From Malacoraja senta (Eukaryota), in the NCBI GenBank assembly GCA_038087875.1, contig CM075991.1, positions 434,001-498,000 on the forward strand: a stretch of 64,000 nt of DNA, read 5' to 3'. This document shows positions 1-64,000 of this stretch, in pieces. How positions within the stretch are numbered: the first letter of the stretch is position 1; every line of letters begins with the position of its first letter. Position numbers and translations under genes: made by a program. The notes beneath the pieces were generated by a model. That model worked only from the letters and a program-made list of their open reading frames with translations, ran no database searches and was not told the DNA's origin.

Positions 1-1245
1 TAAAGTAGCAAAGTAATAATGTTTTCTGAGCAGACTCAGTGAAATTTCAGCAACTTATTTGGAGCCCTTGGATAGATTAGAAATTGACCCCAATACTAAA
101 ACAATCTACTGGATTAATTGCTTTTTGTCGAATCAAAGAGCAATTTAAACGATGCAGGGAAGTAGTGAAATTCCTCTCAGTAAGTCAGTGCTCACAGGAC
201 GGTTAGGGTCATAGAGTTCCCTGCGCCCCACCTCAGCATCCTTCACCAGTTTCCCTGCTGGCCATTTAGTTAGTTCATTCAGAGGGTTGACTGTAGTCAA
301 GGGGTGAATTAGTCACTGAGAACTGAGGTAACACTCGAGTGTTGGTCCATCAGAGGACTGTCAAGGCATGATCTGCTGCCCCCGATCTGAAGCATTGCAG
401 CCGCACGTGTTTTAAGTTGTACAGGAAGCGGAGTTAATACAGTGTGGACTGCAGTGTGATCCCCTTCCTCAACAGGGGAGCAGTACCTGTACAATGTGCT
501 GGCAATATTCACCATCCCTCGGACCACCTTCACAATATAGTATTCGAGGCCATGTCTTTTAAAATCTGCACTATGGATGGGGAGATTATGAACTGATTAA
601 AAGTGTTTGTTTTGCTAAAAGAAGAAGTTCGAGAAGCAGTGACATCAGAAAATGAATCGAGGATTGGGAGCCAAGCACAATATTAAGGCAGATGAATGGA
701 GGTTCCTCCACATTTCTGAGGCAGCAATAGACAAACGATCTACCGATACCTGAACATAGATGCAGCCACCAAAGCAGCCTCTCCGTTTCATCCTGCACAT
801 TATTTCTTTCAGTTACGTTTAATCAAAGTGACTAAAATCTTTTGCATTTGCTTATCAATTGTCCCATCGTCGATGTGTATTCAGCCTAACCTGACCTCGA
901 GAGACTGATTTCCGTTCGCTGGTGTCCCTGGTTTCGTGAGGGAGCTGATAACCGTCCCAGTGGTTCACGGGCCGATTCTTCCCCCAGTCAGACGGTAGCT
1001 GATGAGAACGCCACGACGACTGTGACTGACAGCTCGTCCTTGACGAGTCCCACCACCCGCCAGTGGAGTCAGAGTAGGCCCTATGTCCATTGCCCAGCGC
1101 TGGGTGATGAACAGCAGGGGGTCCAAACCCCTGTTCTCTGGAACGCTGCCTCGGCAAGTAGGAATCAGCAGGCTGAACAGGCGGGCAGGCAAAGTGACTG
1201 AATTCACGGAAGTCGTTTCTTGGTGGATACTTTCCACGATTTGTT

Positions 1246-1445
1246 NNNNNNNNNNNNNNNNNNNNNNNNNNNNNNNNNNNNNNNNNNNNNNNNNNNNNNN
1301 NNNNNNNNNNNNNNNNNNNNNNNNNNNNNNNNNNNNNNNNNNNNNNNNNNNNNNNNNNNNNNNNNNNNNNNNNNNNNNNNNNNNNNNNNNNNNNNNNNNN
1401 NNNNNNNNNNNNNNNNNNNNNNNNNNNNNNNNNNNNNNNNNNNNN
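1246..1445. other. Assembly gap (200 N)
   Basis: Run of N. Confidence 1.
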
Positions 1446-2465
1446 GAACGAGACACAGAAAGCTGGAACACAACGCACACAAGCTAAGGCTTTTGAAATG
1501 GAAAAGAGACTGCTGGTGCCCTGCAATTTCCCTGCACCCTTCAGGCCGGCCAGAGTTAATGAAGTGCTTTTGAAGTGTAGTCACTATTACAATTTCAGAA
1601 ACACAACATCCAATTTAGGGTTGGAGCTATAGAGCAGGGAAACGGGCCCTTTGGCCCACCTTGTCCATGCGAACAAGGTCGTCTTTCTGAGCTAGTCACT
1701 TTCCATCCATGTAATCCAAAAAAAAAAAGGAAAACAAATTTTTTTTTTAAATGTTCGGCACGGACTTGAAGGGCCAGGATGGCCTGTTTCCGTGCTGTAA
1801 TGGTTAAATGGTAATGTCCAAATGTATTATAAACACTATAATTGTTCCCACCTCCGCTACTTTCTCTGGCAGCTCGTTCCATATAGTCACCACCCTCTGT
1901 GTGAAAAAGCTTTCCCTCACGTCCTCTAAGTGAAATTTGAGATAATCCTCTTCACAGTCCACTACACCATCAACTTCGGTGGTGTCTGCAAACTTACCAT
2001 GTTAACAACATTGTCATCCAAATCGTTAATATAGATGACAAACAACAGCGGAACCGGCACCCACCCCTGCAGACTCATGAAAACAACCCTCCACTACCAC
2101 CCTCTGACTCCTTCCACCAAGCCACCATTGTATGGAAATGGCTAACATTTGATCTGGTCTAACATGCAGGACTTTGTCAAAGGCCTTGCTGAAGTCCACA
2201 TAGACAACATCTACAGCCGGCCCTGGTCAATCCTCAGGATCCTTGGTAAAAAGCTGAATCAAAGTAGTGACACATAATTCCTCACACACAAAGTCTTGCT
2301 GACTATCACTATGGAGTAGAATGGAGATGAAGAGGAATTTCTTTAGTCAGAGGGTGGTAAATCTGTGCAATTCATTGCCACAGACAGCTGTGGAGGCAAA
2401 GTCAATGGGTATTTTTAAGGCAGAGATAGATTAGTTCTTGATTAGTAAGGGAATCAAAGATTATA

Positions 2466-2785
2466 GCGGTCACGGTGGTGCAGCGGTAGAGTTGCTGCCT
2501 TACAGCGAATGCAGCGCCGGAGACCCGGGTTCCATCCTGACTACAAGTGCTGTCTGTACAGAATTTGTACGTTCTCCCTGTGACCTGCATAGGTTTTCTC
2601 CGAGATCTTCGGTTTCGTCGCACACTCCAAAATCGTACAGGTTTGCAGGTTAATTGGCTTGGTAAATGTAAACCTAGTGGGTGTAGGATAGTGTCAATGT
2701 GCGAGGATCGCTGGCCGGCACGGACCCCGATGGGCCGAAAGGGCCTGTTTCCCCACTGTATCTCTAAACTAAGCTAAACTAAATC
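2466..2785 (+). mobile_element. tRNA-derived HE1-like V-SINE
   Basis: A/B-box head (ggtgcagcgg...gggttccatcc), V-domain (gttctccctgtgacctgc...cacactccaaa), CR1-like tail and (taaac)n. Confidence 0.88.
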
Positions 2786-3660
2786 ATGGGGGAAGGCAGA
2801 AGAATGGAGTTGAGAGGAAAAAATCGATCAGCTATGATCGAATGGCAGAGCAATGGGCTGAATGGCTTAATTCTGCTCTTATGCCTTATCAACATGAGTA
2901 GTTCTTGCTCATAACTTCTGAGAGTGTGGAGTCCTTTGCTGAGGGCGGAATAGTCAAATATTAGAGTACAGCTTTAAATTGAAGGGAGATGCGTGGAGCA
3001 AGTTTTGTTTACACAGAGATAGCTGGAATCTGCTGCCAAGGTGGAGGTGAAGCAGACACAATAGCCACATTTAAGAGGCATTTAGACAGGCACATGAACA
3101 GGCAGGGAATGGAGAGAGAAAGCCATGTGTAGATGGAGTTGTATTATGGTTGTTATAAATATCATGAGCCAGATGGACTGTTCCTGTGCTATGTTCAAAT
3201 TGCACTCTCAATACAAGTAGATACTTTCTAATGTCAGGATAAACAAAATTCTTAGTAAAACTAGACATGGAATTGATGGAGAAATTCCATCAATTCAGTA
3301 ACATGATATTCATGTTACTGGTTGTCTGGTTCGGTTCTCATTGTTTATAACCCAAACATTTTGCCAGTTGGAAGTTCCCGAAGAACAGAAGATTCCTGTA
3401 GCCCCAAGCCAGCGAATCCTCCCACTGGTCTCCCAAACACTCACACACATGTACAAGTTGTACAAAAGTCGGGGGGTTGTAAGGCGAGGAGCATCTTATG
3501 TAGAAATGTTTAGAAATGTAAGCATCCCATCGATAATGTTATCAATTTATCTAAAAACATACATGCAAAATTCCTTACGTTTACTGTACAGACGGGATAG
3601 TGCAACAGGCTGCTCCGCTCAATAGGGATTTATTAAGCAACCAAATACTAAAAAAAAAAG

Positions 3661-3840
3661 ACATATAGTGCTGGAGTAACTCAGCGAGTCAGGCAGCATC
3701 TCTGGTGAACATGGATGGATAGGTGACCTTTTGGGTCGGGACGCTTTTTAGTCTGAAGAAGGGTCCTGATCTGAAACATCAGCTAACCATGTTCTCCGGT
3801 GATGCTGCCTGACCTGCTGAGTTACGCCAGCACTATGTGT
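3661..3840. repeat. Palindromic mini-element made of two inverted Penelope terminal-repeat arms
   Basis: tagtgctggagtaactcagc...aggcagcatc is mirrored by gatgctgcct...gctgagttacgccagcacta. Confidence 0.85.
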
Positions 3841-4186
3841 GCATTAAAAAAAAAAACAGCATCTACAGTTCCTTGTTGGCTGTGGAAGAGGTGATAACAA
3901 AGGGATAAATGGAAGTGGACACTGGAACTTGGAGGACGGCTGGGGTGGTGGAGGAGTGGAGAGAGGGGGGAATGCAGGGGTTTACTTGAAATCGGAGAAA
4001 TCAAGGTTCATATCACTCTGTTGTAAGCTGCCAAAGTGAATCCCCGGAGAACATGGATAGAGGTGAAGTTTTGGGACGGGATCCTTGACCAAGTGTGCCT
4101 ACTTTGAAGAAGTTCCCCTCCTATCTCCGACCTCCATTTTGACTGACTGGAGGCAGGGAGCTGAGAGAGGCCACTCATTCACTGAC

Positions 4187-4327
4187 CTGTGGACTATTCT
4201 GTTCACCCCTGGTTTTCCATTGGCTTTGGCTGCTGCTTGCGTCGTTGCTGGTGCAACCAGCCAATCCGTGGCTGGGAATCTGCTCCCGACGTAGATATCC
4301 GTGAAGAAAGGATCATCTTCCAGTTCC
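4187..4327 (-). CDS. FHIP2B: FHIP2B-like exon 12: ELEDDPFFTDIYVGSRF...GKPGVNRIVH
   Basis: ctcctag acceptor, AG|gtcagt donor, 141 nt, phase 2/2. Contains the LE.DP.FTD motif. Later exons were not found in the window. Confidence 0.88.
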
Positions 4328-4744
4328 CTAGGAGTACAATAGGAGGAGAGCCAGGTCAGCCCGTCATTGGGTACATGCCCACCAATGGACAGCAGAGCAA
4401 TCTGTGGCACAGAGTCCGCAATTTAATGGGATCACAGCAGTTAAATAAAAACTGTCCACTCCAATACTATTTCCCAGCTTTTATTTTATTTGTTAATGTG
4501 TGGCTTTGTGGTTGAGCCCATTATTTATTGCCAATCTCTTGTAAAGAAGGCAATGAAACCGTACAGAACTGTGGCACGGTGGTGCAGGGGTAGAGTTGCT
4601 CCTTACAGCGCTAGAGACCCGGGTTCAATCCTGACTACGGATGCTTGTCTGTACCGCTACAGTTCCACACTGTATCTTTAAAACTAAAACTAGAACTGCA
4701 GTTAGGCCACAGTTGGAGTAAACTGCAGTCCTGCTCGCACCATT

Positions 4745-6570
4745 GGACAAGGGAGAGCCAGTGGATGTAGTGTACCTGGACTTTCCGAAAGCATTTGGTA
4801 AGGTCCCACATAGGAGATTAGTGGGCAATATTAGGGCACATGGTATTGGGGGTAGAGCGCTGACGTGGGATAGACAATTGGTTGGCAGACAGGAAACAAA
4901 GAGTAGGGATTAACGGGACCCTTTCAGATGGCAGGCAGTGACTATTGGGGTACCGCGAGGCTCGGAGCTGGACCGCAGCTATTTACAATATACATCAATG
5001 ATTTAGATGGAGGGATTCAAAGTAACATTAGCAAATTTGCAGATGACACAAATCTGGGTGTCAGTGTGAACTGTGAGGTGAGAGGGCAGATGCATGGCAG
5101 ATGCAGTTTAATGTGGTATATATGTGAGGTTATTCATAGCAAAAGGATTTGAATATAGGAGCAGGGAGGTTCTACTGCAGTTGTACAGGGTCTTGGTGAG
5201 ACCACACCTGGAGTATTGCGTACAGTTTTGGTCTCCAAATCTGAGGAAAGACATTCTTGCCATAGAGGGAGTACAGAGAAGGTTCAGCAGACTGATTCCT
5301 GGGATGTCAGGACTTTCATATGAAGAAAGACTGGATAGACTTGGCTTGTACTCGCTAGAATTTAGAAGATTGAGGGGGGATCTTATAGAAACTTACAAAA
5401 TTCTTAAGGGGTTGGACAGGCTAGATGCAGGAAGATTGTTCCCGATGTTGGGGAAGTCCAGGACAAGGGGTCACAGTTTAAGGATAAAGGGGAAATCCTT
5501 TAGGACCGAGATGAGAAAAATATTTTTCACACAGAGAGTGGTGAATCTCTGGAACTCTCTGCCACAGAAGGTAGTTGAGGCCAGTTCATTGGCTATATTT
5601 AAGAGGGAGTTAGATGTGGCCTTGTGGCTAAAGGGATCAGAGGGTATGGAGAGAAGGCAGGTACAGGATACTGAGTTGGATGATCAGCCATGATCATATT
5701 GAATGGCGGTGCAGGCTCGAAGGGCCGAATGGCCTACTCCTGCACCTATTTTCTATGTTTCTATGTTTTTTATGTTATCCATTTTGGTAGCAAAAACAGG
5801 AAGGCAGATTATTATCTAAATGGTGTCGTTGGGAAAAGGGGAAGTACAATGGGATCTTGGGGTCCTTGTTCATCAGTCAATGAAAGTAAGCATGCAGGTA
5901 CAGCAGGCAGTGAAGAAAGCGAATGGCATATTGGCCTTTATAACAAGAGGAGTTGAGTATAGGAGCAAAGAGGTCCTTCTGCTGTTGTATAGGGCCCTAG
6001 TGAGACCACACCAGGAGTATAGTGTGCAGTTTTGGTCCCCTAATTTGAGGAAGGACATTCCTGCTATTGAGGGAGTGCAGCGTAGGTTTACAAGGTTAAT
6101 TCCCGGGCTGGCGAGACTGTCATATGCTGAGAGAATGGAGTGACTGGGCCTGTATACTCTGGAATTTAGAAGGATGAGAGGGAATCTTATTGAAACATAA
6201 AAGATTTTTAAGGGTTTGGACACGCTAGAGGCAGGAAACACGTTCCCGATGTTGGGGGAGTTCAGAACCTGTGGCCACAGTTTAAGAATAAGGGGTAAGG
6301 CATTTAGAATGGAGATGAGGAAACACTTCTGCACACAGAGAGTTGTGTCTGTGGAATTCTCTGCCTCAGAAGGCAGTGGAGGCCGGTTCTCTGGATACTT
6401 TCAAGAGAGAGCTTGATAGGGTTCTTGAAGATAGCAGAGTCAGGGGATATGGGGAGAAGGCAGGATCGGGATACTGATTGTGGATAATCAGCCATGATCA
6501 CATTGAATGGCGGTGCTGACTCGAAGGGCCGAATGGCCTACTCCTGCACCTATTGTTTATTGTGTATTAC
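4745..6570 (+). mobile_element. CR1 LINE 3' portion with a younger CR1 3' portion (about 5136-5770) nested inside
   Basis: FADDT and RPHLEYCVQFWSP...RRLRGDLIE motifs occur twice, and there are two separate microsatellite tails. Confidence 0.9.
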
Positions 6571-7512
6571 AAGATGGATGTGGTGATTCTGGAGACGGGT
6601 GCAGAAGAGGTTTACACGGATTATAGAGTTATTAGTTATAAAGTTTTAAAAAGAAACAAAAATGCTGGAGTAACTCAGCGGGTGAGGCAGCATGTCTGGA
6701 GAAAAGGAATGGGAGACCCTTCTTCAGACTCATAAAGTTACAAAGAGAGGTTGGACAAACTTGGATTGTGTAATCATTAATCTGAGGGAAGCCCTGATCA
6801 AAGTATAGAATATTATGGAGGCAGAGGTAGGGTAGATAGCCCGAGCCCATTTCCCATAGTAGAAATGTCATACACGAGAGGGCACGGGTTTAAGGTGAGA
6901 GGGGGACAGTTTTTAAAAAGATGCGCATGGTAAGTAATTTTACACAGAGATGACTGAAACATTCTGCCAAGGGGAATGGTGGAAGCAGACAGAATATTGA
7001 TGTTTCAGAGGCATTTAGACAGACTCATGAACAGGAAGGGAATGGAGGGACACAAAATGCAGGAGGAACTCAGCGGGGAGATTGCAGGACAGTCTGCATC
7101 TCTGGAGAGAAGGAATAGGTGACATTTTGGGTCGAGACCTTTCTTCAGACTGATTGAGAATAGAGGGATATGGATCACGTGCGGGTAGAGGAGGTTAGTC
7201 ATGGTTGGCACAGGCATTGTGGGCTGAAGGGCCTGTGCTATACTGTCTTGTTCACTGGATGAATGCACCACAGACCACTTCCACTGTGTTGTACTGCAGC
7301 TCTTCACAAACCTTGGTCTGAGTTTCAAACAAAGCAGCAGGTGGAAGTAGAGGAAACAGCCGCCTCTTGGTAGAAAGAACTGAAGACGCTGGTTTTAAAA
7401 AAGGTACAAAGTGCTGGGTCAGGCAACATCCCTGGAGACTATGGTTGGAATCCTTGTTCAGATTGAAGAAAGGTTCCGACCTGAAATGTCCCTATCTGTC
7501 TTTTTCAGAGAT

Positions 7513-8070
7513 AAAGTAAAGTAAAGTCAACTTTATTGTCAATTCAAATAATGCAACAAGAAGTTACACAGAGGATTGAAATTGCGTTTCCCCATACTCC
7601 AATGTGCAAGTAATATTTATAACACAGACAATATACCAACAAAGATAGACAATGGACATATACATTATATAAAATATTCAGTGTGCCAGAGTGTAGTAAA
7701 ATTTTGAGGTATGTTATTAAGGTGCAATAATAAAAGGTGCAATATAGAAAAGTGCAACTAGCATACTGCAGACATTGAGTTAAAGTTAATTTGACAGTCA
7801 GTTGGTCTTTGTGTAATGTTCATGGAATTTTCTTGAGTGTGTTGAGTAGTCTGATGGCCTGAGGGAAAAAGCTGTTTTTGAATCTGGTGGTTTTGCTCCG
7901 CATGCTGCGGTAGCGCTTGCCGGATGGTAGGAGGGTGAACAGTTTGTGTGCTGGGTGGGTGGTGTCTTTGATGATATTGGTTGCTCTCTTGCGACAGCGA
8001 GATGGGTATAAGTCCTGGATTGCTGGTTGGGGTGATCTAGTGATCTTCTCCGCTGTCTGACCTGACCCAC
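7513..8070 (-). mobile_element. Rex1/Babar-like LINE 3' fragment (related older fragments at about 15090-15430, 40740-41130, 49480-50620, 58128-58610)
   Basis: Minus strand reads IIKDTTHPAHKLFTLLPSGKRYRS...RFKNSFFPQAIRLLN, followed by a gacaataaa and (ttact)n tail. Confidence 0.75.
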
Positions 8071-8237
8071 TGAATCACTCCAGCACTTTGTGCGTCTTGG
8101 TAAATTGGCTGAGGATTGAGCCTGAGGCCCAGGAAGAGGTGCTAGACAAAGAGGGCTGCACAGAAGCAGCTCCTCTCATGCACAGCCGAGCGCTCCCACC
8201 ATCACCGTCACTAATGACAACTCTCCCAGTTCCTTAC

Positions 8238-8401
8238 TCTGCCTCGTCCAGTAGTTCGCTGTCTGCAGCCGCCTCCTCGGGTCCACTGTTGTGCGCAACG
8301 TAACGACGGTCACTGAGGTTCCGCAGCACCAGGTTATAAATGATGTGCTCGTGAGATTTCTGCAGGAGCTGTTCGAAGAATCTGAGACTGGCCATGCTGA
8401 T
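8238..8401 (-). CDS. FHIP2B: FHIP2B-like exon 11: [37 protein letters not shown]...
   Basis: Translated by hand. ctcgtag acceptor, GA|gtaagg donor, 164 nt, phase 0 to 2. Contains the FE.LLQK.HE.I...LVLRNL..R.Y motif. Confidence 0.92.
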
Positions 8402-8776
8402 CTACGAGAATCCACAACATGTACAACTCACTCAGGGCACAGGGTCATGCAGCACGGAGACAGGAACTTCACACCAACCAGCCCACACCGACAAAAATGC
8501 CCCATCTACACTAGTCCCCACCTGTTCACGTTGGGCCCATAATCCCTCTAAATCCTTCTTATCCATGTACTGTCCAAATGTCTTTTGAATGTTGTTATAG
8601 TACCTGCCTCAACTACCTCCTCTGGCAACTTGTTCCATACACCCACAACCCTCAGTGTGAAATCGTTGCCTCTCAGGTTCCTATTAAATATTTTCCCCTC
8701 CCACCTTAAATCTATATGTTCTGGTTCTTGATTCCCCTAGTCTGCGTAAAAGACTCACACTATCTATCCCCCTCAT

Positions 8777-9175
8777 AGAAACATAGACATAGACATAGAA
8801 AATAGGTGCAGGAGGAGGCCATTCGGCCCTTCGAGCCAGCACCACCATTCATTGTGATCATGGTTGATCGTCCCCAATCAATAACCCGTGCCTGCCTTCT
8901 CCCCATATCCCTTGACTCCAATAGCCCCTTGAGCTCTATCTAACTTTCTCTTAAATCCATCCAGTGACTTGGCCTCCACTGCCCTCTGTGGCAGGGAATT
9001 CCATAAATTCACAACATCCTTCTAAACTCCAGTGAATACAAGCCTAGTCTTTTCAATCTTTCCTCATATGACAGTCCCGCCATCCCAGGGATCAATCTCG
9101 TGAACCTACACCGCACTGCCTCAATCACAAAGTTGTCCTTCCTCAAATTAGGAGACCAAAACTGTACACAATACA
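8777..9175 (-). mobile_element. CR1 3' fragment (internally deleted) inserted in an older minus-strand CR1 (about 8440-8776 and 10521-10680)
   Basis: YCVQFWSPNLRKD on the minus strand with an (acatag)n tail. The host element resumes after 10520. Confidence 0.85.
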
Positions 9176-9180
9176 TGATT

Positions 9181-10520
9181 AGGGTCTGATTAGGAACAGT
9201 CAACATGGATTTGTGCCTGGAAGGTCATGCTTGACTAATCTTCTTGAATTTTTCGAAGAGGTTACTAGGGAAATTGATGAGGGTAAAGCAGTGGATGTTG
9301 TCTATATGGACTTCAGTAAGGCCTTTGACAAGGTTCCTCATGGAAGGTTGGTTAAGAAGATTCAATTGTTGGGTATTAATGGTGGAGTAGCAAGATGGAT
9401 TCAACAGTGGCTGAATGGGAGATGCCAGAGAGTAATGGTGGATGGCTGTTTGTCAGGTTGGAGGCCAGTGACTAGTGGGGTGCCTCAGGGGTCTGTGTTG
9501 GGTCCACTGTTGTTTGTCATGTACATCAATGATCTGGATGAAGGTGTGGAAAATTGGATTAGTAAGTATGCAGATGATACTAAGATAGGTGGTGTTGTGG
9601 ATAATGAAGTAGATTTTCAAAGTCTACAGAGAGATTTAGGCCATTTGGAAGAGTGGGCTGAAAGATGGCAGATGGAGATTAATGCTGACAAATGTGAGGT
9701 GCTACATCTCGGCAGGACAAATCAAAATAGGACGTACACGGTAAATGGTAGCGAATTGAGGAATGCAGTTGAACAGAGGGATCTAGGAATAACTGTGCAT
9801 AGTTCCCTGAAGGTGGAATCTCATGTAGATAGGGTGGTAAAGAAAGCTTTTGGTGTGCTGGCCTTTATAAATCAGAGCATTGAATATAGAAGTTGGGATG
9901 TAATGTTAAAATTGTACAAGGCATTGGTGAGGGCAATTCTGGAGTATGGAGTACAATTTTGGTCGCCTAATTATAGGAAGGATGTCAACAAAATAGAGAG
10001 AGTACAGAGGAGATTTACTAGAATGTTGCCTGGGTTTCAGCAACCAAGTTACAGAGAAAGGTTGAACAAGTTAGGTCTTTATTCTTTGGAGCGCAGAAGG
10101 TTAAGAGGGGACTTGATAGAGGTCTTTAAAATTATGAGCGGGTTAGACAGAGTGGACGTGGATAAGCTTTTCCCATTGAGAGTAGGGAACATTCAAACAA
10201 GGGGACATGACTTGAGAATTAAGGGACAGAAGTTTAGGGGAAACATTAGGGGGAACTTCTTTACTCAGAGAGTGGTAGCTGTGTGGAAGTTTCCAGTGGA
10301 AGTGGTGGAGGCAGGTTCGATGTTATCCTTTAAAAATAGATTGGATGGGTATATGGACGGGAAAGGAATGGAGGGTTATGGTCTGAGTGCAGGTAGATGG
10401 GACTAGGGGGAAGTATTTATTTTTAATTTAAAAAAAAAATAATTTAAAAAAAAATGTTCGGCACGGACTTGAAGGGCCGAGATGGCCTGTTTCCGTGCTG
10501 TTATGGTTATATGGTTATAT
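9181..10520 (+). mobile_element. Young 5'-truncated CR1 LINE with uninterrupted 397-aa RT ORF fragment
   Basis: ORF 9213-10406 has [17 protein letters not shown] and YADD, followed by an (atggttat)n tail. Confidence 0.95.
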
Positions 10521-10764
10521 GATCTTATACACCTCTATAAGATCACCTCTCATCTTCCGGCACTCCAAGGAATAAAGTCCTAGCCTGTTCAAATTCTCCC
10601 GATAGCTCCGACCCTTTAGTCCTGGTAACATCTGCATGAATCTTCTCTGCATCCTTTCCAGGCTGACAACATCTTTCTTTATCTGTCCCCATCATGAGCT
10701 GATACTGTAAGGTCATGCTACATGACAGCAAGAAAGGTGAGGTTTGCAACGTCAAGATGGTCAT

Positions 10765-11080
10765 TTTAGTTTAGTTTAGAGATACAACATGGAAACAGGC
10801 CTTCGTCCCACCGAGTCTGCACCGACCAGCGATCCCTGCACACCAATACAAGCCTACAAACATGGGATAATTTACACTCATACTAAGTATACAAACACAA
10901 GCCAATTAACCTACAAACCTGTACATCTTTGGAGTGTGGGAGGAAACCAAAACCTCGGAGAAAACCCAAACATGGTCACGGGGAGAACGTACAAGCTCCG
11001 TACAGACAGCACCCGTAGTCGGGATCAAATTCGGGTCTCAAAGGCAGCAACTCTAGCAGTGCGTCACCGTGCCGCCCATG
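10765..11080 (-). mobile_element. HE1-like V-SINE
   Basis: Reverse complement of the family structure. Confidence 0.85.
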
Positions 11081-11254
11081 GTTTAAGCATTCACCAGTAT
11101 CAACCTCGGTTGCAAATATAAACTCAAAGATGGGCACAAACTTATTTCTTCCAGCCTATGGGGTGGAGTGCAGCCAAATTATCCTGGCTCACTTGTATTT
11201 CTCAATCATTGCACCCACAGAAGCTAGCGATTCAGATTGCAAGACTGAATGAAG

Positions 11255-11550
11255 GGCAGCACAGTGGCGCAGCGGTAGAGTCGCTGCCACAGCGCCGCAG
11301 ACACGGGTTCGATCCTGACTATCGGTGCTGTCTGTACAGAGTTTTACGTTTTCCCCGTGACCTGCGTGGGATTTCTCCGGGACCTCCGGTTACCTCACAC
11401 ACTCCAAAGAGGAACAGGTTTGTAGGCTAATTGGCTTGGTAAAATTGTAAATTGTCCCTAGTGTGTGTAGGATAATGTTAGTGTGCGGGGATCGCTGGTC
11501 GTCACTCGGTGGGCTGAAGGGCCTGTTTCTGCTCTGTATCTCTAAACTAA
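11255..11550 (+). mobile_element. HE1-like V-SINE
   Basis: Head, V-domain and tail present. Confidence 0.87.
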
Positions 11551-11706
11551 AAGAGGCTGGAGCTAACTGTGTTAACGTGTGACAAGTTTGCACTGACCTG
11601 TAATGTCAGTGTGCCCTCCCCCAGTTATACAACATACTGGCCTGACACCCTTATAATGACCACACTGCCCTGACCTGTGACCCTGGCGTGCTGGGCTGGA
11701 GCTCAC

Positions 11707-11899
11707 CTCGTCAGACAGATGATTGCAACGCTCTATTAGTTGGCAGCGCAGTGCGGGACGGCCTGGGTCCACTGGCACCTCCGCCTGTCGACCATCGCCC
11801 AGCAAAAAGCAAACCAGTTGATCCAGCAGCTGAGGGGACGTGGTGTGAGCCAGGATCCCCGTCAGCAGTGCGGTGGAGGACAGGATGGCCATCTCCGAC
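11707..11899 (-). CDS. FHIP2B: FHIP2B-like exon 10: SEMAILSSTALLTGILAHTTSPQLLDQLVCFLLG...LIERCNHLSDE
   Basis: gtctag acceptor, gtgagc donor, 193 nt. Contains SE..IL.STALL and LI..C.HLSDE motifs. Confidence 0.93.
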
Positions 11900-12325
11900 C
11901 TAGACACCGTGAACAGTGGTGGTAGTCAGTCTCGTGAAGAGAAACGTGGGCAATAGGAGCATGAGAAGGCCATTCGGCCCTTCATATCTGCTAGGCCAGT
12001 CAACATGATCACAAAACATTCAACTTAAAACCCACCCCATCCCTGCCCCCTCTCTTCCATCTGGCCCCAAGAATGTCAAGAGTATTTGTTTGTCATATAT
12101 CCCAAAATGGAACAGACATTCTTACCTCCTTCCTGAATATATTCATGAATGATATTCCCTGAATATAGTCAATGATTTGGCTTCAACTACTTTCTCTAAT
12201 GCAGCATTCCACAAGTTCAGCACTCTCCCATTGACAGAGTTATACGACATGCTAATTCCATGCGGACCAAGACGCCTATCCAAATGTATTCAATTTTCCT
12301 GTATTTGGTCCAAATCCCTCTAAAA

Positions 12326-12520
12326 CAGGGGCGTTAAATTCATTTAAACTCATTTAGGTCACGGGCAAAATGCGACTTCATGCGTGCTGGATCGCGGCGC
12401 ACACACGCAAAGGCAGTCCGATCCGGCACCGCGGACAGCTGCAGCCCGCTCTGGCATTGGGGAAATCATCCCGCGGGGCCGGATCAGACCCCTTCGCGGG
12501 CCGCGAGTTTGACACCCCTG
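12326..12520. mobile_element. hAT (Charlie-like) MITE, 195 bp
   Basis: TIRs caggggcgttaaattc and gagtttgacacccctg. Exact 8-bp TSD ctctaaaa at 12318-12325 and 12521-12528. Confidence 0.9.
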
Positions 12521-13025
12521 CTCTAAAACATTCCTATCCATTCGCAATTCAAATGATTTTTCAAATGTTGTAATTGTATCTGCCTCCACCACCTCCTGGG
12601 CAGATCATTCCACAGACACACTGTGTGAAAAACTTGTCCCATCCGTCCCTTTAAATCTTTCCATAACTTCTATTTTCAGACTTTCCTACCCTAGGAAAAA
12701 GACAGTGAGCATCCTCTTTATCTCTGCCTCTCATGATCTTACATCTCAATCAGGTCGCCCTTCAGCCTCTTTCACTACAGGAAATTGTCCCAGCCTGTCC
12801 AATCTCCCCTTATAACTCAAGCCCATGGCTGGAGCCGAGGTCGACGGAGCCTTTTCGGTGACATTTCGGGTTGAGACTTCAAAATTGCCAGCGCCAGCCA
12901 CAGGCATCAATCACAAAACCATCCCGCCAGCATCACCCTCTGAACGCCATCTCACGGAAAGTTAAAATGGCCGCTCAATTCACACCTGTTTCACGACACC
13001 CCAATAAAGGAGAAAATTAACTTAC

Positions 13026-13102
13026 ACCTGTAGTAGTTGTGGCTCTAAGACCTTGTGGAAGAAGCGAGTCCTGATCTCACGGGCCAGAGCGGCAGCCGTT
13101 AC
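13026..13102 (-). CDS. FHIP2B: FHIP2B-like exon 9: VTAAALAREIRTRFFHKVLEPQLLQV
   Basis: catgcag acceptor, GT|gtaagt donor, 77 nt, phase 0 to 2, which fits the next exon. Confidence 0.9.
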
Positions 13103-13319
13103 CTGCATGAGGAAAGCGAAACGTAGGTGTTACTGGCAGCAGCTGGAATTGCAGGGTCAGCCAGTGAGAGCACAGACCAAACAGCTTCCACCCACAACTG
13201 GTGAATGCTGGTTAAGTGGGAAAAGGCACCCGACCGCTGGCTGGTACTTGGTGAGATGACTGGCACCCCCCTGTAACCAGGTGGCAGGGTCACCGAGCAG
13301 CAACACAGGCTTTCACAGC

Positions 13320-13585
13320 ACAACGGTAGAGTTGCAGGTTCAAACGCGTGCTGTCTGTACGGAGTTTGTACCTTCTCCCCATGACCTGCTTGGGTTTTCT
13401 CTGAGATCTTCAGTTTACTCCCACACCCCAAAGACGTACAGATATGTAGGTAAATTGGCTTGGTAAATGTAAAATAAATTGTCGCTAGTGTGTGTAGGAT
13501 AGTGTTAATATGCGGGGGTCGCTGGTCGGCACGGACCCGGTGGGCCAAAGAACCTGTTTCCGCGCTGTATCTCTAAACTAAACGT
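13320..13585 (+). mobile_element. HE1-like V-SINE
   Basis: Partial head, V-domain and tail. Confidence 0.85.
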
Positions 13586-14201
13586 ACTCCAAAGCAAGAC
13601 AAATGTAAGGATCGGCTCTCCGAGCAGTCTCTGGTTCTAACTGTTATGAGTGAGGATTTCAGCACAGCCTCGCTAAGGAATAACTTGGCAAGAAAGCCAC
13701 CTGTCTGAAAAGTTCCAGATCAACCAGTTGCACTTCAAACTTGATTCTTGTGTCTTCAAATTTTCAATTTTTGCTTAGGTCATAGTCATAGAGCATAAAA
13801 ACTAGCCCTTCGGTCCAACTCGTCTATGCCAACCAAGATGCTAGTACCATGTGTCCGTGTTTAGCCCATATCCCTTCAAACATTTCCTATTCATGTACCT
13901 GTCCAAGTGTCTTATAAATGCTTTTATTGTATACTTATGTCGGCAATTTGTTTGCAAGAGATGCGCCCAGAATATTGGCCATGGTTCTGATCTGAAACTG
14001 AAATCTTGTCCAGATATTCTGGCTCTGTAATGCATTGCCCTGCATCTGTTATACCAGTGGTTGTATGAAGCAATACAGTCATTGGTTCCTGTGACACTGA
14101 GCGCTTCAGCCAACCCTCCAACACCCCGTCGAAGCCCACACACGCCCTCACGAGGACGGAGTAGGTGAAACATTCCAGCGTGCGCCGTGACTACTACATA
14201 C

Positions 14202-14322
14202 CTTGTGGGCTTCTCCCACCAGATGATCACAATAGTGCAGCCACGAGAGGAAGGACACCACATCCCCTCTGCCTGGAAATGACTCCGCATCTGCCCCATC
14301 AGAGGCAGCAGCACTGTGTGAC
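14202..14322 (-). CDS. FHIP2B: FHIP2B-like exon 8: SHSAAASDGADAESFPGRGDVVSFLSWLHYCDHLVGEAHK
   Basis: Translated by hand. cttcaag acceptor, gtatgt donor, 121 nt, phase 2 to 0. Contains the FPG....FL.W..YCDHL..EAH motif. Confidence 0.92.
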
Positions 14323-15427
14323 CTTGAAGCACAGAGCAGAGGCAGTCAGCATTCAACACCATTAGGCTCAGAAATCTACTCTCAGCATATACTCTTCAGA
14401 TCAGCTCCTGTTTCACACTTTGGTTGGTTGTTCAGTGTAGCAAGATGTCCGTAGGGGAATGATGCCAATATGTACGTTCCAGGCCACAGGAATACATACC
14501 ATGGGACGCACTAAAGCCAATACAGAGGCTCTGTGGGGAAGGACAACTGTTGCCACAGGATACTGAGGGGCTAAGCTTCTGAGAACACGGATTAGAAAGG
14601 GATCAGAGGGAAATGGGCCAACTGCGGGCAAAGGTAGGTAGACATCTCGGTCAGCATGGATGTTGGGCCGAAGGGCCTGTTTCCATGCAATCTATTTTTG
14701 CACTGTTAGGCCAGTTCATTGGCTATATTTAAGAGGGAGTTAGATGTGGCCCTTGTGGCTAAAGGGATCAGGGGGTATGGAGAGAAGGCAGGTACGGGAT
14801 ACTGAGTTGGATGATCAGCCATGATCATATTGAATAGCGGTGCAGGCTCGAAGGGCCGAATGGCCTACTCCTGCACCTATTTTCTATGTATCTATGTATC
14901 TAATCAGTAATATCTGTGGGATATGCCCATGGATCACGTTTACAGACAGTCTTTTCATTACCGCCCATTGAGCTACAGCAGCTGGCATTTGTAACATGTT
15001 TAAATCATCCTTGAGAAATAAACTTGTTCTTTTTTAATATTTCCTCAAAAGTTTCAAAATATAGATCTCGTGTATTATACATTCACAATCACACCAATGC
15101 CTCAACTTCCTTAGAAGGCTTAGGAAGTTTGGCATGTCCTCCACAACTCTCACCAACTTCTACAGATGCACAATAGAAAGCATTTTATCAGGATGCATCT
15201 CAGCTCCATTCAAGACCACAAGAAATTACAGGGAATTGTGGACGCAGCACAGACCATCACACTAACCAAACTCCCTTCTATTGACTCCATTTATACCTCA
15301 TGCTGCCTCGGCAAGGCCAGCAGCATAATCAAGGCCGTGTTGCACCCTGGCCACTCCCTCCTCCCCTCTCCCACCAGGCAAGTTGTTTAGAAGTGTGAAA
15401 ACGCACACCTCCAGATTCAGGGACAGT

Positions 15428-15829
15428 TTAGGAGGATGAGAGGGGATCTTATTGACACATATAAGATTATTAAGGGTTTAGACACGCTAGAGGCAGGAAA
15501 CATGTTTCCGATGTTGGGGGAATCCAGAACCAAGGGCCGCAGTTTAAGAATATGGGGTAGGCCATTTGGAACGGAGATGAGGAAAAACTTTTTCACACAG
15601 AGAGTTGTGAATCTGTGGAATTCCCTGCCTCAGAAGACAGTGGATGCCGATTCTCTGGATGCTTTCAAGAGAGTTAAATAGAGCTCTTAAAGATAGCAGA
15701 GTCAAGGGATAAGGCAGGGGGAGAAGGCAAGAATGGGCTACTGATTGTGGACGATCAGCCATGATCACAGTGAATGGCGGTGCTGGCTCAAAGGGCTGAA
15801 TGGCCTACCCCTGCACCTATTGTCTATTG
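15428..15829 (+). mobile_element. CR1 3' fragment
   Basis: MRGDLI..YKI..FFTQRVVNLWNSLP plus the conserved tail. Confidence 0.88.
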
Positions 15830-16150
15830 AGGTACAGGTTTGTGGGTTGATCGGCATCGATAAAAATTTTAAATTGTCCTGAGTATGTAGGATAGTGCTA
15901 GTGTGCAGGATGATTGTTGGTCGGTGTAAACTCGGTGGGGCAAAGGGCCTGTTTCAACATTGTATCTCAAAAGTCTATAGTAAAATATAAAGACCAAAGT
16001 GGAACATAATACTCCAAATGCGGCCTCATCAATGTCTTGTCCAACTGTAACATCACATCCTAACTTCCATACTCAATACCCTGACTGATGAAAGCGAGTA
16101 TACTAAAACCTTTTTCACCACCTTCCACCTGTGACGCCTCATTCAGGTAA

Positions 16151-17238
16151 AGGGGTTGTCCCACTGTGGCGACCTAATCCGCGATTTCAGAAGAGTGCCT
16201 TCGACCTTCAAGCTCGAGAGCACTCGCCTGAAAAAATGCGAGCTGGATCGACCGTCAGCGTTGAAACCGCGAGCTGGATCGACCAACCACGCACACAAAC
16301 ACATAGTAAAGGCGGGGGCCAGGGTAAGCGGAGGAGCGCAGTCTGAAATTCACACTCGTGATGAAGAGGAAGGTAAAAGACGGCTGCACAGTGTATGGTA
16401 AGTCCTTTAGAGAGCGCGGAGGGGGGGAGAAGGGGGGGGAGAAAGGGGGGAGAGAAGGGGGGGGAGAGAAGGGGGGGGAGAGAAGGGGGGGAGAGAAGGG
16501 AGGGGAGAAGGGGGGGGAGAAGGGGGGGGAGAGAAGGGGGGGAAAGAAGGATGGGGAGAGAAGGGGGGGAGAGAAGGGGGGGAGAGAAGGGGGGGGAGAG
16601 AGAAGGGGGGGAGGAGAAGGGTGGGGAGAGAAGGGGGGGAGAGAAGGGGGGGAGGAGAAGGGTGGGGAGAGAAGGGGGGGAGAGAAGGGGGGGAGAGAAG
16701 GGGGGGAGAAGGGTGGGGAGAGAAGGGGGGGAGAGAAGGGGGGGGAGAGAGAAGGGGGGGAGAAGGGTGGGGAGAGAAGGGGGGGAGAGAAGGGGGGGGA
16801 GAGAGAGAAGGGGGGGAGAAGGAGTGGAGACACTTTTAAGAAGCTAGACAACATTCCATAAAGTTTAGTGTGCATTTTACCTACCGGTCGGTTTTCCTTG
16901 GTCCTGAAAACTCCAATGAGCCAATCAAAATGCCCGGTCAGCAAAGGAGATTGCCTACGGCTGCCCTCGACTGCCTGTAACTAAATAGCGACCCCATTCC
17001 ACTGCACTACGAGTTAAAAAGAACCATGCCGACCACATTTTTCTTGCGGAAAAGTTTTCAACATGCTGAAAATATTTCCGTGACCTAGCTGAGGCCGCAA
17101 GTATGCGGGAACTTCCCTCGTGCATGAAGGAGAGTTCCAGTGACCTCCTAGGACCTGGTGTCGACCATGCTGCGAGTTTGAAGGCCGAAGACACTCTTGT
17201 AAACTCGCAGATTAGGCCGCCGCAGTGGGACAGCCCCT
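16151..17238. mobile_element. Non-autonomous PIF/Harbinger-like DNA transposon
   Basis: About 70-bp imperfect TIRs beginning agggg(t/c)tgtcccactg. TAA is duplicated at 16148-16150 and 17239-17241. Confidence 0.85.
16419..16825 (+). repeat. Polypurine (G6-8 AGAGAA-type) minisatellite
   Basis: Almost exclusively G and A on the + strand. Confidence 0.95.
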
Positions 17239-17942
17239 TAACACCCATGGACTCCTTGGTCCTTTGGTGGACAATGCTCCCCAGGTGCTACGTGAAGGTT
17301 AGTACTCAAGCCGGGTTACTGGTGCTGCAAGGCAACAGCTCCACTGGCTGCTCTTCTTCAGTCCCACAAAAAAAATGGAGAGTTTGACTGGCCTTATGGA
17401 TTTTGAAAACGAGTTTTTTTTTCAAAATTAAGTTACGACATTGCAAAATACGGCATGGATGCAGACCACTTGGCCCACCAACTCCACGCCGATCATCGAT
17501 CACCCATTCACACTCGTTCTATGTTATCACACTTTTGAATCCACTTCCTGCACTCCAGGGGCAATTTATAGAGGGCCAACTAAGCGACAAATCTGCACGT
17601 GTTTGGGATGATGCAGGAATACAGAGCACTCGGTGGAAACCAATGTGGTCACAGGGAGAACAGGCAAACTCCACGAGACATCACCCTAGGTCAGAATCAA
17701 ACCCAGGTCTCTGGTGCTGTGAGGCAGTAATTCTACCAGCTGCATCATTTATCACCCAATCCTTATGGAATTTCTAGACTTCATGACTATCTTTAACCCT
17801 TACTCTGTAGATGAACCACTTCAATAATATTTTCCAAGAAATGCCATTACCAATATATGACGTCACTACCAATTACGACCTCTAACATAATTTGAGTAAA
17901 TTAGGAAATATACTTCAAAACGATAACAATATTTACAAAAAT

Positions 17943-19090
17943 TTACCTGGACCATTTCCGACATCTCTGTACAGTTTCTAGACCTCACTATCTCCATCGT
18001 AGGTAACAGACTACTGACCGACATCTCCTACAAACCCACTGACTCCCATGACTATCTGGACTACACTTCCTCCCACCCTGCTTCCTGCAAGGACTCTATC
18101 CCCTACTCCCAATTCCTATGTCTACGCCACATCTGCACCCAGGATAAGTTGTCCCAAACCAGGGCTTCGGAGATGTCCTCATTCTTTAGGGAACGGGGGT
18201 TCCCCTCTTCCACTATAGATGAGGCTCTCTCCAGGGTCTCCTCTATATCCCGCAGCTCTGCTCTCACTCCCCACCCCCCCACTTGTAACAAGGACAGAAT
18301 CCCCCTTGTCCTCACCTTCCACCCTACCAGCCGTCACATACAACATATAATCCTCCGACATTTTCGTCACCTCCAACGTGATCCCACCACTGGCCACATC
18401 TTCCCATCTCCTCCCCTTTCTGCTTTCCTCTGAGATCGTTCCCTGGTCAATTCGTCCCTTCCCACCCAGACCACCCCCACCCATGGTACTTTCCCTTGCA
18501 ACCGCAGGAAATGCTACACTTGTCACTTTACCTGCCCCCTCGACTCCATCCAAGGACCCAAGCAGTCTTTCCAGGTGAGGCAGAGGTTCACCTGCACCTC
18601 CTCCAAACTCATCTATTGCATCCGCTGTTCCAGGTATCAGCTGCTCTACATCGGTGAGACCAAGCGCAGGCTTGGCGATCGCTTCGTCCAACACCTCCGC
18701 TCAGTTCGCAATAACCAACCTGATCTCCCGGTGGCTCAGCACTTCAAGTCCCCCTCCCATTCCGAATCCGACCTTTCTGTCCTGGGCCTCCTCCATGGCC
18801 AGAGTGAGTCCCACCGCAAATTGGAGGAACAGCACCTCATATTTCGCTTGGGTAGTTTACACCCCAGCAGTATGAACATTGACCTCCAATTTCAGGTAGT
18901 CCTTGCTTTCTCCTTCCTTCCCCTCCCCTTCCCAGCTCTCCTACAGCCCACTGTCTCTGCCTCTTCCTTTCTTTCCCCCCCCCCCGACATCAGTCTGAAG
19001 AAGGGTCTCGACCCGAAACGTCGCCTATTCCTTCGCTCCATAGATGCTGCCTCACCTGCTGAGTTTCTCCAGCTTTTTTGTCTACCTACA
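17943..19090 (+). mobile_element. Penelope-like element, 3' part (RT C-terminus, GIY-YIG endonuclease, terminal repeat)
   Basis: FLDL..YKPTDSH.YLDYTSSHP..CKDSIPYSQF and FTCTS..LIYCIRCSR...LYIGETKRRLGDRF..HLRSV. Confidence 0.9.
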
Positions 19091-20087
19091 ATATTTGCAC
19101 AGTTAACTACTCCAGAATGAAGAAGGGTCCTAACCCAAAATATTGCCTATTCTTGTTTCCCAAGGATGCTACCTGACCCGCTGAGTTACTCCAGCGCTTT
19201 GTGTTTTTTGCTTAACATTCTGGTAACCTCTTCTGCACCAAAGCCTCTACATACTTCCTGTAATGGGACGAGCAGAACTGCACACTACATTACATTTGCA
19301 GCATCATCAAAGTATTATAAAGCTGCAACATGACTTCCTGACTCTTATACTCAAATTAAAAAAAATGCCTTTGAGAGATTCACAACTCTCTGAGAGAAAG
19401 ATTTCTTGATTAGAATGGGTGTCAAGGGGAGAAGGCAGGAAAATGGGATTAGGAGGCAGATCAGCCATGATTGAATGGCGGTGTGGACTCAATGGTCCAA
19501 ATGGCCTATTTCTACTCCTATAACTTGTGAACTTGTGGAAGAAAAGATTTGCCTCAACTGTCTTTTGCTGAGGTGGAAACCCTGTTCTGTGAGAGGAAGT
19601 GCCCACCTGTGAGAACTCTCCATTGATAGACACAAAATGCTGGAGTAACTTAGTGGGTCGGGCAGCATCTGGAGAAAAAGGATGGGTGGCATTTTGGGTC
19701 GGGACTGACTATCTATTTATTATCTTAATTTAAGACAATAAAATATAACACGATTCCTCTTCTTCAGATACTTTTGTTGAGGTATTTTTAAATGTCTACG
19801 TTTGTATTCACTGTAATATTGAATTCCAGAATGCAACTAGGAGTAAAACCTATTGGGAATGGCCTTTTTGATTCATGGATTATCACTTGGTGAAAGCATC
19901 TCCTTCATAAGTCTGAGTTGAGTTTATGGTCACGTGTACTGAGGTACAGTGAAAAGCCTTTGTTGCCTGCACAAGTCAGGGATCATGTGGAATTCATCGC
20001 TTAAGCAATACGAAACATTGCAATAATCTGACACAATGCAAACATTTCTTCATTTTCTGATTCTTAAACTTGAATAGTTTTATGTAC

Positions 20088-20284
20088 CGCCAGTTCACTC
20101 TCCCCAGCAACTCAACTTGTCCCGGGTCAGTGTCTTCGAGTATTAGCCTGTAGAGGTCAGCCAGTCGGTCAGCCAGTGTTCGACATAATGCTGTGCCTTC
20201 GACCAAGTACCGTGCCATCACGTCTTCCGGTAACGTGACCAACAGGAGCAAGCTTTCGCAGGCCTTCAGTGCAAATCGCTTTTC
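20088..20284 (-). CDS. FHIP2B: FHIP2B-like exon 7: EKRFALKACESLLLLVTLPEDVMARYLVEGTALC...VNWR
   Basis: gtgtag acceptor, CG|gtacat donor, 197 nt, phase 0 to 2. Contains the ALKACE.LLLLV.LP motif. Confidence 0.9.
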
Positions 20285-21629
20285 CTACACGGGTAGAATA
20301 TAGATATGATGAGAGCTGTAAGCTGCAATCCCAGGCCAACATTGTATTTGTATCACTCATTATCATCTTCTCCACAGCCAACATTGGACCACTGTGGGCT
20401 CCATCTTTCCTTGATCATCGTTGCTGGCTTTCATTTGTCCTTTTGCATACCTTTCATTCATTTGCTTCTTTGTACATTTTCATATTTCTCGTTTCCCTCT
20501 CTGCTGACTCTCAGACTGAAGAAGGGTCTCAACTCGAAACCTATTTCTTTTCTCCAGAGATGTTGCCTGACCCACTGAGTTACTCCAGCTTTTTGTGTCT
20601 ATTGCCAATTCTATGTCCCTCGTCTAGATTTCCAGCAGAATCTACATTTATAAAATCACAGGACTACTGTGGAGTTGGGTGAGGCCATTCAGCCCATCAC
20701 GTTAGTGCCAGCTCCAGGCACAGTCCCACTCCCCCACTTTTCAGCCGTGGGCTGCAAACCATTTCCTTCAAGTGCCCGTGCAATTCCCACTTGCAAGTCA
20801 TTCTGTTCCCAACTGCATGGAGTCGTTGGGTTGTGGTGCTGGCTGGCGGCACTGTACACTGGCACAGACATGGCGAGCAGAATGGCCTTCTCTGCGATAA
20901 GTTTGGATTATCGCGTAACTGCACTCACAGCACCCTGTTGGCATACACCCATCCCCTTATAGATTGTGTCCCAAATGTTCAATCTTTGTCATTAAGCCAT
21001 GTTCTATTAATTAGAGTTGTTCCCTCCTTACGTCATGATCTTGTATACCTCGACCAAATCTGGCTTGGCATGGAAACTGGCCCTTTGGCCCACCTAGTCC
21101 ACATCAACCAATGATCACCCAGTCATGCTAGTTCTATATATCCCAATTTCTCTTCCACTCCCTACACACTAGGGGCAATTTACAGAGGCCAATTAACCTA
21201 CAAACCTGCGTGTCTTTTGGATGCGAGAGGAAACCGGAGCGCCCGCAGGAAACCCACGTGGTCATAGGGAGAATCTGCAAACTCTGAGGTCAGGATTGAA
21301 CCCATGGTCTCTGACACTGTGAGGCAGTGGCTCCACCAACTGCGCTACTGTGCTGCCTGAAACCCCAAACATCAGGAGCCATTGTAGAGCATTTTCACCA
21401 TCTCCTAAAATAGATACAAAAATCAGCGGGACAGACGGCATCTTTGGACAGAAGCAATGGGTGACGTTTCGGGTCGAGGCCCTTCTTCAGACTGAGCGTC
21501 AAGGGAGAGGGAGTTACAGAGATAAGGAAGTGTAAGAGATCAAAAGTGATGCAGATCAAGGAAAATGTAGAATAAACCATTGTTAGCTATGAGAAGGTGA
21601 CAACAAAACAAACAGAGAAAATCCAGAAC

Positions 21630-21916
21630 CAGGGGCCACAGTCTTAGAATAAAGGGGAGGCCATTTAAGACTGAGGTGAGAAAAAACGTTTTCACCCAGA
21701 GAGTTGTGAATTTGTGGAATTCCCTGCCACAGATGGATTTAAGAGAGAGTTAGATAGAGCTCTAGGGGCTAGTGGAATCAAGGGATATGGGGAGAAGGCA
21801 GGCACGGGTTATTGATTGGGGACGATCAGCCATGATCACAATGAATGGCAGTGCTGGCTCAAAGGGCTGAATGGCCTCCTCCTACACCTATTTTATATGT
21901 TTCTATGTCTCTATGT
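21630..21916 (+). mobile_element. CR1 3' fragment nested in a Penelope-derived repeat (about 21410-22010)
   Basis: CR1 tail interrupts a minus-strand Penelope terminal repeat. Confidence 0.75.
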
Positions 21917-22778
21917 AATCAGGGGGACAGCAGACTGGTTGTAGAACTGTGAAGGGGGAGGGATGGAGAGAGAGGGAAAGTAAGGGTTACGAAGTTAGAG
22001 GTCAATATCCCTTAACTGTCCGCCCTCAAGTGTGATTTCCAGAACTGAACACCGTACTACATCTGAGGGTTAACCCAAGTTTAATACACGTGCAACGAAC
22101 CTCCCTGATATAGGAAATTCTGGAAGTTATAAGATAAAAGGCCAATATACTATACTGGGAACGCACGATGGAAAAAGAGGCCAACTTAGTGAAGGTAACT
22201 TGAAGGCCATGTTAGGAAAGGTATAAACTATTGACCAAGTGTTTATCTAGCTGGAGTAAAGAGAAATATAGGAGGTTGTAAACCAGGCTAAGGGCAATAA
22301 AACTGATCAGGAGCTAAGAGAAGTCACTTTGTCATACAAATAGGAGAATGTTTTTCTAAATAACAGGAAACAGAAGTTTACAGGCAACTACAACACGGTA
22401 AAAAAGAATGAAAGACTGCAAAGAAATGTTCTCTGAGAAATTAATTCAAAAATGTAAAATCCACATGTAACCATTGTACCACAGACTATAAAAAGGCTGT
22501 TACCGCTGAGAGTCAGTGAAACACTTTGGGTTCCCTCAGTGTTTCTCTGGATATGCTGTTAAGGCCTTGCATAACTCGACTTGTTTGACAAACTCACCAC
22601 TACTCTACGAGATTTTCTTTCTGTGCTGTCCTGATCTGAGTTGTAATTATGGGTGTGACTGGGCCCCATGTGAAAGCCAGATTCAGAGTACAGGTCAAAG
22701 ACAGAACTGCCTCCAATATTTCCCATGTTTTGAAATCCATGCCTCTATTTATGAATCCCCTGTGCTCAACCAATCACT

Positions 22779-23065
22779 CGGCAACAGTGGTGCAGCGGTA
22801 GAGCTGTTGCCTTTACAACGCTTACAGCACCGGAGACCCGGGTTGGATCCCGACTTTTGGTGCTGTCTGTACGGAGTTTGTACGTTCACCCCGTTACTGC
22901 GTGGGTTTCTTCCGAGATCTTCGTTTCCCTCCCACACTCCAAAGACGCACAGGTATGTAGGTAAATTGGCTTGGTGTATGTGTAAATTGTCCCTAGTGTG
23001 TGTAGGGGATCGCTGGTCGGTGCGGACTCGGTGGGCTGTTTCCGCGCGGTAAACTAAACCAAACC
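22779..23065 (+). mobile_element. HE1-like V-SINE
   Basis: Head, V-domain and tail present. Confidence 0.87.
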
Positions 23066-25074
23066 CAATCACTCTTGCAACAGACCCTGCCATTGTCATG
23101 TACACCCGTGTCAGGCACGTGCCGTGAATAATTACTCAAGGTAGGCAGGCGGCTTTAAAAAAAAATCTTAAACCGCGCATGCGCAGATTGTTCTCTCCTT
23201 AAAAATAAAAAAAGAAAAATAAGTAACAATTCAATTTGACCAAGGCTTCTAAATCACCTTCTTTAATTACTGAATGGGTGGGGGACGGAGGATGAAGGCA
23301 GGTGGAGAGATGGTGGGAAAAACGGGAGCACACGGGACGTTGAATCAGTTGTCATCTTATTGAATGACAATACTAATTCAAGGGACCAATTGGAGGGAGA
23401 GTTCCTTTCACAGCGTGTGGAGAGTCTGTGCCAGGGGTTAAAGATGCGGGGAGTGCAGGAGTGTTGAGAAGGAGGGGGTCGGAGATCATATCAGACTCAC
23501 TCACCGCAGCCGCAGCACTCCGGGCACGGACAGCAGAACTGCCCGCCACTTCTGGGGAAGGAAGCAGCTCGGGTGACTGAGAGCGGCCGCCGGGACCCAA
23601 CAGCAGAACCGGCTGCCACTTCAGCGCCTTCTGCCAGCCCGCTCACCTCTGGAAGTGCTCTCCGTCTGAACACATCAGTTGGGTACTTGATGTTTGGGCC
23701 TGTTGTGCAACATCTCAACTCATCTTCTCACTTTCCTGTATTCAGCCCACATTCTTTGATTCCTTTAACATCTAAAAATCAAGCAATCCCTATTCTGAAG
23801 TCAGGCAAGAAAGTGCTGAATTACTCATCAGGTTAGGCAGAATCTGTGGAGAAGGGGTAGGGTGTAGAGGGAATGTCCGTGATAGGGTGGAGACCAACAG
23901 GTTGCAGCAGTGGTGGTGGCAGCTGAGTGAGGGTGGTGACGGCTGCTCAAACACGCACAACCTGTCTGGGGGTCATGTCAATAGAAATAGGTGAATGAAA
24001 GGGATAGACTGGAGCATAAGTGAGATATGAAAACAATGCAGATGCTGCAAATGTGAAATAAAGGAGAATATTGGGAAAATTTACAAGGTCAGGCACGATC
24101 TAGAAAATGAGGGAAAACTGGAGTTAACATTCCAGGCGAATGACCTCTCATGGGAAGAGGTCAACATGTGGTTGTCCACAATTGGTGAATTAATTGTTGA
24201 GTCCCAAAGGCAACAATGTGCCGTCAAAGGATAAGATGCTTTTAGTCAGGAATAACATGAGATTTGTTAGAACGTTTTAAAAAGCCAAAGGGAAAGAGGT
24301 TAAAGTGGGAATGTGGTGCAGAATTAATGTGACAACAGTAATGTCACAACAGCTCAGAGTCATCCCCACTGACCATCCAGGAGTGTTGTGAAAGGCGTCA
24401 CCCTGTCTTTGGTTTTTCGAATGTAGAGACTTCATCATGAACACCAAATGCACCAACTGGAACACCTCCGCTCTGAAAGGCCAACTTTTCTTGCAAGACT
24501 GTGATCCCTGGTTGTTAACCCTTCAACTCAGCCATGTCAGAGTTTTGTATGTTCCAATGAGATCAGTGCATCCTTGTAAACTTTAGAGAGTGTGGGCTGA
24601 ATCTGCATCACCTCTCCTTGCAGGAACCACCCCTTTGCCTGGAATCATTCTTGTGATTGTTTGCAGAATTCCCCCTTTGTTCAACAGATTAGGGCTGGGC
24701 AATAAATACTGGCCAGTGATTCTGACAAATTAATTTACACAAACTAAAAATAAATTAATTAAATCTCAATTAGAATTTTTTAACCACTGACGAACAATTT
24801 GTACAGAGGACAATAAAGTTGACGAATTAGTGCAAAGATTAAATGCAAGATTCCAAACACTTCCATTCTTAAAGTAATCTACAAGAATGAAGATGTTTTA
24901 CACATTTATTATTTTTAACATAACTCTTTCAGAGAGGCTCATTTTGGAATGATATTCCAAAAGATATTCCACAATTAAAATTAATAGTTAATTATGCATC
25001 GCTGGCTCCCAAACTCTTGTGCTCTCCATTTCTGTGCTCCACATCTCTTGCCTCTCCGCACCCCTGACCACAGA

Positions 25075-25700
25075 GCAATGCCAGCATTTATTTCAAGTGG
25101 GCTAGAATACAAAAACAGGGATGTAATGCTGAGGCTCTTTCAGGCGCTGGTCAGGTCGCATTTGGAGTATTGTGAGCAATTGTGGGCCCCATATCTGAGG
25201 AAGGACGTGCTGGCTCTGGAAAGGATCTAGAGGAGGTTTACAAGAATAATCCCAGGAATTAGTGGATTAACATATGATGAGCGTTTGACGGCACTGGGCC
25301 TGTACTCGCTGGAGTTTAGAAGAATGAGGGGAGACCTCACTGCAATGTACCGAATAGTGAAAAGCTTGGATAGAGTGGATGTGGAGAGGATGTTTCCACT
25401 AGTGGGAGAGTCTAGGACCAGAGGTCTTAGCCTCAGAATTAAAGGACCTTCTTTTAGGAAGGAGATGAAGAGGAATTTCTTTAGTCAGAGGGTGGTGAAT
25501 CTGTGGAATTCTTTGCCACAAAGGCTGTGGAGGCCATGTCGGTGGATATTTTTAGGCAGAGATAGATTCTTGATTAGTACGGGTGTCAGGGGTTATGGGG
25601 AGAAGGCAGGAGAATGGGGTTAGGTTATCGATCAGCTATGATTGAATGGTGGCGTAGACTTGATGGGCCGAATGGGCTAATTTTGCTCCTATCACTTATG
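25075..25700 (+). mobile_element. CR1 3' fragment abutting the exon 6 donor
   Basis: HLEYCEQLWAPYLRKD...FFSQRVVNLWNSLP. Confidence 0.88.
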
Positions 25701-25723
25701 ACACCACATTACTTTGGACATAC

Positions 25724-25948
25724 CTGACTTGAGGTGAGGATGAGTACAGCATGAAGCAGGTTCTTCTCCAGCTGAGTGCCTTTGTCCTTGGGACTTTTAT
25801 CTGCCACAGGTTGGTCAGTGTGCGATGGGCTGGCCCCTGCAGCCAAACTCAATCTTGATGCGTGAGTAGAATCAGCTTCCTGCTGCTCAACTTCACTCTT
25901 TTCAGAGGAACATGACAATGATCTTTGGGATTCAGCAAAATTCTTCTT
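25724..25948 (-). CDS. FHIP2B: FHIP2B-like exon 6 (low-complexity linker ending NLLHAVLILTSSQ)
   Basis: cttgcag acceptor, gtatgt donor, 225 nt, phase 0/0. The C-terminal end resembles the FHIP2 NL...L..L..S motif. Confidence 0.82.
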
Positions 25949-26044
25949 CTGCAAGAGCAATTCATTAGAAAGAAGCATCAGCATAACTAAATAAAAAGAA
26001 TGTCTTCATTTCAATAAACTCAACAATACTCTCAATCCTTCAAG

Positions 26045-26340
26045 TGGGAGGCACAGTGGAGCAGAGTTGCTGCCTGACAATGCCAGAGACCCGGGTTCGA
26101 TACTGACCTTGGGTGCTGTCTGTATGGAGATTGTACCTTCTCCCTGTGATTGCGTAGATTTTCTCCGGGTGCTCCGGTTTCCTCCCACACTCCAAAGATG
26201 TACAGGTTTGAAGGCTTTGGTAAAAATTGTACATTGTCCTTAGTCTGTAGGATAGTGCTAGTGCATAGGGTGCTCGCTGGTCGGTGCAGACTCGGTGGGC
26301 AAAGGGCCTGTTTCTGCACTTTATCTCTAAATTCTAAAGT
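26045..26340 (+). mobile_element. HE1-like V-SINE
   Basis: Head, V-domain and tail present. Confidence 0.87.
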
Positions 26341-26483
26341 CGTCGAAAGTCGAAAGAGCCTTTCCTGGTCCACAGCAGTCATTGGTCACAATGTGGTTTA
26401 CCTCACAAATGCAGATTGGGTGATTGCTTTCCAGAGCTCCTAGTTCAGACCACAGGAGTGACCCCAAGCTTACAGCTGCCTCT

Positions 26484-27172
26484 CAATAGACAATAGACAA
26501 TAGGTGCAGGATTAGGCCATTCGGCCCTTTGAGCCAGCACCACCATTCAATGTGATAATGGCTGATCATCTCCAATCAGTACCCCGTTCCTGCCTTCTCC
26601 CCATATCCCCTGACTTGTTACCTTTAAGAGCCCTATCTAGCTTTCTCTTGAAAGTATCCAGAGTACCGGTCTCTACCGCCCTCTGAGGCAGAGAATTCCA
26701 CAGACTCACAACTCTCTGTGTGAAAAAGTGTTTCCTCATCTCCATTCTAAATGGCTTACCCCTTATTCTTAAACTGTGGCCCCTGGTTCTGGACTCCCCC
26801 AACATCGGGAACATGTTTCCTGCCTCTAACGTGTCCAAACCCTTAATAATCTTATATGTTTCAATAAGATTCCCTCTCATCCTTCTAAATTCCAGAGTAT
26901 ACAAGCCCAGCCGCTCCATTCTCTCAGCATATGACTGTCCTGCCATCCCGGGAATTAACCTTGTAAACCTACGCTGCACTCACTCAATAGCAAGAATGTC
27001 CTTCCTCAAATTAGGGGACTAAAACTGCACACAATACTCCAAGTGTGGTCTCACTAGGGCTCTGTAGAACTGCAGAAGGACCTCTTTGCTCCTATACTCC
27101 TCCTCTTGTTATGAAGGCCAACATGCCATTTGCTTTCTTCACTGCCTGCTGTACCTGCATGCTTACTTTCAT
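26484..27172 (-). mobile_element. CR1 3' fragment
   Basis: ORF 26566-26979 and a (caataga)n tail. Confidence 0.9.
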
Positions 27173-27174
27173 TG

Positions 27175-28030
27175 ATGGAGCGAGAGGGAAAGCAAGGGCT
27201 ACTTGAAGTTAGAGAAGTCAATGTTCATACCGCTGGGTTGTAAGCTACCCAAGAGAAATATGAGGTGCTGTTCCTCCAATTTGCATTGGGCCTCACTCTG
27301 CCAATGGAGGAGGTCCAGGACAGAAAGGTCAGTGTGGGAATGGGAGGGGGAGTGTTGAGCAACCAGGAGATCAGGTGGGTTTAGGCGGACCGAGTGGGTG
27401 TTCAGCGAAACGATCAGCGAGCCTGCGCTTGGTGTCGGACAGCAGTCCGCACCTGGAACAGTGGATACAGTTATTGAGGTTGGAGGAGGTGCAAGTGCTT
27501 CACCTGAAAAGGCTGTTAGGTCCTTGGACGGAGTCGATGGGGGAAGTAAAGGGACAGGTGTTGCATCTCCTGCGGTTGCTGGGGAAAGTACTCGGGGAGA
27601 GGGTGGTTTGGGTGGGAAGGGACAAGTTGACCAGGGAGTTGCGAAGGGAATGGTCTCTGCGGAAAGCAGAAAGGGGTGGAGATGGGAAGATGTGGCCAGT
27701 AGTGGGATCCCGTTGGAGGTGGCGAAAGTGTTGGAGGATAATATGCTGTATGCGACGGCTGATGGGGTGGAAGGTGAGGACAAGGGGGACTCTGTCCTTG
27801 TTACGAATGGGGGGAGGGGGAGCAAGAGCGAGGCTGCAGGATATCGAAGCAACCCGGAGGGCCTCATCTATAATGGAAGAGGGGAACCCCCGTTCCCAAA
27901 AGAATGAGGACATCTCCGATGACCTGGTATGGAACACCTCATCCTGGGCGCAGTTGCGGCATAGACGGAGGAATTGGGAGTAAGGGATAGAGTCTTTACA
28001 GGAAGCAAGGTGGGAAGGTGACTACACGTC
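27175..28030 (-). mobile_element. Penelope-like element fragment, same family as 17943-19090
   Basis: Reverse-complement similarity; encodes NKDRVPLVLTFHP and KLEEQHLIF.LGSLQPSGMNIDFSNFK. Confidence 0.88.
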
Positions 28031-28559
28031 TTTTACTTAGAACCTGATGGATTAATTTGTTCTTTATCTTTCTACATCACTGTCTATATCTCTTGTTTCC
28101 CTTTTTCCTGACTAGTCTGAAGAAGGGTCTCGACCCAGAACGTCACCCAATCCTTCTCTCCAGAGATACTGCCTGTCCCGCTGAGTTTCTGCAGCATTTT
28201 GTGTCTATCTTTGAAGAATTGTACCTCGTCTTCCATCTCGGCAAGTTGAAGCCCTCAGGACTCAATATAAACTTGTCCAACTTTAAGTTTAGAAACAGTG
28301 AGGAAACAGGCCATTTGTCCCACTGAGTCTGTGCCGACCAGTGATCCCCATTACACTAGCACACACTGCACACTAGGGACAATTCACAATTTTTACTAAT
28401 GCCAGTTAACGTACAATCCTGTATGTTTGGAGTCTGGGAGGAAACCGGAGCTCCTGGGGAAACCCCACGCAGGTCACGGGGAGATCGTAAAACCAGGATC
28501 GAACCCGGGTCTCTGACGATGTAAGGCAGCAACTCTTGCACTGTGCCACCAAATTGCCC

Positions 28560-28560
<1 letters not shown>

Positions 28561-28590
<30 letters not shown>

Positions 28591-28610
28591 CGTGCGTGTG
28601 TGCGTGTGTA
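28561..28610 (+). repeat. (TG)n/(TGCG)n microsatellite
   Basis: Direct observation. Confidence 0.95.
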
Positions 28611-29799
28611 CAAACAACAATTAAAATACACAAACATAGTCCCCACTACCATAACTTTTGCAGTGGAGTATCCTGCATTTGGGGACATGGCAGGCATCAG
28701 CATACCTCAAGCATTGGGAACACCTTGCCTGGGAGAGCGGCAGCAGTGATCAGCAACAGTCCGCTGCCAGGTTAGTATGCCCACTCTTTCATTCTGCTTC
28801 AATCACAACTGGCCACTTCTGCACGTCAACAACCTGACTCAGGTTGTCTATTTCTATCTGTCGTCTGGCCTGCTGGGCAGGTGCTGTCTCCCTCCCATGA
28901 ACAACACGTTACACCGAGAGGCAAAATCTCAACCTAGCCGCTACTTACCTGCTATGTTCATTTCTTCTCATCCAGTCAGAGATATTCCATTTGTCCTACC
29001 CTTCCTTCCCGACTTCCTCTGCTGCTCAACGCTGATGTTCTCTCTTGTTCCCCTTATCACTAAACAGTTTGAAGAAGGGTCTCGACCCGAAACATCTCTC
29101 CAGAGATGTTGCCTGTCCCGCTGAGTTACTGCAGCTTTTTGTGTCTATCTTCTTGTTCTCTCTCTGACAGCTATGATGAAGGGTCCTATCGCCGAATACC
29201 CTCTTGATTTTAATGAAAATCCTTTGGAATTTCTGAAGCATTTTACTGTTTCTATCCACAGTGGTTGTTTCCAATATGTTGTTTTAGTTCATATTTCTAG
29301 CACCTACAGTTTAGTATATTGTGACCGGTCTATAACCCAACGGAAACACAGGGAGATTGCAGTCATTGCTGGACTGAAATCTCACATCTGTGCACAAAAT
29401 CATGAGAGGAATAGATCGGGTAGATGCAGAGAGTCTCTTGCCCAGAGTAGGTGAATCGAGGACCAGAGGACATAGGTTTAAGGTGAAGGGGAAAAGATTT
29501 AATAGGAATCTAAGGGGTAACCTTTTCACACAAAGGGTGGTGTTTGTATGGAACAAGCTGCCAGAGAGAGATAGTTGAGGCAGGGTGTCTCCCATGTTTA
29601 AGAAACAGTTAGACAAGTACATGGATTGGACAGGTTTAGACGGATATGGACCAAACGCAGGCAGGTGGTACAAGTGCAGTTGGGCCGAATTGCTGTTTCC
29701 ACACTGTATCACTGTGTGACTTCACAGCCCCTGGAATGTTATGTAGGAGATACTCACAGGCATTTTCATACTGACTGAAGTGGAAGGTGAAAGCAGGGC

Positions 29800-31545
29800 A
29801 GGGAAGCCAAAAGAGATGGGGGAGATATTGAACAATTTCTTTTCTTCGGTATTTACCAAGGATATGGAATTATGTGAGGTAAGGGGAACAAGCAGAGTAG
29901 CAATGGAAACTATAAGATTCAAAGAAGAGGAGGTGCGGACACTTTTGAAAAATATGAAAACGGATAAGTCTCCAGGTCCTGACAGGATATTCCCTAGGAC
30001 ATTGAGGGAAGTTAGTGTAGAAATAGCAGGGGTATGACAGAAATATTTCAAATGTCATTAGAAACGGGAATAGTGCCGGATTGGCATACTGCGCATGTTG
30101 TTCCGTTGTTTAAAAAGGGTTCTAAGAGTAAACCTAGCAATTATAGACCTGTTAGTTTGACGTCAGTGGTGGGCAAATTAATCAAAAGGATACTTAGAGA
30201 TAATATATATAAGCATCTGGATAAGCAGGGTATGATTAGGAACAGTCAACATGGATTTGTGCCTGGAAGGTCATGTTTGACTAATCTTCTTGAATTTTTC
30301 GAAGAGGTTACTAGGGAAATTGATGAGGGTAAAGCAGTGGATGTTGTCTATATGGACTTCAGTAAGGCCTTTGACAAGGTTCCTCATGGAAGGTTGGTTA
30401 AGAAGATTCAATTGTTGGGTATTAATGGTGGAGTAGCAAGATGGATTCAACAGTGGCTGAATGGGAGATGCCAGAGAGTAATGGTGGATGGCTGTTTGTC
30501 AGGTTGGAGGCCGGTGACTAGTGGGGTGCCTCAGGGGTCTGTGTTGGGTCCACTGTTGTTTGTCATGTACATCAATGATCTGGATGATGGTGTGGAAAAT
30601 TGGATTAGTAAGTATGCAGATGATACTAAGATAGGTGGTGTTGTGGATAATTAAGTAGATTTTCAAAGTCTACAGAGAGATTTAGGCCATTTGGAAGAGT
30701 GGGCTGATAGATGGCAGATGGAGTTTAATGCTGATAAATGTGAGGTGCTACATCTCGGCAGGACAAATCAAAATAGGACGTACATGGTAAATGGTAGCGA
30801 AGTGAGGAATGCAGTTGAACAGAGGGATCTAGGAATAACTGTGCATAGTTCCCTGAAGGTGGAATCTCATGTAGATAGGGTGGTAAAGAAAGCTTTTGGT
30901 GTGCTGGCCTTTATAAATCAGAGCATTGAATATAGAAGTTGGGATGTAATGTTAAAATTGTACAAGGCATTGGTGAGGCCAATTCTGGAGTATAATTTTG
31001 GTCACCTAATTATAGGAAGGATGTCAACAAAATAGAGAGAGTACAGAGGAGATTTACTAGAATGTTGCCTGGGTTTCAGCAACTAAGTTACAGAGAAAGG
31101 TTGAACAAGTTAGGTCTTTATTCTTTGGAGCGCAGAAGGTTAAGAGGGGACTTGATAGAGGTCTTTAAAATTATGAGCGGGTTAGAGTTGACGTGGATAA
31201 GCTTTTCCCATTGAGAGTAGGGAAGATTCAAACAAGGGGACATGACTTGAGAATTAAGGGACATAAGTTTAGGGGTAACATTAGGGGGAACTTCTTTACT
31301 CAGAGAGTGGTAGCTGTGTGGAATGAGCTTCCAGTGGAAGTGGTGGAGGCAGGTTCGTTTTTATCCTTTAAAAATAGATTGGATGGGTATATGGACGGGA
31401 AAGGAATGTAAGGTTATGGTCTGAGTGCAGGTAGATGGGACTAGGGGGAAGTTTAAAAAAAAGTTTTAAAAAGTGTTCGGCACGGACTTGAACGGCCGAG
31501 ATGGTCTGTTTCCGTGCTGGAATGGTTATATATGGTTACATGGTT
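29800..31545 (+). mobile_element. Young 5'-truncated CR1 LINE, same subfamily as 9181-10520
   Basis: [15 protein letters not shown] and YADD with few stops. By eye it is near-identical to 9186-10520. Confidence 0.95.
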
Positions 31546-31876
31546 AAGGTGAGGGTAGGTTCCTCTGCCAAAACATGTGATGGGTCGATGGAAGATTTAT
31601 TAGTGAGAATAGGAGAATGCAAAGAAATGTAGAGAATCCCGGAAGGTTACAGTCCCCAAGCATCTTATTCAGTTCGAAGATAGACACAAAATGCCGGAGT
31701 AACATCGGGACAGGCAGCATCTCTGGGGAGAAGGAATGGGTGATGTTTCGGGCGGAGACCTTCTTCAGTCCTTCTCTCCAGAGATGCTGCCTGTCCCGCT
31801 GAGTTCCGCCAGCATTTTGTGTCTATCTTCCATGCATTCATCCTATCTATGCTCCTCGTGATTTTATACACCATGT

Positions 31877-32315
31877 TACATAGATACATAGAAAATAGGT
31901 GCAGGAGTAGGCCATTCGGCCCTTCGAGCCTGCACCGCCATTCAATATGATCATGGCTGATCATCCAACTCAGAATCCTGTACCTGCCTTCTCTCCATAC
32001 CCCCTGATCCCTTTAGCCACAAGGGCCACATCTAACTCCCTCTTAAATATAGCCAATGAACTGGCCTCAACTACCCTCTGTGGCAGAGTTCCAGAGATTC
32101 ACCGCTCTCTGTGTGAAAACGTTTTTTCTCATCTCGGTCTTAAAGGATTTCCCCTTTATCCTTAAGCTGTGACCCCTTGTCCTGGACTTCCCCAACATCG
32201 GGAACAATCTTCCTGCATCTAGCCTGTCCAACCCCATAAGAATTTTGTACGTTTCTATAAGATCCCCTCTCAATCTCCTAAATTCTAGCGAGTATAAGCC
32301 GAGTCTATCCAGTCT
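31877..32315 (-). mobile_element. CR1 3' fragment, same subfamily as 5136-5770
   Basis: RLDRLGLYSLEFRRLRGDLIETYKIL. Confidence 0.9.
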
Positions 32316-32952
32316 TAAGATCCAGGGTGATAAGATCACCCCTTCATCCTGTGCTCCAAGGACTGCAAACAGCATCCCAACTACAAAAGGTGGCCCTCCT
32401 GGTTTCAGCCTCAGGCCATGTCTGCAATACCAAAAGCGATGTCAATATCAAACTTCAACATAATTTTAGTTAAGTAACCAACAGCCCCCCCGCCCCAATG
32501 CCCTCCCCTTTTTTATCCCCACCTCGGCCTTGGTTGAGGAATTAACTGGATGAGCACCTATTTGTCCCATTATCCTGCCTCCCTTCCCCCTTCCTCCTAT
32601 ATCCCTTCCTCTGGCTTTACAGTTTGCATCTCTTTTCTCCTTAGCTCACAGCCACTTGTCTATTCCCATCTCTGACTTTAACTGCCATTTAAACTCACCT
32701 TACCTGTATCCACCTGTCACTTGCCTGCATTTGTCCCGACCCCACCTCTCTTCCAGCTTTCTCCCCATTACCACAATCAGTCTGAAGAAGTATCATGTTC
32801 ATGTTCTCCAGAGATGCTGCTTGACCTGCTGAGTTACTCCAGTGTTTTTTTTCCATGTCATAATTCCAGTCCGACACACCCAAACTCTAAGACGTATTGG
32901 ATGCAGATAGACAGTGATGTGACAAACAGATGGCTGCAGCAACTCAACCTAC

Positions 32953-33075
32953 CTCTATGAAGAAGTTCATCAGGTAAGGATCCTGTTTTATTTTCACACA
33001 GACTGTGGTTAGAAACTGCGCTTCTTCTTTTTCCGTATTGGATGCCGGGTCCCCGCCACACAAACAGATCAACTT
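32953..33075 (-). CDS. FHIP2B: FHIP2B-like exon 5: [41 protein letters not shown]
   Basis: Translated by hand. ccgctag acceptor, gtaggt donor, 123 nt. Contains the TE.EE.QF...C.K..QDP motif. Confidence 0.92.
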
Positions 33076-34550
33076 CTAGCGGAACCAACGGAGAGCAAAC
33101 AGGCAGATTAGCCACGTGACGCATCGCTAGAGTCTCCATTTAAAACTTTACACCAACGTAAATTTTAACTAGATTGTGTAACGTTCAGAAATTATAACGT
33201 AAAGAGGAAACTGGAAAGCAGTAGGTGTCAAGGTACTCCTGCTGCTTTAAACACAAGATAGACACAAAATGCTGGAGGCACTCAGCGGGACAGGCAGCAA
33301 CTTTTTAGAGAAGGAATACGTGAAGTTCTCGACCCGAAACGTCACTCATTCCTTCTCTCCAGCATTTTGTGACTATCTTCGAGTTAAGGTACCTGTTCAC
33401 TGAGATTGCTGGCAGCTCGCGTTTTCTGCGGGGTTACGTGCTTGAACAGCAGTGCGTAATTCAAAAACACGTTAAATAAACACATACGCGACTACGATGT
33501 CAGCAGTAAATTTGTGCGCTTTATTCCAAATATACGAGCACATAAATCTAGCTTTGGCATTAAAGGAACAAGTGCGGTATTTTATAAAGACATAAATCAA
33601 ACACGTGTAAAGTGTGAGGGGCCCGTAACTGGGTCAATTATGCTGCGGATGGAAATCACAAAACTCCGCGCTGTACACGGGAAGCAACCAGTCGTAGAAC
33701 ATGGTCAATACCTGCTCTGGACCATCCTCTTGTACATGAGGTGCTGAGCAGCTTCCCAACAACCATCACGCTATTGAACAATGACTGCCTTGGTTACACT
33801 GGGCTTTTGGTTTGTTTTGCACTAACATTGTTTTCTTTATGATTGTTATCTGCTGAGTACTGCGTTTACAGATCTATTATGCGGCTGCAAGTAAGAACTT
33901 TGTTATTCCACTTTGGTCCATATGACAATAAAACACTCTTGACTCTTGAGTCTGACATGGCTGGGCACGATGGAAATGCCAGGAGCCATTCCGAGTACAC
34001 ACTTAGACAGTGCAGTCGAACACGTTGTAGACACTCCTTGTCCAAATGGGGTGGAACAGCACCTCATATTTGGCTGGGTAGCTTGCACCGTAGCGGTATG
34101 AACATTGACTTCTCTAACTTCAAGTAGCCCTTGTTTTCCCCCTCTCTCCCCATCCCCTCCCCCTTCTCAGCTCTCCTACCAGTCTTACTGTCTCCGACTA
34201 CATTTTATCTATGTACCGCCCACTCCGCTGAGAACAAGGGTCTCAATCTAAAATGTCACCCATACCTTCTCTCCAGAGATACTGCCTGTCCTGCTGAGAT
34301 ACTCCAGCATTTTGTGTCGATCAAGGATTATGGGATTAGGAGGCAGAGATCAGCCATGATTGAATGGGAGAGTAGATTTGGTGGGCCAAATGGCCTAATT
34401 CTACTACTATAACACATGAACTTGTGACACCCACTGCCCAAAGCCTCACAGAGCAGTGATGGAGAATGCAAGCTGCATGTCAGTGCGAGGGAGAAAATGG
34501 GTAAAAGACGGTGAAAGTGCTTGGCTAGTGGGGGAATGGACGATACTCAC

Positions 34551-34655
34551 CTGCACTGGGCGGTGCACGTTGACATGAGGCAGCAGCGGCTGCTGAATCT
34601 GCCCAAGGAGTTTGGTGACCAGGACCAATACCTGCTGTTTCATACCGGGGGGATA
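34551..34655 (-). CDS. FHIP2B: FHIP2B-like exon 4: [35 protein letters not shown]
   Basis: ttcacag acceptor, gtgagt donor, 105 nt. Contains the PPGM.QQV...VHRPVQ motif. Confidence 0.93.
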
Positions 34656-34819
34656 CTGTGAACAAGGAGACAGAGGGCAGAGATCAGCTCGGCCCACACC
34701 TGAACCAACTCCCAATGTTCCCTGGCAACCCAACCTCTACCCAATAACCCGCTCACTCTCTGTACCACACTCTAGACAGCCCAGTCCAACCCATCTCCAT
34801 CTCTCCCTTCCCTTCACAC

Positions 34820-35135
34820 CAGTGGCGCAGCTGGTAGAGTCACTGCCTCACAGCACCAGAGACCCATGTTCAAGCCTGACCTCAGGTGCTGTCTGTGTGG
34901 AGTTTGATGTTTTCCCTGTGACCACACGGATTTACTCTGGGTACTCCGGTTTTCTCCCACCTCCAAAGATGTGCGTGTTTGCTGTTTTAATGGCCTCTGT
35001 AAACTACCCCCAGTGTTTCAGGAGTGGATATGAAAGTGGGATAACATAGAACTAGTGTGAACAGGTGATCGATGGTCGGCGTACACTCGGTGGCCCAATG
35101 GGCCAGTTTCCATGTTGTATCTCAAAACTAAACTT
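34820..35135 (+). mobile_element. HE1-like V-SINE (older subfamily)
   Basis: Head, V-domain and tail present. Confidence 0.82.
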
Positions 35136-35324
35136 TTCCACATCAAACCTCACTAACCACTGAGCATTTATACCATTCCCCTTTGCTCATCTCATTACCT
35201 CCCAGCTCCACATACTTACTCCCAAAATTCACCCATTCCATACATTCCCAGCAAAACCTCTCGTCAGCACTACCCCTCCACACCAGTTGCTTCCTCTTAT
35301 CCTCCATGCCTGTATGTTCTGTCA

Positions 35325-35639
<315 letters not shown>

Positions 35640-36876
35640 TCACTTCCAAGATGAAGGACTTCCCATCTCTGATCTCACCGTGACAATGACACACAGTAAA
35701 CACTGAAGCAGTCAGCACACGTACTGAAACTACACAGCACACTGATCCAAACCTGGTGAAACCAGTTACTGATTCATAATATCTATTCCTTAACCCAATG
35801 GTATCAACATAACTCTCATTTCAGGTAACACTCCTCGGGTAATATTGGCAATTTGCACAATCCTCTGGCTTCCCACTAATATTTACTATGTTATACGCCT
35901 TCTCTCTTAGTTTTATACTGTCCTGACTTCCCTTGACAGCCGCTGTTGCGTCTTTCTCCCACTAGAATCTTTCTTCCTCTTTGGAATGAAAAGATCCTGC
36001 ATCTTTCGGATAATTCTTTCCTTATTCCTGCCTCTCTTCCCTGTGTCCCACCTGGGTGTGTATCCGTTTCACTCACTAGCTTGCTCCCCTCTTTCCCCTC
36101 CCCCCTACATCCCTTCTTCTAAATTCACATTTCACTCCTCTCTTATCTTACACCCTGTCTCCTTTTCATCTCTGGCCTTTGTCTAACCATCTGCCTATCA
36201 AACCACCTCCCCCCACCACATCTGTATCCACCTACCACTTATCATGCCCCATCTCTTTTTGAGCCTTCTCCCCCTACTTTAACCAGTCTAAAAAAGGGAC
36301 CTATCTTGAAATATTGCCTGTCCATGTTCTCCAGAGATGCTGCCTGACCCGCTGAGTTACTCCAGCATTTTGTGTTTTTTTCTGTAAAGTGCATGCGAGG
36401 GTTTTGTGAAACGGTTTGTAGAGAGTTCAACTTGGTAGAGGGCTGGACATGACTCTATCTTGGGGAATGGTTGTGCAAGTGATAGGAGTGTCCGCAGAGG
36501 GACCCTTTGTCTACAGTGACCATAGTTTGGTGAGCTTCGAGGTAGTTATGAATAATAAAGCTAGTCCTCGAGATAGAGCCCCAAACTGAATGAAGGCAGA
36601 TTTCAATAGCGTAAGGCAGGACCTGGAGGGAGTAGATAAGGGAGTAACTGCTAAAGGGAGATCGACATCCATTAAGTGGGCGGTGTTTAAAAGCGATAGT
36701 AAACATTTCGTCAGTATATCCCTGTAAGAATAAGACGCAAAGATAGTAGGTTTAGGGAACCTAGGCTTATAAAGGATATTGAAGATTTCTAGAGTCAAGA
36801 GCATTTTATTGTCATATGTCCCAGATAGAACAATGAAATTCTTACTTGCAGCAGCACTACAGAATACTATGTATAC

Positions 36877-37227
36877 CTCTTATAGAGGTGTATAAAATCA
36901 TGAGAGGAATAGATCAGGTAGATGCACAGTCTCTTGCCTAGAGTAGGTGAATTGAGGACCAGAGGACATAGGTTTGAGGTGATGGGGAAAAGATTTAATA
37001 GGAATCTGAGGGGTAACTTTTTCACTCAAAGCGTGGTGGGTGTATGGAACAAGCTGCCAGAGGAAGTAGTTGAGGCTGGACTATCCCAACATTTAAGAAA
37101 CAGTTAGACAGGTTTGGGGGGATTTGGACCAAATGCGGGCAGGTGAGACTAGTGTAGCTGGGTCATGTTGGCTGATGTGGCTAAGTTGGGCCGAACGGCC
37201 TGTTTCCACACTGTATCACTCTATGAT
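36877..37227 (+). mobile_element. CR1 3' fragment (similar copy at about 29385-29720)
   Basis: TRGHRF.V.GKRFNRNLRGNFFTQ. Confidence 0.85.
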
Positions 37228-37894
37228 AACACAAAAAATGGTGGAATTATACATAGCAAAGAAGATGATACAGCAGGATGTGGAACAGATGGAAATGTGG
37301 GGGTTGCAGTGACCAATGGAATTTAATCCAAAGAAGTGTGTGTGGTAATGCACTTTGGGAAGTCAAATTCTGATTGGGTATGTATAATAATTGGGAGGGA
37401 TCCTAGGAGTGTGAGTGTATAGAGACGTTGGAGAAGAGTCCATAGCTTGCAGAAAGTGATGATGACACTGGAGGTGAAGAAGGCATTCCATATTCTTGCC
37501 TTCTTTGGCCAAGACTGAGTTTAAGAGATGGATGTTATTTTGCAGCTATACAGCTATAGTGTTTGGACCACACTAGGAATATTATGTACTGTTTTGTTCA
37601 CCGTACCAAGAGAGCAATATAAAGTGTGCAGAAGAGATTCACCAGGATGTCGCCTGGTTTGGAGGACTGTAGTTATAAGGAAAGATAGGGCAGACTGTTT
37701 TTTTTCTCATGTGGGCGGCACAGTGGTGCAGCGGTAGAGTTACTGCCTTACAGCGCTTGCGGCGCCAGAGACCCGGGTTCAATCCCGACTATGGGTGCTG
37801 TCTGTATGTAATTTGTAAGTTCTCCCCGTGACCGCGTGGGTTTTCTCCGAGATCTTCGGTTTCCTCCCACACTCCAAAGATTTACAGGTATGTA

Positions 37895-37980
37895 CAGTGC
37901 CCTCCATAATGTTTGGGACAAAGACCCATCGTTTATTTATTTGCCTCTGTACTCCACAATTTGAGATTTGTAATAGAAAA
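37895..37980 (+). mobile_element. Single Tc1/mariner-like terminus
   Basis: ta|cagtgccctccataatgtttgggaca interrupts a V-SINE. No second end was seen. Confidence 0.6.
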
Positions 37981-38446
37981 CCAATACCAGGCAAATGGGA
38001 CTAGCTTAGATAGGGCATCTTGGTTGACATGGATGAATTGGCCAAAGGGCCTGTTTCCCTGCTGTGTGACTCTATGATTAGGGCAAGGTGCTGAATCTCT
38101 CACAACGTTTGCACAGGATGGTCCTGGAATTTAATGTAACCACACTTCTAAGGCCTGAAGTGCTTCACTCAGTGTAATGGATACAATGAGCACCAGAATG
38201 AGGAGCAGCAGCACGATAATCACCCCCTTCAGCCTCCTCTACCGAACAGTGGCATCAGGACTGATCCAATCGTGGCAATAACACCACGTTTGCAAAAACA
38301 TTTTAAGTTGACAAAAGTCTACTTGTTCTATTGAAGCTCATCTCTCATCTCATGTTCTCACACGGAAGTTATCCCCAAGCTTCCCAACCCTCCCATCATA
38401 TCCCTCCATTCAAGGCTCCCGACTTTCTCAATGGAAAGTTAATCAG

Positions 38447-38757
38447 CGTGGCATGGTGGCGCAGTGGTAGAGTTGCTGCCTCACAGTGCCAGGGACCTGG
38501 GTTGGATCCTGACTGCGGGTGCTTGTCTGTAAGGAGTTTGTACATTCTCCCCATGATCTGTGTGGGTTTTCAGGATCTCTGGTTTCCTCCCACACTCCAA
38601 AGACATAAATGTTTGTAGGTTAATTGGTGTGGTATAATTGTAAATTGCCCCTAATGTGTAGGATCGTGTTAGTGTGCGGGGATCACTGATTGGCACGGAC
38701 TCAGTGGGCCGAAGGTCCAGTTTCCGCGCTCTATTTCTAAACTAAACTAAACTAAAT
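38447..38757 (+). mobile_element. HE1-like V-SINE
   Basis: Head, V-domain and (taaac)n tail. Confidence 0.88.
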
Positions 38758-38805
38758 AGAGCCGTTTTCTCTCATTCCCTGATTCTACCACCAAGGCCCA
38801 CCCTC

Positions 38806-39110
38806 AGTTTAGTTTAGAGATACAGCGCGGAAACAAGCCCTTCGGTCCACCGAGCGCACCAACCAGCGATCCCCGCACATTAACACTATCCCACACACAC
38901 TAGGGGCAATTTTTAATTCATACCAAGCCAATTAACCTACAAACCTGTACGTCTTTGGAATGCGGAAGGAAACCGAAGATCTCGGAGAAAACTCACGCGG
39001 TCACGGGGAGAACGTCCAAACTCCGTACAGACAGCACCCGAGGTCAGGATCGAACCCGTGTCTACTGGTGCTGTAAGGCAGCGACTCTACTGCTGCACCA
39101 CCGTGCCGCC
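38806..39110 (-). mobile_element. HE1-like V-SINE
   Basis: Reverse-complement copy. Confidence 0.88.
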
Positions 39111-39298
39111 CTTGAATATCAGACCAGCCAACTCCTGTGTTCCTCTGAGTCTCCCACTGAAGCCCACCCATCCAACAGCCAGCAGATCAGTGCAGCATCC
39201 AGTTTGCTTCCACACCGGACAGCCCCTCGCCACACATTTCATAGCACCATCCACTAAAAACTCCACAAAGACTATTGAACACAACTCTGCGGCCAGAC

Positions 39299-39377
39299 CT
39301 GTGGTCACAATGTAATAATTGGTGATTCCTTTCCAGTGACCTCTGAAGGACTCCAGCAGCTGAACCGGCTCTTCCTC
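39299..39377 (-). CDS. FHIP2B: FHIP2B (FAM160B2)-like coding exon 2: EEEPVQLLESFRGHWKGITNYYIVTT
   Basis: ttttaaag acceptor, G|gtctgg donor, 79 nt, phase 0 to 1. The HWKGIT.YYI motif is typical of the FHIP2 N-terminus. Confidence 0.88.
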
Positions 39378-40313
39378 CTTTAAAAGAGAAACAAAATAAA
39401 ATATTGCATATGGAATTATACTGGAAAGACACTGTTGAGCAACACTTTGGAAGGAACAGAGGGAGCGTGTGTATAATGATGAAGGGACAGAACTATCAGA
39501 GCCTTTAAAATCTGTGGCAGGGCAGTGACTGAGGGATCCCCTCTCCTCTCTACTCCAATCTGGCCAACCCCCCAGGCTATCAAAAGCCAATGCCAACCCC
39601 TTTTCAGTTCAGTCAGGTGCTAGGGAGTGTGAGCAGCAAAGTACGCCAAACTTGCCCAACATGTCCTCCCATATAGAGTCATGGAGCATGGAAATAGGCC
39701 CTTTGGCCGAACCTGAGTAGAGTCCCAGCCTACTCAACCTTTCCCTATAGCTCACATCCACTAGTCCTAGCAACATCCTTGTAAATCTTCTCTGTACCCT
39801 TTCCAGCTTAACAACATCTTTCCTATAACACGGTGCCCAGAACTGAACACAATACTCTAAATGTGGCCTCACCAACGTCTTATACAACCCAGGAACCAAC
39901 CAGCTGAACCTTCTCTGCACTGCCTCCGATGCAAAATATCCTCTCTTGAGTGTCTCAACAAAACCACACAGAGCAATCCAGGTACTGCAAATTATTTAAA
40001 TGATAATTCACTATTTTATTCAACCCAAAGTGAAAGATCTCACATTTCCCCGCATTATATTCCATCTGTCAACTTCTCACCCACTCACGTAACCTGTTAC
40101 TTTGACCAATCCTGATTCCTGGACCCTGACGTCTGGTTTCCCAAAGATAGAGATTACTGCTATACACGTTCATGCTTTGAATCTTTTCTGCAACCTTTCC
40201 AGCTTAATCACACCCTTCCTATACAACCGCAAAAGGAGTTGCACTCAATATTCCTGGTGCAGTAACCCCCAACGTCCTCCACAGGTATAACAAGGTGGTT
40301 CCGATATCTGTAC

Positions 40314-40513
40314 NNNNNNNNNNNNNNNNNNNNNNNNNNNNNNNNNNNNNNNNNNNNNNNNNNNNNNNNNNNNNNNNNNNNNNNNNNNNNNNNNNNNNNN
40401 NNNNNNNNNNNNNNNNNNNNNNNNNNNNNNNNNNNNNNNNNNNNNNNNNNNNNNNNNNNNNNNNNNNNNNNNNNNNNNNNNNNNNNNNNNNNNNNNNNNN
40501 NNNNNNNNNNNNN
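40314..40513. other. Assembly gap (200 N)
   Basis: Run of N. Confidence 1.
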
Positions 40514-42039
40514 AAGTTTGTTGACAAGGACTGGTGGTGTTGTGGATCATGGGAAAGCCAGCCAAAAGGCTCAGCTGGGTATACATCCATTAGTAATGTG
40601 GAGCAATCAATGGCAGATGATGCTTAATCAGGACAAGTGTGAGGTGCTTGCACTTTGAAGGTCAAATGTAAGAGAATTCTTGGAAGTTTGGGGAGATTCA
40701 GTATGCCAACGAATACTATGTTTTACCTCTACAGGTGTACAGTAGAGATCATATTTGACAGGTTGCAACACTGCCTGGTCCATCACGGGTACTGACCTCC
40801 TCACCCTCAAAGGGATCTATAGGAGGCGCTGCTTCAAAAAGGCAGCCAGCTTCATCAGAGACCCACCAGGGCTACACTCTCATTCCTGCCATCGGGAAGA
40901 AGGTACAGGGGCCAGAAAAATGTGATCTCCAGGTTCAGGAACAGCTGCTTCCCACAACCATCAGGCTATTGAATACTGCAAACATCAACTAAATGTTGAA
41001 GTACAAACTGGGACTTTGGCTTTTGTTTATCGTGTTACAGTATATAACACGACTGTGTTTAAAGAGATGTTATGCTGTTGCAAGTAAGAATGTCATTGTT
41101 CCGTTTTCCGTTCATACCACTCTTGATTCTCTTGGAATGTAGGTTGGAGGACCCCGAGTAGCACTGAGGTGCAGGAGTACACCTCCCCTAATGTGGTACC
41201 AGTAGGGATAGGGGTGGTATAGAAGGAGTATGGTACCTTGCTTTCATCAGACTGGACATCGAGTACAAGAGTCAGGGAAGACTGACAGAAGTACATAAAA
41301 TGATGAGAGGCATGGATAGGGGAGACAGTCAGAACCTTTTCCCAGGGAGGAAATGTCAAAGACTAGAGGATGTGGGTTTAACATAATGGGGAGGGGGGGG
41401 GAAGTTTTAACGAACCTGTGTGGGGCAAGTTTTTTTTAAACACAGAGGGTAGGTGCCTGGAACGCGCTTCCAGGGGGTGGTGGAGGTGGCAGATACGATC
41501 GTGGTGATTAAGAGGCTTTAAGACAGACACAAGTACAGTAGAAAGGAACTGCAGATGCTAGTTTAAACTGAAGATAGATACAAAATGCTGGAGTAACTCA
41601 GCGGGACAGGCAGCGTCTCTGGAGAGAAGGAATGGGTGACGTTTTGGGTCAAGAAAGTAAACCTTGCAATAACGGACTCCCCCCCCCCCCCAGTACTGGG
41701 TTGTTGTTCTTCCCCCAATAACTCCCCCCCCCCCCACTCCCCCCCATCCCCCTCCCCTCCCCCACGCCTCTGATGGCAGATCAGTCGTGGAATGAGCTGT
41801 GAGGGATTCTGGGTCAGTGGTGGGATGAGCCACACCAATGGATATTGTTCAGTTGGGCCAAGTCACTGGATATCTTTAAGGTGGAGAATAATAGATCCTT
41901 CATTAGTAACGGTGTCAGGGGGTTATGGGGAGAAGGCAGGAGAATGGGGTTGAGAGAGAAACATAGATCAGCTATGATTGAATGGCGGAGTAGACCTGAT
42001 GGGACGAATGCGCTAGTTCTGCTCCTAGAACTTATGAGT

Positions 42040-42210
42040 TGTGTGGGGTGGTGGATCAGTGGTGTGGGGTGGTGGATCAGTGGTGGGATGCGTGGTGTGG
42101 GGTGGTGGATCAGTGGTGGGATGCGTGGTGTGGGGTGGTGGATCAGTGGTGGGTGCGTGGTGTGGGGTGGTGGGTCAGTGGTGGGATGCGTGGTGTGGGG
42201 TGGTGGGTCT
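42040..42210 (+). repeat. G-rich 33-bp minisatellite (ggtgtggggtggtggatcagtggtgggatgcgt), about 5 copies
   Basis: Units start near 42061, 42094, 42127, 42159 and 42192. Confidence 0.9.
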
Positions 42211-44159
42211 GCAGTGTAATGAGCTGTGTGGGATTGTGTGGCCCCTCTCTCGTGCTGATATTACAGTCAGACCCCGGCCGCTGCATTCGAGCCACTACAT
42301 GTGAGGTTCAGGTCACAGATTCCAACAGGAAACCCAGGCGTGCCATGGGATTGGCCCTGTTGACGGGGGCAGGCAGGCAGGTAGGAGAGAGTCGTTGTTG
42401 ATGCAGGGTCCACGTGGCGATTACACCACTGAGAGTGCAGAGTCTCACGGAGCAGCGTGTCCACCACTCCGAGATCACTCCTGGCTGAAGACTCGGACAT
42501 CCCTTTCCATGTCGTTTACACTGAGGACTTCATCTCCCATTCCTGTAAAATAACACGCTATGTCAGGTGTTTAAAGAAAGAACTGCAGAATTCCTCCCCC
42601 CCCCCCCCCCCCATCTCCACATCAGTCTGAAGAAGGGTCTCGACCCGAAATGTCACCTATTCCTTTGCTCCGTAGATGCTGCCTCACCCGCTGAGTTACT
42701 CCAGCATTTTTGTCTACCTTGGCTATGTCAGGTGATCACTGGGATTGGCATGACTGGGCATTTGGGCAACCCACCTGCGGGTGAGCTGATGGGCACATCC
42801 TGAAACCCTGGGAGACGCGCACCTGGTAGACGTGTATACAATTATGAGAGGCCCAGGTAGAGTTAGATTTAGCTCCTAGGTCTAACGGAATCAAGGGATA
42901 TCGGGGTACTGATTTTGGATGATCATATTGAATGGCGATGCTGGCTCAAAGGGCCGAATGGCCTACTCCTGCACCTCTGTTCTATGTTTTTATGGTAGAA
43001 AGTCAGAACCTTTCCCCCCACGATGGAAACATCAAATATTAGAGGACATAGCTTTAAGGTGAGAGGGGCAGGTAACTTCACACAGAGGTGGGGTGTGAAA
43101 ACGCTGCCAGGGGTGGTGGTGGAGGCAGATACATCAGTGGCATTTGAGAGATTTTTGGATAGGCACATTGATAAGTAAGGAATTATATGGATTATACAGA
43201 GGCAGATAATAAATGGTGTTAGCATCATGTTCAGCGTAGACATTGTGGGCCGAAAGGCCTATTTTTGTACTGTACTGTTCTGTGTTCTATATAAATATAT
43301 TGCATATTCAATATTTTCCAAATTCTGTTCCGACTTGTGAATGCCAGGCAGAGTCACTGTTTAATACATGGATAAACATAGAATATAGAACAGTACAGCA
43401 CAGGGACAGGCCCTTCGGTCCACAATGTCTGTGCTGACCATGATGTCAATGTCATCCTATCTGCCTGCATGTGGTCCATATGCCTCCATTCCCTGCCTGG
43501 GTGTGTGCCTGTGTGAATACAGGCTCATCACTGTCACTGACGTATCTGCTACCAGCGCCACTGGCAGTGAGTGTGTCCACTCCCGTGTCACAGAAACCTG
43601 CCTCAGAAATCTCCTTAGAACGATCCCTTCTCTCTGAATCATTTGCCCCTGGTATTTGACATTTCCTCCGTGGGGAAAAGACTCTGACTGCCCACCCCGT
43701 CTAAAAGGGGGGGAGGGGGGGATGTTCACTGGCACAGTTGTGAAAATGTGAACATGCGAGGGGAGGAAGCGACATTGGGCGGGATGCTGGGGTGTATGCT
43801 TTCCCCATCGACAGGGGAGAGCTCCCTCAGTCATAGCCCCCTGACAGGGAGAGGGCCCTTAGTCCTGCCCCTGACAGTACAGCGCTCCCTCAGCACCATT
43901 CCCTGACCATGCAGCCTCTCTGGGGGCAGCCGCCTCCAGCATTGCCCCTTGAACAATGCTCACGTTTGCTGATGCCATTTGACAGCCAAGCCTGTGCCTG
44001 CTGCCCTTTGCCATGCAGGCGTGTCTCACTACTGCCCTCTGGTGCCAGTAGCCCCACACTGTGGCCATAACTCCCTGTCCCCTGAGCTGAAGTGACAGCC
44101 CAGATTATGTTGTTTGACGGGTGACGATCGCACAGCCTTCTAAACAAAAGCTGGTAGAG

Positions 44160-45040
44160 AAGGTATATGGTATGCTTGCCTTTAGGCTTTAGATACAGCA
44201 TGGAAACAGGCCCTTCGGCCCACCATGTCCACGCTGACCAGCGATCCCCATACACTTGCACCCACTAGGGACAATTTACAATTATAGAAGTCAATTAACC
44301 TACAAACCTGTACATCTTTGGAGTGGAGCACCCGGAGAAAACTCACATGGTCATCAGGAGAAGGTACAAACTCCGTACAGACAGCACCTGTAGTCAGGAT
44401 TGAACCTGGGTCTCTGGCGTTGTAAGGAGCAAGTCTACGGCTGGGCCACCGTGCCTTGATCAGACAGGGCATTGAGTGCAAGAATCAGGAAGTCATGATG
44501 CAGCTTTGCTCAGGCTGCAGCTGGAGTATTGTGCGCAGATATGGTCGCCCATTACATGAAGCTTGGGAGTGGAGGCTTTGATAGGGTGCAGAGATGGTTT
44601 ATGAATGATGAATGGATTAGAGGGTATTAGATTCAGGGAGGTTGAACAAACTTGGGTTGTTTTTCTCTGCAGTGTCAACGGTTGAGGGAAGACCTTATAG
44701 AAGTATAGAAAACTGTGAGAGGCGTAGATAGGGTAGACAGTTAGAACCTTTTCCCCAGCGTGTAAATGTCAAACACTAAAGGGCATAGGTTTAAGGTGAG
44801 AGGGGCAAAGTTTAACGGAGATGAGCGGGGCAATTTTATGGTCTCACAGAGGGGGTGGATGCCTGGAATGCACTGCCAGGAGGCTGATTCAATAGTGATA
44901 TTGAAGATAGATAGGCACATGGATATGCAGGGAATGGAGGGCTATGGATCACATGTAGATGAGGCTAGTTTAAATTGGTGTCATGTTGGACATGGACCTT
45001 GTGAGCCGAAGGGCCTGTTCCTGTGCTGTCTGTTCTCTGA
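44160..45040 (+). mobile_element. Old CR1 fragment interrupted by a minus-strand V-SINE (about 44185-44455)
   Basis: Degenerate CR1 C-terminal motifs lie on both sides of the SINE. Confidence 0.75.
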
Positions 45041-45305
45041 ACAGAAGACAAAATGCTAACGAATGAGGCTTGGCTTACTCTTGTGGAGGCAAAGATCAGC
45101 TCTCAGAAGCTAATGTTTACATTCTCAAATTGATCAAAATCTCATAACAATTGGCTCGGAAGAATCCGAAAGTGGTTTGCGAGACAACTCGGAAAGCTAG
45201 ACTTCTCGGATCATTTACTGATAAAATCTCATTGATCTAAATCTTGAAGAGAAACAGAAATTCTGGAAACAATCAACGTAGGCAGCTTCAGAGGGAAGAG
45301 AAACA

Positions 45306-45585
45306 TGGGTGGCTCAGCGGTAGAGTTGTTGCCTTACAGCGCCTGGGTTCGGTCCTGACTACGGGTGCTGTCTATGGAATATGTACATTCTCCCCGTGAC
45401 CTGCGTGGGTTTTCCCCAGGAGCTCCAGTTTCCTCCCACACTCCAAAAACATACAGGTTTGTAGGTTAATTGGCTTGGTATAATTGTAAATTGTTCTGAG
45501 TGTGTAAGATAGTGTTAGTGTGTGGGATGTTGGCGGCGTAGACCTGGTGGCTGAAGGGCCTGTTTCCGTGCTGTATCTCTAAACT
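45306..45585 (+). mobile_element. HE1-like V-SINE
   Basis: Head, V-domain and tail present. Confidence 0.85.
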
Positions 45586-46345
45586 GCGCTGAGGCCTAAT
45601 GGAGCTGATGACCTCGAGGCTCCGGAGGCAGAGCCCGTCAGGACTCGCCCTGAGCTCGCTCCCGTGAGGGTGGTCCGGCTCAGGGCCTGGAACAGTGCTC
45701 CCGTGAGAGGTTGTGGACAGCGCTCTCGTGAGGGCTGGCGGGCGGCCCAGCCCAGCCCAAGGGTGGAACGAGGCTCCCGTTGGAGCGGCCGAGCTCGGGG
45801 AGGTGCGGCGCTCGCAGCCCGAGGGAGGTTCGGCGCCCAGGTCAGGGTGGCCCGGCCGGGGGGAGGTTCGGCGCCCATGTCGGGGCGGCCCGGCCGGGTG
45901 GAGAAGCGACGCCCAAGTCGGGGCAGCCCAGCCCGGGGGGGAGGTTCGGCGCCCATGTCGGAGCGGCCCGGCCGGAGGCTGAAGACGGCACGGTACTCAC
46001 GTGAGGGTGGCTGGGACGGTGTTCTGGCGGTGGTGGCCTGAGTCCGGGGTTCAGCCGCGGGCCAGCGGCTGCGTCTGCAGGACTGGTGGGCGGCAGCTTC
46101 GACCACCCCGGGCCGCGGTGTTTGAGCCATGGGAAACATCGCCCGGGGGGTATCGCCTCAGCGCAGGGGGAGAAGAGGAGGGAAGAGACTGCAGACCTAA
46201 GACTTTTGCCTCCATCACAGTGAGGAGATGTTGGGTGGACTCACTGTGGTGGATGTTAATATGTGTTTATTGTTTGTTTTTATTGTATTATATGTATGAC
46301 TGCTGCAATTTCGTCCAGACTTCGGTCTGAACGACAATAAAGGCA

Positions 46346-46379
<34 letters not shown>

Positions 46380-46385
46380 AACTAA
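45586..46385 (+). mobile_element. GC-rich non-coding retroposon-like insertion with LINE-type 3' tail and (tatc)n end
   Basis: Interrupts a SINE tail, and tctaaact is present on both sides. Ends in aatttcgtcc...gacaataaa and (tatc)n. Confidence 0.55.
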
Positions 46386-46519
46386 AGTCAATGCCTGAGG
46401 TCAGTAACCCTTTGACCGAACTGGAAGACCAGCGATGAAGTGAGTTACGTACCTTGATGTCCTTCCCATCCACCACGTCTGACCCGGACTCTGTTTCCAG
46501 CCTTTCCTCTTTTCATTTA

Positions 46520-46825
46520 GTTTTAGTTTAGAGATACAGCACGGAAACAGGCCCTTTGGCCCACAGAGTCCGCATTGACCAGCCATTCCCGCCCATTAGC
46601 ACTATCCTACACACACACTAGGATAATTTATATTTATACCAAGCCAAGTAACCGCCAAACCTGTACGTCTTTGGAGCGTGTGAGGACCTTCATATCTGTA
46701 CGTCTTTGGAGCTCCTGGGGAAAACCTTCACGGTCACAGGGAGAACGTGCAAACTCCGTACAGACAGCACCCATAGTCGGGATGGAACCCAGGTCTCTGG
46801 TGCAGTACTGCCGTGCCGCCCACCA
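46520..46825 (-). mobile_element. HE1-like V-SINE
   Basis: Reverse-complement copy. Confidence 0.83.
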
Positions 46826-48734
46826 TTGTTCTGTATACCATCACCTGGTGTTTTGTTTGCTTCTGTTTCTCTCCCCATCGATGATTCCCCACCCACTGTC
46901 TTCCCCCTGAATTTTCTCTTTGGACCGTTGTGTGCCTGTGGTAGGTTGAGTAGGTAACTCGAGGGAGAGTTTGGGTGGTGAAGCTTACCTTTGTTTTCTG
47001 AAGCACTCTGCCCCTCTCAACGCCCAGAACCGAGGGTGCCCGTCTCAGGCTGCACTTGGCAGATGCCGTGCGCCTCAGGATCGGACTCACGATCGCAACC
47101 TGTCAAAGGATCAGAAATAATCAATTCCCTCATTTCAGCTGGTTTGACTGACATTCAATGACATCTTGTACCTGAAGAATTAAAGGACGTTGCTTTAGGA
47201 AGGTAGATGAGGAGGAATTTCTTCAGTCCGAGGGTGGAATTCATTGCCACAGAAGGTTATGGAGACGGCCAATGGATATTATTAAGGTAGAGATACTGTA
47301 GACAGATTGTTGATTAGTACGGTGTCAGGGGTTATGGGGAGAAGGCAGGAGAATGGGGTTGAGATGGAGAGGTTGATCAGCCATGATTGAATGGCGGAGT
47401 AGACTTGATGGGTCGAAAGACCTAATTCTGCTCCTAGCACTTATGAACATGTAGACACAAAATACTTGAGTAACTCAGCGGGTCAGGCAGCATCTGTGGA
47501 GAAAAGTAATTGGTGACGTTTCAGATCGAGATCCTTCTTCAGGCCTAGTCTGAAACTAAACGTCACTTATTCCTTTTTCCGCTGAGACCCGCTGTGTGAC
47601 TCCAGCATTTGGTGTTTATCTGTGGTGTGAACCTGCATCTGCAGTTCCTTCCCACACAGCTTGCAGCCCAGTCGTTAGTAAAATGACACATCTCTCAGAC
47701 GGGACTTAGGGTACGTTAGAACTTTATTTATCCCAGGAGGGAAATTGATCTGCCAACAGTCATCAAAAACACAAAATACATGGATCATGAAATTAAAGTG
47801 ACGAGTGGAAAGTGTTGGTGGGGGGGGGGGGGTGAGGGTGGAGAGTCACTCAGTCTCAGTCTCAGTCTACCACATGACAGAAGGGGGAGGTGTTGTACAG
47901 TTCAGGCTCAGGCCAAGAGAATCCCCAGCGACTGGATGCTAGTTCATGATTGAAATGTTCATTGTTTACATTGCCCGAATGAGCGACCATTTCTTTCAAA
48001 ACAAGGTTCCATTTAGTAATATGATATTCAGGTCTGAAGAGCGAAAGGACTGGAGATTATTGGTGGTGTGAGAGAAAAAATAGAACGCAATTATTTAAAA
48101 AAACTGGTGAATGAGTATATAGAATTATGAGAGGCTTGGATAGTGTAAAGAATCAAACCTTTTTCCCAAGATTGAAAAATCAAAGACTAGAAGGCCTAGT
48201 TTTAAGGTGAGAGGGACAATGTTTCTTATTTTACAGTGTGGTGAGTGCCTGGAACGCACTGCCAAGGTGGCATTGAAGCAGATATGAAAAAGGCATTTAA
48301 GGATTTGTATACATTGGGTACGCAAGCAAAGAATTTCACTGTGCCTCGTCACGTGACAATAAAGTGTTCCTATTCCTAAGACTTTTGCATAAACATATGG
48401 ATATGCAGGGAATGGAAGGATATTGATCATATGCAGGTAGATAAGGAATGGCCCTGGCATCATGTACAGCACAGTCATTGTGAGCTGAAGGGCCTGTTCC
48501 TGTGCTATCATGTTCCATGCTTGATTATGGTTTCAAGTGTACCCACAGTAGTCAGAGCCAGAGGGAACGTCTCCTGTTGATATTTTGTACGTCAAGAGAT
48601 CTCCTTTCATACGTTTAAACTCGGGTGAATACAGATTTGGCCAACCCATGCTCACCTCTGCCCATTCTAGGATTCAGTCCGTCAATACGATTTTGCACTG
48701 TGGTCTTTTTCTTACAGTCCTTTCTCTTTTTACA

Positions 48735-49440
48735 GAGAAATGTGAGGTGTTGCATTTTGGGAAGTCTAACATGGGCAAGACCCACACAGTGAATGGTAGG
48801 GCTCTGGGAAATGTTGTAGAGGCAGAGGGATCAGGGAGTACAGGTGCATGGTTTCTTAAAGGTGGAGTCACAGGTAGATAAGGTAGTCAAAAAGGCTTTT
48901 GTCACATTGGCCTTCATCAGTCAGCGTATTGAGTATAGAAGTTTGGAGGTCATGTTGCAGTTGTATAAGACGTTGGTGAGACCGCATTTAGAGTATTGTG
49001 TTCAGTTCTGGGCACAATGTTATAGGAAAAATGCTGTCAAACTGGAATGGGTACAGTGAAGGTTTACGAGCATGTTGCCAGGACTAGAGGGTCTGAGCTA
49101 TCAGGAGATGTTGGGCAGGCTGGGACTATTCCCTGGAGTGCAGGAGGATGAGGGGTGATCTTAACATAGAGGTGTATAAAATCATGAGAAATAGATCGGG
49201 TGGACGCAGTTGGAGGGGAAATGATTTATTAGGAATCTGAGGGGTAATTTTTCCACACAGAGTGTGGTGGGTGTATGGAACAAGCTGCCAGAGGCTGGGA
49301 CTACCCCAGCATTTAAGAAACAATTAGACTGGTACATGGATAAGACAGGTTTGGAGGGATATGGACCAAATGCAGGCAGGTGGAACTAGTGTAGCTGGGA
49401 CATGTTGGCCAGTGTGGGCAAGTTGGGCCGAAGGGCCTTT
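48735..49440 (+). mobile_element. CR1 3' fragment
   Basis: KCEVLHFG and YKTLVRPHLEYCVQFW. Confidence 0.88.
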
Positions 49441-49941
49441 TCATTGTTTCTGTATCTGTACTTGTGGACAGATAACTTAGTTACACGGTCCAGACAACAG
49501 CCTCTCCCTCAATGTCAGCAAGTTGAAGGAGCTAGGTATGGAATTCAGGAAGCGTGATGGAGTACATGCCCCAAAGAGCAGCACTGGTGCCGAAGTGGAA
49601 ATTTCAAGTTCCTTGGCGTTAATATCACCAATTTATCTGTCGTGGATCAACAACATTGTCTCGACAGCCAAGAAGGCACATTGATGCGTCTACTCAATGA
49701 TGCCTCTACTTCCTCAGGATAAATAGGAAACCCTGCATGTCCCCAATCACTTACAAACGTCCACAGAAACCAGACTGTCGGCTTGCATCACAGCTTGGTT
49801 TGGCAACTGCAGAAGACTCGAAAAATTTGCAGAAAGTTGTGGATGTAGCCCAGTCCATCACGCAGACCAGACTTGCCACCATTGTCTCCATCTACACTTC
49901 ACCCTGCCTCGGGAAGCAGCCGACATAAGCAAAGATTATGT

Positions 49942-50248
49942 GGGCGACACGGTGGCGCAGCTGTAGTGTTGCTCCTTTACAGCGCCAGAGACCCGGGTTC
50001 AATCCTGGCTACGGGTGCTTGTCAGTCCGCAGTTTGTACGTTCTCCCCGTGACCTGCATGGGTTTTCTCCAAGAACTTCAGTTTCCTCCCACACTCCAAA
50101 GGTGTACAGGTTTGTAGGTTATTTGGTTTGGTATAGTGTAAAAATTGTCCCTAGTGTGTGTAGGATAGTGTTAGTGTGTGGGGTTGGTTGGTGTGGACTC
50201 CATGAGCCGAAGGGCCTGTTTCCACGCTGTATCTCAAAATTAAACTAA
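49942..50248 (+). mobile_element. HE1-like V-SINE nested in a Rex/Babar-like fragment
   Basis: Head, V-domain and tail present; the host LINE continues on both sides. Confidence 0.85.
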
Positions 50249-50785
50249 AAAAAGACGTCCCACTCCCGGTCATTCCGTCTTCCCCCCGCTCCCAACCAGC
50301 AGAAGATACAGAAGCTTGAAAGCGTGCACCACCAGACTCAGGAACAGCTTCTTCCTCCCTGTTATCAGTCTTCTGAGCGGTCCTTCCATAAGCTGTCCGA
50401 TTCACCTCTACCCCATTGCGGACATTGGACTTTGTCTGTGGAACTGGTGTGCTACAATGCTGAGAACTAGATTCTACACTCTGTATCTTCCCCTTTGCTC
50501 TACATATTGTACTGGACTTTATGTTTATATATATTATCTGATCAGATTGGATAGCATGCAGAATGAAACTTCACTGTACCGTGACTATAATAATCTCAAA
50601 CCTAAACCACATGACAATAAACTCCACTCGAACAGGAACTTTAGTTGCATTTCCTGTCTGCAAAACACATCCAACACTCTAGGGTGTCCTGGCCAAGGTC
50701 ATGTTTAAATGCAGTTTGATGACGCTTGTGTGCCGCTCTGATTGTTGTTAACGGCAGACAGGCCCGGAGGGGCTGAAGACCAGCA

Positions 50786-51420
50786 TCATGGACAGTGTCC
50801 AGCTGAACACACCCAGCACCGTGGACAGTGTCTGGCTGAAACCACCCAGCACCATGGACAGCATCTGGCAGCTGGAAAACACCCAGCATTGTGGACAGGG
50901 TCCAGCTGAAACCACCCAGCACCATGGACAGGGTCTGGTAGCTGGAAAACACCCAGCATTGTGGACAGGGTCCAGCTGAAACCACCCAGCACCATGGACA
51001 GCATCTGGCAGCTGGAAAACACCCAGCATTGTGGACAGGGTCCAGCTGAAACCACCCAGCACCATGGACAGGGTCTGGCAGCTGGAAAACACCCAGCATT
51101 GTGGACAGGGTCCAGCTGAAACCACCCAGCACCATGGACAGCATCTGGCAGCTGGAAAACACCCAGCATTGTGGACAGGGTCCAGCTGAAACCACCCAGC
51201 ACCATGGACAGCATCTGGCAGCTGGAAACCACCCAGCACCATGGACAGGGTCCAGCTGAAACCACCCAGCACCATGGACAGGGTCGAGCTGAACACACCC
51301 AACATTGTGGACAGCGTTGAGCTGAAAACACCCAGCCCCATGGACAGCGTCTGGCTACCAGTAAACTCCCAACACCATGGACAGCGTCCAGCTGAAACCA
51401 CCCAGCACCGTGGACAGCGC
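50786..51420. repeat. Compound minisatellite; 33- and 37-bp subunits form a 70-bp unit
   Basis: tccagctgaa recurs at 50901, 50971, 51041, 51111 and 51181. Confidence 0.95.
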
Positions 51421-53545
51421 TCGGCACTGAGCCGAGGCCGGGGCCAAAGGAGCAAAGGTCGTGGCCAATATGTGGGAATTAGATTGACCAACCTGCACCT
51501 TGTCCGCCCACTCCTTAAACACCAAGGCAGTTCCAACCAGAGATAAGGAAGGGGCGAGAAAGAGAGAGCGAGAGAGAGATTCCTTCTCGTTACTATTGTC
51601 CTTCACTATAACTAAATGACATCACGAGTTCACCTGCCACGAGGGTTTGGGTGAAGTGATTGTCATCCCCAACACCACTACACTCACACATCGTTGCCTC
51701 TGTATTTGAAATCTCCTGCTGCAATTGCCGACAGGCTATCACTGCCCACACACGCGTTACTTTGCCTACCCATGCAGACAACTTCCCATTCATCCAGCAT
51801 GCTGCATCTGCCATGTTTGTCCAAATTGCCTCGAAGCCCCTGCATCCTCCTCACCACTCATCATCCCAGCCAGCTTTGTTTTGGCAGCCAAGATAGAAAC
51901 ACCACCTCTGCTTCCCTTATCTGAATCTTTGACACACATCATGAATCACTGGGCCACGAGTACAGATACATCTAATTTATATATATTTAAATACAATCCT
52001 TTGTGGTTAGACACAAAATGCTGGAGTAACTCAGTGGGACTGAAGTCTGAAGAAGGGTCGAGACCCGAATCGTCACCCATTCCTTCTCTCCAGAGACGCT
52101 GCCTGTCCCACTGAGTTACTCCAGCATTTTATCTCTATCTTCCGTTTAAAGCAGCATCTGCAGTTCCTTCCTACACTGTTCCTCATGGTTACTGTTTACC
52201 AACCAATTTTCAAGCACACATGCTTTAATTTTGAACGCACATCTTTTATGTAGCTGTATACATTTGAGGTATACAAAGTGCAGTACCTCAGAAAATTAAT
52301 GCATATGGGTGTATTTAGACTGTCCTAAGGTCCCACATAATGGCAAGACCCCAACAGACCCCAATCATTGAAGATAGAGGGCATCCTCTACGATAATCCT
52401 CAACACTGGTGCTCCACAGATATGTTTCCTCACCCCTTTACTCCGTGTACGCCCACGACTGCAGCCAAGTACAAATCCAATCCAATTTACAAATTTGCAG
52501 ACAACCCCACTGTTATGGGCAGGATATTAAATAACGGGATTTCAGCTGCAGGGGATGGTTGGACACATTTGGATTGCTTTCTCTGGAATGTCGAAGAGTG
52601 AGAGGAGACCTGATTGAAGTATATAAAATTATGAGAAGCATAAATAAGGTAGTCTGTGAGAACCTTTTCCCTCGGGTGGAAATATCAACGATTAGAGGGC
52701 ATAGCCTTCCAATGAATGGGACAATGTTTAAAGAAGATGAATGGGGCGAATTTTTTACCCGGTGGTGTGTGGTGGTGTGTATCTGCCAGGGATGGTAGTG
52801 GAGACAGAAACGATAGAGGCATTTAAGAAGGTTTTAAATAGGCACATGGATATGCAGGGAATGGAGGGATATGGATCACCTGCAGGCAGAGGAGATTCAT
52901 TTAATTTGGGAATCTGTCGGGTACAGACATTGTGGGCTGAAGATTCTGTTCCTGGGCTGTACTGTTCTATGGTCTATGACTGGCATCTTGTTTAGCACGG
53001 ACATTGCGGGTCAAAGGGCCTGTTCCTGTACTTTACCGTTCTATGTCCTATTTATTTTAGCAGCTAAAACATCCAAAAACCCTACAGGTTTGTCAAATAT
53101 TCCCTTTTATAAACCGATGCTGACTTTGCTGACATGAGGTAAACAGGTCCATGGCACCGACATTCTCCTTCCTTCTCGTCGTGGGATTACATTGCTAGGC
53201 CTCCAATCTGTAGGAACTGTTCCATCATCTGGAGAATCCTCGGACACGACATCAGTGCACCCACTGATGTCCTTCTCTGTGGACACATTATCAGGCACTG
53301 AAAATAAACTGGCTTTCACTCCATCATTGGTTTATTTTACTTCGGAGTCACGTGAGTGACTACGTGAAGAACCCCGCCAGTGCGCCTGCGCGTCATTACG
53401 TCAGACGCCTTGACGCAAACGGACGTGAGGAGCAGAGCTCCTCCAGTGGTTTGTAGTTTTTCAACTACAAGGTAAGTAAAAACTTTTTTCAGGTTTTCCA
53501 GGTCCGTTTACTGTGGGTCTATGGGGATTTTTTCCACAGACGCCA

Positions 53546-54800
53546 TGTAAAAAACGCACAGGGGGAAGAGGCGAGCGACACAGCCGACAGAAAGTCGGGA
53601 AAGTCGGGAGTCCACGGTTAGAGACCAACCGCCTCTAAACCCCGGTACAGTCGCCAGCGGTGAGCATAGCGACTGTGGACCTGGGGCTGGTGAAAACACA
53701 GTCAGCGCCTGTCGGGCAAAAGACAACGTTTAAATCCCAACGGCCCACGGAGGGAGTCCCAGGCAATGGAAGTAGCTCCAGGGCTAGATACTGCTTTCAA
53801 GCGTATTGCCCAAATAGAAAGCCTTTTACACAGGCTGTTGGAGCAAGTTCACTCAGGGAGGAGTGTACTGAAAGCCAAGCTGCTGGAAACAGCTCAAACA
53901 GCCCCTGGTACAGGGCTAGATACTGCTTTCGAGCGTATTGCCCAAATAGAAAGCCTTTTTCATAGGCTTTTGGAGCAAAGTTCACTCAGGAAGGAGTGTA
54001 CTGTAATCCAAGCTGCAGGAGCAGCTTAACAGCACCTGGTTCAGGGCTGATGGAATGCACCCTCAGGAATGAGGAGCGTGCTACGGGTCATGAGATTTCA
54101 GACCCCGACTCTGACGGTGAGGCTGTACAAGGCGATGAACGGCAGCTGCCAGATGTTCCACCCCTGGCAGTAGGATTCGCTGCCCCGTCAGGGTCAGGAG
54201 AGCCATTAGGAGAAGAACTGGCCTCCTTAATAAATTACTTGGTTTACCATTAGCTGGAACAGCAGGAGATGGATGAGACGGCAAGAAGGCAGGAGACCCC
54301 AAGTAACTGTGGGTTGCTAAAAGCAGCAGCAGTGAACCAAATTATCTGGGATCAGTTGCAGAGAATATTAAAGCTGCTGGGTTCTGGAAAAACTGCTTTT
54401 ACCAGAATAGCAGGTAACAACCATAAGATGACGAAGTTGCATCAGCAAGCACTGGGGTTCCTATGCAGCACCCACTTCGAGATCAATTATCTGAGGAAAG
54501 TGCTATACGGCCTACTATGAATCCGAAATTCGCTGCACTCTGCAAACCAAGTAATATACAATTACCCAACTTACTCTTTGGAGAGGATCTCGGGAGACGT
54601 ATTACAGAGTTGGAAGATGAAGCGAAAACAGGATTGATAAATACATCAATGGTTGCAAAGTCTGTAAAGAGGAAGTATCCTTTCAGACGTCATACGGATC
54701 CTAGACCAGGACCAAGTCGCTCATCAACGCAGGGACGTAGCTGGCGGCCTGCAGCGGGAGTAAGGACCAGTGGTGGTGCTTCCGGGAGAATCCAGGGATC
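53546..54800 (+). pseudogene. DIRS gag-like ORF1 remnant
   Basis: Fragments PSNCGLLKAAAVNQIIWD and LLFGEDL, broken by stops and frameshifts. Boundaries approximate. Confidence 0.7.
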
Positions 54801-56626
54801 TCAGAATACTCAAATGACTCGAGAGGTAGGTGGACCTGGTTCTCAGGAGAACATACTAACTGGATTAAGTCCAAAAGTTGGAGGCAGATTACGTCTCTTC
54901 TATAAACATTGGAAGAAGATTACTTCAGATGTGGTAATTCTGAATAATATACAAGGATTTCGAATTGAATTCAATCCAAATTATGATTTGCCTGTCCAGC
55001 ATGTTCCCAGCAGAACTCTCCACTTTGCGAAGTAATGGAGGTTCAAGTTGCGCTTCAAAACCCTATATATAAAAGGTGTTATTGAAGAATCAGTCTACCA
55101 AATTCACCAATTTGGGTCAAATATATTCCCTCGATCAAAAAAGGATGGAGGATGTAGGATTATTATAGACTTGACAAGTCTGAATACTTTTGTTCAGTGT
55201 CTGTTCACTTGCAAGATATGAAGTATTTTAAATTTACATGGATGAACCAATTAGGGCAGTTCAAAGCTCTGCCTAAAGGGTTAACGTTCCCTCCCAGAAT
55301 ATTCATAAAAATCAATTCTGGGGTTGCTGAGAGCCAGGGGCATGTACTAATGGCATACCTGGATGATGTCCTGATTATAGGAAGGACAAAACAGTCAACA
55401 GAAGCATCTGTTGCAGTAATAAAATCAAACTTTTGAAAGTTTGGGGGTTTCTAAATTCATCCAAAGAAATCAAGGTTAAAAACATGTACCTCGATTAATT
55501 ATTTGGGGTTCACAATTGATTTAGCCCAAATGCAAATTACTTTGCCCAGTGAAAAAAGGGTGGAGTTGATTAAAGATTGCAGTAATCTGTTAAACGAGCT
55601 AAAACCTCTAATCAGACAGGTGGCTCGAGTACTGGGAAAATTAGTAGATTCCCAGCAGTCCAGTATGGACCATTACATTATCAACAGCTGCAGACAATTA
55701 AAGAACAGGCACTGAGAGTAAATGCTGGTCATTTTGATAGAACCATGCAAGTAACAACAAATGCTGTTTCTAAGCTGCAGTGGTGGATTCAACATGTCTC
55801 AAGCAGTTCAGGCAAAGTGCTGATTGAACAACCTTCCATGATATTACAAACTGATGCCAGTGCACTAGGATGGGGTGCAACTGACTTAACATGGAGCTGC
55901 AGAGGCAGATGGAATCAGGAAAAGTTAGTGTTACTGCAGACATGGGGAATTCCCTATTTGGAGCTTTTAGGAGGTTTCTATGGACTCCAAGTTTATGGTT
56001 CTAACACAACTAAAAGGAAGGTTCAAGTTCAAATTAATAAACACAACAGTAGTTGCCTATATTAATGATATGGGTGGAATTAAGTCGGTGTCATGTGACA
56101 AAATGGTTAAATCAACTTGGGTCTTGGTGTATTGAAAAGAACATTTGGATTTCAGCTATCTATCTACCAGGTAGAATGAACACGATAGCAGACACCAGGT
56201 CACGAAAAGTTCCATGATAATAAAGAATGGATGTTGAATCAAGAGGTATTCAATGATATAGTAATCAGATTTGGAATGACCGACATCGACTTGAATCATC
56301 AGCTATCGAGATATGTCTCATGGAAACCAGATCCAGGAGCAGTGGCGATTGATGCTTTCTCGCTACATTGGGGTGGTATGTTTTCATATATATTTCCACC
56401 TTTCTGCCTCATAAGCCAATGTTTGCTTAAAATCAGGCAAGATGCTGCTTCAAGGGTATTGGTAGTACCAGATTGGCCTACACAGCCATGGTATCTGTTG
56501 ATATTAGAATTAACAACACAAATGTTGATGAAAGTCCCAAAAAGGAGTAATTTATTGCTGCACCCTGTAACAGGGTAACAACATCCATTATGTGATCGTT
56601 TGGATTTGTTGATTTGCAGGTTTTAA
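54800..56626 (+). pseudogene. DIRS pol remnant (RT, RNase H, methyltransferase-like domain)
   Basis: Fragments VGGRLRLFYKHW, KKDGGCRIIIDL, MAYLDDVLI, LQTDASALGWGA and DAFSLHW..YIFPPF..VVPDWPTQPWY, with multiple disruptions. Confidence 0.88.
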
Positions 56627-56628
56627 GA

Positions 56629-57592
56629 ATGCCTTTTCTGGGACGAGGACTGTCTGAGCGTACTGTGGACATGCTTACGGCAGCCGGGAGGAAGAGCACT
56701 CAAAAACAGTACCTTTCTTATATTAAGAAATGGGAAGAGGTCTGTGTACAAAAGAATGTTCAATAAAGTACTGCAGATATTTCAAATGTTTAGAATTTCT
56801 GTCAAAACTTTATTATGATGAAGGTCTGAGTTGTAGTGCAATTAATTCAGCCAGAAGTGCATTGTCCTCATATTTGGTTCTGGATTCAGAAAGAAACTCA
56901 ATTGGGTCACACCCAATTGTTTCCAGACTAATGAAAGGAATCTTTAATTCCAAACCACCGAAACCTAGGTACGTGACAATCTGGGATGTAAGTGTGGTAC
57001 TGAAACTACTTTGTGAATGGTCATAAAGTGTGTCTTTACCTTTGGTCAAGCTCAGTATGAAGGTATTCATGCTTATGGCATGAGTGACAGCACAACGAGT
57101 GCAAACACTTGGAAAATTACAAATAGACAGTATGGAAGTAACTGAAGACAAGGTTACATTCTATATCTTTGACCTACTAAAGTAAATTAGGCCAGGTGTG
57201 ACAGGATTTAAAATTATGCTAGCAGCATATCCAAATGATCCATGTCTCTGTATTAAGACATATCTGTTACAATACATTGAGGTCACAAAGAATTTGAGAA
57301 TACGGAAACTGGGTTGTTGATCACACACAAGAAACCACACAAGAGAGTTTCAATACAGACTATTTCCAGATGGATAAAAGAAGTCTTAACAGCTGCTGGT
57401 ATTAACACTTATGTTTTTACGTCTCACTCGACTAGGGCAGCAGAAACGTCGGCGGCCAGGGCAAAAGACGTCCCCGTCGATCATATCCTCGCAGCCGCCG
57501 GGTGGTCCAATGAGTTGATGTTTCAACATTTTTACCATCGGCCTATTGTTAATGCGGGATTGTTTGCAGAAACTATTTTAAGTTCTGTGTAA
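56629..57592 (+). pseudogene. DIRS tyrosine recombinase remnant
   Basis: Fragments STQKQY..W, SAINSARSALS, GSHPIVSRLMKGIFN.KPPKPRY..WDV and HSTRAA...AAGWS....FQHFY, with in-frame stops. Confidence 0.9.
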
Positions 57593-58960
57593 ATTCCTCT
57601 GGTTTAAAGGGGATCTGATTCATTTCATTATTGAAATGAATTACTGCATTTGTGGTACAAATGTTATTATGAATGCATGATTGATTATTCTCGTTCCGAG
57701 TCAATCTATGCAGTGAGAAGCCGGGATTGATCCACGGCATGAAATCACAAAGCTTTAAAATCTTCACGTAGTCACTCACGTGACTCCGAAGTAAAATAGT
57801 AAGATTAAACGAGAACTTACCTAAGTTTGAAGTTTGATCTTTATTTTATGAGGAGTTACGTAGGTGATTACATGCCCACCACGACCCTACCCTCTATCAT
57901 AAAGGTCAGATGGAAGTTCTTGTATTACTCGTTTTATTATGAGACTATATTACTTCGGTTGTTGTTTTTTGTGATTTCACACCGCTGCTTTGAAGATTGA
58001 CGCGCAGGCGCACTGGCGGGGTTCTTCACGTAATCACCTACGTAACTCCTCATAAAATAAAGATCAAACTTCAAACTTAGGTAAGTTCTCGTTTAATCTT
58101 ACTATTTTTTACCAGTGCTAATTACCACCATCCAAGACTGCAAGAAATTGCAGAGAATTGTGAACACAGCCCAGACCATCATCCCTTCCATTGACTCCAT
58201 TTATATCTAACACTACCTCGGCAAGGCCAGCAGCATAATCAAGGACGAGTTGCACCCCGGCCACTCCCTCTTCTCCCCTCTCCCATCAGGCAAAATGTGT
58301 AGGTGTGAAAACACACACCTCCTGATTCAGGGACAGTTTCTTCCCAGCTGTTATCAAGCAACTGAATCATCCTACCACAACCTGAGAGCAGGGCTGAACT
58401 ACTATCTACATCTTTGGTGACCCTCGCAGTTTCCCTGAACAGACTTTGGTGGCGTTACCTTGCACGAAACATTATTCCCTTGTACTAGACTGTAAATGGA
58501 CACTTGATGTACGGCTCGATTGTAATCATGTATTGACTTTCTGCTGACTGGCTACACACAACAAAAGCATTTCACTGTACCTGGGTACACGGGACAATCA
58601 ACTCAACTAAACTTGAAGTCTTCCTTTTGATTGGACTCTGGTTGCCAACCATTTCTGGGAACATACTTGTTCCCGCTTACATGAAGTCAGAAGCGACGTA
58701 TTGGTTTAATTTAATTATCCTGCTACTTCTTTGTCCCATTACAAATTCTCCCATTTCTGACTGTAAGATACCCACATTTATCTTCTACAAGATATTTGTG
58801 TTCACGTACATGGTGGGCTGGTGCTAAACTATTGTGACAGGATTGACTTGCACCAATTGTTCAGCAGGGTGGGAGATTCTGTCTGACTAATTTGACAGTG
58901 TTTGTTGTAACAAAATGTATGGCTGAGAGCAGTGTGGTGGGTGGACTATAGTCAGGCTTT

Positions 58961-59108
58961 TGACAAGGCTGGGCTAGAGGGTAGAGCATGTGGATCCGGG
59001 GCAAGTTGGTGACAAGGCTGGGCTAGAGGGTAGAGCATGTGGATTCGGGGCAAGTTGGTGACAAGGCTGGGCTAGAGGGTAGAGCATGTGGATCCGGGGC
59101 AAGTTGGC
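58961..59108 (+). repeat. 3 x 49-bp tandem repeat within an old CR1 fragment
   Basis: tgacaaggctgggctagaggg recurs at 58961, 59010 and 59059. Confidence 0.92.
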
Positions 59109-59282
59109 AAAGTGAATCCAAAGTTATTTTGGTGATAGCAGACAGAGGGTATTGACTGATTCAGAGACAGGGAGCAACACTGGGACCATTCCTGTTTCTT
59201 GTAAACATTTATAGCTTGCGTATGAATGTGAGAAGTAAGATTCCCACTTCTCACGCCATGTTTGCAGATGACACATGGTGTT

Positions 59283-61962
59283 CAAGATGAGTCAAGATGG
59301 AATAGTGGTGGAAACGGCCTCATGGATTGGCCATCTGCCAGTGACCTCACGCTTCTGTATGATCCAAAGGAGCCAAACAGCTTCCATTCAGCCCGCTGGA
59401 ACACTGGTACGAACCCAGACCTTTGCCAGTAACACAAAGAACCATCAGCCACCAACGCACTGGGTTCTGGAGAAGTTCCCACGGTCACAACACCGACCAT
59501 CACTCATCACCGCAACACCAGCCATCAGCCATGATCATATTGAATGGCGGTGCAGGCTCGAAGGGCCGAATGGCCTACTCCTGCACCTATTTTCTATGTT
59601 TCTATGTTCTATGTTTCTACCACTGGTTGCACCAACATCGAGCAAACCTGTGAAGCGGTGGAACTTCCGCAAGGCCGACTGGGACAAGTTCCAACGCAGC
59701 TGCCTTGGGCCTTCCTCCCCCAGACAGTACCAACCTGGACTCTTCCTACCAAGCCTACTGCAACATGCTTATCAGGGCAGGCAAGAAAACCACCCCTCAT
59801 GGCTACCAGAGGCATTACATTCCATGTTGGGATGATGAGTGTCAACAGCCATATGAAGATCATACTGCTGCTGGCACCAAAGAGGATTCTGAAACCACTG
59901 CCACTACACTGCTCACACGCTTGGATGAGAAATGACAAGAATGCTGGATTGAGACGGTTGAATCGATCGACTTCACCCACTCGAGCCGTAAAGCATGGCA
60001 CACAGTCAACCGCCTGACCGGCAGAACGACATCCAAATGCCTCGTGACCGCCAACGCAATCGCATCTCAACGTCAAGAATGGTTGATTCACAAACCCTGA
60101 CCGTGATTTCTCACGCAAAGTGAGCAAAAAGGTGGCCGAGTCATGGAAAACTGAGTGGATACGGACCTAACAATGGCTTTCACCTCCGGGGAAATGGCCA
60201 CAGCATTCAATATGTGGAAAGCAGGAAAGGCCCCCGGATCTGACAGCATACACCCGGAGTTTCTACTACATTCTGAAAACGTTGCTACCAACTGGATCCG
60301 ACAGTACCTGTCGACCTCCATGGAGAAGTGCACAATACCAAAGATCTGGCGTCGTGCAACAGTCATCGCTCTCCCGAAGCCGAACAAGCCAAAGGATGAT
60401 CCTAAAAGCTACCGGCCCATCTTGCTCCTCTGCATCCCATACAAACTCCTTGAGAGACTGATCCATGAGTGTATAGACCCTCAACTACCCCACGAGCAGG
60501 CTGGTGTCCACCAAGGTCGATCTACAGCGGACCAGGTAACCCTCCTCACCCAAGACATCGAGGACTGATTTGAGGCAAATGAGAAGGCAGGAGCTGTTCT
60601 TATAGATCTGACAGCTGCCTATGACACCATGTGGCACCGGGGACTAACTGCAAAGCTACTTCGGGTGCTGGCAGACAGGCGCATGCTACACTACATCATG
60701 GAGCTGATATCAAACCGCAGCTTTGTGCTTAACAACAGTGATCTTAAGACAGTAAGCTACGTAGACTGAAGAATGGCGTCCCACAGGGATCCGTCTTGGC
60801 TCCGCTGCTTTTCAAAGTGTACATCCATGACCTCCCAGAGACCATCGCTGGAAAATATGGGAATGCTGACGATCTAGCCATCCTGATGAGACACAAAGTG
60901 TGGAAGACAATTGAAAGCTCCTTGAGTCAAGACATGGGGACTTTGGTAGTATACTTACGACAGTGGCGTCGAAAGCTGAGCGAAGGCATTACAGTGTCAA
61001 CAGCATTCCATCTAAACTACACGGAAGCTAAGTTAGAACTAGCTGTTTTCGTTAACAACTGGAGCTTGGACTTCCAACAAACACCTACTTACCTCGACGT
61101 AAAGCCGGACAGGTCGTTTACATTTCGTCAACACCTGGCTGGTCACGACATGGCCATGTAACGGCCTCATCCAACACCTGGCAGGAACAAGTTGGGGAGC
61201 CAGCCCATCAACTCTTCGCACCTCTGCCTTAGCTCTTGTGTATGCCCCAGCTGAGTACTGCACACCCATATGGAGTAGAAGTAGACATACTAGCCTGGTA
61301 GACACGAGCCTGAACAGCACCTTGTGAACCATCACTGGGTGCCTTCAACCTACTCCAGTCGAGCAGCTCCCTATACTTGCAGGCATTCCGCCTGCAGGGA
61401 TCCGAAGGCAAGCAGCAACTCTGGCACTGTCTCATCGTGCCATGGACCCAGATCACCTCCTCCATCAGGCTATCAGCAGAGAGCAGAGGCCACCCTGACT
61501 GAAGTCCTGTCACCCCTTTGTCCACATGGAAAACAACTCCTAGCATCCATCCAGCCAACTGAGACAAAAGCACACTGGATAGCCACCAAGTGGTCACAGG
61601 AGTGGAAGGCAACCTCATCTCCATTACACAGCTACATCTCTTCACCAGATAAAAGCTGTCCAGGGTCTGAGCTCCCCAGAGGAGCAAGGGTGAAGCTCAA
61701 CAGACTTGGTACTGGAGTTGGGCGTTTCAACGCCAGCGTGTGGAGATGGGGGCTCCCTCCGCCAGAGCCCAGCCTGTGAATGCGGAGCAGAACAACAGAC
61801 AGCCAACCATGTCATCTCTGGGTGCCCGCTCTACCACCCACCAAATGGAGCTGTGTCAGGGCCTGGCAGACATTGACGCCAACAGAGACAACAACCTGGC
61901 TGCTCAACACCCGGCTTGAGATCTAACTATTCCTTTGGTTTCTGTTCCATTTGCAATAAAAT
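59283..61962 (+). mobile_element. 5'-truncated Ingi/Vingi-like (I-group) non-LTR retrotransposon, degenerate
   Basis: Endonuclease tail (SFHSARWNTGTNPDL), RT (SYRPILLL, DLTAAYD, PQGSVLAPLLF, ADD) and a C-terminal CECG..H...C zinc motif, with no RNase H seen. The 10-bp TSD acatggtgtt lies at 59273-59282 and 61963-61972. Clade assignment is from memory of motifs. Confidence 0.75.
59526..59619 (+). mobile_element. Short CR1 3' end nested in the Vingi-like element
   Basis: Matches the CR1 tail at 5683-5765 and ends in (ttctatgt)n. Confidence 0.85.
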
Positions 61963-62018
61963 ACATGGTGTTGAGAGGCTGAATCTTTTTTATTTTGCAT
62001 TCATATTTTTTATTAAAA

Positions 62019-62330
62019 TTTAGTTTAGTTTAGAGATACAGCACGGAGACAGGCCCTTCGGCCCACCGAGTCCACACCGACCAGCGATCTCTGCACACTA
62101 ACACTATCCTACACACCAAGGACAATTTACAACTTTTACAGAAGCCAATGAACCTACAAAACTGTACGTGATTGGAGTGTGGGAGGAAACCGGAGCACCC
62201 GGAGAAAATCCATGTAGGTCACGGGGAGAATGTACAAACTCCGTAGAGACAGCACCCCGTAGTCAGGGTCGAACCCAGGTCTCTAGCGCTGTGAGGCAGC
62301 AACTCTATTACTGCGCCGCTGTGCTCCCCC
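62019..62330 (-). mobile_element. HE1-like V-SINE (further copies at about 4570-4690, 15830-15975, 17455-17745, 21065-21357, 28290-28560, 37712-37894)
   Basis: Reverse-complement copy. Confidence 0.87.
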
Positions 62331-62724
62331 CCAATTTAGTGACCCTGTTTTGTTCATTGTGTTAGCTATTGAGGACTGTATTTACAGACCTGTTGTGCTG
62401 CTGCAATTAGGAATTTCATGCTTCCATTCTGATACATATGACAATAAAACACTCTTGACCTCAGAATGATACTGATCGAGTGGCAAGTCGGGCTGAGCTG
62501 CGGCAGATGGAATTTAATTCCAGTAAGCGTGAGGTGATGCATCTTGAGCAGATTTTAATAAAACGAGGACATACACAAGGATAGTGCCCCGTGTGATATT
62601 GAGGAGCAGAGCGTTTCTGGAGGTGAAGACTAGAGATGAGAGAAGGTGGCCGCACTGGTAGATAAGGTGGTGATGAAGGCATAAGGGGGGCTTGCTATCA
62701 TCAACCAGGGTTACAATATGACAG

Positions 62725-63180
62725 AAGATAGACACAAAATGCAGGAGTAACTCACCGGGACAGGCAGCATCTCTGGAGAGAAGAAATGGGTGACTTTTCA
62801 GGTCGAGACCCTTCTTCAGACTGATGTCAGGGGTGTGGGAGATGCATAGATAAGGAAGTGTAATGGTGTGAAAATAGGACAAAGGGAATGGAGATCAATG
62901 AAAATGTAGAATAGATCAATGTTAGCTGGCAGAAGGTAACAACAACACAGCAAACAGAGATCAAATGTAGTCGTAAGACTGGTGGGAGAACTGAGAAGGG
63001 GGAGGGATGGAGAGAGAGGGAAAGCAAAGGCTACTTGAAGTTAGAGAAGTCAATGATCATACCACTGGGGTGTAAGCTGCCCAAGCAAAATATGAGGGGC
63101 TGTTCCTCCAATTTGCGCTGGGCCTCAGTCTGACAATGGAGGAGGCCCAGGACAGAAAGGTCAGATTGGGAATGGGAGTG
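62725..63180 (-). mobile_element. Penelope-like 3' fragment with terminal repeat
   Basis: Same endonuclease C-terminus and gacccttcttcagac tail as the other copies. Confidence 0.8.
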
Positions 63181-64000
63181 TTTAGGATGGAAGTACACTG
63201 TTATAAACCTTTGGCTAGAACCGCTGAAATATGATGTTCAGGTCTGGTCCATGGTGCAGGAGGGAGGGAGATTCACCAGGATGGTGACACAAGGAACTGC
63301 AGATGCTGGTTTGCTAAGAAACAAATGACACCAAGTCCTGGAGTAACTCAGCGGGCCAGGCAGCATCTGTGGAGAACATGGATAGGCAGTGTTTCAGTTT
63401 GGGTCCCTACATTAGACTGATTGTAGTAGAGGGGAGAAAGCTGGATGAGAGGATGGGCAGGCAAGATAGGTGGATAAAGGTGATGGGGAAGGAGGTGGGG
63501 TTGATAGGCAGAGGGCAGAGATGAAAAGACAAAAGGTGTGAGGTAGGGTGGAAGAGGTGGGAATTGTGAAGCCAGATTAAGTTATATCGGTGGAGGGGGG
63601 GAGGGAGGGGGGGGGGTTAATAGGGGAAGAAGAGTGGGAGAAGGACTGGATGGTGTTTTATCCTTTTTCATCCACATTCCTTCCTCTGGCTTCACAATCC
63701 GCTCTCTTTTATCCTTACCTCTTTTCATCTGTGCCCTTTATCCAACCGTCTGCCTATCAATATCCTCCCTCACCTGTATCCACCTATCACTCACCAGGTG
63801 CTGCCACACCCTCACCTCACATCCAGTTTTCTTCCTCCAGCACAATCAGTGTGAAGAAGGGTCCCAACCTGAAACGTCACCACTCCATGTTCTCCAGAGA
63901 TGCGGCATGAATCACTGAGTTCCCCCAGCACTCCGTGTCCTGTTTTCACCAGGATGTTGACAGGATGGGACTTCCCGAATGAGGGATGGCTGGGTCTGTG

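Follow-up and report, generated by a model that had tools for sequence, protein, structure and literature searches.

How can a retrotransposon keep termini that match their internal copies almost letter for letter when its genes are dead? This question is raised by a DIRS1-like element in the 64-kb window (the whole stretch of DNA that was analysed), for which an earlier note had proposed that the coding decay predates the insertion and that a defective lineage is being moved by an autonomous partner. Direct sequence comparison returned the three reverse-complement matches of that note exactly: the left end with the ICR (53333-53370 vs 57761-57798, 38/38), the right end with the ICR (58030-58102 vs 57799-57871, 73/73) and the inverted terminal repeat (ITR) pair (53361-53395 vs 57998-58032, 35/35). 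Its description of the termini as flawless holds for these three matches, but the full right-end match is 81/82 (58027-58108 vs 57793-57874), with a mismatch at 58029/57872 that is private to this copy and lies just outside the 73/73 window. The parts are as follows, the term rE being taken from section 10 of PMC3266345.

53333..58108, + strand: DIRS1-like element in full, 4.78 kb when the 6-bp identity is included at each end; from the repeat matches and the depth rise at the left border
53333..53370, + strand: left terminus, 38/38 complementary to the left ICR
53361..53395, + strand: left ITR, conserved part, 35/35 with 57998-58032
57761..57798, + strand: left ICR, 38/38 with the left terminus
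57793..57874, + strand: right ICR, 82 nt; 6-nt overlap with the left ICR, the circle junction; private mismatch at 57872
57998..58061, + strand: right ITR, conserved at 57998-58032 and divergent to ~58061
58062..58108, + strand: right extension (rE, ~47 nt), complementary to the right ICR only

As in DIRS1-like elements, the terminal repeats are inverted and comprise conserved and divergent parts (89% identity overall across 65 nt), the 3′-proximal ICR is complementary to both termini with an overlap at the circle junction, and a short T-rich sequence, TATTTT, read from the filled site only, is found at both ends (53333-53338 and 58103-58108) and at the ICR junction, so that the border of the element cannot be placed within those six bases. 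The split direct repeats of PAT-like, Ngaro and VIPER elements are not found, the terminal repeats being inverted and the sole long direct repeat being an internal 132/133-nt duplication. Exact reverse-complement matches in the element reach 79 nt, vs 18 or less in 200 dinucleotide-block shuffles.

The genes between these ends are broken, as had been claimed: frameshift-aware alignment to database relatives gave 22 lesions, four in gag, 12 in pol and six in YR.

53779..54048, + strand: internal tandem duplication within the 5′ part of ORF1, the units 89% identical at a period of 132/133 nt
53844, + strand: one-base indel in the tandem duplication, common to much of the family
54035..54846, + strand: gag-like ORF1 remnant, 37-54% identity to six relatives
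54251 (stop), ~54352 (11-codon deletion), ~54501 (frameshift), + strand: gag lesions, from the alignment
54823..56623, + strand: pol remnant (RT, RNase H, Dam-like methyltransferase)
~55015/55064 (frameshift pair), 55185-55196 (~33-codon deletion), ~55310 (3-codon deletion), + strand: pol lesions, 5′ part
55427, 55455, 55648, 56040, 56122, 56207, + strand: pol frameshifts
56290 (5-codon deletion), 56576 (stop), + strand: pol lesions, 3′ part
55356..55367, + strand: retained RT YLDD motif, read in the sequence; RVT_1 E 1.6e-5, under the Pfam cut-off
56620..57592, + strand: tyrosine recombinase (YR) remnant; Phage_integrase E 7.7e-6, just under the cut-off
56764, 57024, 57081, 57183 (stops), ~56789, 57301-57313 (frameshifts), + strand: YR lesions
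57425..57436, + strand: YR HSTR motif

The RT does lack its first catalytic-Asp motif, since the ~33 missing codons comprise motif A, and a D..DAY or DAY-type motif lies within the missing segment in 9/9 relatives spanning the region (ten were printed, one of them mis-anchored). The YLDD and HSTR motifs are still readable, the relatives of the element proteins carry PF00078, PF05869, PF17917 and PF00589, and collinear alignments place remnants of gag, RT, RNase H, methyltransferase and tyrosine recombinase in this order on one strand. The intact ORFs and catalytic motifs of an autonomous DIRS1 are thus missing; with three dead genes, the copying enzymes must be borrowed. Among the lesions indels outnumber stops, and several frameshifts fall in short homopolymer runs. 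On the left, the reading of 53107-53331 (minus strand) as a host exon was dropped for want of Pfam support; a faint resemblance to one of the window's LINE RTs (E 0.03) points to an old relic of a LINE.

The family was compared in contigs of four out of 24 public sequencing runs, X1, X2, X3 and X6 among them, those with a share of 0.12 or below being left out; none of the 24 was listed as an RNA run, which carries no information on expression. Summed contig depth is not copy number, contigs drop rare variants, indels near contig ends may be clipped, which understates undamaged forms, and 321 substitutions, 34 indels and 209 joints exist beyond those listed. The left flank is single-copy in X1 (a 3,526-nt contig stopping at 53287, depth 27.1, zero differences), vs an interior depth of 3.0-7.5e5; in X2 the interior stands at 6-18e4 vs ~6.5 on the unique flank. 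At the left border depth climbs in X1 from 60 to 1.2e6, ~20,000-fold. The family is very high-copy.

Other copies, which the earlier note had proposed to search for common lesions, share 12/22 of them; two more are weakly shared and one is private, the comparison covering 15/22. Four of the 12 were quantified in X1 and X2, and eight were seen on single X3 or X6 contigs. The RT/RNase H frameshift at 55648 is carried by 99.94% of the depth in two runs, the form without it accounting for 265.5/459,809 (X1) and 33.4/57,710 (X2), or 0.058%, while the 56207 frameshift is missing from 29% of the depth in X1 and X2 alike and the site of the 57183 stop has another letter in 60.5% (X1) and 41% (X2). The YR frameshifts are crossed without gaps by an X3 contig (56595-57728, 13 substitutions) and by X6 contigs 56687-56891 and 56862-57347, the methyltransferase deletion by X6 56138-56350 (identical) and X3 56051-56543, the 55015/55064 pair by X3 54940-55161, and the 54501 frameshift by X3 54343-54760. 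For the RT deletion the contig extends only ~25 letters past the junction, vs a 31-letter standard. The lesions are nested, X6 contigs having the YR frameshifts without the 57183 stop, and the shared subsets differ from contig to contig, as expected of a lineage that decayed step by step while still copying. X3 and X6 (127 and 134 contigs aligned) bear other organism labels, barely cover the unique flank and may represent RNA or traces of DNA from a related host; they were not counted as proof of cross-species sharing or horizontal transfer. Inactivating lesions common to many copies, the mark of a non-autonomous YR element, are therefore found, as judged from contigs only and with the element's own flank single-copy.

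Because the lesions are common to other copies and nested, the decay most likely preceded the insertion and the family was most likely moved in trans, in agreement with both parts of the earlier proposal: only one lesion is shown to be private, the terminal pairs are near-matched, and the common lesions belong to a high-copy family. The element very probably belongs to a very high-copy family of DIRS1-like elements, near-full-length but non-autonomous, that is mobilised in trans. Its private change is ~0.3-1.1%, and there is one terminal mismatch, a private mutation within the ICR (57872), in 155 paired positions, vs 1.9-3.4 expected at 0.6-1.1% private change and ~9-14 predicted by decay in place (P ~1e-3 to 1e-5). 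The terminal mismatch count fits private change, not decay in place. The earlier word "recent" stands for a fairly young copy, but in a relative sense only, the insertion being perhaps millions of generations old. A single round of APOBEC-like or CpG hypermutation was rejected, as indels dominate the lesions and transversions make up 11/17 of the private substitutions among those listed. In X1 the window's letter has near-zero depth at several private sites, which may be mere contig simplification, and no empty-site joint was found among the 15 of 224 joints that were listed.

Base composition brings in one further feature.

53331..53730, + strand: CpG-rich 5′ region, CpG o/e 1.14 and 0.97; putative promoter/leader

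This region, from its composition, is probably a promoter or leader. CpG o/e is ~1 there, 0.8-1.3 at 57331-58130 and mostly 0-0.6 in the interior, a pattern also predicted if young ends of an active relative (the first 0.4 kb and the last 0.8 kb) were fused, through template switching or recombination, with an older body that had decayed, the chimera then being amplified in trans. The final 93 YR codons are without lesions and the bin 57837-58017, which includes unique spacer, is 2-4x deeper than the interior, both in line with such a mosaic; however, a lesion-free stretch of 280 nt is not rare at the observed lesion density, unmethylated promoter ends or native composition yield the same CpG pattern, and no breakpoint was seen. 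We consider this origin unlikely, and it would modify mobilisation in trans rather than replace it. Considerably less probable is that old copies died in place and gene conversion between the inverted repeats held their termini identical. The 3′ end does fold into a highly stable stem (-101 kcal/mol, z -18; 82 bp formed by the right ICR and the right end, with a 152-nt loop), the ends are CpG-rich against a CpG-poor interior, and the single mismatch is slightly under expectation; conversion, however, leaves the identical frameshifts and deletions of other copies (12/22 lesions) unexplained, the private mismatch at 57872 survives inside the stem, and the left-end pairs are exact too, despite lying 4.4-4.6 kb apart. 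If one dead locus had been multiplied by segmental or tandem duplication, shared lesions and high depth would equally follow; this is scarcely credible, given the single-copy left flank, the abrupt depth rise at the element border and the lack of a second copy in the 64-kb window. That the element is otherwise intact and its lesions are errors of assembly or consensus, as the homopolymer frameshifts and the excess of indels might suggest, can practically be dismissed: the same indels and deletions recur in other public runs, some of them letter-for-letter in the contigs, and base-calling does not typically remove 33, 11 or 5 codons.

For mobilisation in trans, the published DIRS-1 model suggests a route. 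A parent copy with intact CpG-rich ends would have been transcribed, its transcript copied by gag, RT and YR of a rarer related autonomous DIRS, the right ITR and the ICR used to restore the ends, and the circle junction recombined by YR with a matching T-rich 6-bp site. Each such cycle would reset the terminal pairs but transmit the coding lesions, so that the ends remain matched as lesions accumulate down the lineage. Protein homologue and representative searches turned up no close, intact version of pol, YR or gag, which is weak evidence given the limits of database and length; the best relatives reach 66% (pol), 59% (YR) and 49% (gag query) identity. No intact helper was seen in the public contigs: the rare undamaged contigs are short, and there are rare less-damaged and ~85%-identical relatives, one of which starts at the left terminus (X2, 53334-53540). 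With the undamaged form at ~0.06% of depth at one diagnostic site, it is possible, if rather doubtful, that the dead lineage out-replicated its helper by ~3 orders of magnitude and became one of the host's larger repeat families, keeping nearly full length over many rounds of decay. If so, DIRS replication would show little cis preference yet need length or internal RNA/cDNA signals, and the parts conserved while the ORFs rot would give a natural map of DIRS cis elements.

The family, probably from a cartilaginous fish, clearly illustrates a type of hitch-hiking that is known rather than new: a trans-acting DIRS RT (PMC7192593) and non-autonomous tyrosine-recombinase retrotransposons (10.1101/2022.06.16.496473) are already published. 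As the concept is known, the value of the finding is moderate. Laboratory work on DIRS-1 covered RT action in trans and integration of supplied cDNA, but left the whole cycle of a defective element unscored, and nested shared lesions with reset termini constitute population evidence that this whole cycle works in trans, with the ends rebuilt by the ICR in every round. An LTR-like insertion clock for DIRS copies is also offered by the terminal pairs. A repeat library of the host genome would contain a dead-ORF family sequence that could be mistaken for an old, inactive one.

Among known systems, the best named relatives are two DIRS proteins of skates, LOC116990664 from Amblyraja radiata and LOC129708389 from Leucoraja erinacea, whose annotation goes no further than "uncharacterized"; at 64-66% identity over RNase H/methyltransferase and 52-53% over YR, they are by sequence too distant to be the helper. 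The short-ITR DIRS1-like elements LgDIRS1, LgDIRS3 and AcaDIRS1 (Piednoel et al., 2011, PMC3266345, Table 3) have the same ITR-ICR-rE layout at near-identical sizes: divergent ITR ~28-30, conserved ITR 35, rE ~47 and ICR 38-82 here, vs 30/36/49 and ICR 42-86 in LgDIRS3. They also share the T-rich ends, the YLDD and HSTR motifs and the 4.8 kb length, whereas the element differs in that all its ORFs are dead and its end/junction identity is 6 nt vs their 3. Teleost, frog and lizard elements in the same table have conserved ITRs of 102-148 nt. The largest copy number in that survey is 2,091, in zebrafish, and depth suggests that the present family has at least as many copies.

Like the element, TOC1 of Chlamydomonas reinhardtii and zebrafish DIRS-N1 are non-autonomous tyrosine-recombinase retrotransposons. 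The "-N" of the latter stands for non-autonomous; TOC1 carries split direct repeats and lacks a recognisable pol, unlike the element, which retains a whole decayed gag-pol-YR body and ITR/ICR ends. TOC1 is termed an active nonautonomous DIRS retrotransposon (10.1101/2022.06.16.496473) and the name DIRS-N1 occurs (PMC5400779). Xenopus likewise has family-level DIRS-like sequences with interrupted ORFs: broken ORFs or repeats are given for 36/75 Repbase families of X. tropicalis and 13/20 of X. laevis in the accessible text of Gazolla et al. (2021, PMC9210276), where the ends are TTT, the ITRs ~120 nt, and the families are called degenerate, with trans-mobilisation untested. Dictyostelium DIRS-1, in the accessible sections of Malicki et al. 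(2020, PMC7192593), has an ICR complementary to both ends, as here, but is autonomous, with ITRs of ~300 nt; its RT acts in trans, endogenous proteins integrate supplied cDNA, and a truncated element yielded cDNA in trans while its full cycle could not be scored. Unlike that truncated element, the present family appears to be a natural population that has completed full cycles in trans.

Database relatives, the best named of which came from two skates, aligned collinearly across gag, pol and the tyrosine recombinase gene (YR) of the DIRS1-like element, and Pfam gave sub-threshold matches to RVT_1 and Phage_integrase on 2/16 fragments. The skate relatives, together with the abundance of LINEs in the window, suggest that the host is a cartilaginous fish. 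The element has the structural properties of DIRS1-like retrotransposons and lacks those of an autonomous one. Alignment to the relatives located 22 lesions in these forward-strand genes (4 in gag, 12 in pol and 6 in YR), whose positions are approximate and vary with the relative used:

53844, indel in gag
54251, stop in gag
about 54352, 11-codon deletion in gag
about 54501, frameshift in gag
about 55015 and 55064, pair of frameshifts in pol
55185-55196, deletion of about 33 codons in pol, including motif A of the reverse transcriptase (RT)
about 55310, 3-codon deletion in pol
55427, 55455, 55648, 56040, 56122 and 56207, frameshifts in pol
56290, 5-codon deletion in pol
56576, stop in pol
56764, 57024, 57081 and 57183, stops in YR
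about 56789 and 57301-13, frameshifts in YR

The loss of an RT catalytic motif, as the earlier note had it, was confirmed by this alignment. ORF1 also contains a tandem duplication at 53779-54048 (132/133 nt, copies 89% identical); a low-depth contig of the public run X1 jumps 132 nt there (53889 to 54022), and single-unit forms may exist. CpG dinucleotides were about as frequent as expected over the first 0.4 kb and last 0.8 kb (observed/expected about 0.8-1.3 in 53331-53730 and 57331-58130) and depleted in the interior (mostly 0-0.6), the 3′ CpG-rich block beginning inside the YR gene. A contrast of this kind could come from cis ends that are unmethylated, from the native composition or from a mosaic origin.

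The three exact reverse-complement matches previously reported among the termini and the internal complementary region (ICR) were all reproduced, the longest exact match being 79 nt, vs at most 18 in shuffled sequences (n=200). The right-end match proved longer than first given, the pairing running over 58027-58108 and 57793-57874 with one mismatch at 58029/57872. The six bases in which the two ICR halves overlap recur at both ends of the element, which is what would be left by a circle junction recombining with a matching target. Two motifs that we take to be splice-donor-like (AGGTAAGT), at 53468-53477 just inside the left inverted terminal repeat (ITR) and at 58078-58087 in the right extension, could be signals for spliced expression of the downstream ORFs.

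No other copy of the element was found within the 64-kb window. To look beyond it, 4 of 24 listed public runs, all four consisting of contigs (X1, X2, X3 and X6), were aligned to 52950-58350 at 80% likeness; X3 and X6, which carry other organism labels, are possibly trace DNA and were not taken as separate host species. In X1 the unique left flank was covered by a contig with zero differences at a depth of 27.1 and the element interior by bins of 3.0-7.5e5, and in X2 the values were about 6.5 and 6-18e4, summed contig depth being inflated by overlapping short contigs and not equal to copy number. The copy number of the family is likely in the hundreds to thousands, or higher. Relative to a right-flank repeat piece, which is LINE-like, presumably a LINE, and present twice in the window, interior depth was 0.16-0.41 (X1) and 0.3-0.96 (X2). 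Low-depth joints in X1 (53753-56078 and 54855-57837) skip 2.3 and 3.0 kb and mark internally deleted derivatives, and X1 and X2 alike carry a 34-nt insertion at 56857. In X6 the bin over the ICR (57656-57836) reached a depth of 1,253 and the interior 1-42, and loose ends stood before 57788; the right-ICR/right-extension sequence seems to be common to this and another DIRS family.

Elsewhere in the window the following features were observed:

1246-1445 and 40314-40513, two 200-N gaps
11575-11925 (-), exon-like ORF with an above-cut-off RAI16-like Pfam match (E 4.9e-12), which places a host gene in the window
18434-19117 (+), ORF with a weak, below-cut-off GIY-YIG match (E 3.6e-4), which may be a piece of a Penelope-like element
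50780-51419, array of tandem units of about 70 nt each, lying 1.9 kb to the left of the element
53107-53331 (-), left flank weakly similar to the RT motif region of a LINE (E 0.03 vs a window ORF); the element may have inserted in an old LINE relic
59524-59608, member of a young family of short repeats (85 nt), nearly identical to copies at 5683 (100%), 14814 (97%), 31878 (99%) and others

The search for other copies with the same lesions, proposed in the earlier note, found 12 of the 22 in public contigs; 15 were scored, of which two more were weakly shared and one was private (54251, 55310, 55427, 55455, 56040, 56576 and 57081 lie outside this count). Among the substitutions, indels, joints and pieces listed for the four runs, forms without the 55648 frameshift made up 265.5/459,809 of the depth in X1 and 33.4/57,710 in X2 (0.058% each), clipped indels possibly understating undamaged forms. 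The 56207 frameshift was absent from 29% of the depth in both runs, a variant form at 53844 reached 25% (X1) and 49% (X2), and the 57183 stop was replaced by another letter in 60.5% (X1) and 41% (X2). Long gap-free contigs of X3 or X6 run across the frameshifts at 54501, 55015/55064 (the pair), 56122, 56789 and 57301-13, the deletion at 56290 and the stop at 56764. The weakly shared lesions are the gag deletion, just left of which an X3 contig begins (54343), and the RT deletion, where another X3 contig aligned for at least 58 letters on each side of 55227, about 25 beyond the junction. The private one is the 57024 stop (another letter in 354,829.5/354,829.5 of the depth). X6 also contains less damaged forms, with contigs starting at 54369 and 55193 that carry 61 and 28 unaligned letters and 16.7/28.9 of the depth without the 55648 frameshift; it lacks the 57183 stop, yet has the YR frameshifts of the element, so the lesions fall into nested sets, as would be expected of stepwise gain in a lineage that continued copying.

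At least 17 substitutions among the 40 listed were private to this copy (another letter at ≥92% of depth in X1 and X2). One, a CpG loss at 57872, makes the ICR mismatch unique to this copy; the termini are not flawless, contrary to the earlier note. Eleven of the 17 are transversions, vs 134 transitions to 88 transversions over all X1 variable places, an excess that may be display bias. At least 7 of those listed fall in 56595-57728 (0.6%), where an X3 contig differs at 13/1,134 (1.1%). At 0.6-1.1%, 1.9-3.4 mismatches are expected over the 155 paired terminal positions and one was seen (P 0.45-0.15). Had all lesions arisen in place, at a decay that we assume from indel-to-substitution ratios to be roughly 3-4.5%, the expected number would rise to 9-14 (P 9e-4 to 1e-5). 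With the shared lesions, this shortage makes it very probable that decay preceded insertion and that the lineage was moved in trans, as originally proposed. The copy is recent in relative terms but perhaps not in absolute ones: at 7e-10 per generation, the rate of another species, the epaulette shark, with a wide interval (PMC10587355, available text), 0.3% (1 in 310 sites) to 1.1% corresponds to about 5-16 million generations, an upper guide, since RT errors or a rare parent copy may account for part of the private change.

In the DIRS-1 model, according to the available text of PMC7192593, the transcript lacks both extreme ends, the right ITR serves to rebuild the left ITR and the ICR to rebuild both termini; the ICR is essential, and both RT and the endogenous proteins that integrate supplied cDNA work in trans, the full cycle of a truncated construct not being scorable. 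By this model, defective parents with working ends would be copied by a helper, the ends being reset at each copying and the lesions passed on. Candidate relatives of the helper are the rare undamaged contigs and those about 85% identical (X2 53334-53540, depth 12.8; X2 55652-55803, depth 182.5; X1 55827-55986). A bolder and rather improbable reading is that the dead family has come to outnumber its helper by about a thousand to one and is kept full-length by a replication constraint.

In the accessible literature listings and abstracts, and in the papers cited here, we found no account of a vertebrate DIRS1 family that is full-length, dead in its coding regions and mobilised in trans, or of shark/ray DIRS families. 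As far as the accessible parts of the sources go, DIRS can reach 26-30% of a caecilian genome (PMC8498967) and Xenopus DIRS families with interrupted ORFs are catalogued (PMC9210276). The sizes found here (divergent ITR about 28-30, conserved ITR 35, right extension about 47, ICR 38-82) are near those of the mollusc elements LgDIRS1, LgDIRS3 and AcaDIRS1 (PMC3266345, in part). Non-autonomous YR retrotransposons are already known, among them the published TOC1 (10.1101/2022.06.16.496473) and, by name, DIRS-N1 (PMC5400779), both as given in the available text; the present element adds another member, one in which stepwise decay during continued copying is unusually well recorded.
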